Source: Escherichia coli (GTDB lineage: Bacteria; Pseudomonadota; Gammaproteobacteria; Enterobacterales; Enterobacteriaceae). Taken from it: a stretch of 64,000 nucleotides of DNA. The position numbers were made by a program, and so were the translations under genes. Positions 1 through 64,000 of the stretch are shown here, one piece after another (positions within the stretch are counted from its first letter, which is position 1; every line of letters begins with the position of its first letter). The notes beneath the pieces were generated by a model, which was given only the letters and a program-made list of their open reading frames with translations, ran no database searches and had not been told where the DNA came from. Location of the stretch: NCBI RefSeq assembly GCF_036507355.1, contig NZ_AP027877.1; one strand, 5' to 3'.

Positions 1-459
1 GTACTGACCGCTGAACAAGCCCTGAAATTAGTGGGTGAGATGTTTGTTTATCACATGCCATTTAACCGCGCATTGGGGATGGAACTGGAGCGTTACGAAA
101 AAGAGTTCGCACAGCTGGCCTTTAAAAATCAGCCAATGATGGTGGGCAACTGGGCGCAAAGCATTTTGCACGGCGGGGTCATTGCGTCGGCGCTGGATGT
201 CGCCGCCGGTCTGGTGTGCGTGGGAAGTACCTTAACCCGCCACGAAACCATCAGTGAAGATGAACTACGCCAGCGGCTATCGCGGATGGGGACCATTGAT
301 CTTCGCGTTGATTATCTGCGCCCAGGCAGGGGCGAGCGTTTTACTGCAACCAGTAGCCTGTTGCGTGCAGGCAATAAAGTCGCCGTCGCCCGCGTTGAAT
401 TACACAATGAAGAACAGCTTTATATTGCCAGTGCCACCGCCACCTATATGGTAGGTTGA
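1..459 (+). CDS. yigI: PaaI-type acyl-CoA thioesterase YigI; 5' end cut by window start (frame open back to nt 1)
   Basis: ORF 31..459 translation matches remembered YigI; no stop in frame between nt 1 and 31; synteny with rarD. Confidence 0.8.
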
Positions 460-510
460 AGACATAAAAGCAGGTAAACTGCTGTTACCAATTAAAAATG
501 AGTATTCCCG

Positions 511-1401
511 ATGGATGCAAAACAAACGCGGCAGGGCGTATTACTCGCTCTTGCCGCTTATTTTATTTGGGGTATAGCCCCAGCGTACTTCAAGTTGATT
601 TACTACGTGCCCGCCGATGAAATCCTGACGCATCGCGTGATCTGGTCGTTTTTCTTTATGGTGGTGCTGATGAGCATTTGCCGCCAGTGGTCCTATTTAA
701 AAACGCTGATTCAGACGCCACAGAAAATTTTTATGCTTGCAGTCTCTGCCGTGCTGATTGGTGGCAACTGGCTACTGTTTATCTGGGCGGTGAACAATCA
801 CCATATGCTGGAAGCGAGCCTTGGTTACTTTATTAACCCGCTGGTGAACATTGTGCTGGGGATGATTTTCCTCGGCGAGCGATTCCGCCGGATGCAATGG
901 CTGGCGGTGATTCTGGCGATATGTGGCGTGTTGGTTCAGCTGTGGACTTTTGGTTCACTGCCGATCATCGCGCTGGGACTGGCATTTAGTTTTGCCTTCT
1001 ACGGTCTGGTACGCAAGAAGATTGCCGTTGAAGCGCAAACCGGCATGTTAATCGAAACTATGTGGCTGCTGCCCGTGGCGGCAATTTACCTGTTTGCTAT
1101 TGCCGATAGCTCAACCAGCCATATGGGGCAAAACCCGATATCGCTGAATTTACTGCTGATCGCTGCCGGTATTGTCACTACCGTACCGCTGTTGTGTTTT
1201 ACTGCAGCTGCGACACGCCTGCGTCTCTCAACGTTAGGCTTTTTCCAGTACATTGGCCCGACGCTGATGTTCCTGCTGGCTGTGACGTTTTATGGTGAAA
1301 AACCGGGTGCCGATAAAATGGTGACTTTCGCCTTTATTTGGGTGGCGCTGGCAATTTTTGTGATGGATGCAATTTATACTCAACGTAGAACGTCCAAATA
1401 A
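511..1401 (+). CDS. rarD: RarD, EamA/DMT-family transporter
   Basis: 296-aa polytopic membrane ORF, expected length and synteny. Confidence 0.9.
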   Translation: MDAKQTRQGVLLALAAYFIWGIAPAYFKLIYYVPADEILTHRVIWSFFFMVVLMSICRQWSYLKTLIQTPQKIFMLAVSAVLIGGNWLLFIWAVNNHHMLEASLGYFINPLVNIVLGMIFLGERFRRMQWLAVILAICGVLVQLWTFGSLPIIALGLAFSFAFYGLVRKKIAVEAQTGMLIETMWLLPVAAIYLFAIADSSTSHMGQNPISLNLLLIAAGIVTTVPLLCFTAAATRLRLSTLGFFQYIGPTLMFLLAVTFYGEKPGADKMVTFAFIWVALAIFVMDAIYTQRRTSK

Positions 1402-1435
1402 AAAATAAATATATTCTGAAAAAATATGCCGACTC

Positions 1436-1813
1436 TTGCATGAGAGTGGGCATATTGCCATGCTGACAGGAGACTCACACAAGGATGTAAAATTTATGTT
1501 ACGTATGTTTATCCCAACATCTAACGGTAAGATTTCCAGACGCCGTTATATATTTTCATTTATTTTAATAAACTTCATTTTTGCCTTTCTTATTATCTTT
1601 TTTAACGATGGAGAAGCAGGTTTTCTTGTTATAGTCTCTACCATCTTACTCCATTATCTCGTCATCAATCTGAATTGCCAACGACTCCGTGATAGTGGTT
1701 TCGTCTATATAAAAACTTATGTTTTTGGTACATTAGCAGTATATATCATCTCTATCATCACAATGATAGCCGAAGATTTTGCCTGTTCAGGCAATGGTTC
1801 GATGATTTTTTAA
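1436..1813 (+). CDS. yigG: small inner-membrane protein, YigG-like
   Basis: 125-aa hydrophobic ORF in the expected position between rarD and yigF; start codon uncertain. Confidence 0.55.
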
Positions 1814-1888
1814 TTTGTTATTTTTCCACTTTCAGTATGCTAATGCTTGCACCTACTGATTCATCAAAACAATAGTTATGGAGTATTT

Positions 1889-2269
1889 ATGAGTAAGGAA
1901 TATATGAACGATGGTTCATTAAGTGAAAAATGGAAATACCGATTTAATTTTTATGATCAACATGGTTTTCCTGGATTCTGGGGGGCAACACCAGAATATA
2001 AAGCAGCATTTAAAGCATTAAAAGTAAGACAACGCTTAACTATTCAAATGAATTTCATTGCTTTCTTCTGTTCCTAGATATATTTATTTGTCCTGGGGTT
2101 ATGGAAAAAAGCAATTATAGTTCTATTACTTGGTATTCTATCTCTATTTGTTGGTGCACTAATTGGCGTTAACATTCTGGGTATTGCCGTAGCAGCCTAT
2201 GTTGCTGTTAACACGAACAAATGGTTCTATGAGAAAGAAGTAAAAGGGTTAAATACCTGGAGCCTTTGA
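1889..2269 (+). pseudogene. yigF: yigF (DUF2628 membrane protein) interrupted by in-frame TAG at 2075-2077
   Basis: Frame from MSKEY (1889) stops at TAG 2075-2077, then stays open in the same frame for 63 more codons to TGA 2267-2269; 62+1+63 = 126 codons, the length I recall for intact YigF. Confidence 0.6.
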
Positions 2270-2275
2270 ATAAGA

Positions 2276-2310
2276 GGTGGCTTAGCCAGGCTAAGCCACC
2301 GCCTTCTTTT
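2276..2310. terminator. hairpin (GGTGGCTTAGCC/GGCTAAGCCACC) plus T-run between convergent yigF and corA 3' remnant
   Basis: perfect inverted repeat followed by CTTCTTTTT on the + strand. Confidence 0.5.
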
Positions 2311-2446
2311 TACAACCAGTTCTTGCGCTTAAAGTACAGATACGGTGCCAGGCCCGCGAGGATCATAAAGATAATCGCGCCTGGGTAGCCGAAACTCCAC
2401 TTCAGTTCTGGCATAAACTCAAAGTTCATGCCATAGCTGGAGGCAA
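2310..2446 (-). pseudogene. detached corA 3'-terminal remnant (last 44 codons incl. GMN motif); left copy of a 137-bp imperfect direct repeat
   Basis: ORF 2310..2513 ends ...[44 protein letters not shown], identical in amino acids to the C-terminus of full corA at 4017..; upstream part of the ORF is unrelated or decayed. Confidence 0.7.
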
Positions 2447-2637
2447 TCCGCGTAGGAAAAAGTTTCCTAATCGGTAAATTCAACATATTGTTATTAACAA
2501 TGGGCAAAACCAATCAATAACGAGATTCCCTTCGGAATGTAATAAAAATGTGAAGTGTACTTCTTTTTTAAAATTTTTTATCCTAGCATTTGTTCTCAAA
2601 TTGATATTGAGCTTAAATATAACCAAGGAAAATGTAA

Positions 2638-3345
2638 ATGAATAACACATTACTTCCATCAATTAATATTCCCTGTACACTTTTCGAAACTATTAGTTTA
2701 TTTGATGATTATTCTGCTGATGATATGCAATATGGTGATATGGTAGAACAAGATTTTCTCTCACTCGGCCTAAGCGATATCTCAGCAAAAGTTGATCCTT
2801 ACAGACTTATTAAATACCATTTCCCTGGCCCAGGTTCTGTTAATGTTGTTTTTAGTGCCTCAAGTTCCGGAACAAAAATATCACAACGTGAATGCACTGA
2901 TATTTTATTTGCAGAAATGAAAGAACTAGCAAAAAATTTTTCCTTTTTTGGACAATATAAAACACTTATCGAAGATCTGATTGAACATTTTAGATATGGA
3001 AATGGCAGCAATTTTCATAGCCAACAATTAAATTTATCTTTTCATGAAAAGATAAATAAATATGGTTATAATAGTCCAATACGAATAATCAAAGAATGTA
3101 TCGAAAATGGCATTAATTCAACTCCCTCGACAGGATACCAACCTCTTATCCTGCAAAGCATTAAAACCAAATTACTTTCATCAAGACTAAATAAATTTAA
3201 TGACTTCGAGGACAGTTTTAATGGCTTAGGAATCAGTATTCATGATATTTCAGCTCAAAAAAATATCTCTTTTAAGCTTTCAAAAATACGCTATAGGGTG
3301 GAGTGCGACAATTCATTTTGTAGCACAGGACCACTTCGGTCTTGA
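2638..3345 (+). CDS. hypothetical protein, AT-rich cassette gene A; probably frameshifted, C-terminus may continue in +1 frame to 3487
   Basis: 235-aa ORF with AAGGA RBS ~8 nt upstream; ~30% GC; overlapping +1-frame ORF 3242..3487 ends in an ATGA overlap with gene B. Confidence 0.5.
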   Translation: MNNTLLPSINIPCTLFETISLFDDYSADDMQYGDMVEQDFLSLGLSDISAKVDPYRLIKYHFPGPGSVNVVFSASSSGTKISQRECTDILFAEMKELAKNFSFFGQYKTLIEDLIEHFRYGNGSNFHSQQLNLSFHEKINKYGYNSPIRIIKECIENGINSTPSTGYQPLILQSIKTKLLSSRLNKFNDFEDSFNGLGISIHDISAQKNISFKLSKIRYRVECDNSFCSTGPLRS

Positions 3346-3483
3346 TGTAACTGATATCAAAAACAAGACTTACAGCAAATATAGATTTTTTCGCATATGG
3401 TTCTTTTTACAACGGCATAAAGGCTTTGCTTTCAAACCTTTTTTCACCAATTTTAACACTATCGAAAGAATCGAAAATTATCT

Positions 3484-3975
3484 ATGAAAAGCAAACGCCA
3501 GAAAATTATATTATGTTTATTTCTTCTATGCTGTATCTATAATTTATGGACATTGCGTCCTGTACAGATTTTGTATACATACTCTGATGCTGGCAATTCA
3601 GTCTTTCTGGTCGTTGATCATCTGCCATGGACTGACAGCGATAAAATAAATTGGTATCTGAAGCATCAGAATGAAATTAAAAATCAACATCCCCTACCAG
3701 AAGGTAGTTGGCATACCTGGTATGTCATTGATATCGGTAATGGCTTCACTGACTATAAAAAATATATCGAAGGGCCGTATGAAGATCTCTACTGTTTCCC
3801 GACAATTAAGAGCAATGATAATTGCATCGTGAAAAATTACTTAATGGTTATTAATGAATACCCTTATCGTAACACTCATATTGGTATTAACGATTTTACT
3901 GAGTATCAATTAACACAAGAAAATAAAATAGAGCGAGTTTTCAATCCGCATGACTTTAAAAAAGACAATTTTTAG
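3484..3975 (+). CDS. small protein with N-terminal hydrophobic anchor/signal, cassette gene B
   Basis: 163-aa ORF, N-terminus KIILCLFLLCCIYNLW is hydrophobic; start overlaps upstream frame by ATGA; AT-rich. Confidence 0.55.
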   Translation: MKSKRQKIILCLFLLCCIYNLWTLRPVQILYTYSDAGNSVFLVVDHLPWTDSDKINWYLKHQNEIKNQHPLPEGSWHTWYVIDIGNGFTDYKKYIEGPYEDLYCFPTIKSNDNCIVKNYLMVINEYPYRNTHIGINDFTEYQLTQENKIERVFNPHDFKKDNF

Positions 3976-3980
3976 AAATA

Positions 3981-4010
3981 AGCCGGATAAAAAAATAGCT
4001 TTATCCGGCA
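3981..4010. repeat. REP-like palindromic hairpin (GCCGGATAAA...TTTATCCGGC) between cassette gene B and corA stop
   Basis: 10-bp inverted repeat seen directly; motif resembles E. coli REP units. Confidence 0.4.
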
Positions 4011-4016
4011 CTCATA

Positions 4017-4967
4017 TTACAACCAGTTCTTCCGCTTAAAGTACAGATACGGTGCCAGGCCCGCGAGGATCATAAAGATAATCGCGCCTGGGTAGCCGAA
4101 ACTCCACTTCAGTTCTGGCATAAACTCAAAGTTCATCCCGTAGCTGGAAGCAACCAGCGTTGGCGGCAGGAACACGACGGATACCACCGAGAAAATTTTG
4201 ATGATGCGGTTCTGCTCGATGTTGATAAAACCCATTGCCGCCTGCATCAGGAAGTTCACCTTCTGGAACAGGGATTCGTTATGCGGCAGCAGGGATTCGA
4301 TATCTCGCAGGATTTCACGCGCCTGCTCCAGTTGCCCACCCGGTAAGCGTGCTTTACGTACCAGGAAGTTGAGAGCGCGCTGGGTATCCATCAGACACAG
4401 GCGAACTTTCCAGCCGATATCTTCCAGTTCCGCCAGAGTGGAGAGCGCCTCGTCGTACTCATCGCCCTGATGCCCTTCCATAATCACCCGGCTCAATTGC
4501 TCCAGGTCGCTATAGATATTTTCAATTTCATCTGCCAACTGTTCGATTTTGGTTTCGAACAAATCCAGCAGCAACTCGTAGGCGTTACCGTCTACCATCG
4601 ACTGGCTACGGGCACGCATACGATATAGACGAAAAGCGGGCAGTTCACGCTCACGCAGAGTAAACAGACGACCATCACGGATGGTAAATGCCACAGTGGA
4701 GTTACCGGCGTGATCTTCCGCATCTTCAAAGAAGAAGAAGGAGTGAATATGCAGGCCGTCATCGTCTTCAAAGAAACGTGCCGATGCTTCGATGTCTTCC
4801 AGTTCCGGGCGGGTTGCCAGGCTCTGGCCAAGTTCAGATTGTACGCGCAGTCGCTCGTCGTCGTCCGGTTCGACAAGATCAATCCATACTGCATTTACAA
4901 GGGGTTGTGACTCTTCGACTTCCAGCCGGGTCAGTCGGTTATTTTCCAGTTGAAATGCGCTCAGCAT
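4017..4967 (-). CDS. corA: Mg2+/Co2+ transporter CorA
   Basis: ORF 4017..4982; native start [10 protein letters not shown] gives 316 aa; GMN motif and two C-terminal TM segments present. Confidence 0.95.
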
Positions 4968-5336
4968 GACCGGGACTCCCAATGCTTAAAATATCGGACA
5001 GTTCGGTGGGCACACAGAAACAAATTGGGTTTCAGACCATTAAACAGCCTGACTCAGCGCGACGGGAAAAATTGAGGTCGCTGACAACCGCTAAGGCTAT
5101 CAGCAAAAAGGGATAGCCTTAGGAGTTGATCCTGGATGACAGGATAGTGAGCCAGTATCTACTGGGTGTGTCCAAGGCGAATGTCCTCTTAGAGTGATCG
5201 TGCGCGCATGTTACGCCAGCAAAATTTTGCCGTCAACACGCAACAGAACACCACAGAACAATAGTTGAACTTCGCGCTTTTTGGTACTCGTCAAGGTCGC
5301 TAACAGGATAAAAAAATCCCACATCCAGGACCTATA

Positions 5337-6101
5337 ATGGCGCATCGGCTACTCATTGGTAAAGGAATGATCACCTTGAATCTCAAACGGATTTTTCTCG
5401 CCCTCACCTTACTTCCCTTGTTTGTTGTTGCCGCTGATGATTGCGCACTCTCAGATCCGACGCTGACCGTACAGGCGTATACCGTTAATCCTCAAACAGA
5501 GCGGGTGAAAATGTACTGGCAAAAAGCCAATGGCGAAGCGTGGGGAACTTTACATGCTCTGCTGGCGGATATGAATAGTCAGGGTCAGGTGCAGATGGCG
5601 ATGAACGGCGGCATCTATGATGAAAGCTATACGCCGCTCGGTTTGTACATCGAAAACGGTCAGCAGAAGGTGGCGTTAAATCTCGCTTCAGGTGAAGGGA
5701 ATTTCTTTATCCGTCCTGGCGGCGTGTTTTATGTCGCGGGAGATAAAGTCGGCATCGTTCGTCTGGATGCCTTCAAAACCAGTAAAGAGATTCAGTTTGC
5801 GGTGCAGTCAGGGCCAATGTTGATGGAAAACAGTGTAATTAATCCGCGTATTCATCCCAACGTCGCCTCACGTAAAATTCGTAACGGTGTTGGGATTAAT
5901 AAACATGGGAATGCCGTGTTTTTGTTGAGCCAGCAGGCGACAAATTTTTATGATTTTGCCTGTTATGCCAAAGCGAAACTGAACGTTGAGCAGCTGCTTT
6001 ATCTTGATGGCACGATTTCACATATGTATATGAAAGGCGGGGCAATCCCGTGGCAACGCTATCCTTTTGTCACCATGATTTCCGTCGAGCGGAAAGGTTA
6101 A
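5337..6101 (+). CDS. yigE: DUF2233-family protein YigE
   Basis: 254-aa ORF with signal-like N-terminus; expected position between corA and uvrD. Confidence 0.8.
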   Translation: MAHRLLIGKGMITLNLKRIFLALTLLPLFVVAADDCALSDPTLTVQAYTVNPQTERVKMYWQKANGEAWGTLHALLADMNSQGQVQMAMNGGIYDESYTPLGLYIENGQQKVALNLASGEGNFFIRPGGVFYVAGDKVGIVRLDAFKTSKEIQFAVQSGPMLMENSVINPRIHPNVASRKIRNGVGINKHGNAVFLLSQQATNFYDFACYAKAKLNVEQLLYLDGTISHMYMKGGAIPWQRYPFVTMISVERKG

Positions 6102-6183
6102 GCATTGTACACTCGAGGAGGCCAGACAAACTGGGGCTGGCTACACAGCTGGAAAATCATCAGATAAATGAAGGGAAACAAAA

Positions 6184-7086
6184 ATGAAAAAAACGCTCGC
6201 AACGTTATTTTTATTAACGTGTCTGGGATCATCATCCGCTTATGCGGATAACGCTTTGATTTTACAAACGGATTTTAGCCTGAAAGATGGCGCCGTCTCG
6301 GCGATGAAAGGGGTCGCATTCGGTGTTGACCATAATCTTAAAATATTTGATTTAACACACGAAATTCCACCGTATAACATCTGGGAAGGCGCATACCGCC
6401 TGTATCAGACCGCCAGCTACTGGCCGCAAGGTTCGGTGTTTGTCAGCGTGGTCGATCCGGGCGTGGGGACTGACCGTAAATCGGTGGTGCTGAAAACCAA
6501 AAACGGTCAATACTTCGTTTCACCGGATAACGGTACGCTCACTTTGGTGGCGCAATCGCTGGGTATTGAGAGCGTCCGGCAAATCGATGAAAAAACCAAC
6601 CGCCTGAACGGTTCCGAAAAGTCATATACCTTCCACGGTCGTGATGTGTATGCCTACACCGGTGCGCGTCTGGCTTCCGGGGCGATCACGTTCGAACAGG
6701 TGGGGCCAGAGCTTCCTGCAAAAGTTGTCGAACTGCCTTATCAGAAAGCCAAAGCAACAAAAGGTGAAGTAAAGGGCAATATCCCGATTCTCGATATTCA
6801 GTACGGCAACGTCTGGAGCAATATCAGCGACGAGTTGCTGAATCAGGCAGGAATCAAACTCAACGATACGTTATGTGTGACCATTTCCGAAGGTTCCGAG
6901 AAAAAATACGAAGGGAAAATGCCGTATGTCGCCAGCTTCGGCGATGTGCCGGAAGGACAGCCGATGGTGTATCTGAACAGCTTATTGAATGTTTCCGTGG
7001 CGCTGAATATGGATAATTTCGCGCAGAAACATCAGGTTGCGTCTGGTGCTGACTGGAATATTGATGTGAAGAAATGTGATAAGTAA
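6184..7086 (+). CDS. secreted S-adenosyl-L-methionine hydroxide adenosyltransferase family protein (DUF62 / fluorinase-chlorinase-like fold)
   Basis: 300-aa ORF; N-terminal signal peptide MKKTLATLFLLTCLGSSSAYA; family-typical motifs ILQTDFS..DGAVSAMKGV and DLTHEIPPYN. Confidence 0.7.
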   Translation: MKKTLATLFLLTCLGSSSAYADNALILQTDFSLKDGAVSAMKGVAFGVDHNLKIFDLTHEIPPYNIWEGAYRLYQTASYWPQGSVFVSVVDPGVGTDRKSVVLKTKNGQYFVSPDNGTLTLVAQSLGIESVRQIDEKTNRLNGSEKSYTFHGRDVYAYTGARLASGAITFEQVGPELPAKVVELPYQKAKATKGEVKGNIPILDIQYGNVWSNISDELLNQAGIKLNDTLCVTISEGSEKKYEGKMPYVASFGDVPEGQPMVYLNSLLNVSVALNMDNFAQKHQVASGADWNIDVKKCDK

Positions 7087-7130
7087 GGTGCTGATGCCGG
7101 ATGCGGTGTGGCGCACCGCATCCCGCAACG

Positions 7131-9293
7131 TTATACCGTCTCCAGCCGGGCGTATGCCGCCACCAGCCATTTAATACCCTGGCCCTGGAATGCCACCTGC
7201 AAACGGCTATGCTCGCCGCTGCCTTCCATATTGACGATAGTGCCTTCACCAAACTTAGCGTGGCGTACACGCTGGCCGAGCTTGTAGCCGCTGTCGTTCT
7301 CGACCATCGGCGTACCCATACGCTGATGGCTGACCGGGCGGCTTACCGTGGCGCGCAGGCGCACCTCTTCCACACACTCTTCCGGCAACTCACCGATAAA
7401 GCGCGACGGGCGATGGTAAACCTCTTTGCCATACAGACGGCGAGTTTCCGCGTAGGTCAGCGTCAGTTTCTGCATCGCGCGGGTTACGCCAACGTAGGCC
7501 AGACGGCGTTCTTCTTCCAGACGACCGCCTTCATCCAGCGACATCTGGCTTGGGAACATGCCCTCTTCCATACCGACGATAAACACCTGCGGGAACTCCA
7601 GCCCTTTCGCCGAGTGTAGCGTCATCAACTGCACCGCGTCCTGCCAGGTATCCGCCTGCCCCTCGCCCGCTTCCAGCGCCGCATGGGAGAGGAATGCCTG
7701 CAGCGGCATTAAATCTTCGTCTTCTTCGTTGTAGCTGAACTGGCGCGTTGCCGTCACCAGTTCCTCCAGGTTTTCGATACGCGTCTGACCTTTTTCGCCC
7801 TTCTCCTGCTCGTACATGGTGCGCAGGCCGGAGTCTTTAATTACCCGGTCAGTCTGTACATGCAGCGGCATATCGGCAGTTTCCTGCGCTAAGGCGTCGA
7901 TCAGTTCCATAAACCGCTGTAAGGCGCTGGCAGCACGTCCGGCGAGGGCTTTTTCCTGCAACAGTTCACGACATGCCTGCCAGAGTGTTAACTGGCGATC
8001 GCGCGATGTCTGACGTACCACGTCCAGCGTCCGGTCACCAATACCCCGCGTTGGCGTATTCACCACACGCTCAAAGGCCGCGTCGTCGTTGCGGTTGGCA
8101 ATCAGGCGCAGATACGAGAGCGCATCTTTGATTTCCTGGCGTTCGAAGAAGCGCATCCCGCCGTAAATACGGTACGGCATACTGGCCTGCAATAACGCCT
8201 CTTCGAGCACCCGCGACTGGGCGTTGCTGCGGTAGAGAATGGCGCACTCGGCAAGCGCTCCGCCGTTGTCCTGCCAGGTTTTGATGCGGTTAACCACAAA
8301 ACGCGCTTCATCGAGTTCGTTAAAAGCGCAATAGAGGGAAATAGGCTCACCGTCCGCGCCATCGGTCCACAGTTTTTTACCCAGACGCCCGTTATTGTTT
8401 TCAATCAGGGCGTTAGCGGCGCTCAGAATATTGCTGGTAGAGCGGTAGTTTTGCTCCAGACGAATAGTTTCAGCACCGGGGAAATCATTGAGGAAACGCT
8501 GAATATTCTCTACCTGCGCCCCGCGCCAGCCGTAGATTGACTGGTCGTCATCACCGACGATCATCACTTTGCCGGTGTCGCCCGCCAGCAGGCGGATCCA
8601 CGCGTACTGAATGTTGTTGGTATCCTGGAATTCGTCCACCAGGATATTGGTAAAACGTTCGCGGTAGTGTTGCAGGATATGCGGCTTGTTAAGCCACAGT
8701 TCGTGGGCGCGCAGCAGCAGCTCGGCGAAATCCACCAGACCCGCGCGGTCACACGCTTCCTGATACGCCTGATACACCTTCTGCCAGGTCTGCTCCACCG
8801 GATTACCGTAGCTTTGAATATGATGCGGACGTAAGCCTTCATCTTTCTGGCTGTTGATGTACCACATTGCCTGGCGCGGCGGCCACTGCTTCTCGTCGAG
8901 GTTCATCGCCTTGATCAAACGCTTAAGCAGGCGCAGCTGGTCTTCACTGTCGAGGATCTGGAAATCCTGCGGCAGATTGGCGTCCATATGGTGCGCACGC
9001 AGCAGGCGGTGCGCCAGCCCGTGGAAGGTGCCTACCCACATGCCGCCCTGGCTGGTGCCCATCAGTTGCCCGATACGATGACGCATTTCCGCCGCCGCTT
9101 TGTTGGTAAACGTCATCGCCATAATCGAGTATGGCGAGCAGTTTTCCACGCTCATCAGCCAGGCGATACGATGCACCAGTACGCGCGTCTTACCACTGCC
9201 CGCGCCCGCCAGCACCAGAAGGTTGCTGCGTGGCGCGGCCACCGCTTCGCGCTGTTTGTCATTAAGGCTGTCGAGCAGGTAAGAAACGTCCAT
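7131..9293 (-). CDS. uvrD: DNA helicase II UvrD
   Basis: ORF 7131..9482 contains MDVSYLLDSLNDKQREAV start (ATG at 9293) and Walker A GAGSGKT; 720 aa. Confidence 0.95.
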   Translation of the reverse strand: MDVSYLLDSLNDKQREAVAAPRSNLLVLAGAGSGKTRVLVHRIAWLMSVENCSPYSIMAMTFTNKAAAEMRHRIGQLMGTSQGGMWVGTFHGLAHRLLRAHHMDANLPQDFQILDSEDQLRLLKRLIKAMNLDEKQWPPRQAMWYINSQKDEGLRPHHIQSYGNPVEQTWQKVYQAYQEACDRAGLVDFAELLLRAHELWLNKPHILQHYRERFTNILVDEFQDTNNIQYAWIRLLAGDTGKVMIVGDDDQSIYGWRGAQVENIQRFLNDFPGAETIRLEQNYRSTSNILSAANALIENNNGRLGKKLWTDGADGEPISLYCAFNELDEARFVVNRIKTWQDNGGALAECAILYRSNAQSRVLEEALLQASMPYRIYGGMRFFERQEIKDALSYLRLIANRNDDAAFERVVNTPTRGIGDRTLDVVRQTSRDRQLTLWQACRELLQEKALAGRAASALQRFMELIDALAQETADMPLHVQTDRVIKDSGLRTMYEQEKGEKGQTRIENLEELVTATRQFSYNEEDEDLMPLQAFLSHAALEAGEGQADTWQDAVQLMTLHSAKGLEFPQVFIVGMEEGMFPSQMSLDEGGRLEEERRLAYVGVTRAMQKLTLTYAETRRLYGKEVYHRPSRFIGELPEECVEEVRLRATVSRPVSHQRMGTPMVENDSGYKLGQRVRHAKFGEGTIVNMEGSGEHSRLQVAFQGQGIKWLVAAYARLETV

Positions 9294-9351
9294 TGGCACC
9301 GCCGCGTAAAAATAGGTTGGGCGGAGAAGCGCAACGCCCTCCGCCAAAAAG

Positions 9352-9367
9352 CTGGGTATATATACAG
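9352..9367 (-). promoter_or_regulatory. LexA (SOS) box upstream of uvrD
   Basis: minus strand reads CTGTATATATACCCAG, fitting CTGT-N8-ACAG with one mismatch; ~60 nt upstream of uvrD start. Confidence 0.6.
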
Positions 9368-9376
9368 ATTTGCTGA

Positions 9377-10093
9377 TTATATCAGCGAGGTCAGAGATGC
9401 CAACCGGGAAATTTCCAGATGCGGCAGTAAACGGCTGTCCCAGGTTTGCATCAGATCGCCATTTTCCGGTCTGATCCAACAAGCCTGCATTCCGCTGCGA
9501 ATTGCCCCACCCACGTCAGTGGTGAGATCGTCCCCGACATGTAAGATCTCGCCGATCGGCACGTTGAGTTTTTCCGCAGCCAGAAAGTACATATCGCTGA
9601 ACGGTTTTGAGCGCCCGTGCGGGCCAGCGCGCAGCACAAACTCAAAATAATCCCCCAAACCAAACAGTTCCGGCTGGGCGTTACCGTTGGTGATCGCCAC
9701 CAGCGGCCATTTCTTCGCCAACTGTTTTAAGGTGTCGTGAGTTTGCTGCGGGACGTCGATTCGGCTGCGCCATTTGGCAAAGTTAATCATTGCTGCGTGT
9801 GCGCCTGCACTGGCTTCTTCGGCACTCAGCCCGGCGTCGAGCATCGCTTGTTCAATCGAACGAAAACGCCAACGCGTCACGTCGTGATAAATCTCGGGTT
9901 CCGCTTCCCGTACCGCCTGGCGCAGGCGTTGCAGATCTTCATTCTGGAAGCTGCGCAGCGCCGGATGATAATTTTGCACAAAGGTAAGCGCCTCTCGCTC
10001 GGTGCGCAAAATCACCGGACGGTTATCGTAAAGGGTATCATCCAGGTCAAAGGTGAGCGCCGAGATGCGCCCCAAAGGCCGGTAAAAACGCAT
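9377..10093 (-). CDS. yigB: HAD-family phosphatase YigB
   Basis: 238-aa ORF with HAD motif FDLDDTLYD near N-terminus. Confidence 0.85.
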
Positions 10094-10989
10094 TATTTCC
10101 CCCGTTTGGCGCGTGGATGCGCCGCATCGTACACCGAGGCAAGGTGTTGAAAATCAAGATGAGTATAGATTTGCGTGGTGGAGAGGTTGGCATGACCCAG
10201 CAGCTCCTGCACACCACGAAGATCGCCGCTCGACTCCAGCATATGCGTAGCGAACGAGTGACGTAATTTATGCGGGTGAACGTGATTATTCAGCCCTTGT
10301 TTTATGCCCCATTCGGCAAAGCGTTTCTGCACATTACGCGCGGAGATACGCTTGCCCAGTTTCGACAGAAAAAGCGCGTCGTCTTCGCTACCAAACAGGT
10401 CGCGCAAATCAAGCCAGTGCTCAATCCACGCCACAGCGTTGCGACCAATCGGCAGGCGGCGCTCTTTGCTGCCTTTCCCCATTACCCACACTTCACCAGA
10501 CTCCAGGTCGAGGTGTTTGATATCCAGCCCCACCAGCTCGGAAAGACGCAGACCCGCGCCGTACATCACTTCCAGCATTGCACGGTCGCGTACAGCGAGG
10601 GGATCGTTGATATCAATATCCAGCAGCCGATTCATATCGTCGACGTCGATGTTTTTCGGCAGATGACGCGGCGCTTTCGGTGCCGAAACACCTTTCGCCG
10701 GGTTAGCTTTGAGTTCGTTCTGGCTGACCAGCCAGTCAAAAAAGCTACGTAGCGCAGAAAGCCGTAACGCGAGGCTTGCTGCTCCCAGCCCTTTACGGCG
10801 ACTGCGTACAGCAAAATTGCGTACCATCGCTGCATCGCATTGTTGCCAGCTTTGCAGGCCGTTTTCGCTGGCAAAATTGATGATCGCCTCAAGCTGACGC
10901 TGGTAGTTAAGTAGGGTTATCGGGCTAAGCTGACGCTCCACGCTCAGATAACGTAGGTAGCGTTCTACATCGGTGTGTAAATCGGTCAT
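10093..10989 (-). CDS. xerC: tyrosine recombinase XerC
   Basis: 298-aa ORF; C-terminal R..HxxR..Y catalytic region ([11 protein letters not shown]...TQIYTH). Confidence 0.95.
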
Positions 10990-11693
10990 ACGCGTTCAAT
11001 CCAACGCTCCAGAAGCTCCGGCAACATCAGCGCAATTTCATGAAGTAACTGCGTTCCCTGCCCTTGTTGATAGTGACTGGCATCGCGACTGGTAAACAGC
11101 ACGACACCCAAATCAGCATCGCTTCCCAGCATCGACATCGCCACCGATCCCACCGCTTTCGCTTCCGGTAGCACCACCAGCAGCTCCGGTCCGTTAAGCG
11201 GCCCAAGATAGTGCTGTTCCTGCCCCAAACGCTGAATACGCAGCGGTTCGAAAGACTGACGGCTTAATGCCAGATGAGTGTGGTTCGACGGCGCACCTAA
11301 GCGCCAGCGATCTGGAAACAGGCGCAGACTCGCACCAGCCAGGCCGAGATCGCGCGCCCAGCGGTGAAAGCGCATCAGCATATCGTCGAGACTGCTGGCG
11401 GCGGTGAGACTGCGCTGCAGGTAGAGTAGGCGATAAAACAGGCCTTCGTTGGCGATAGCCTGTTCCATCAACAGCGCCATGTTCTCTTCCAGAACATGAA
11501 TATGATTACGTGCGCGGGCCATGTGCCACTCGACCAACGAAACGGTGCCGCGTACCGGATGCGGCACACGTATCGCTTCTACTGCGCGCGCATTGCGGAT
11601 AAAAAACTCAGGATTTTTAATCAGATAATCGACAACCGCCCGGTCATCAAGCTCCGTGAGTGTTTCCTGCAGTTCTTCCCCTGGTTGCTTCAT
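10986..11693 (-). CDS. yigA: DUF484-family protein YigA
   Basis: 235-aa ORF overlapping xerC start and dapF stop, operon-like. Confidence 0.8.
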
Positions 11694-12514
11694 AGATGAA
11701 TAAATCCGTCGTAGACATGTACCGCCGGGCCAGTCATATATAACGGGTGACCCGGACCTTTCCAGGCGATATCAAGACGACCGCCGGGGAGTTCCACGCG
11801 TACTTCTTCGGCCAGCAAACCTTGCTGAATCCCTACTGCAACCGCCGCACACGCGCCGCTGCCGCAGGCCTGGGTTTCTCCTGCCCCACGCTCATAAACG
11901 CGTAAACGAATATGCTCGCGCTTAACCACTTGCATAAAACCGATATTGGCTCGCTCCGGAAAACGCTCGTGGCTTTCCAGAACAGGACCAAGCGTTTCTA
12001 CCGCCGCGGTATCGACATCATCGACCTGAATCACGCAATGCGGATTTCCCATCGACACCACGCCGCATAAGATTGTCTGCTCGGCGGCGCGCATAATATA
12101 GGTCTTTTCCGCTTTGTTAGCGCGAAACGGCACAGCGGAAGGTTCGAAGTTGGGTTCGCCCATATTTACGCGGACCAGATCATCATCGGTGACGGTCAGA
12201 ACCATCCGCCCGTTGGCGGTGCTGACGCGGATATCGCGCTTATTGGTCAGCCCTTTCAGGCGCACAAAACGGGCAAAGCAGCGCGCACCGTTGCCGCACT
12301 GCGCCACTTCACTGCCATCAGCATTGAAAATGCGATAGTGAAAATCCAGTTCAGGATCATACGGCGGCTCAACCACCAGCAGCTGGTCAAACCCTACCCC
12401 CAGGTGCCGATCCGCCAGGCGACGAATCAGCTCCGGTGAAAAAAAGACATTCTGCGTTACCGCGTCGACGACCATAAAATCGTTGCCAAGGCCATGCATT
12501 TTCGAGAACTGCAT
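11690..12514 (-). CDS. dapF: diaminopimelate epimerase DapF
   Basis: ORF 11690..12517; native start [17 protein letters not shown]; 274 aa. Confidence 0.95.
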
Positions 12515-12550
12515 CATTTACTCCAATCACGCGGGTACAGAAACTGACTT

Positions 12551-12754
12551 TTAGTAATTCACCTGGGATGGACCATCGCCAGTGGCGCGATCGTTTTTAT
12601 CCGGCACCGTGGATTGCGTTTGCGTCTCTACCGGTTTGGTCGGCGGCGGTGCGTTTTTATCTGCAGGCGGGAAATAGAGCGGACCTTTCAGACCGCAGCC
12701 CGTCAGGCTGAAGAGAGTAAGTAATACAGTGAGTGCCTTAAACACGTTTTTCAT
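12551..12754 (-). CDS. lptM: small lipoprotein LptM (YifL)
   Basis: 67-aa ORF with lipobox LTGC and proline-rich tail. Confidence 0.85.
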   Translation of the reverse strand: MKNVFKALTVLLTLFSLTGCGLKGPLYFPPADKNAPPPTKPVETQTQSTVPDKNDRATGDGPSQVNY

Positions 12755-12942
12755 TATGGATTGCCTGTAAAGTTCATCGCTTTCTGCTTTCTATCATCGC
12801 AGGAGAAGGCGTAAAAGCAAGCGTTTAGCGACTCTTTATGAAGTCTGAAAAGTGAGGAAATGCTGCGAGTATAACGCTTACTCGTGGGGATTTATGTTTT
12901 GCTGGTAGTTTCGTGATCGGCACCTCGCGCCAGGATGGCTTT

Positions 12943-14421
12943 ATGCACTATCGCAATGTGGTTTGTTTGTTGGCTTGTTCGTTGTTTTTATCGTCGGCAT
13001 GGGGATGTCGGCTTTCCGCACCTGAACATAATATTTACCAGAAACAGGGAAAAGGCGTGGTGTACCTGCGCCCTTATAAAGAAACAAATCTTTCTCTACC
13101 TGACGTGAATTACAAGAGTTTGCGTCGGTTACCCAATTTATTAATAGACCCGACAACACTAGACGAATGGGATAAAGAACCGCCTCAGACTGATTTGACA
13201 ACCGACTACCTCTATGAGGGCGCACAGGCCTGGTATCCTCATTATTCCTGGTATAGCGATGGTCGCAATATCCTCTACGCGGGTGAAGTTGTGCAAAACC
13301 CTCCCGGCACACCTCCCGTCGATGTCGCCTCGTTCAAGGCATGGGGTGATTTTGCTGCAGATAAACACAGTCTCTATTTTGAAGGCAAGCGCACCGATGA
13401 CAATGGTGGGAGAAATAGCTTAGATATCAAAACGCTGCATCAGGTGGAATTCCGGCCTCCCTGGGCTCCTGACTTACTGGGGCTGATATTACGTGACGCT
13501 AATTTCTTGTATATCAATGGGCATCGCCTCGCTGACCCCGAGAGTTTCCGTGTGCTGGCGCAGAAGTCCTGGGATCAGCGAGGAAAGTTTTCCACCACGT
13601 TTAACCCCTGCGTTGCCGTACCATTCGGCCCCTGGGATACCCTGGCTCGTACACGGACCAAAATCCTGATCAACGGCGAACAGCTTGATGCCGACCCGGA
13701 CACCTTTTCCGTCGTGCGCTGGATGCCCGGCTCACTCTTGACCTGGCGTGATAAAAACGGGCTACAGCGTAAAGTCCTCGACAAGGAAAATCTGGCGTGG
13801 GATGAGGATTTAACAAAGCACTGTCTGGATTTTTCTCTGCTGGAAAAGAAAGTGTTCTGGCGTCAGGGGCCTGACTGTAAACAGGAAGAATTACCGGGAC
13901 TCGATCCGGAACAGTTTCACCCCATCAGTGATGCTGTCGCACAGTATCAGGACTCGCTTTATACCATCATCGAAACAGAGTCTGGTGACCGCAAGCTGGA
14001 GATCGTGAAACTTGATGATCCCAATCTTATTATCAACAAACGTTTCAACGCCGGGAAACGCCACGGCTATTTACTTACGCGTGCCGAAGGGTGGCCATAC
14101 CATTCCGGTTTACACGTGTTTGAATCTGACGGACCGCTGATCTTACTGGATAACCGCTCTCCGGATGAACGCGAAGCCCATCTTAATGACCATCCCTTTT
14201 TGCGCAGATGGTATGCCCGCGATAACCGCTACGTTTACAGCTTTGATGGCGCGCAGCTCTGGCGATACCGCACCGCGGATCCGAAACAAGTTCGCTTAAT
14301 CTGGAAGGAACAACATTCGGGATATGGCTACGGGGTAAATTACAAAACGGGATATCTGGACGGAAAAATTACCGATGACGGCGAATTTATTCCTGCCCCG
14401 CGCAATGAGGCGACAAAATGA
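12943..14421 (+). CDS. secreted repeat protein, paralog A (DKNYY-like repeats); accessory
   Basis: ORF 12913..14421; ATG at 12943 with AGGA upstream; hydrophobic N-terminus; motifs DKHSLYF, DANFLYI, DNRYVYSF; strong similarity to downstream paralog. Confidence 0.6.
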   Translation: MHYRNVVCLLACSLFLSSAWGCRLSAPEHNIYQKQGKGVVYLRPYKETNLSLPDVNYKSLRRLPNLLIDPTTLDEWDKEPPQTDLTTDYLYEGAQAWYPHYSWYSDGRNILYAGEVVQNPPGTPPVDVASFKAWGDFAADKHSLYFEGKRTDDNGGRNSLDIKTLHQVEFRPPWAPDLLGLILRDANFLYINGHRLADPESFRVLAQKSWDQRGKFSTTFNPCVAVPFGPWDTLARTRTKILINGEQLDADPDTFSVVRWMPGSLLTWRDKNGLQRKVLDKENLAWDEDLTKHCLDFSLLEKKVFWRQGPDCKQEELPGLDPEQFHPISDAVAQYQDSLYTIIETESGDRKLEIVKLDDPNLIINKRFNAGKRHGYLLTRAEGWPYHSGLHVFESDGPLILLDNRSPDEREAHLNDHPFLRRWYARDNRYVYSFDGAQLWRYRTADPKQVRLIWKEQHSGYGYGVNYKTGYLDGKITDDGEFIPAPRNEATK

Positions 14422-15743
14422 ATGGTCAAATAATCACTGTTGCACTCATCCTGTTGGGGCACATATTTCTGACGCCTGCTGTACAGGCCATAGGGTTCGA
14501 CTATTACAATGATCACGGTGTTATGTCTTACGGTAAAGGTTATGGGGAGGATGAGAAAATCATTGCCCAATTTCCGAAGATGAACAGAGCCGATTTGCGC
14601 CTTGTGACAAATATATCCGGGGAGCGGGAGTTAGTGGAAGGCTATATACCCACCGATGAAATAAGCATAAAAAATGAGGAATACCACTGGGTGACAGACG
14701 GCCGCGTTATTCTCTGGCGTGGCAAAATCGTTAGCAATCCACCGGGAACACCCACTGTCGATATTGCCAGCTTTCAGGCTATGGGCCGCTTCGCGGTCGA
14801 TAAATATAGCCTCTATTTTGATGGACAGCGCACCGAAAGTAATAGCGGCGCGTCACGTGTTGATCTGGCGACACTAAAAGCTATCGAAGGTAACTCTACC
14901 ACGCTGGTGGATAGTAAAAATCTCTATTTGTCCGGTCGACGTCAGGGGAGCAGCAGTAATGTTACTGTATTAGAAAAAAGATGGTGGGGTATTAATCCAC
15001 GTCTTATGAGTGTAAACAGAAATTTGTATTCCAATGATCTGCTTATCCGCAGTGGGCAGAATATTTATTTAAATGCCGTTCACCTTACAGCGAATGCAGA
15101 CTCATTTGAGATAATTCGCTGGATATCTCATTCACTGCTGGTTTTTCGCGACAATAAGGGTCTGCATCGTTATCCCTTTGGGCAATTGTCTGGCAAAGCG
15201 ATACCCGTAGATGATGACGTCTCTTTTGAAGTAGGGGAAAGTCGCGTTCGCTGGCGTAAACAGCTCACGCCCGACCGTCAGTGGAGCAAGTGGATAGACC
15301 TACCAGGTATTGAACCTGAACAATTTCATCTGATTACTGGCAATATTGCGCAATATAAAGATCGGTTGTATGTAACAAAATTATCGACATTTGGTGAAGA
15401 CCAGCTTGAGATAATCCCGCTGGATACGCCAGACCTGGTCATTGATCACTCATTTAATAGCGGCAAACAGCATGCTTATTTTATCCGCCAATTACGGTCA
15501 AAGAGCGTGCAAATTATTCCAGTTAACGGTCCGCTAACTAAAAACGATCGCTTCGCTTATGACGATCGCAATGTTTATACATGGACCGATACAGAGGTAA
15601 GGATTACACCCTCCCCCTGCCCGGCGAAAACACGCGTCAGAGAAGAGAATGTGCGCGAACTTCACAACAGAGACATTATTATTCCGTTGACGGATGAATC
15701 ATGCCGTAACGCAGCCGCAGAGGTGCAAACTTTGAAGCCCTGA
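14418..15743 (+). CDS. secreted repeat protein, paralog B (DKNYY-like repeats); accessory
   Basis: 441-aa ORF; signal peptide ending AVQA; ATGA overlap with paralog A; shared blocks NPPGTP.VD.ASF and EPEQFH..IAQY.D.LY. Confidence 0.6.
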   Translation: MNGQIITVALILLGHIFLTPAVQAIGFDYYNDHGVMSYGKGYGEDEKIIAQFPKMNRADLRLVTNISGERELVEGYIPTDEISIKNEEYHWVTDGRVILWRGKIVSNPPGTPTVDIASFQAMGRFAVDKYSLYFDGQRTESNSGASRVDLATLKAIEGNSTTLVDSKNLYLSGRRQGSSSNVTVLEKRWWGINPRLMSVNRNLYSNDLLIRSGQNIYLNAVHLTANADSFEIIRWISHSLLVFRDNKGLHRYPFGQLSGKAIPVDDDVSFEVGESRVRWRKQLTPDRQWSKWIDLPGIEPEQFHLITGNIAQYKDRLYVTKLSTFGEDQLEIIPLDTPDLVIDHSFNSGKQHAYFIRQLRSKSVQIIPVNGPLTKNDRFAYDDRNVYTWTDTEVRITPSPCPAKTRVREENVRELHNRDIIIPLTDESCRNAAAEVQTLKP

Positions 15744-15790
15744 CCCCATGCCGCTATACTGCCGCCATCACTTAAAAACAGGATACAACA

Positions 15791-16111
15791 ATGAACGACA
15801 GTGAATTTCATCGCCTGGCTGATCAACTGTGGCTGACCATTGAAGAGCGTCTGGACGACTGGGATGGCGACAGCGATATCGACTGCGAAATCAACGGCGG
15901 CGTGCTGACCATTACCTTTGAGAATGGCAGCAAAATCATTATCAACCGCCAGGAACCGCTGCACCAGGTATGGCTGGCAACCAAACAAGGCGGCTACCAT
16001 TTTGATCTGAAAGGCGATGAGTGGATTTGCGATCGCAGCGGCGAAACCTTCTGGGATTTGCTGGAACAGGCGGCGACGCAGCAGGCGGGTGAAACAGTCA
16101 GTTTCCGCTAA
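15791..16111 (+). CDS. cyaY: frataxin-like iron-binding protein CyaY
   Basis: 106-aa ORF matching remembered CyaY ([14 protein letters not shown]...). Confidence 0.95.
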
Positions 16112-16150
16112 GATTGCATGCCGGATAAGCCTCGCTTTCCGGCACGTTCA

Positions 16151-18697
16151 TCACGAAAAATACTGCTGTAATAGCGGCGTATCGTGATCCTGATTGGCAG
16201 GCGGCATGTTACCGATAGATTTTGTGCGGAACGGAATCACCTGTTCACGACCATCAACCTTCACAATCTGATAGAACTGCGGCAGGTTGAAGTTGATGAA
16301 GCTTGAGCCGTAGGTAAAACGGTCATGCGATGACGAGTAGAAGCGACTGACGTCACGTACCAGCTCCTCTTTGCTGCCTTCGCAGTGGTGATACACCTCA
16401 ACCCGGTTGCTTTCGTCGAGAATGTAGATATTAAAGCCATTCTCGTCTTGCGTTTCTTCGAAAAAGAACTGGATGATCCCTTCGCTGGCAAAGCCGTCCA
16501 CCACCGCCGGTAATTTGACGTGATTGGTTTCAACCTGCACTGACAGGCCGTGCAGTTTGTTATGCGAAATCGCGCCATAAAACTCGATGGCGTTTTCCAG
16601 TTTCTGTACCGATACATTCAGGCGTTCGAAGAACAACCCCCAGGTTTGACCAGAAACGCGCAGCGCCTTGAAACGCCCGGTTTCCTGGCGGGTGCTGGAA
16701 AGGCGCAGTTCAATACACTCAGAAACCAGTTGCTGCACGCGAGTACGGATTAACCCGCGCAGATGCTGGCTATAACAGAAGACTTCCACGCTATCTGGCG
16801 GTGCGGCGTCCTGATGCATTTTGCCGAGAATAGTTTTCAGGGCTTCGATCATCGATTGCTCGCCGTTGAAGTGCAGCGTACGCACTTCGTTCCACGAGTT
16901 GCGGTACAGCAGGTCAACGCTACCTACCAGGCAATTTTGATTCTCGCCAAAGCTGAAGACATCCAGCTTACGGAAATCGAAATGCACCACCTGATTGCGG
17001 AACGCAGCTGTCGGGTCATATTCCAGGTTAACGATAATCGCCAGATGGCGGATCTCACACGGACTGTAGAGCGCCTTCGGTGTCGGTGCAGGTAAGCGCA
17101 GCGGGAAATGGTGCGACACGTCGGCGACCATCTCCTGCAACTTAGGCAAATCGACAATGCCGTTACCTTTAATATACAAGCGGGTGCGCGAGGTCAGCAG
17201 GCCGTTAAACCATGCCCACGCCACCAGTTTATTCAGGTAACGGTTATATTCCAGCGGCTGATGGCTGATGATCGACTCAATATTTGGCGCGCGGTTATAC
17301 AGATACCAACCTGAACGGTTAGCACGGCCCGGCGGCACATAAATAAAGGTCAGATTCGGTTCCGAGAGATCGGGCGAAATCTGCGGGTTTACCAGCGTCA
17401 CTTTACCTGGCAATGCTTCAAACGCGGCATACAGTTTACGCGTCAGTACGCCGATATCCTGCGGACTGGCGGAGACGCTAAGGTTATTGCGACGCGCAAA
17501 GCGGATCAGATTACGGTAGCTCTGCATCATCGCGTCGAGCAGCTCGTTGTGCGCCTCACGCACCTGATCAATCTTCCAGTTAGCACGGTTATCGAGCATT
17601 GCCAGACGAGCTTCGTCCCAACCCCACTCGCTCACTAACTGGCTCAACACTGCGCGACGCCAGCCTACGCAGGCGCGTTCACGGCTGAGCTTTTCGCACA
17701 CTTTTAAATAGAAGCAGCGACGTACTAAATCCAGACGGGTAAAATCTTCAATCGCCGTCAGGTATTCAGTAACACGCTCCAGCATCATGCAGTATGGATC
17801 GAGGCCAAACGATACAATCTCGCCATCGTGCAAACGCTGTTTGATATCTTTCGCCAGCAGACGTGGGTTCGGGTATTCCCAGGAATAGGCTTCCAGCAGC
17901 AGTGTTTTCAGCACCGCTTTGTATGGGGAATCGATACTCTTGTAGAGCTGCCAAAGGCTGGCACCAAAGTACTCTTCAGCAGAAAGCGAGCTTAAGCCAC
18001 CGAGATCCAGCCATTCATTTGGCGTCAGCACGCCCTGCGCGTAAAGCGTCATCACATAGTCGTCGTAATGCTCTTCTTCGTCGCACGGCACCATATTCCA
18101 CAGAATACGCTTACCGGCGAGACGCACGGCGGTACGATAAAATTCGTCAAGCAACAGTATATGCTGGGTGGAGCCACAATCTTCGCCCCCCAGACTGCCA
18201 CTTTCATTATGACGGAAACGGTTTTCATCAATCAGGAAGAAGCTGACTTCCACACCCAGCGAGGCGGCCCAGCTTTCCAGCAGACTACATTTACGTTGTA
18301 GCAACTGGCGCTCTTCGCTATCGAGCCAGGATTGATGACAGACCCAGATATCCAGGTCAGAGGAACAACTTTGCCCTACGGACGAGGTGCTGCCCATGGT
18401 GTATACACCAGTAATTGGAAGCTCACCTTTCGGCGGGTCCTGTACTGACATTCCACGATACAGTTCAAGCTCGTTCAGGTAGTGGCGTTGAGTTTCATCA
18501 GGCGTGTAAAGGCAAATGCCTTTGGGAACGTTACCATCAAGGTAACCCGGCATTAGCGGATGGTGATAGTGCAACAATGTCGGCAGTAGACTGTAGACCT
18601 GTTGGAATGCAGGCCCCATAGCAGCAAGCGCGCGATCCACTCGCAATTGATTTATGGCATCCAGTCTCTGTTTCAGAGTCTCAATATAGAGGTACAA
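16151..18697 (-). CDS. cyaA: adenylate cyclase CyaA (TTG start)
   Basis: 848-aa ORF beginning [17 protein letters not shown]; initiation codon reads TTG, as known for cyaA. Confidence 0.95.
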
Positions 18698-19083
18698 GAC
18701 GTATCGCCTGATTTGCTACCCGTCATGACTGTGATTCCGCCAACATCAACGGTAACACGCGGCATTCGGGATATTTCGTATGTCAAAGGTAACCGTTACC
18801 ACTTTTCGCGCCTGGTTTTTTTAGTTTCACGACGAAAAAATGGTCTAAAACGTGATCAATTTAACACCTTGCTGATTGACCGTAAAGAAAGATGCGCTAC
18901 ATACAAGTGTAGCACCGTTTATTCTCTGTAAATTCCTTATTACGACGGCGTGAAACGCCTGTCAGGATCCACTGCCAGACCTCATTTTACGGTTTGCGCA
19001 GGCGTCTACGTTTCACCACAACACTGACATCACTCTGGCAAGGATGTTAGGATGGACCACGGATGATAATGACGGTAACAAGC

Positions 19084-20025
19084 ATGTTAGACAATGTTTT
19101 AAGAATTGCCACACGCCAAAGCCCACTTGCACTCTGGCAGGCACACTATGTCAAAGACAAGTTGATGGCGAGCCATCCGGGCCTGGTCGTTGAACTGGTA
19201 CCGATGGTGACGCGCGGCGATGTGATTCTTGATACGCCGCTGGCGAAAGTAGGCGGAAAAGGCTTATTTGTAAAAGAGCTGGAAGTCGCGCTCCTCGAAA
19301 ATCGCGCCGATATCGCCGTACACTCAATGAAAGATGTGCCGGTTGAATTCCCACAAGGTCTGGGACTGGTCACTATTTGTGAGCGTGAAGATCCTCGCGA
19401 TGCCTTTGTGTCCAATAACTATGACAGTCTGGATGCGTTACCGGCAGGCAGTATCGTCGGGACGTCCAGTTTACGTCGCCAGTGCCAACTGGCTGAACGC
19501 CGCCCGGATCTGATTATCCGCTCCCTGCGCGGCAACGTCGGCACTCGCCTGAGCAAACTGGATAACGGCGAATACGATGCCATCATTCTTGCCGTAGCCG
19601 GACTAAAACGTTTAGGTCTGGAGTCCCGCATTCGCGCCGCGTTGCCACCCGAGATTTCTCTTCCGGCGGTAGGGCAAGGTGCGGTGGGCATTGAATGCCG
19701 CCTTGATGATGCACACACTCGCGAGCTGCTCGCCGCGCTGAATCACCACGAAACTGCACTGCGCGTTACCGCCGAACGCGCCATGAATACCCGTCTCGAA
19801 GGCGGATGTCAGGTGCCAATTGGTAGCTACGCCGAGCTTATTGATGGCGAAATCTGGCTGCGTGCGCTGGTCGGCGCGCCGGACGGCTCGCAGATTATTC
19901 GCGGTGAACGCCGCGGTGCGCCGCAAGATGCCGAACAAATGGGGATTTCGCTGGCAGAAGAGCTACTGAATAACGGCGCGCGCGAGATTCTCGCTGAAGT
20001 CTATAACGGAGACGCCCCGGCATGA
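19084..20025 (+). CDS. hemC: porphobilinogen deaminase HemC
   Basis: ORF 19063..20025; native start [19 protein letters not shown]. Confidence 0.95.
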
Positions 20026-20762
20026 GTATCCTGGTCACCCGCCCGTCTCCCGCTGGAGAAGAGTTAGTGAGCCGTCTGCGCACACTGGGGCAGGTGGCCT
20101 GGCATTTTCCGCTGATTGAGTTTTCTCCGGGTCAACAATTACCGCAACTTGCTGATCAACTGGCAGCGCTGGGGGAGAGCGATCTGTTGTTTGCCCTCTC
20201 GCAACACGCGGTTGCTTTTGCCCAATCACAGCTACATCAGCAAGATCGTAAATGGCCCCGACTACCTAATTATTTCGCCATTGGACGCACCACCGCACTG
20301 GCACTACATACCGTAAGCGGACAGAAGATTCTCTACCCGCAGGATCGGGAAATCAGCGAAGTCTTGCTACAATTACCTGAATTACAAAATATTGCGGGCA
20401 AACGTGCGCTGATATTACGTGGCAATGGCGGTCGTGAGCTAATTGGGGATACCCTGACGGCGCGCGGTGCTGAGGTCACTTTTTGTGAATGTTATCAACG
20501 ATGCGCAATCCATTACGATGGTGCAGAAGAAGCGATGCGCTGGCAATCCCGCGAGGTGACGACGGTCGTTGTTACCAGCGGTGAAATGTTGCAGCAACTC
20601 TGGTCGCTGATCCCACAATGGTATCGTGAGCACTGGTTACTACACTGTCGACTATTGGTCGTCAGTGAGCGTTTGGCGAAACTCGCCCGGGAACTGGGCT
20701 GGCAAGACATTAAGGTCGCCGATAACGCTGACAACGATGCGCTTTTACGGGCATTACAATAA
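20022..20762 (+). CDS. hemD: uroporphyrinogen-III synthase HemD
   Basis: 246-aa ORF overlapping hemC stop. Confidence 0.9.
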
Positions 20763-20783
20763 CTCTCATAACAGGAAGCCATA

Positions 20784-21977
20784 ATGACGGAACAAGAAAA
20801 AACCTCCGCCGTGGTTGAAGAGACCAGGGAGGCCGTGGACACCACGTCACAACCTGTCGCAACAGAAAAAAAGAGTAAGAACAATACCGCATTGATTCTC
20901 AGCGCGGTGGCTATCGCTATTGCTCTGGCGGCGGGCGTCGGTTTGTATGGCTGGGGTAAACAACAGGCCGTCAATCAGACCGCCACCAGCGATGCCCTGG
21001 CTAACCAACTGACGGCATTGCAAAAAGCCCAGGAGAGCCAAAAAGCCGAGCTGGAAGGCATTATTAAGCAACAAGCTGCACAGCTTAAGCAGGCGAATCG
21101 TCAGCAAGAAACGCTGGCAAAACAGTTGGATGAAGTCCAACAAAAGGTCGCCACCATTTCCGGCAGCGATGCTAAAACCTGGCTGCTGGCTCAGGCCGAT
21201 TTTCTGGTGAAACTCGCCGGACGGAAGCTGTGGAGCGATCAGGACGTCACGACCGCTGCAGCGTTGCTGAAAAGTGCAGACGCCAGCCTGGCGGATATGA
21301 ATGACCCAAGTCTGATTACCGTTCGTCGGGCAATTACCGATGATATCGCCAGCCTTTCTGCAGTATCGCAGGTGGATTATGACGGCATCATCCTTAAGCT
21401 TAATCAGCTTTCAAATCAGGTAGATAACCTGCGTCTGGCCGATAATGACAGCGATGGTTCGCCGATGGATTCCGACGGTGAAGAGCTTTCCAGTTCCATC
21501 AGCGAATGGCGTATCAATCTGCAAAAAAGCTGGCAGAACTTTATGGACAACTTCATTACGATTCGCCGTCGTGATGACACCGCCGTACCGCTGTTAGCGC
21601 CAAATCAGGATATCTATCTGCGCGAAAATATTCGCTCTCGCCTGCTGGTCGCAGCACAAGCTGTACCGCGTCACCAGCAAGAGACTTATCGCCAGGCGCT
21701 GGAGAACGTCTCCACCTGGGTACGTGCTTACTACGATACTGATGATGCCACCACCAAAGCGTTCCTCGACGAGGTGGACCAGTTAAGCCAGCAAAATATC
21801 TCGATGGATCTTCCGGAAACCCTGCAAAGCCAGGCGATGCTGGAAAAACTGATGCAGACTCGCGTGCGTAACCTGCTGGCACAACCGGCAGCGGGGACAA
21901 CGGAAGCTAAACCTGCACCTGCACCGCAAGCTGCACCGCAAGCTGATACTCCGGCAGCCGCGCCGCAAGGAGAATAA
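20784..21977 (+). CDS. hemX: HemX (membrane protein with coiled-coil and Pro/Ala-rich tail)
   Basis: 397-aa ORF; TM segment, Q/A-rich region, C-terminal [10 protein letters not shown]. Confidence 0.9.
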
Positions 21978-21979
21978 CC

Positions 21980-23176
21980 ATGCTAAAAGTGTTATTGCTC
22001 TTTGTGTTGCTGATTGCGGGGATCGTGGTTGGCCCGATGATTGCCGGTCATCAGGGTTATGTGCTGATCCAGACCGACAACTACAATATCGAAACCAGCG
22101 TCACGGGCCTGGCGATCATATTGATTCTGGCGATGGTAGTGCTGTTTGCCATTGAGTGGCTACTGCGGCGGATCTTCCGCACTGGCGCGCACACCCGTGG
22201 GTGGTTTGTCGGGCGTAAGCGTCGCCGTGCACGTAAGCAGACCGAACAGGCGCTGCTGAAACTGGCGGAAGGCGATTATCAGCAAGTTGAAAAGCTGATG
22301 GCGAAAAATGCCGATCACGCTGAACAACCGGTGGTGAACTATCTACTGGCTGCCGAAGCCGCGCAACAACGTGGTGATGAAGCGCGCGCCAACCAACATC
22401 TGGAACGCGCAGCGGAGCTGGCCGGCAATGACACCATTCCGGTAGAAATCACCCGTGTACGTCTGCAACTGGCCCGTAATGAAAACCATGCTGCACGCCA
22501 CGGCGTGGATAAGCTGCTGGAAGTTACGCCACGCCATCCGGAAGTATTACGTCTGGCGGAACAGGCGTATATCCGCACAGGTGCATGGAGTTCGCTGCTG
22601 GATATTATCCCATCAATGGCGAAAGCCCATGTTGGTGATGAAGAACATCGTGCAATGCTGGAACAACAGGCATGGATTGGCCTGATGGATCAGGCGCGTG
22701 CCGATAACGGTAGCGAAGGTTTGCGTAACTGGTGGAAAAACCAAAGCCGGAAAACGCGTCATCAGGTAGCGTTGCAGGTGGCAATGGCGGAACATCTTAT
22801 TGAATGTGACGATCATGATACTGCCCAGCAAATTATCATCGATGGCCTGAAACGCCAGTACGACGATCGCCTACTGCTGCCGATTCCTCGACTGAAAACA
22901 AACAATCCGGAACAGCTGGAAAAAGTGCTGCGCCAGCAAATCAAAAACGTCGGCGATCGCCCGCTGTTGTGGAGCACACTGGGCCAGTCACTGATGAAGC
23001 ACGGAGAATGGCAGGAAGCATCGCTCGCCTTCCGCGCAGCGCTGAAACAACGTCCGGACGCCTACGATTACGCATGGCTTGCCGACGCGCTGGACAGACT
23101 GCACAAGCCGGAAGAAGCTGCAGCGATGCGTCGCGACGGTTTGATGTTAACGTTGCAGAACAACCCACCACAGTAG
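21980..23176 (+). CDS. hemY: HemY (TPR-containing membrane protein)
   Basis: 398-aa ORF directly after hemX. Confidence 0.9.
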   Translation: MLKVLLLFVLLIAGIVVGPMIAGHQGYVLIQTDNYNIETSVTGLAIILILAMVVLFAIEWLLRRIFRTGAHTRGWFVGRKRRRARKQTEQALLKLAEGDYQQVEKLMAKNADHAEQPVVNYLLAAEAAQQRGDEARANQHLERAAELAGNDTIPVEITRVRLQLARNENHAARHGVDKLLEVTPRHPEVLRLAEQAYIRTGAWSSLLDIIPSMAKAHVGDEEHRAMLEQQAWIGLMDQARADNGSEGLRNWWKNQSRKTRHQVALQVAMAEHLIECDDHDTAQQIIIDGLKRQYDDRLLLPIPRLKTNNPEQLEKVLRQQIKNVGDRPLLWSTLGQSLMKHGEWQEASLAFRAALKQRPDAYDYAWLADALDRLHKPEEAAAMRRDGLMLTLQNNPPQ

Positions 23177-23228
23177 TTCCTTCTCACCCGGAGGCAAGCA
23201 CCTCCGGGGCCTTCCTGACACATAAAAA

Positions 23229-23258
23229 AACGCCTGCTCTTATTACGGAGCAGGCGTT
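23229..23258. terminator. hairpin (AACGCCTGCTC...GAGCAGGCGTT) downstream of hemY
   Basis: 11-bp inverted repeat flanked by A-run on + strand (T-run on - strand). Confidence 0.4.
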
Positions 23259-23854
23259 AAAACAGGTCTGTATGACAACAAGTGGGTGCTTCACTCAACG
23301 TTGTGTCCATGGTGTCTGATGAGGCATAAGCGACATCTGTCAGTGGACGATAAGCACCGTAAACGGCTCTGCGTCATTCCGGAGTTTATGAGGCACTAAG
23401 GCGAACATAAGAGATGGAATGAGCATCTACTCGTTTATTATGCCACAGAGAATCGGGAAATAACATCCCTTAACACTTGTTATGAGATAATTCTGTAATC
23501 CTCTTTGCTTCCTGAGTAATAACTTCCTGAGTGAACATTTAACCTGAGCTTGATCCTACACATACTTATTATGAATGATAAAATTCATTCAATTAATAAC
23601 ACATATATTAATTGCCGTTAAAACTAAAAACATCATTAATAATCAACGCGATATAATAAACCTGCCTTACATATCAACTGCGCCAGAGGTAGGATTGAAA
23701 ACGCTCTCCTGATTTTTAAATTCATTTCTTGGATAAATAAATAATTTATTTTTATCACTATTATTTATGTAATCATCCTGTCAGGGAGAGGGATCTCAAT
23801 TATCAATGCTTAATTACGTCATCATTTTGTTGACATGAAACCGGAGCATTTTGC

Positions 23855-25510
23855 ATGGAATTTTCGTTTTCACCCAAACGTCTTGTTGTTGCTGTCGCCG
23901 CCGCTCTTCCTCTCATGGCCAGCGCAGCAGATACCCCGTCAACTGCCACCGCACGCAAAGGCTTTGCCGGATACGATCACCCAAACCAGTATCTGGTTAA
24001 ACCGGCGACCACTATTGCCGACAATATGATGCCAGTAATGCAGCATCCGGCGCAGGATAAAGAAACCCAGCAGAAGCTGGCAGAACTTGAGAAAAAAACC
24101 GGTAAGAAACCGAATGTGGTTGTTTTCTTGCTGGACGATGTGGGCTGGATGGACGTCGGTTTTAACGGTGGCGGCGTGGCGGTGGGTAACCCTACACCAG
24201 ATATCGACGCCGTTGCCAGCCAGGGGCTGATTTTAACTTCGGCGTATTCTCAACCAAGCTCTTCCCCAACCCGCGCCACCATTCTCACCGGACAATACTC
24301 CATCCACCACGGCATTCTGATGCCGCCAATGTACGGGCAACCGGGCGGGCTGCAAGGGTTAACCACGCTGCCGCAGTTGCTGCACGATCAGGGCTACGTC
24401 ACTCAGGCCATCGGGAAATGGCATATGGGGGAAAACAAAGAGTCGCAGCCGCAGAACGTTGGCTTTGATGATTTCCGTGGCTTTAACTCGGTGTCTGATA
24501 TGTACACCGAATGGCGCGACGTTCACGTAAACCCGGAAGTGGCCCTGAGTCCGGACCGTTCTGAATACATCAAGCAATTACCATTTAGCAAAGATGACGT
24601 TCATGCGGTGCGCGGCGGCGAACAACAGGCCATTGCCGACATTACGCCGAAATATATGGAAGATCTGGATCAACGCTGGATGGAATATGGCGTTAAGTTC
24701 CTCGACAAGATGGCGAAGAGTGATAAGCCTTTCTTCCTCTATTACGGCACTCGCGGCTGTCACTTCGATAACTACCCGAACGCCAAATATGCGGGTAGCT
24801 CTCCGGCACGCACCTCGTATGGCGACTGCATGGTGGAAATGAACGATGTGTTCGCTAATCTGTATAAAGCACTGGAGAAAAACGGTCAGCTTGATAACAC
24901 GCTGATTGTCTTTACCTCCGATAACGGACCGGAAGCCGAAGTACCGCCGCACGGACGCACACCGTTCCGTGGTGCGAAAGGATCTACCTGGGAAGGCGGC
25001 GTTCGCGTTCCGACTTTCGTGTACTGGAAAGGGATGATCCAACCGCGTAAATCTGACGGTATTGTCGATCTGGCAGATCTCTTCCCTACCGCGCTGGATC
25101 TGGCAGGGCATCCTGGCGCGAAAGTGGCGAATTTAGTGCCGAAAACCACCTTTATCGATGGTGTGGACCAGACATCTTTCTTCCTGGGAACAAATGGTCA
25201 GTCTAACCGTAAGGCCGAGCACTACTTCCTCAACGGTAAACTCGCTGCTGTGCGTATGGATGAATTCAAGTATCACGTCCTGATTCAGCAACCTTACGCT
25301 TATACCCAGAGCGGATATCAGGGTGGATTCACCGGCACAGTAATGCAAACAGCCGGATCGTCGGTGTTTAACCTGTACACCGATCCGCAGGAGAGCGACT
25401 CCATCGGCGTGCGCCATATTCCGATGGGTGTACCGCTACAGACCGAAATGCACGCGTATATGGAGATCCTGAAAAAGTATCCACCACGCGCGCAGATTAA
25501 ATCTGATTAA
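23855..25510 (+). CDS. aslA: arylsulfatase AslA
   Basis: 551-aa ORF with signal peptide and sulfatase-type region ([13 protein letters not shown]: Cys to be converted to formylglycine). Confidence 0.9.
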
Positions 25511-25519
25511 GCCGGCGAT

Positions 25520-25660
25520 ATCGCTACATCGGGCCACACTGACCTTGCCGGATGCGGCGTGAACGCCTTATCCGGCCTACAAGCCTTGCAAATTCAATAA
25601 ATTGTAACGTTCTGTAGGCCGGATAAGATGCGGTCAGCATCGCATCCGGCAATCAACCGC
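25520..25660. repeat. REP/BIME palindromic units between convergent aslA and aslB
   Basis: GCCGGATGCGGCGTGAACGCCTTATCCGGCCTACA and inverted partner TGTAGGCCGGATAAG...CATCCGGC. Confidence 0.55.
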
Positions 25661-25676
25661 AGGCGGCCGCCGATTT

Positions 25677-26822
25677 CTACTTACTCACCACCAGCAAATG
25701 CGCCTGCATAATGTCGCTGGCCGGGCGACCGTGCGCCAGCAAATCAGCCATTGCTTTAAGATATGGCGGTAGATGGCGGAAATAACGCTGATACCCGGCA
25801 CACAAATAATTCAGCCCCGGTTTGCCGCTGGCATCGAGCATGAAGCGGTGTTTCGGGCAGCCTCCCCAACATGCTTTTAACACGTTACAACTGCGACACT
25901 GCGCCGGTAACTGCTTAAATTTATCTTCACCAAACACCTGCTGTTGCGGGGAATCGATCATTTCTGCAATTGTTTGCTGGTGCATATTCCCCAGTCGATA
26001 TTGCGGATAAACATAGTGATCGCAGGCGTAAACGTCGCCATTGTGCTCAACAATCACCGAGCGCCCACAGGTTGGCTGATGATGGCAAACCGCACCCGGC
26101 GCACCGACAAAATTGGCAAACGCCCATTCGATATTCATCACGAAAATCTTGCCGACGTCGCATTTGATCCAGTGGTCGAATATCGCCACCAGAAATTCAC
26201 CAAATTCATCGGGGCGCACCGACCATTCCGTCAGTTCCCCCTGAATATCACCAGGCGCATGTAGTTTCAGTCCATCGCGGGCAGCTGTTTCATCAGCCAG
26301 GCGCTCGACCACCGGAATAAACTGGATGAATTCGACTCCCGCATCGCACAAAAAATCATATACCTGCAACGGTTGCTGCGCGCTGGTGCGATTAACGCAG
26401 ACCAGCACGTTATAGTCGACATGATGTTTTTGCAGGAACGTCAGGGCACGCATCACCAGCTTATGCGTGGGTCTGCCACCTTTAGTCACGCGATATTGAT
26501 TGTGGATCTCAGCCGGACCATCCAGCGATAACCCAACAAGAAAATGATTTTCTGCCAGAAATGCACACCATTCATCATCGAGCAGCACGCCGTTAGTCTG
26601 GAAGCTGTTACTTATCTTCCTGCCAGCACCATATTTCGCCTGTAGCGCTACGGCACGGCGGTAAAACTCCAGCCCGAGTAGCGTTGGTTCGCCGCCCTGC
26701 CAGGTAAAAGCCACTTCGTTTTGCGGTTCGCTGGCAGCGATATAGTGACGGACATACGCTTCCAGCGTGTCATCGTCCATATGCGTGACTGGCTTTTCGC
26801 GGTAAAGGGATTGTTTTTCGAG
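25677..26822 (-). pseudogene. aslB: aslB (anaerobic sulfatase-maturating radical SAM enzyme), 3' portion downstream of the IS insertion
   Basis: ORF 25677..26849 matches AslB from ...LEKQSLYREKPVTHMDDD onward; its first ~9 codons are IS-derived; the CxxxCxxC triad is absent from this fragment. Confidence 0.8.
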
Positions 26823-27891
26823 GCTGAATTTACAATCCAAGTGCAACAAAAAAAGAAGTACTCATCAACTAGAATATAATTTTGTTTCCACACAAAAACC
26901 ACTTCCAAATGATGAGTACTTCCTACCGACATCTTACAATAAACGAGCGAGAAAAGATAATGATTTTACTCGCACAGGGCAAAAAACAAGCAGAAATTGC
27001 CAAAGCACTGGGACGTAGCTCCAGCACCATTTCTCGCGAGCTGAAACGACACGCTCTAGAAAGCTACAGTGCAACGAACGCACAAAACAGCTATTTGAAG
27101 CATCGTCAAAATAGCAAAGCACAGCGCAAATTAGAGCAGCCTGAATATTTCAATTTGGTGCAAGAAAAGTTTCTGACAGAAAACTGGTCGCCCGAACAAA
27201 TCAGCGCACGATTAAAATTGGAAAAATCTGAATTATCCATTAGTTATTCAACCATTTATCGTGGTATTTATTCAGGGTTGTTTGATATAGGCGAACGCAA
27301 AGCCAGTCGCAAACTGCGCCACAAAGGCAAAACACGGCATACAAAAAATCATCATGAAAAACGTGGCAAAATTCAGATATCCAACCATTTGAACGACCGT
27401 CCCATTTCGGCGCAAAATCGCAGTCGCTTTGGACATTGGGAAGCCGATACCGTACTGGGTAAAGCGGGTGGAGCTTGTTTGCTGACGCTGACGGAACGCA
27501 AAAGTCGTTTTGAGTTGGTGAAGAAAATTCCTGCCAAAAAAGCCGAAGCAGTCCAAAAAGCCATGATTGAATTGCTGGATTCACATATATTGCGGTCAAT
27601 TACGCCAGACCGTGGTAAAGAATTTGCCCAACATCGTTTGGTAACAGAAGCACTGGGTGTAGAATTTTACTTCCCCGAGCCGCATCAACCGTGGACACGG
27701 GGAACGAATGAAAATACAAATGGGTTACTTCGTGAATACTTTCCGAAGCACCAAGACATCAATCAGTGGAGCGAAGTTGATATTCAACAGGTGATCAATA
27801 AACTGAATTTACGACCACGTAAATGTTTAGGTTGGAAAACACCTTATGAAGTTTACTTCAAAAAATCGTTGCACTTGGTTTGACAATTCAA
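26823..27891 (+). mobile_element. IS30-family insertion sequence (ISApl1-like), ~1.07 kb, imperfect ~24-bp terminal inverted repeats, 2-3 bp target duplication (GAG/AG)
   Basis: Left end GCTGAATTTACAATCCAAGTGCAAC; right end (reverse complement) TTGAATTGTCAAACCAAGTGCAAC; GAG flanks both ends; flanks rejoin into continuous aslB; ends +/-2 bp. Confidence 0.8.
26882..27883 (+). CDS. IS30-family DDE transposase
   Basis: 333-aa ORF with N-terminal HTH (LAQGKKQAEIAKALGRSSSTISRELKRH) and C-terminal DDE region (HWEADTV...TPDRGKEF...TRGTNENTNGLLREYFPK); 307 aa if started at the internal Met. Confidence 0.85.
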   Translation: MFPHKNHFQMMSTSYRHLTINEREKIMILLAQGKKQAEIAKALGRSSSTISRELKRHALESYSATNAQNSYLKHRQNSKAQRKLEQPEYFNLVQEKFLTENWSPEQISARLKLEKSELSISYSTIYRGIYSGLFDIGERKASRKLRHKGKTRHTKNHHEKRGKIQISNHLNDRPISAQNRSRFGHWEADTVLGKAGGACLLTLTERKSRFELVKKIPAKKAEAVQKAMIELLDSHILRSITPDRGKEFAQHRLVTEALGVEFYFPEPHQPWTRGTNENTNGLLREYFPKHQDINQWSEVDIQQVINKLNLRPRKCLGWKTPYEVYFKKSLHLV

Positions 27892-27894
27892 GAG

Positions 27895-27984
27895 ATAAAA
27901 ACAGTAGTCACAGTTCAGATTACAATCGGAACCGCTCGGTTTCGCCATCACATGAAAAGCACGCGTTGGAACCTGTTGCAGCAT
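27895..27984 (-). pseudogene. aslB: aslB 5' fragment (N-terminal ~30 codons with radical-SAM Cys triad) separated by the IS
   Basis: minus strand encodes MLQQVPTRAFHVMAKPSGSDCNLNCDYCFYL, then the IS end. Confidence 0.75.
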
Positions 27985-28094
27985 GGTCGCTCCTTGCCTG
28001 AAGTCATCCTTCAATACGTTAAGGGCGAAATCATACCGTGGGGCAATGAGTTATTACGGGCGTTTATTGCGAAGGGAGGGTGACGAAATGCACA

Positions 28095-28128
28095 GAAAAC
28101 AAAAAACCCCGCCGAAGCGGGGTTCAAA
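28095..28128 (-). terminator. rho-independent terminator of the argX-hisR-leuT-proM tRNA operon
   Basis: minus strand CCCCGCTTCGGCGGGG hairpin followed by TTTTTTGTTTT. Confidence 0.6.
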
Positions 28129-28130
28129 AT

Positions 28131-28207
28131 TGGTCGGCGAGAGAGGATTCGAACCTCCGACCCACTGGTCCCAAACCAGTTGCGCTACCAAGCTGCGCTA
28201 CTCGCCG
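28131..28207 (-). tRNA. proM: tRNA-Pro (anticodon UGG)
   Basis: cloverleaf read on minus strand: CGGCGAGTAGCGCAGC...anticodon loop TTTGGGA...CCA end. Confidence 0.9.
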
Positions 28208-28249
28208 AAATACTGCTTTTTGAATTTTTAGTTCAATTCTTTAAAGTCG

Positions 28250-28336
28250 TGGTGCGAGGGGGGGGACTTGAACCCCCACGTCCGTAAGGACACTAACACC
28301 TGAAGCTAGCGCGTCTACCAATTCCGCCACCTTCGC
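28250..28336 (-). tRNA. leuT: tRNA-Leu (anticodon CAG), long variable arm
   Basis: minus strand GCGAAGGTGGCGGAATTGGTAGAC...anticodon CAG...CACCA. Confidence 0.9.
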
Positions 28337-28355
28337 ATTGTCACAACTTCTAATA

Positions 28356-28433
28356 ATGGGGTGGCTAATGGGATTCGAACCCACGACAACTGGAATCACA
28401 ATCCAGGGCTCTACCAACTGAGCTATAGCCACC
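28356..28433 (-). tRNA. hisR: tRNA-His (anticodon GUG)
   Basis: minus strand GGTGGCTATAGCTCAGTTGGTAGAGC...anticodon GTG...CCA. Confidence 0.9.
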
Positions 28434-28490
28434 ACTACAAATCTTGTTACGCGGTATTACTACCACCGCAGCTCAAGCGCCGGGACTAAA

Positions 28491-28567
<77 letters not shown>

Positions 28568-28669
28568 TTAGCGCCGTTGCGGGGGTGGATAATACGGACT
28601 TCCCACCCCTCTGTCTAGTCCCTTTTTAAATAAATTGCGCGTTTGGTTACGGTTTGTGCGTTTTGTTGC

Positions 28670-30055
28670 TTATTCCTCCAGTTTATGCGCTTTCCCGTGG
28701 CGATTAAGGCCAAAAACTTTATAAATCGCCGTCACCGCCAGCATAAAGATGATGCCAACAAACAGCGACATACGCGTATCTTCATTAAAGTACATGCCGA
28801 TCAAAACGCAAATCAGGAATGCCATTGTTACGTAGTTGGCCCACGGGAACAGGATTGAGCGGAACGGATGGCTGGCAATCGCCGCTTTATGTGCACGCCG
28901 AAAACGCAGCTGGCTTATCAATATCACAAACCATGGCACCATCCCCGGAAGCACGCTGGCACTGTAGACGTAGACAAACACACGCTGCGGATTGGGAATG
29001 ATGTAGTTCAGGCATGAGCCAATTAGCAGAATAGCAATAGATACTGCCACACCCGCAACTGGTACGCCGTGACGGGAAACTTTCGCCATCGCCGCCGGTA
29101 ACTGACGGTTTTTCGCCAGTGCGTAGAGCATACGTCCGCAACTGTACATGCCGCTGTTACAGCCAGAGAGCGCAGCCGTCAGCACCACAAAGTTGATAAT
29201 GCCCGCCGCTGCGGTAATACCGATTTTGGCAAAAGTCAGTACGAACGGGCTGCCGTTGCTGCCTATTTCATTCCACGGGAAGATGGTGACGATAACGAAA
29301 ATCGCGCCTACGTAGAAAATCAGGATCCGCCACAGCACCTTGCCTACGGCACTGCGCAGCGTCACCTGCGGATTCTTCGCTTCACCGGCAGTAATGCCAA
29401 TCAGCTCCACGCCCTGGTAGGACGCCACCACAATACACAGCGCGGTCAGGAACCCTTTCCAGCCACCCGCAAAGAAACCGCCATGCTCTGTGAGATTGCT
29501 AAAACCAATCGACTGCCCGCCATTGCCAAAGCCAAAGAAAATCACGCCCAGGCCAATGACAATCATCACGATAATCGTGGTGACTTTGATCATCGCGAAC
29601 CAGAACTCGATTTCGCCGTACAACCGCACCGCCGCCAGATTCGCCAACGCCACCAGCGCCACTGCGATCAATGCGGGTATCCACTGCGCCATCTCCGGGA
29701 ACCAGAACTGGACATAAACGCCAATGGCGGTGATTTCAGAGATCCCCACCGCCATCCACATAAACCAGTAAGACCAGGCGGTGAGATAGCCAAAGAACGG
29801 GCTCATATAACGATGCGCATAAACGGCGAACGAACCGGTAACCGGTTCGAGGAACAACATTTCGCCCATTGAACGCATGATGAAAAAGACGAACAGCCCG
29901 GCGATGATATAGGCCAACAATACGGATGGCCCGGCCCATTTCAGGGTACTGGCGGCCCCCATAAACAGGCCGACGCCAATGGTGCCCCCCAGGGCGATGA
30001 GTTCGATATGTCGAGCTTCCAGCCCACGCTGTAGCTCTGGTTTGTTATCTGCCAT
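28670..30055 (-). CDS. yifK: APC-family amino acid permease YifK
   Basis: 461-aa polytopic ORF; expected position upstream of the tRNA operon. Confidence 0.9.
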
Positions 30056-30245
30056 AAATCCTCGTGTTGTGTTTGCATGCTTTCCGGTGTTACCGGTTAT
30101 CGTTATGGGTACATCGAGTGTTGCGAATGTTTTCGTAATTCAGGAGAAATGGCAAATAAAGCATTAAAAATTTGAATGCTTTGTGTAATAAAAAAGCAGA
30201 CAGGCGACGGAGTGACCACTCCGTCGCTTTACAAAGAGAGGAAAA

Positions 30246-30986
30246 TCAGAGGTTGCCGGTGTAGTGCCAGCGTAAATAACGCAGCAAACGAAGCTGACGC
30301 TTAATGCGGCTCGGCTGCGAAAGCAGGCGGTAGAGCCACTCCAGTCCCAGCGTTTGCCAGATTTTCGGTGCGCGTTTTACGTGACCGGTGAAAACATCGT
30401 AAGTCCCGCCAACGCCCATATACAGCGCATCTGGATGCACCAGACGGCAGTCGCGCATGAAGATCTCCTGCTTTGGCGATCCCATCGCAACGGTGACGAT
30501 TTGCGCTCCGCTGGCATGAATGCGTTCAAACAGCGCCTGACGCTGCTCGGGTTTAAAATAACCATCCTGACTGCCAACGATATTCACATTCCATTGGTTG
30601 CGCAGTTTAGCTTCAGTTTGCGCCAGCACTTCAGGTTTACCGCCCACAAGAAATACCGGCGTCCCTTCTTTGCCTGCGCGCGCCATCAGCTCTTCCCAGA
30701 GATCGGCACCGGCAACGCGGGAAACCTGCGCCTGCGGGTACTTTTTACGTACTGAACGTACAACGCTGATGCCATCCGCATATTTAAATTCGGCAGCGTT
30801 AATTAACTCCCTGACCTCGGCGTTATCTTCAATGGTCAGCATTTTTTCAGCATTAATGGCAACCAGCGTTCCCTGCTTAAGCTGCCCGTCAGCAAACAGA
30901 TAATCGAGGGCGTGCTGCATATCACGCCAACCAATCAACTGTAAGCCACGCAGCGTATAGGTCGGTGCCGTGGTGTTGTTATTCAT
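30246..30986 (-). CDS. wecG: UDP-N-acetyl-D-mannosaminuronic acid transferase WecG (RffM)
   Basis: 246-aa ORF at the distal end of the ECA cluster. Confidence 0.9.
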
Positions 30987-30988
30987 TG

Positions 30989-32341
30989 TTATCCTTCAAC
31001 CTGCGTCCGGAGCGATGATTTTGTACGTTTATGAATGAGTCCGGCGCTTTCAAAAAGCCAGTACAACAGTTTTGCGATCATCAGACATGCGCCGAAGACC
31101 ACGATAAAAAAGACTACGCGTGAGACAAACGAATCCAGCCCTTCACGTGCCAGCACGATCATATTGAAGATCGCCCCAAAGCAGAAACTGTGCAATATCG
31201 CAGCCTTATAGCGATTAGTCTCGCGGTTGCCCAGCTCATACAGCCAGTCGAACCATTTGATGATCAGTCCAACCACAATCGCCCCGAGCGGGATGAACAA
31301 CGCGCCGCCCATCACCACCAGTGAGCCTATAAGCGTAGGCGAGATCGCCAGTCCGGAGTGGTTATTCAGCACTTCCCAGGTAAAGTAGTTGGCTGAGTTC
31401 AGCACCATACTCGGGCGACCCGGCCACAGCCAGGAAGGGATAAAGACATAGAAATCGCGGACAATTGGAGCCAGGCCCTGGAAGTCGATGTTGTCGTAGT
31501 TCTGCAACAGCAACGCCAGATTCTCCCACGGCGAGAAGGTGTCGCGAGTGAGATAGAGAAACGTATAGAACGCTTCATCGCCGCTCACATTCATTCCATA
31601 GCGTTTTAGCGCCAGCCAGAACATGCCAACAATCCCCAGCACGCCCGCCGCCGCCAGCATCCACAACGAAATCCAGCCGCGAATAATGCCAATAAACAGG
31701 AAGATAGCGAATGCGATGATGATATTGGCGCGAGTGCCGCCGACAATCATATAAGTCAGCAAGCCAAAGGCGACCGTGCTGACGAGGAAAAACAGCCACG
31801 CTTTGCTGTCCTGGCGCAGAAAATAGACCACCAGCATCGCCGGGATGAAAAAGTAAAAGAAGCGTTTTAACGCCACGCCGGAGACTTCACTGGAAAAGAT
31901 CTGACTGTAGGAGTTAAGCCGGAACAGCAAAAAGCCGTTGTGCATGAAGAAGATGCCGACGCTTACCAGCGCGATACCCATCAGGATCACCCACATAAGA
32001 TTGGTCTCCACGCGGTTCATGGTAAACAGCGGACGGCGCGGTACATCAGCAACGCGTTTGCGTAGGCGGGTTTTGTAGGTGACATAGTAAACCGCGTAGA
32101 AGCAGCCCGCAGAAAGCAACGCCTGCAACAAGATTTCTGGCGGCGCGACACCAACATCAAAGCGAAATACCAGCACGCTGGTCAGCGGGAAGCCGAAGAA
32201 AAAGGTGAGCAAAAACAGCAATGAAAAGAAGACATTGAAGTTAAAGCGCACACGGCGAAACTCAAACCAGGTCAGCGTGGCAATAAACAGCGTGCAGAGC
32301 AGCCAGACCACAAACAGGCCACTGAATTGCAGCAGACTCAT
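30989..32341 (-). CDS. wzyE: ECA polymerase WzyE
   Basis: 450-aa polytopic membrane ORF. Confidence 0.9.
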
Positions 32342-33417
32342 GCGACCTCCCCGGCGGCAATCGCCAACGCCCGCTGCCAGCCTTGTAGATAGTTAGGGCT
32401 AAAGAAGGCAATGGTGTTTTTATCCACCGACGCCAACTGGCGCTGCGCTTCACGCACAATATCCTCGTTGAGATCGTCGGTAGTAAACAGCACCGGCAAA
32501 TGCTGTTCCGTCATATCCTGCCAGAACGGATTTTCCCGGTTAAGCACACAAGGAATGCCCGCCTGAATCAGTAAGCACAGCGTACCAATGCCCTGCTGGC
32601 GGGCAAAAATAAAGTAACCGAGATCGCACTGACGAAGTAGCGCCAGATAGGCGTCAAATTCCAGTTTTTCGCTCAGAACTTGCAGATTTTCTTCGCTGAA
32701 TAACTCCAGCCCCGCCTGACGAACTTCCTCAATGTACGCTTCGTTATTAGTCGGATATCCCATCGGCACCACCACTTTTACCGTATCGCCAAATTGCTGA
32801 TGAACGGCACGTAAGGCGGCGACATGCTCATTGCTGCGGTCGCCGGAGTTCCCCACCAGAATGGTCATTTTCCCTTCACGTTGCCGATCGTTCGCCATCG
32901 TATTGAGAGAAGGGTCCATCCGCGTCGGGAAGTACAGCAGTTCGCCCCGCACCTTTGGATGCGTTTTGGCAAAAAAGCTCAAATCACCGCGGGTGGCAAA
33001 TACACAGCCGACTCGCTTTTGCGCCAGGCGACGTAGCGGGTAAAAAAGCTTATATCTCAAGCCACTGGAAAGCTCATACAGATCTGCCCCCCAGATATGC
33101 CAGAAAAACTGGCGGGACTTAATGCCACCACTCAGCAAAGCCAGCCACAGTTTGGGATTGAACTGACCGTGGAGGAAAAAACGCTGCTGACGGTTAGCTT
33201 TTGCTTTCGCGATGACCGCTTCCGCCAGCGATTTTTTCCCAGGGAAAAATTGCACAGAAAGCGCCGGACAGCTATCACTTAAGCCGTCGTCCTTGCCAAC
33301 AACCATAAACTCGCGCGCGTGCTCGCTCGTCGCGGCCAGCACGTCATTGAAAAACCGCAAAACGGTTCGGTTATGGTGAGGGATATCCGATCCCAGTACG
33401 TGAATCAGTACAGTCAT
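32338..33417 (-). CDS. wecF: TDP-Fuc4NAc:lipid II Fuc4NAc transferase WecF
   Basis: 359-aa ORF, overlapping stop/start with neighbours. Confidence 0.9.
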
Positions 33418-34664
33418 GCCCGCCTACGCCAGAGTAAAAACACGCCACAACAAAGAGAAAAATAGACGATATAGGTTGCCATATAGGCCTGCGCCGCGCC
33501 CAGTGCACCATGCGCAGGGATTAGCCAGTGGGCAAATACCATCAATAAAGTGAACTGGCTGACTTCCGCCAGAATATAAAACCGCAATGACGCTTTGGCG
33601 ATCACCAGATAACCAAAGACATAAGCGCCCACTTTTAACACATCCCCCACTAACTGCCAGGCAAAGAGATCGCGCATAGCGGTAAATTTATTCGACAACA
33701 GCAGCCAGATAGCAAAATCACGCAGCAACCAGACGGTAAAACTCGCCGCCGCCACTGCCGGTAAGACGAATTTCAGCGATTTAACCACTTCCCGGGTGAT
33801 ATCGCGCTTTTCCGTTAGCCGCGACAACGTGGGCAGCAAATATACGCTGAACGATGCCGTAATAAATTGCAGGTAGGCATCGGAAATACTGCTCACCCCT
33901 TGCCAGATCCCCACTTCATCCCAGCTATACTGCGCCGCCAGCAGTTTACGCATCATGATGTAAGCAACAGGCAAGGTCACCGACGTAATCAACGCCATGA
34001 GCGTAAATTTGCTCAACTGCCCTGCCAGACCGTTATCCCAGCTGGGTTTCAGATAGCTTAACGGGATGACACCACGCTTGATCAACATGATGGCGGCAGG
34101 GATTACCACCAGCGCGGGAATCAGCGCCAGACCCAGCAACGCCCCTTCATAACCGCCCAAACGGTAACTGACGTAGTACGCGAGAACGCCAATCAAGCTG
34201 CCGACAATCAGCGATAACGCATTACCTGCGGCATCGCGAAAGCCTTTCATCAGCGCCAGTAACAGGTTGCCCCAGGCGATCCCCATTTGCACCAGCGCCA
34301 CTAAACGCACCAGCCCCTGATAGTCGGTATTACCAAACAATCCCTGGCTGATTGGCGCAGCTGCCAGCACAAAAACCAGCGCCATCAGCGTAGAGAAGCC
34401 AAGTACCATCGCTGATGAAGTGCCGACCACGCGGCGCAGCTGTTGGGGATTATCATGGTACTGGGCAACGTATTTGGTTACACCGTTAAAGATGCCAGCC
34501 CCGGCAAGCACGCCGAGCACGGTAATCAACTGGCGGAAATTTGCCGCCAGCCCAAGCCCCGCCGGACCAAATGACACCGCCAGCAACTTACCGACCAGTA
34601 ACCCGGCACCAATCTTGACCAGTGTACTGGCCGCCGTCCACAAGGACGCTTTTGCCAACGACAT
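33414..34664 (-). CDS. wzxE: ECA lipid III flippase WzxE
   Basis: 416-aa polytopic ORF. Confidence 0.9.
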
Positions 34665-34665
34665 A

Positions 34666-35796
34666 TCAGGAGAAGTAGTTCAACAAAGTCGCAATTACCG
34701 TACGCTGATTGACGGGCGACAGGTTGTAGAACAGCGGCAGGCGCAGCAGGCGCTCGCTCTCTTTGGTGGTGTAGCGATCTTCACCGTGGAACTCACCAAA
34801 GCGTTCCCCCGCAGGGCAACCGTGCAGCGGAATGTAATGAAACACCGCCATGATTTCCGCTTCTTTCAGAAAGTTAATCAACGCGCTCCGGTCATCAATA
34901 TCCCGCAGTTTAATGTAAAACATATGCGCGTTCTGCAAGCAGCCATCGGGAATCGACGGCAGCTCGATACGCCCGGCTTTCGCCAGAGGTGCTAACGCAT
35001 CGTAGTAGTTTTGCCACAGCGCCAGACGTTGCTGGTTGATACGATCCGCTGCTTCCAGTTGCGCCCACAGGTACGCAGCTTGCAGATCGGACATCAAATA
35101 GCTGGAGCCGATATCGCGCCAGGTATATTTATCGACCTGACCACGGAAGAACTGGCTGCGGTTAGTGCCCTTTTCACGGATGATCTCGGCTCGTTCGATT
35201 AACGCTTTATCGTTAATCAGCGTCGCGCCGCCTTCACCACCCGCCGTGTAGTTTTTGGTTTCATGGAAGCTAAAGCAGCCAATATGACCAATGGTTCCCA
35301 GTGCACGCCCTTTGTAAGTGGACATCACGCCCTGAGCGGCATCTTCTACCACAAACAGATTATGCTTTTTCGCCAACGCCATAATGGTCTCCATTTCGCA
35401 GGCCACACCCGCGTAATGGACCGGCACGATAACGCGCGTTTTGTCGGTGATCGCCGCTTCAATCAGCGTTTCGTCGATGTTCATGGTGTCCGGGCGAACA
35501 TCCACAAAGACGATTTTCGCGCCACGCAGCACAAAGGCATTGGCGGTGGAGACAAAGGTGTAGCTCGGCATGATCACTTCATCGCCAGGCTGGATATCGA
35601 GCAGCAGCGCCGCCATCTCCAGCGAAGCGGTGCAGGACGGCGTCAGTAACACTTTGGCGCTGCCAAAACGTTGCTCCAGCCACTGCTGGCAGCGACGGGT
35701 AAAACCGCCATCGCCACACAGTTTGCCGCTACCCATTGCCGACTGCATATAGTCGAGTTCGGTTCCCACCACCGGCGGTGCGTTAAATGGAATCAT
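34666..35796 (-). CDS. wecE: dTDP-4-oxo-6-deoxy-D-glucose transaminase WecE (RffA)
   Basis: 376-aa DegT/aminotransferase-like ORF. Confidence 0.9.
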   Translation of the reverse strand: MIPFNAPPVVGTELDYMQSAMGSGKLCGDGGFTRRCQQWLEQRFGSAKVLLTPSCTASLEMAALLLDIQPGDEVIMPSYTFVSTANAFVLRGAKIVFVDVRPDTMNIDETLIEAAITDKTRVIVPVHYAGVACEMETIMALAKKHNLFVVEDAAQGVMSTYKGRALGTIGHIGCFSFHETKNYTAGGEGGATLINDKALIERAEIIREKGTNRSQFFRGQVDKYTWRDIGSSYLMSDLQAAYLWAQLEAADRINQQRLALWQNYYDALAPLAKAGRIELPSIPDGCLQNAHMFYIKLRDIDDRSALINFLKEAEIMAVFHYIPLHGCPAGERFGEFHGEDRYTTKESERLLRLPLFYNLSPVNQRTVIATLLNYFS

Positions 35797-35800
35797 GTGA

Positions 35801-36475
35801 TCACCTGTATAACCAGTACGCGGTGCTTTCTACATTCGCACCACTTTGTATGTATCGTTTAAGCGCGGCGGTGTTGCCCATTTGGGTCGCCACCCGCAAA
35901 GTTGTTTTACCGCGAGCATACGCCCAGTTTAGCGCCGTTTGCATCAGCTCAGCACCTGCACCGCGTCCAGCCAGCAGGCCAATTCGCGCATCTGTCGCAT
36001 TGAGTTCCCGTAAAGAGACATAACCGCGAATATCGCCGGACGCCGCACGTAAAATCAGACATTGATGATCAAAGGTGCCGCGCACGGCATTTTCAATCCA
36101 CTGTGCATAAAAGCGACTGCTGGCGTCAGGCGCATACCACGGCGCACGAAAACGGCTTTGCGCAAATGCGGCGCTGGCTAACTGACGTAATGCGGGAATA
36201 TCGGTCTCTTGTGCCACTACAGCACCGCTATCACTGACATTGTTCACGGGTAGCGCCAAATCAATTTCACCTTCTACCAGGGAGAATCCCAGCTGTTGCA
36301 GGGCATCCAGTTCACCCGTATTTGATGCCGCAATTTTGGCCTGCACCCGTGACCACGGCGCTAACGCGTCTGGCGTCAGGAGCGGTGCTTCAGACGTAAT
36401 GCGCACGATGGCGCTGTTAACACCAAAGAAGGCGTTTTCCCAGGTTAGTGGCTCAATACTGGCGCGGACGGGCAC
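35801..36475 (-). CDS. wecD: dTDP-fucosamine acetyltransferase WecD (RffC)
   Basis: 224-aa ORF; 5' end overlaps rffH so true start may be internal. Confidence 0.85.
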
Positions 36476-37334
36476 GAAGTAACTCCAGCAGATATTGGCC
36501 GTAGCCAGTTTTCGCTAATGAACTGGCAGCACGCTTCACACCCTCGTCATCGAGCCAGCCGTTACGCCAGGCGATCTCTTCCAGGCAGGCAATCTTAAAG
36601 CCCTGGCGTTTTTCCACCGTCTGTACAAAGGTGCTGGCTTCAATCAGGCTGTCGTGAGTGCCAGTGTCCAGCCAGGCAAATCCGCGCCCGAGCAGTTCAA
36701 CGGTCAGGTTGCCCGCCTCGAGGTACATCTGGTTGATGGAGGTAATCTCCAGTTCACCACGCTCCGACGGCTTCACCTGCTTTGCGTACTCCACGACTTT
36801 ACTGTCGTAGAAATAAAGCCCGGTCACCGCCCAGTTTGACTTCGGCTGTTTTGGCTTTTCTTCCAGCGAGATAGCGCGGAAATTGTCGTCAAACTCCACC
36901 ACGCCAAAGCGTTCCGGGTCCATCACCTGATAGCCAAAAACCGTCGCCCCTTCCGTGCGCGCCGCAACATGACGCAGCTTCGGACTGAAGCCCTGACCGA
37001 AGAAGATGTTATCGCCCAGCACCAGACAAGAAGGTTCACCATTAAGGAAGGTTTCACCGATGATAAAGGCCTGCGCCAGACCGTCCGGGCTGGGCTGTTC
37101 GGCATATTCCAGCTGGATACCGAACTCACTACCATCGCCCAGCAGGCGCTGGAAATAACCTTTATCTTCCGGCGTAGTGATGATGAGAATTTCGCGGATA
37201 CCGGCCAGCATCAGCACCGACAGCGGATAGTAAATCATTGGCTTATCGTAAATCGGCAATAGTTGCTTCGATACGCCGCGCGTAATCGGATGCAATCGGG
37301 TACCGGAACCGCCCGCCAGGATAATACCTTTCAT
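36453..37334 (-). CDS. rffH: glucose-1-phosphate thymidylyltransferase RffH
   Basis: 293-aa ORF with N-terminal GGSGTRL motif. Confidence 0.9.
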
Positions 37335-37352
37335 GTTTGCCTCCGCTGAAAA

Positions 37353-38420
37353 TTAGCCTTTCAGACCTAAACGCTCGCCCTGATAGCTGCCGTCCTGCAC
37401 CTGCTTCCACCAGCTTTCATTAGCCAGATACCACTGCACCGTTTTACGCATTCCACTTTCAAAGGTTTCCTGCGGCAGCCAGCCAAGTTCATGGGCAATT
37501 TTCGAAGCATCAATGGCATAACGCAGATCATGCCCCGGACGGTCAGCGACAAAGGTGATCAGGTCATGATAGTGCGCCACGCCGTGCGGCTTGTTCGGAG
37601 CCAGTTCTTCCAGCAGCTCGCAAATAGTTTCCACAACATCGAGATTCTTACGCTCGTTGTGACCACCAATATTATAGGTTTCACCGACTTTCCCGGTGGT
37701 CGCCACGCAATACAGCGCGCGGGCATGATCTTCCACATACAGCCAGTCACGGATTTGCTGCCCGTTGCCATATACCGGCAGCGATTTACCCGCCAGCGCG
37801 TTGAGGATCATCAGCGGGATCAGTTTTTCCGGAAAGTGGTAAGGGCCGTAGTTATTCGAGCAGTTGGTGATAAGCGTCGGCAGACCATAGGTCCGCAGCC
37901 AGGCGCGCACCAGATGGTCGCTGCTGGCTTTTGACGCGGAATAAGGGCTGCTCGGCGCATACGGCGTGGTTTCGGTGAAGAAATCATCCGTCGAGTGCAG
38001 GTCACCATATACTTCGTCAGTGGAGATATGATGAAAACGGAACGCTGATTTTTTATCTTCCGTTAGCGCATTCCAGTAAGCCCGCGCCGCTTCAAGCAAT
38101 GTATAAGTCCCGACAATGTTGGTTTCAATAAACGCTGCCGGGCCGTCAATAGAACGGTCAACATGGCTTTCGGCTGCCAGATGCATGACACAGTCTGGCT
38201 GATGCTCAGTGAATACGCGTGCCAGTTCTGCCCGATCGCAGATATCAACTTTCTCAAAGGCAAAGCGCTCGCTTTGCGCGACCGGTGCCAGCGACATCAG
38301 GTTTCCGGCGTAGGTCAGTTTATCGACCACTACCACCGCGTCGCTCGTTTCGTTGATGATATAACGCACCAGCGCCGAGCCAATAAACCCGGCACCACCT
38401 GTTATCAGAATTTTTCTCAT
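37353..38420 (-). CDS. rffG: dTDP-glucose 4,6-dehydratase RffG
   Basis: 355-aa ORF with Rossmann GGAGFIGS motif. Confidence 0.9.
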
Positions 38421-39682
38421 CAGCGCCAGACTCCTTTGGCATCGACGACATACTGCTGATGGACATTGTCGCCATTGATAACTTTGAACTGACTATGATC
38501 GACCAGCATCACCAGCACGTCTGCCGTTGCCAGCGCCTCGTCAAGCTGCGCCAGAGTACAAAGCCCGGTCAGTTTTTTCGGCAACTGGTGGATGTTAGGC
38601 TCAACAACCAGAGTTTCGCCGCTATGCCACTGGGCGATCAGTTCAGCGATTTCCATCGCCGGGCTTTCGCGCAGGTCATCAATATTCGGTTTAAACGCCA
38701 GACCAAAGCAGGCGATTTTCAGTTCACTGGCGCGTTTATCGGTAGCCGCCAGGCAATCAGCCACCGCCGCTTTCACCTGATCGATAACCCAGAACGGTTT
38801 GTGATCGTTCACTTCGCGCGCGGTACGGATAAGCCGCGCCTGCTGGGGGTTCTGTGCCACGATAAACCACGGATCAACAGCAATGCAGTGACCGCCCACG
38901 CCAGGGCCAGGCTGAAGAATATTAACGCGAGGGTGACGATTCGCCAGGCGAATCAGTTCCCAGACGTTAATCCCCTGATCGGCACAAATCAGCGACAATT
39001 CATTAGCAAAAGCGATATTCACATCGCGGAAGCTGTTTTCGGTGAGCTTACACATTTCCGCCGTCCGCGAGTTAGTGACGACACACTCACCTTCGAGGAA
39101 AATTTTGTACAGTTCGCTGGCGCGGGCCGAACAAACCGGCGTCATACCACCAATCACGCGATCGTTTTTAATCAGCTCGACCATAACCTGGCCCGGTAAC
39201 ACGCGTTCCGGGCAGTAAGCAATGTTGACGTCCGCCTGCTCGCCCACCTGCTGTGGGAAAGTGAGATCCGGACGCATCTCTGCTAACCATTCTGCCATCT
39301 TCTCGGTTGACCCCACCGGCGAGGTGGATTCAAGGATCACCAGCGCGCCTTTTTTCAGCACTGGCGCAATGGAGCGAGCAGCCGATTCAACGTAGGTCAT
39401 ATCTGGCTCATGATCGCCTTTAAACGGCGTGGGTACAGCAATCAGCCAGGCATCCGCTTCAACTGGCGTCGTGCTCGCTCGTAAAAAACCGCCTTCTACG
39501 GCAGTTTTTACTACGCTCGCCAAATCAGGCTCGACGATATGGATTTCGCCACGATTGATGGTATCAACCGCGTGTTGGTTGATATCGACACCAATCACCT
39601 GTTTTTGCCGTGAGGCAAACGCTGCTGCTGTAGGCAGCCCGATGTAACCCAGTCCGATAACAGAAATGGTCGCAAAACTCAT
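38420..39682 (-). CDS. wecC: UDP-N-acetyl-D-mannosamine dehydrogenase WecC
   Basis: 420-aa ORF with N-terminal GLGYIGLP dinucleotide-binding motif. Confidence 0.9.
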
Positions 39683-40809
39683 AGTGATATCCGATTATTT
39701 TTTAACGCTTCCAGAATGCGAGAGCATGCCTGACCATCACCATACGGGTTATGGGCGCGGCTCATAGTTTGATATTCGTTTTCGTCTTTTAAAAGACGTG
39801 TCACTTCCTCGACAATTCGCTGCTTATCCGTGCCTACCAGACGCACCGTACCCGCCGTCACCGCTTCCGGACGCTCAGTGGTATCGCGCATCACCAGCAC
39901 CGGTTTCCCCAGCGAAGGCGCTTCTTCCTGAATGCCGCCTGAGTCGGTCAAAATCAGCCAGGCGTGGTTCATCAGCCAGACAAACGGTAAATACTCCTGG
40001 GGATCGATCAGAATGACATTTTTCACATGCCCCAGAATGCGATTGACCGGCTCTCTGACGTTCGGGTTGAGATGCACCGGATAGACAATCTGGATATCCT
40101 GGTGCGTGGTGGCGATGTCTGCCAGCGCGTGGCAGATTTCTTCAAAGCCACGACCGAAACTCTCACGCCTATGACCGGTCACCAGAATTATCTTTTTATC
40201 GGGGTCGATAAACGGGTAATTTGCCGCCAGTTCTGAACGCAGCGTGTCGCTGCTCATCACCTGGTCACGCACCCATAACAATGCATCAATGACTGTATTA
40301 CCGGTAATGAAGATTCGGCTATCCGCAACGTTTTCACGCAGCAAGTTTTGCCGGGAAGTTTCGGTTGGAGAGAAATGATACATCGCCAGATGCCCGGTCA
40401 ATGTACGGTTAGCCTCTTCCGGCCACGGCGAATAGAGATCGCCCGTGCGTAAACCAGCCTCAACGTGACCAACAGGAATACGCTGATAAAACGCCGCCAG
40501 GCTGGTTGCCAGCGTCGTCGTTGTGTCGCCGTGAACCAGCACGACGTCTGGTTTGAACTCGGCAAGAATAGGTTTTAGCCCTTCCAGAATCCGACAGGTT
40601 ATCTCTGTCAGGCCCTGTCCTGGCTGCATTATGTTGAGATCGTAGTCAGGTACAATGGAAAAGAGTTTCAGCACCTGATCGAGCATCTCCCGATGCTGCG
40701 CAGTGACGCAAACTTTAGCCTCAAAAAAAGGATCTTTTGCCAACGCATGCACCAACGGAGCCATCTTGATGGCTTCCGGGCGCGTACCAAATACAGTCAG
40801 TACTTTCAC
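39679..40809 (-). CDS. wecB: UDP-N-acetylglucosamine 2-epimerase WecB
   Basis: ORF 39679..40851; native start (GTG) at [20 protein letters not shown] gives 376 aa. Confidence 0.9.
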
Positions 40810-40864
40810 ATCGATTCTCTTCGAATAAGCGGCGAGCGCCTTTGCGCTCACCGCAGCAGTGTAG

Positions 40865-41911
40865 CTATTTCGAGCAACGGCGGGTTAATGCGACACCAGC
40901 CCCGATCAGCCCCCCGACAATGCCCCACATAATCATCAGGAAGGCACGACGTGGGCTATCGCGTTTTACCGGTTCTTCCGGCGTACGCAAATAGCGATAG
41001 GTCTGAAAACGCGGATCCAGGGTTGGACCAACATTCAGGGTGTTTAACATGGCCCGATTCTGATCATAGTCGAGATCAAAGGCCGGACCGACGGCCTGTA
41101 AATTTTCCAGTCGAGCCTGGAGCATTGGACGCCCAAGCAGGAACATTTCTGAATCAGGTAATTCCTCGGCAGGCACATCTGTCGCACTGCGCGAAATATT
41201 ATGCTGCTCAGCAATTTTCAGCGCCTGCTCAATGCTGTTCATCCGGCGGTCGTAGATGGCTTTCGCCACCTCTTCCTGACGCTTCACCTGAGCTTTCATC
41301 TGGATGGTGCGTGCCGCCCATGCGCCTTTCAGCTCATCATTCAGATGGCTGGCTGCACGCTGGCTGGCAAAAGCAACATACTGACGTAACAGGTTATTAG
41401 CGTCAGGCGCGGTTTCGGCAATAAGCTTCACGCTGTCATTGACCGCGCGGGTAAAGTCTCCGGGGATAAACTGGATGTTATTAATCATTTCATCCAGCAA
41501 CGCCGCATCGGCTTTGCTGTTGCCCACCATCCGCTGCTTGTAATAGTCGGTTTGCAGCCAGAACTCTCTGCGGGTATCCCACGAGGCCAGTTGCATAACA
41601 AACTCTTTATAGGCTTCGTCCATGACCGATGGTTGGTCGGCAGAAGCCATGTTTGAACGGACATCCAGGTTACGCAAAAATTGCTGCTGCGAGTAATATC
41701 CCCCCAGCATATTCACCGTTGGACGATCGGTAATCGCCGTCGAGCTCCACTCCTGACGAGCAAAAAACGTATACGCCAGCGCGATTAACGCAAACGCCAG
41801 CCCCATGCCAATAATCCATAGCTTCCCAGCCCACAAGGTACGAAACAACCCACGAATATCCAGTTCATTTTCAGCGTCTTCGGCCGGTTTCCCAGGCATT
41901 GGTTGTGTCAT
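40865..41911 (-). CDS. wzzE: ECA chain-length determinant WzzE
   Basis: ORF 40865..41914, 348 aa from second Met; N- and C-terminal TM segments. Confidence 0.9.
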
Positions 41912-41922
41912 CACATCCTCAT

Positions 41923-43026
41923 TTATTTGGTTAAATTGGGGCTGCCACCACGATTTCTACGCAGTCTGCGTTTTACGCGCTTAATAAAGCGAGCAACTTT
42001 CCAGGCACGCTTAATGCAATATCCATAGAGGAAGAATGCTAGCAAAAAGAGCACCAGCATGACCCACTCCGGGACAAAATGAGAATATTCTGCCAGCACG
42101 CCAATGGAAGCGAGCAGTGCTGCGGCAAGGGTAATCAGCACAAACGCCTGGCGGGAAGTAAACCCGGCACGCATGATCAAATGGTGAATATGCTGACGGT
42201 CAGGAGAGAATGGGCTCATGCCTTTACGCAGGCGACGGTACATAATCGCCACCATATCCATTAGCGGAATGGCGATTATCCACAAAGCGGTAACCGGGCT
42301 GATGGGATGGGTTTTGCCCTGGGTCGTTTCGAGCAGGATCCAGATCACGGTAAAACCAATCAGCGTACTGCCCGCATCACCCATAAAGACTTTGTAGCGG
42401 CGACCCAGGATACCAAGGTTAAGCATGATATATGGCAGGATGGCGGCGATCATCGCAAAGCACCAGATTGCGAGGCTGGTTTGCCCGTCGAACCACAAAA
42501 TCATACCGATTGCTGCAAACGAGACGCAGGACAACCCGCCCAGCAAGCCATCAATGCCATCAACCATGTTGAACGCATTAATGGCCGCCCAGACGGCAAA
42601 TAGCGTCAGGAAGTAACCAAACGGTCCGAGCACCATCTCCCAGGAGCCAAAGATATAACCCAGGCTACTGAGATAAAGGTTGCCAAACACCATCATAACA
42701 ATGCCAACAGCGGCCTGTATGGTGGCACGGATTTTTACGCTGATATCAAAACGGTCATCTAGCGCGCCAATGAAAACAAGCACACCGGCACAAGCGAGAT
42801 AGAGAGATGCATGCGGAATATAGTAATCGACAATTCCGAACGTGAAGCAAATCCCTGCGTAAACCGAAATACCCCCAACGAGTGGTATCAACCCCTGGTG
42901 ACGTTTGCGGAAGTTTGGTTTATCCACTAAACCGACTTTTTTTGCCACCTTACGGGCAAAAAACAGAAACAGTGTCGTGAATAAAAAAATACTGATGAGA
43001 TCAGTACTCACTGTCAGTAAATTCAC
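41923..43026 (-). CDS. wecA: UDP-GlcNAc:undecaprenyl-phosphate GlcNAc-1-phosphate transferase WecA (Rfe)
   Basis: 367-aa polytopic ORF, first gene of the ECA cluster. Confidence 0.9.
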   Translation of the reverse strand: MNLLTVSTDLISIFLFTTLFLFFARKVAKKVGLVDKPNFRKRHQGLIPLVGGISVYAGICFTFGIVDYYIPHASLYLACAGVLVFIGALDDRFDISVKIRATIQAAVGIVMMVFGNLYLSSLGYIFGSWEMVLGPFGYFLTLFAVWAAINAFNMVDGIDGLLGGLSCVSFAAIGMILWFDGQTSLAIWCFAMIAAILPYIMLNLGILGRRYKVFMGDAGSTLIGFTVIWILLETTQGKTHPISPVTALWIIAIPLMDMVAIMYRRLRKGMSPFSPDRQHIHHLIMRAGFTSRQAFVLITLAAALLASIGVLAEYSHFVPEWVMLVLFLLAFFLYGYCIKRAWKVARFIKRVKRRLRRNRGGSPNLTK

Positions 43027-43211
43027 AATGCATGCTCTCAGAGAAAATTATTAGCAGAAGTATAACCACGAAGACCTTTATTCAGAAGGGAAAGTCCGTT
43101 CCGAACCCACCAGCCCTGTGCAAAAATTAACCATTTGATATGCAAATTGCATAACATGCCAGCAAATTCCAGGAATTTTCCTAACATCGCCAGCGCGGCA
43201 TTAAGATTACA

Positions 43212-43250
43212 GATATAAAAGCAAAACGCCACGTAAACACGTGGCGTTTT
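43212..43250 (-). terminator. rho-independent terminator downstream of rho
   Basis: minus strand ACGCCACGT-GTTT-ACGTGGCGT hairpin followed by TTTGCTTTT. Confidence 0.6.
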
Positions 43251-43265
43251 TGGCATAAGACAAAT

Positions 43266-44525
43266 TTATGAGCGTTTCATCATTTCGAAGAAATCGTCAT
43301 TGGTCTTGGTCATTGCCAGTTTATTAATGAGGAATTCCATTGCATCGATTTCGCCCATCGGGTGAATGATTTTGCGCAGGATCCACATTTTCTGCAGTTC
43401 TTCCTGAGTCGTGAGCAGCTCTTCTTTACGGGTACCGGAACGGTTGTAGTCGATAGCCGGGAAGACGCGTTTTTCAGCGATCTTACGAGAGAGGTGCAGT
43501 TCCATGTTGCCTGTACCTTTAAACTCTTCGTAGATAACTTCGTCCATTTTAGAACCGGTATCGATAAGCGCCGTCGCGATAATGGTCAGGCTGCCGCCCT
43601 CTTCCACGTTACGCGCCGCACCAAAGAAGCGTTTCGGACGATGAAGGGCATTGGCGTCCACACCACCGGTCAACACTTTACCTGACGCCGGAACAACGGT
43701 GTTGTAAGCGCGCGCCAGACGAGTGATGGAGTCGAGCAGAATGATAACGTCTTTCTTGTGCTCAACCAGGCGTTTCGCCTTCTCGATCACCATTTCCGCA
43801 ACCTGAACGTGGCGAGATGCGGGTTCGTCAAAGGTAGAAGCAACAACTTCACCTTTTACCAGTCGCTGCATCTCGGTTACTTCTTCCGGACGTTCGTCGA
43901 TCAGCAGAACCATCAGCACACAATCCGGGTGGTTGTAAGCAATGCTCTGAGCAATGTTCTGCAGCAGCATGGTTTTACCGGCTTTCGGCGGTGCCACAAT
44001 CAGACCACGCTGACCACGACCGATAGGTGATGCCAGATCCAGTACGCGAGCGGTTAAATCTTCAGTAGAACCGTTACCACGTTCCATACGCAGACGAGAG
44101 TTTGCGTGCAGCGGGGTTAAGTTCTCAAAGAGGATTTTGTTGCGGGCGTTTTCAGGTTTGTCGAAGTTAACTTCGTTAACTTTCAGCAGCGCAAAATAGC
44201 GTTCACCTTCTTTCGGCGGGCGAATCTTACCAGAGATGGTATCACCAGTGCGGAGGTTGAAACGGCGGATTTGGCTAGGGGAAACGTAGATGTCATCAGG
44301 ACCGGCGAGGTAGGAGCTGTCTGCGGAACGGAGGAAACCAAATCCATCCTGCAATATCTCCAGTACGCCATCACCAAAGATATCTTCGCCACTCTTTGCG
44401 TGCTGCTTCAGGATGGCAAAAATAATGTCCTGCTTACGCATACGAGCCAGGTTTTCCAGCCCCATATTTTCGCCGAGAGTGATCAGCTCAGAAACCGGCG
44501 TATTCTTTAATTCGGTAAGATTCAT
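43266..44525 (-). CDS. rho: transcription termination factor Rho
   Basis: ORF 43266..44597; native start [15 protein letters not shown] gives 419 aa; Walker A GKT present. Confidence 0.95.
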
Positions 44526-44609
44526 AGTGGTGTGAGTTCTTAAACTTGGGGTAAATCTCGAACTTAATGTTGTGAATGGTATGGCAGGATCATCCATGCC
44601 TGTTTACGG

Positions 44610-44711
44610 TCATCGACTCATGTCTTTTCGCTGCCTGGTCACAGGAGAGTACGCAGAACTGAAACGACAAGACGGATTGAGTGACGAGCCAGAAATCTGT
44701 TCACTTCGCAT
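44610..44711 (-). CDS. rhoL: rho operon leader peptide RhoL
   Basis: minus strand encodes MRSEQISGSSLNPSCRFSSAYSPVTRQRKDMSR, read directly from the DNA upstream of rho. Confidence 0.7.
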   Translation of the reverse strand: MRSEQISGSSLNPSCRFSSAYSPVTRQRKDMSR

Positions 44712-44851
44712 TTAAGATAAAACGGGAAGCGTTGGAAATTACAAGATTCAAACTTAATAAGGTATGTTTAATACGAAGTCAACACTAAGTTAGCATGACT
44801 CACGCCGGGCGTCCAGTTTTTAGCGACGGGGCACCCGAACATGAAATTCCC

Positions 44852-45181
44852 TTACGCCAGGTTAGCGTCGAGGAACTCTTTCAACTGACCTTTAGACAGT
44901 GCGCCCACTTTGGTTGCCGCCACTTCACCGTTTTTGAACAGCAGCAGAGTCGGGATACCACGGATGCCATATTTCGGCGCAGTGCCAGGGTTTTGATCGA
45001 TGTTCAGTTTTGCAACGGTCAGTTTGCCCTGATATTCGTCAGCGATTTCATCCAGAATCGGGGCGATCATTTTGCACGGACCGCACCACTCTGCCCAGAA
45101 ATCGACGAGGATCGCCCCGTCCGCTTTGAGTACATCCGTGTCAAAACTGTCGTCAGTCAGGTGAATAATTTTATCGCTCAT
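44852..45181 (-). CDS. trxA: thioredoxin 1
   Basis: ORF 44852..45286; native start [16 protein letters not shown]; active site WCGPC; 109 aa. Confidence 0.95.
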
Positions 45182-45311
45182 ATATAACTCCACAGGAATA
45201 AGCCTGGCGTGTTGGTTTCGTTGTTGGTGTAACATTAACCAACTAAAGGTTGACTTTATTTCACCGGATACGCTTTCGTAAAGCAATAGTAAGCTGATAT
45301 TCTACCACACT

Positions 45312-57865: not shown

Positions 57866-59508
57866 GATAATTTCTCCAACATTTCTGAATTACTGGCACC
57901 AGGCGGCACCAGCGGCCAGACGTTCTCAAGTTCGTCGATTGAGACATGAAGCAGGTATGGCCCATCACTGTTCAGCATGGTGTCGAGTGCCGCTTCAACC
58001 TGGTCTTTACGGGTGATGTGTTGGCCAGGGATGCCGAAGGCGCTGGCTAACATGAGGAAATCGGGGTTATCGGTAAGGGTGGTTTCGCTGTATCGTTCCT
58101 GGAAAAACAGTTGCTGCCATTGTCGAACCATCCCTAACCGTTGGTTATCGAGTAAGACGATTTTCAACGGTAACTGCTTGCGTTTTACGGTGCCCAGCTC
58201 TTGTACATTCATCATGAAAGAGCCGTCACCGGAGATACAGACGATGGTATCGTTCGGCCTCGCGACTTGCGCGCCAACCGCCGCCGGTAAACCGAAACCC
58301 ATGGTGCCTAAGCCGCTGGAGGTGATGAAATTTTCCGGGCGAGTGTGGGCGATGTGCTGGGCAGCCCACATCTGGTGCTGCCCCACATCAGTGGTCACGA
58401 CGCAATCCGCAGGTTTACGATCCGACAGTTGCTTTAACAACAACGGCGCGTAGATAGCGTCACCGGGATGATCGTAACGCCAGGCATGTTCATCACGCAG
58501 CTGTGCGCAGTATTGCTGCCAGTCATTGATATTTAATGGCTGCTGTAATGCTGGTAACAGAGCATTTAAATCACCCTGTAATGCCACATGTACCTGACGC
58601 AGCTTGTTCATTTCTGCCGGATCGATATCCATATGGATAACGCTGGCGAGTGGCGCGAAAGTGTTCAGTTTGCCGGTCACCCGGTCATCAAAACGTGCGC
58701 CCACAGCGATCAGCAAGTCGCACTCCTGCACCGCGAAGTTCGCCGCTTTGGTGCCATGCATTCCCAGCATTCCCAGATAGTACGGATAATCTGCTTCAAC
58801 TGCGCCCAGCCCTTTCAGCGTGCAGGTGGCAGGCATTTTTGTGGTAGAGAGAAATTCTCGTAAAGCAGGAACTGCCTGCGCCATACCCACGCCACCGCCA
58901 ACGTACAGCATCGGTTTTTGCGCTTTTGCCAGCATCTGGCGCGCTTGCTCGACTTCGGCATGGGGGAAAGTCACTTCGTTTTCAACGGTGGTGAACCACG
59001 GTTCCAGGTCGCCGCTGGCTAACTGGATATCTTTTGGGATATCGACCAGAACCGGACCAGGACGACCTGAGCTGGCAACGTCGAATGCTTCAGCCATGAT
59101 GCGCGGCAACTCTTCCAGCGACTGCACCAGGAAGCTGTGCTTAGTACAGGCTAACGACAATCCCAGGACATCCACTTCCTGAAATGCGTCAGTGCCGATA
59201 AACGGTGCGGACACTTGACCGGTGATGGCAACAACAGGGATAGAATCTAACAGTGCGTCCGCAAGCCCGGTTATCAGGTTGGTTGCGCCCGGACCAGACG
59301 TGGCGATACATACGCCAGTTTTGCCGGTAGCACGGGCATAACCGATAGCCGCCATTGCCGCGCCCTGTTCATGTCGGCACAGCAAGTGCTCCACGCCGCC
59401 GTCATACAATGCATCGTAAACCGGCATAATTGCGCCACCCGGATAACCGAAAACGGTGTTCACACCCTGTGCCCGCAACGCATGTACCACCCACTGTGCG
59501 CCATTCAT
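57862..59508 (-). CDS. ilvG: acetolactate synthase II large subunit IlvG, intact
   Basis: single uninterrupted 548-aa ORF; K-12 carries a frameshift here, so this is a non-K-12 background. Confidence 0.9.
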
Positions 59509-59590
59509 AGTTAGTTCCCCGTCCTGAATCTTGAGAAACAGAATTTTGTGCTGTTATTCATTGTCTGCTCCTCGGTTATGTTTTTAAGGT

Positions 59591-59625
59591 CAAAAAAAAC
59601 CCCCGGACCTTTCGGTGCGGGGGTC
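59591..59625 (-). terminator. ilv attenuator terminator
   Basis: minus strand GACCCCCGCACCGAAAGGTCCGGGGG hairpin followed by TTTTTTTTG, between ilvL and ilvG. Confidence 0.7.
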
Positions 59626-59647
59626 TTAGTTCGTTAAGGCTTGATCT

Positions 59648-59746
59648 CTAAGCCTTTCCTCGTCCAAGTGCAGCCCCGCACGGTGGGGTAATAATCACCA
59701 CCACGCTAATCACGACCAGGCTAATCACTCGTAGAAGGGCTGTCAT
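59648..59746 (-). CDS. ilvL: ilv operon leader peptide IlvL
   Basis: minus strand encodes MTALLRVISLVVISVVVIIIPPCGAALGRGKA, rich in Ile/Val/Leu. Confidence 0.8.
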   Translation of the reverse strand: MTALLRVISLVVISVVVIITPPCGAALGRGKA

Positions 59747-60098
59747 TTTGTCTTTTCTTGCATCTTGTTCGAAGGAATGCCTAAAGAGTTACCATAGATT
59801 TTGCGAATAGCACAAGATATTTTTTGGCCGTTTTTTATGATGGCTTTAATAATTTCAATAGAAATTGTTGTTTTTTAAAAAGAAAATAGTGAGTGAAAAA
59901 AATTCAATTTCAGTACGAATGTTGTTCCCTCCCTCGTAGTTCATCCTTTGTCCGCTGCATTTTTGCGAGCATCATTCCACCGCCAGAACAACTCAACTTC
60001 ACTTGCACAAATAAACAGGAATCAGCCACTAAAATTCACGAATTAGCGGGCTACAGCAGCGATATCTTATGCACATAATGGTGACTCAAGGAGGGCTT

Positions 60099-61619
60099 AT
60101 GTCACTGTCAATTGTTCATACCCGCGCAGCCCTGGGAGTAAATGCGCCCCCAATCACTGTTGAGGTACATATCAGTAAAGGTTTGCCCGGCTTAACGATG
60201 GTGGGCTTACCAGAAACAACGGTAAAAGAAGCTCGCGATCGCGTGCGCAGCGCCATTATCAATAGCGGATATGAATATCCGGCCAAAAAAATCACCATCA
60301 ACCTGGCTCCAGCCGATCTGCCAAAAGAAGGGGGACGATATGATTTACCTATCGCCATTGCGTTGCTGGCGGCCTCAGAACAACTTACAGCCAATAAGTT
60401 AGATGAATATGAATTAGTCGGAGAACTGGCGCTTACAGGCGCTCTGCGTGGCGTTCCCGGCGCAATCTCCAGTGCAACTGAAGCTATTAAGTCGGGCAGA
60501 AAAATTATCGTCGCGAAAGATAACGAAGATGAAGTGGGGCTAATTAACGGTGAAGGATGCCTGATAGCCGATCATCTGCAGGCTGTCTGTGCGTTTCTGG
60601 AAGGTAAGCACACTCTCGAACGCCCGAAACCAACTGATGCAGTATCCCGGGCGCTACAACATGATCTCAGTGATGTTGTCGGTCAGGAGCAAGGAAAGCG
60701 AGGACTGGAAATTACCGCCGCTGGTGGGCACAACCTTTTACTGATTGGACCGCCGGGAACAGGTAAAACAATGCTCGCCAGCCGTATTAATGGTCTTTTG
60801 CCAGATTTAAGCAATGAAGAGGCACTGGAGAGCGCTGCGATATTAAGTCTGGTAAATGCTGAATCAGTACAAAAACAATGGCGGCAGCGCCCGTTCCGCT
60901 CACCGCATCACAGTGCGTCGTTAACTGCGATGGTGGGCGGTGGTGCAATTCCAGGGCCTGGTGAAATTTCGTTGGCGCATAACGGCGTGCTTTTTCTTGA
61001 TGAGCTACCTGAATTTGAACGGCGTACACTGGATGCTTTGCGAGAGCCGATTGAATCCGGGCAGATCCATCTTTCACGCACACGAGCAAAAATAACCTAT
61101 CCAGCCCGTTTCCAGCTTGTTGCGGCGATGAATCCCAGCCCTACCGGACATTATCAGGGAAACCATAACCGCTGCACGCCAGAACAGACATTACGTTATC
61201 TCAACCGGCTCTCGGGGCCCTTTCTCGACCGCTTCGATCTCTCACTGGAGATCCCATTACCACCCCCCGGCATTTTGAGTAAAACGGTAGTGCCGGGAGA
61301 AAGCAGCGCCACCGTTAAACAACGTGTAATGGCCGCCAGAGAGCGCCAATTTAAGCGGCAGAATAAACTGAATGCCTGGCTGGATAGTCCGGAAATACGC
61401 CAATTCTGCAAACTTGAGAGCGAAGATGCGATGTGGTTGGAAGGAACGCTGATCCATCTGGGGTTATCGATTCGTGCCTAGCAGCGGTTATTGAAAGTTG
61501 CACGAACCATTGCTGATATTGATCAGTCTGACATTATCACACGTCAGCATTTGCAGGAGGCAGTTAGCTATCGTGCCATTGACCGTTTGCTCATCCATCT
61601 GCAAAAACTACTGACATAA
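60099..61619 (+). pseudogene. comM: comM (yifB; Mg-chelatase-like AAA+ ATPase) interrupted by in-frame TAG at 61479-61481
   Basis: ORF 60069..61481 stops at TAG; same frame continues QRLLKVARTIADIDQSDIITRQHLQEAVSYRAIDRLLIHLQKLLT to TAA 61617-61619; 460+1+45 = 506 codons, the length I recall for intact ComM. Confidence 0.65.
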
Positions 61620-61641
61620 AAAAAGGGCATTTCGCCCTTTT
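61620..61641. terminator. bidirectional hairpin terminator between comM and maoP
   Basis: AAAAAGGGC-ATTTC-GCCCTTTTT palindrome with flanking A/T runs. Confidence 0.6.
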
Positions 61642-61643
61642 TA

Positions 61644-61982
61644 TTAATCGTCAGAATCGGTGTAGTCTTCAGCACCTTCAACCTGCGGTTTACCGCCGGA
61701 AAGGGTGTGAAAACGTTTTGGACGCTTAATACGCGTCATATACTTAGACCACACGCGTTCTGCTTCTGTCACTGGCTCACGTTCGCCACGGCATACTGCT
61801 ACGAAGAGTTTCTCTTCCTCGGTAACCGGCTCGCGTTTGCCAAGATCCAACTCATTGAAGGCATAACCATGACGCTCAAGCAGTTGTGCCTCTTTGATGG
61901 TGAAATCACCATGACGAGAGAATCCACGTGGATAATGTTTATTGTCGAAATATCGATTAGTCGTCGTAAAGCTTTCCGCCAT
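61644..61982 (-). CDS. maoP: MaoP (YifE)
   Basis: 112-aa ORF at the expected position. Confidence 0.85.
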
Positions 61983-62100
61983 CCTGCACGCTCCTAATTC
62001 TTTGACCGAGCTAGTTATGGCGCGGAGTATTAGTTACGCTTGACAGAGTGTAAAACAAAACATTTAAATCATAACGACAAATAATTTTGCGGAGAGCACT

Positions 62101-62940
62101 GTGGATACGGAATTGTTAAAAACTTTCCTGGAAGTTAGCCGAACGCGTCACTTTGGTCGAGCGGCTGAATCGCTCTATCTGACCCAGTCAGCAGTGAGCT
62201 TTCGAATCAGACAACTGGAAAATCAACTGGGTGTGAACCTTTTCACCCGCCACAGAAACAATATCCGTTTAACCGCTGCCGGTGAAAAACTACTGCCTTA
62301 TGCAGAAACGCTCATGAGCACCTGGCAGGCCGCCCGTAAGGAGGTGGCGCATACCTCACGACATAACGAGTTTTCTATCGGTGCCAGCGCCTCATTGTGG
62401 GAATGTATGCTTAATCAGTGGCTGGGACGTTTGTATCAAAATCAGGATGCCCATACAGGCTTACAGTTCGAAGCGCGAATTGCCCAACGGCAGTCTCTGG
62501 TAAAACAGCTGCATGAACGCCAGCTTGATCTTCTTATTACCACTGAAGCGCCCAAAATGGACGAATTTAGTAGTCAGTTGCTGGGGTATTTCACTTTAGC
62601 GCTTTATACCAGTGCCCCTTCTAAACTAAAGGGAGATCTTAACTATCTGCGACTGGAGTGGGGGCCAGATTTTCAACAGCATGAGGCAGGTTTGATCGGT
62701 GCTGACGAAGTTCCCATTCTGACAACCAGTTCTGCTGAACTGGCACAGCAACAGATTGCGATGCTTAATGGTTGCACCTGGCTACCCGTCAGCTGGGCGC
62801 GTAAAAAAGGCGGCCTACACACCGTTGTCGATAGCACAACACTTTCGCGGCCGCTTTATGCCATATGGCTGCAAAATAGCGATAAAAATACGCTGATTCG
62901 CGATCTATTGAAAATTAACGTGCTGGATGAAGTGTATTAA
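62101..62940 (+). CDS. hdfR: LysR-family regulator HdfR (GTG start)
   Basis: 279-aa ORF with N-terminal HTH; first codon reads GTG. Confidence 0.85.
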
Positions 62941-62999
62941 TCTGAATGGCTGGCAAGGATGCCGGTAGAAGGATTTACTTCAGAGAGGGTTATTTCAGA

Positions 63000-63029
63000 T
63001 AAAAAAAATCCTTAGCTTTCGCTAAGGAT
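63000..63029 (-). terminator. rho-independent terminator of the rrn operon (after trpT)
   Basis: minus strand ATCCTTAGC-GAAA-GCTAAGGAT hairpin followed by TTTTTTTT. Confidence 0.6.
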
Positions 63030-63035
63030 GATTTC

Positions 63036-63111
63036 TGGCAGGGGCGGAGAGACTCGAACTCCCAACACCCGGTTTTGGAGACCGGTGCTCTACCAATTGA
63101 ACTACGCCCCT
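63036..63111 (-). tRNA. trpT: tRNA-Trp (anticodon CCA, wild type)
   Basis: minus strand AGGGGCGTAGTTCAATTGGTAGAGC...anticodon loop CTCCAAA...CCA. Confidence 0.9.
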
Positions 63112-63119
63112 AATTAGGG

Positions 63120-63196
63120 TGGCGGAACGGACGGGACTCGAACCCGCGACCCCCTGCGTGACAGGCAGGTATTCTAACCGACTGAACTACCGCTCC
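63120..63196 (-). tRNA. aspT: tRNA-Asp (anticodon GUC)
   Basis: minus strand GGAGCGGTAGTTCAGTCGGTTAGAATACC...anticodon GTC...CCA. Confidence 0.9.
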
Positions 63197-63248
63197 ACCG
63201 AATTCTTTTACAACCACCGGTTTTATGACCGGCTTACTGCTTAATTTG

Positions 63249-63368
63249 ATGCCTGGCAGTTCCCTACTCTCGCATGGGGAGACCCCACACTACCATCGGC
63301 GCTACGGCGTTTCACTTCTGAGTTCGGCATGGGGTCAGGTGGGACCACCGCGCTACGGCCGCCAGGCA
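63249..63368 (-). rRNA. rrf: 5S ribosomal RNA
   Basis: minus strand reads TGCCTGGCGGCCGTAGCGCGGTGGTCCCACCTGACCCCATGCCGAACTCAGAAGTGAAACGCCG...GCCAGGCAT, 120 nt. Confidence 0.95.
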
Positions 63369-63460
63369 AATTCTGTTTTATCAGACCGCTTCTGCGTTCT
63401 GATTTAATCTGTATCAGGCTGAAAATCTTCTCTCATCCGCCAAAACAGCTTCGGCGTTGT

Positions 63461-64000
<540 letters not shown>

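Follow-up and report, generated by a model that had tools for sequence, protein, structure and literature searches.

The two in-frame TAG codons present in a 64-kb window of an Escherichia coli genome (the window being the whole stretch of DNA analysed here) are best read as ordinary loss-of-function mutations at a Dcm 5-methylcytosine hotspot, in which site-specific mutational bias is combined with pseudogenisation; we assign this reading a probability of about 0.8. One stop lies in comM (yifB) and the other in yigF, and both replace a tryptophan codon inside the motif CCTGG (Table 1). The mechanism is already known, and neither a new phenomenon nor a suppressor background is indicated. The original prediction had described comM as running for 460 codons to a TAG and then in frame for 45 codons to a TAA, and had counted this as the second TGG-to-TAG event in the window. 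Both statements are confirmed by the sequence: K-12 has TGG at codon 461, and the companion event is at codon 63 of yigF.

Table 1. Positions in the window of the two amber alleles, their former Dcm sites and the tRNA-Trp gene.
Feature	Position	Strand	Description	Comparison
yigF	1889..2269	+	DUF2628; 126 codons, amber at codon 63	99.2% identity to K-12 yigF
Former Dcm site in yigF	2073..2077	+	CCTGG now CCTAG; G-to-A at 2076, Trp63 TGG to TAG (2075-2077)	reads tgt tcc tag ata; K-12 TCC TGG ATA
comM / yifB	60099..61619	+	Mg-chelatase-like AAA+ ATPase; 506 codons, amber at codon 461	98.1% identity to K-12 yifB, no gaps
Former Dcm site in comM	61477..61481	+	CCTGG now CCTAG; G-to-A at 61480, Trp461 TGG to TAG (61479-61481)	reads GCC TAG CAG; K-12 GCC TGG CAG
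Orphaned comM tail	61482..61619	+	45 codons + TAA; translates to QRLLKVARTIADIDQSDIITRQHLQEAVSYRAIDRLLIHLQKLLT and stop	starts QRLLKVARTIADIDQ, ends HLQKLLT
trpT	63036..63111	-	tRNA-Trp(CCA), wild type; ARAGORN anticodon CCA	exact 76-nt match to K-12 trpT

The interrupted genes and their setting

The window covers yigI through the 3' end of rrnC, inverted with respect to MG1655 (~3.946-4.004 Mb), and taken gene by gene it is 96-100% identical to K-12. The strain itself is not K-12: ilvG is intact, with 548 codons, and the nearest RefSeq complete genomes reach only 99.2-99.4% identity. Accessory DNA absent from K-12 includes DUF3289 and DUF943 genes beside a duplicated corA 3' end, a gene for a SAM hydroxide adenosyltransferase and two DKNYY-like ORFs, and one IS30-family element interrupts aslB. 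An assignment to Shigella was considered, given a best comM identity of 99.2% in RefSeq E. coli and the interrupted K-12 synteny. It was ruled out, as the inserts are ordinary accessory genes except for the single IS30-family element and the proteins are recorded as E. coli. When 47 gap-free aligned genes were compared codon by codon with K-12, exactly two internal stops were found, at comM codon 461 and yigF codon 63.

At the protein level, comM differs from K-12 by A172T, I194V and the change of W461 to a stop. Codons 460-462 read GCC TAG CAG in the window and GCC TGG CAG in K-12, TUM13936 and S51. The Pfam domains ChlI, Mg_chelatase and a truncated Mg_chelatase_C are recognized, and the NCBIfam model PRK09862 (YifB) matches positions 1-460 of 506 with 1036 bits. 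The truncated product stops at position 62 of the 94 positions of the Mg_chelatase_C profile, and the orphaned tail matches positions 64-94 of the same profile. The DNA is clearly that of comM, but its product is partial when set against a full-length member of the ComM/YifB family, which has a Lon-like N domain, an AAA+ core and a Mg_chelatase_C lid.

ComM acts in natural transformation as a hexameric AAA+ helicase for branch migration (Nero et al. 2018; Legionella structures 8rxd, 8rxk, 8rxs and 8rxt). In the Legionella protein the arginine finger of the ATP site is R463 (PMC11612176). The alignment of E. coli YifB to Legionella ComM (8rxd) runs from end to end, over 493 residues with E=1.8e-141, and the two proteins share Lon-like, AAA+ and Mg-chelatase-C domains; in this alignment R459 falls on R463 and W461 on Tyr465. 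The tryptophan at 461, described in the original prediction as conserved, is thus conserved within E. coli, but with Tyr465 as its Legionella counterpart the position is aromatic and not an invariant Trp. Unlike Legionella ComM, the window copy ends at residue 460 inside Mg-chelatase-C, just past R459, and it lacks the tail motif RLLKV.RTIAD that is conserved in 8rxd. Since the stop lies two residues past the counterpart of the arginine finger and removes the conserved RLLKVARTIAD lid helix, the truncated ComM, ending at Ala460, is most likely inactive and would be unable to hydrolyse ATP in a hexamer. Judged from its sequence, the window comM is a pseudogene of the ComM/YifB family and not a functional member. 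The suggestion of pseudogenisation in the original prediction agrees with RefSeq, in which all six records that exactly match the TAG461 allele (see below) are annotated as pseudogenes ("yifB ... internal stop").

Dcm context, chance and timing

Dcm methylates the inner cytosine of CCWGG on both strands and occurs widely in E. coli, E. coli B being the known exception. Deamination of 5-methylcytosine to thymine leaves a T:G mismatch, which is countered by Vsr very-short-patch repair. The ancestral sequence at both ambers is CC(A/T)GG: intact alleles read GCCTGGCAG in comM and TCCTGGATA in yigF, and the window reads CCTAG in both. Each change is a G-to-A at motif position 4 of CCTGG, and each is derived by comparison with K-12 and at least 10 other genomes; at 61480, K-12 and 10 other genomes have G, including the sister contig L044. 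Assuming that Dcm is active in this strain (dcm-vsr lies outside the window), the methylated C on the non-coding strand, opposite the middle G of TGG, would deaminate to T. A T:G mismatch that escaped Vsr before replication would then become a C-to-T change on the non-coding strand and a G-to-A change on the coding strand, converting TGG to TAG. With this geometry, deamination of CCTGG would yield amber and never ochre or opal. That both stops are TAG would follow because CCTGG deamination gives only amber, and suppression is not needed to account for it.

A mutational preference of this kind has precedent. According to Coulondre (1978), as related in PMC12606429, two amber sites in lacI, both on the second C of a CCAGG motif, were over-represented roughly 10-fold, and the effect was absent in the Dcm-less E. 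coli B. For natural E. coli and Salmonella, the account of Cherry (2018) given in PMC9520237 reports that the C-to-T rate is raised 8-fold where the base is the inner C of CCWGG, and CCWGG is listed among hotspots in PMC13250602.

The occurrence of two Trp-to-amber changes within 64 kb had been called unusual. Taken alone, two TGG-to-TAG changes are only mildly so (~1-4% under simple transition/transversion models); the placement of both at Dcm positions is far more so. Across 59 genes of the region in their K-12 form, 82 of 5,960 single-base nonsense routes lie at Dcm-methylated positions, and the probability that both nonsense changes would fall there by chance is ~2e-4 to 2e-3 for transition:transversion ratios of 1-10. 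On these figures, two such changes are not expected without a hotspot. Long-term divergence from K-12 was also considered as evidence for the hotspot and was dropped, as synonymous Dcm positions showed the opposite trend: no excess of K-12-versus-window divergence was found at Dcm targets, with 0 of 136 synonymous third positions differing compared with 5.2% elsewhere (P=0.0013). In these data the hotspot thus shows itself solely through nonsense alleles that are recent and recurrent. The low divergence at Dcm sites may stem from a preference for the codons CTG and CAG rather than CTA and CAA, and from Vsr-biased repair towards CCWGG.

Closely related assemblies place the two mutations in time. 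L021 of GCA_905398585.1 also carries yigF TAG63 and is identical to window positions 1..6078 save for a substitution at 5689 and a 1-bp indel at 3257, whereas comM in the same sister assembly (L044, with 5 differences in 9.3 kb) has TGG461. Because GCA_905398585.1 combines the yigF TAG with the comM TGG, the two ambers arose at different times: the yigF amber predates the sister split and the comM amber is younger and private to the window, making them independent in time and not products of a single burst. Over ~36.5 kb compared with the sisters there are 10 substitutions, 3 assigned to the window branch (59688, 60383 and 61480) and 7 to that of the sisters. Relative to GCA_016660925.1, 21 kb contain 0 indels and 4 substitutions, all four derived in the sister. 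The indel at 3257 is a homopolymer length change (A7 versus A6 at 3251-3257) that is private to the window and frameshifts a DUF3289 gene.

Recurrence across genomes

In public genomes, at least 5 different comM haplotypes carry the TAG461 allele. The exact 460-residue product is recorded as BED24523.1 and is encoded on 14 other contigs (GCA_958309185.1, ERR4564885 and ERR4564886), where TAG461 sits on a haplotype unlike that of the window. This second haplotype differs from the window by 11 synonymous changes upstream of the stop and by 15 changes in the tail, of which 13 affect third codon positions, and it equals the intact S51 allele except for the TAG. A 74-mer containing the TAG (61449-61522) is matched exactly in 6 RefSeq complete records, which add three haplotypes: EC21Z-014; O121 201805972, shared with VL7S7; and F11, shared with HCP8S3_I1 and differing from K-12 comM by the TAG alone. 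A 71-mer around the TAG gave no exact match, its sequence containing the window-specific SNP at 61448. Intact comM genes of L031 and L034 show one other difference from the window haplotype. The K-12-like, O121-like and EC21Z haplotypes are identical over gene positions 1096-1475, and transfer of the TAG among these three by a short recombination tract is conceivable. For yigF, the exact 62-residue product is present on 156 contigs, and TAG63 occurs on at least 5 haplotypes, defined over 2.3 kb, among ten places examined; one of these equals K-12 except for the TAG. On this haplotype evidence, both ambers are homoplasic, having recurred independently on unrelated backgrounds.

To survey nonsense alleles in 5,426 RefSeq complete genomes, we used 41-mers centred on the mutant base, which lets megablast seed only in carriers of the mutation. 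The queries covered all transition-to-stop routes in comM (39) and yigF (16), with flanks of several haplotypes and mismatching spacers (Table 2). Dcm amber routes were matched in 3 of 4 cases, compared with 6 of 51 other transition-nonsense routes (Fisher P=0.012). Of the 7 origin events in comM, at least 4 used the 2 Dcm routes among its 39 (P=2e-4). Recurrence at W427, the other Dcm site in comM, involves far fewer events than at W461. Both genes tolerate non-amber (TGA, TAA) nonsense alleles, which argues that both are dispensable; this dispensability, we infer, would allow the mutations to persist.

Table 2. Nonsense alleles recovered in the survey of 5,426 RefSeq complete genomes.
Allele	Site class	Records	Check
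comM W461 TAG	Dcm site	6	sequence comparison
comM W427 TAG	Dcm site	2	translation
yigF W124 TAG	Dcm site	2	translation
comM W461 TGA	non-Dcm	8, one O157:H7 clone	translation
comM Q187 TAA	non-Dcm	1	translation
comM R329 TGA	non-Dcm	1	
yigF W15 TAG	non-Dcm	3	
yigF W31 TAG	non-Dcm	1	
yigF W31 TGA or Q48 TAA (OW1E2, H194)	non-Dcm	1	

The same search was extended to 65 amber-able Dcm sites, comprising comM W427 and 64 sites in other genes of the window (ilv, ECA biosynthesis, rep, uvrD, cyaA, hemD and others, mostly housekeeping). Only comM W427 was recovered; no amber was seen at the other 64 sites in the 5,426 genomes, including W336 of wzxE, whose context is the identical GCCTGGCAG. Among 64 non-Dcm TGG/CAG control sites, no record had a perfect control 41-mer as its best match; a junction in the concatenated query recreated ilvD and produced 2,693 spurious records. 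The sparing of the 64 other Dcm sites points to real mutations filtered by selection and not to an error process blind to gene function.

Alternative explanations and known systems

Sequencing error is the main alternative to be weighed. Under this explanation, which we regard as unlikely, the comM TAG in the window genome would be a nanopore consensus error at the Dcm motif, and some of the recurrent TAGs elsewhere might be the same artefact. Dcm motifs were the main residual error class of Enterobacteriaceae nanopore assemblies: with default basecalling models ~70% of nanopore consensus errors fell in CCAGG/CCTGG (Wick, Judd & Holt 2019, PMC6591954), G-to-A and A-to-G are over-represented among nanopore substitutions and GCCTG is an error-prone k-mer (bioRxiv 10.64898/2026.01.14.699587). 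The comM TAG matches this pattern in motif and in the G/A substitution. It is also private to the complete assembly, so that one assembly supports the base, the near-identical draft GCA_905398585.1 having TGG; the private A7/A6 change belongs to the other typical class of long-read error, and the three substitutions private to the window all fall in one 1.8-kb stretch (rough chance ~0.007 for random placement over the 36.5 kb of the comparison). Against this, the assembly is clean, with 1 indel and 3 private substitutions in ~36.5 kb relative to the sister drafts and 0 indels in 21 kb. The yigF TAG is confirmed by an independent sister assembly. The same comM TAG recurs in several samples in fragmented drafts (contigs of 3-93 kb, probably short-read), and errors would ignore gene function, yet housekeeping genes are spared. 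The error explanation moreover bears on the comM base in one genome only, and the allele elsewhere keeps a biological explanation.

A second alternative accepts the mutations and gives them a benefit. At codon 461 there are TAG on at least 5 haplotypes and an independent TGA in the O157:H7 clone, against one event at W427, and on this basis the repeated stops could reflect selection for C-terminal truncation of ComM, with CCTAG ambers perhaps reverting faster through Vsr. We consider this quite improbable. If it were true, the benefit of truncation might lie in shutting off transformation-specific branch migration or in making a poisoning subunit, and Vsr repair of T:G towards C:G would turn Dcm sites in dispensable genes into crude reversible on/off switches.

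The mutational bias raised in the original prediction holds as a site-specific Dcm bias, both changes being CCTGG to CCTAG and recurrent on many haplotypes, but not as a genome-wide one. A mutator biased to G:C-to-A:T that made both stops in the course of general decay is highly improbable. All 10 window-versus-sister substitutions are transitions and are accompanied by one homopolymer indel, which resembles a mismatch-repair-deficient spectrum; however, only 3 of these substitutions are on the window branch compared with 7 on that of the sisters, and the K-12-versus-window spectrum is symmetric (C>T 157 versus T>C 156; G>A 112 versus A>G 96). The yigF amber also predates the sister split, and unrelated lineages carry the same alleles.

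An amber-suppressing background, with partial TAG readthrough that leaves the ambers tolerated or functional, is the least credible of these explanations, being neither needed nor supported: both internal stops are indeed amber, the 45-codon comM tail is still open with no stop or frameshift, and the usual suppressor loci (glnV/glnX, tyrT/V/U, leuX, serU, lysT) lie outside the window, but the deamination geometry fully explains the amber specificity, the comM amber is so recent that an intact tail says nothing on readthrough, the same ambers occur in many unrelated lineages, and an amber suppressor would not rescue the TGA and TAA alleles of comM (W461 TGA, Q187 TAA, R329 TGA). All six tRNA genes of the window (trpT, aspT, argX, hisR, leuT and proM) are identical to K-12, trpT retaining its CCA anticodon as had been noted, and three window genes still end in TAG compared with four in K-12 (ilvA having changed from TAG to TAA).

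The Dcm hotspot reading carries a caution for annotation. An in-frame TAG at a TGG preceded by CC, or at a CAG inside CCAGG, is an expected Dcm product, and CCWGG also concentrates nanopore consensus errors; the five-base context should therefore be checked before suppression, recoding or unusual mutators are invoked. The comM and yigF ambers, being homoplasic, are unsuitable as clonal markers, and they lend further support to comM/yifB and yigF being dispensable in wild E. coli.

In comparison with the CCWGG bias in natural genomes as recounted from Cherry (2018), our alleles share the raised C-to-T at the inner C among close relatives, here in the form of homoplasic nonsense alleles; unlike that work, the present counts concern 4 sites in two genes and not a genome-wide survey. 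With the Dcm hotspots of lacI they share the motif, the methylated position, the G:C-to-A:T transition, the amber product and recurrence at the same base in independent lineages. In lacI the change is CAG to TAG at CCAGG, through the methylated C of the coding strand, whereas here it would be the opposite-strand methylated C of CCTGG that is altered and the codon is TGG. Unlike the laboratory mutants of lacI, the comM and yigF ambers are natural alleles of wild genomes.

Private changes between ilvL and comM

Across about 36.5 kb of comparison with the sister assemblies, which are near-identical genomes, the only substitutions private to the window genome lie at 59688, 60383 and 61480, the last being the base change that creates the comM amber codon. 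The three fall within less than 1.8 kb, from ilvL to comM, a degree of clustering for which we roughly estimate a chance probability of 0.007. A local event, recombination with an unsampled donor and an assembly problem are all possible causes. At 59688, where all 11 of the 11 other genomes compared carry the ancestral base, the T-to-C change replaces Ile20 of the ilvL leader peptide with Thr, converting VVVIII to VVVIIT, and the ilvGMEDA attenuator thereby loses one regulatory Ile codon. The sole indel across the same comparison is a run of seven A residues in the DUF3289 gene, which has six in the sister assembly; the gene is frameshifted and encodes 235 rather than 282 aa. The difference reflects either real slippage in the homopolymer or an error in its assembly.

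Coordinates of altered genes and of the inserted element in the window
Feature	Position	Strand	Remark
yigG	1496-1875		Frameshift relative to K-12
DUF3289 gene	2638-3345		A7 run at 3251-3257
aslB, pieces flanking the IS30-family element	25677-26822 and 27892-27984
IS30-family element	26823-27891		Inside aslB; 333-aa transposase ORF at 26882-27883
ilvL	59648-59746	-	Private T-to-C at 59688

Disrupted genes and accessory DNA

Next to yigF, yigG has lost 1 bp near codon 104, where the T7 run of K-12 is reduced to T6, and the deletion is common to the sister contig L021. Together with the yigF amber codon, this frameshift means that both adjoining genes are broken in the window lineage. The transposase encoded within aslB matches the NCBIfam model transpos_IS30 with 309 bits, and the element has imperfect terminal inverted repeats and a 3-bp target duplication. 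Because aslB is unbroken (411 aa) in the sister assembly GCA_016660925.1, the insertion is private to the window genome.

Two copies of the terminal ~140 bp of corA, at 2310-2446 and 4017-4160, share ~96% identity and bracket the DUF3289/DUF943 accessory genes. The duplicated 3' end resembles a scar left when an island inserted at this site; the island is present in some genomes with the yigF amber codon and absent from others. Between lptM and cyaY, ~3 kb (12755-15790) lack a K-12 counterpart and hold two ORFs (502 and 441 aa) that overlap and whose matches to the DKNYY family are only borderline (~25 bits).

Dcm sites and comM codon 461

In 47 genes aligned with K-12 across the window, none of the 136 synonymous third codon positions that are Dcm targets differs from K-12, whereas 5.2% of the remaining synonymous C/G sites do (Fisher P=0.0013). 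A simple hotspot would predict the reverse for long-term divergence; possible causes are codon bias or Vsr repair that favours CCWGG.

In one O157:H7 clone, codon 461 of comM is also a stop codon, reading TGA (GCC TGA CAG) in strain 4276 and in seven further O157:H7 records; most of these isolates come from cattle. Unlike the TAG at 61479-61481 in the window, this TGA arises by another base change, one that is not of the Dcm type.
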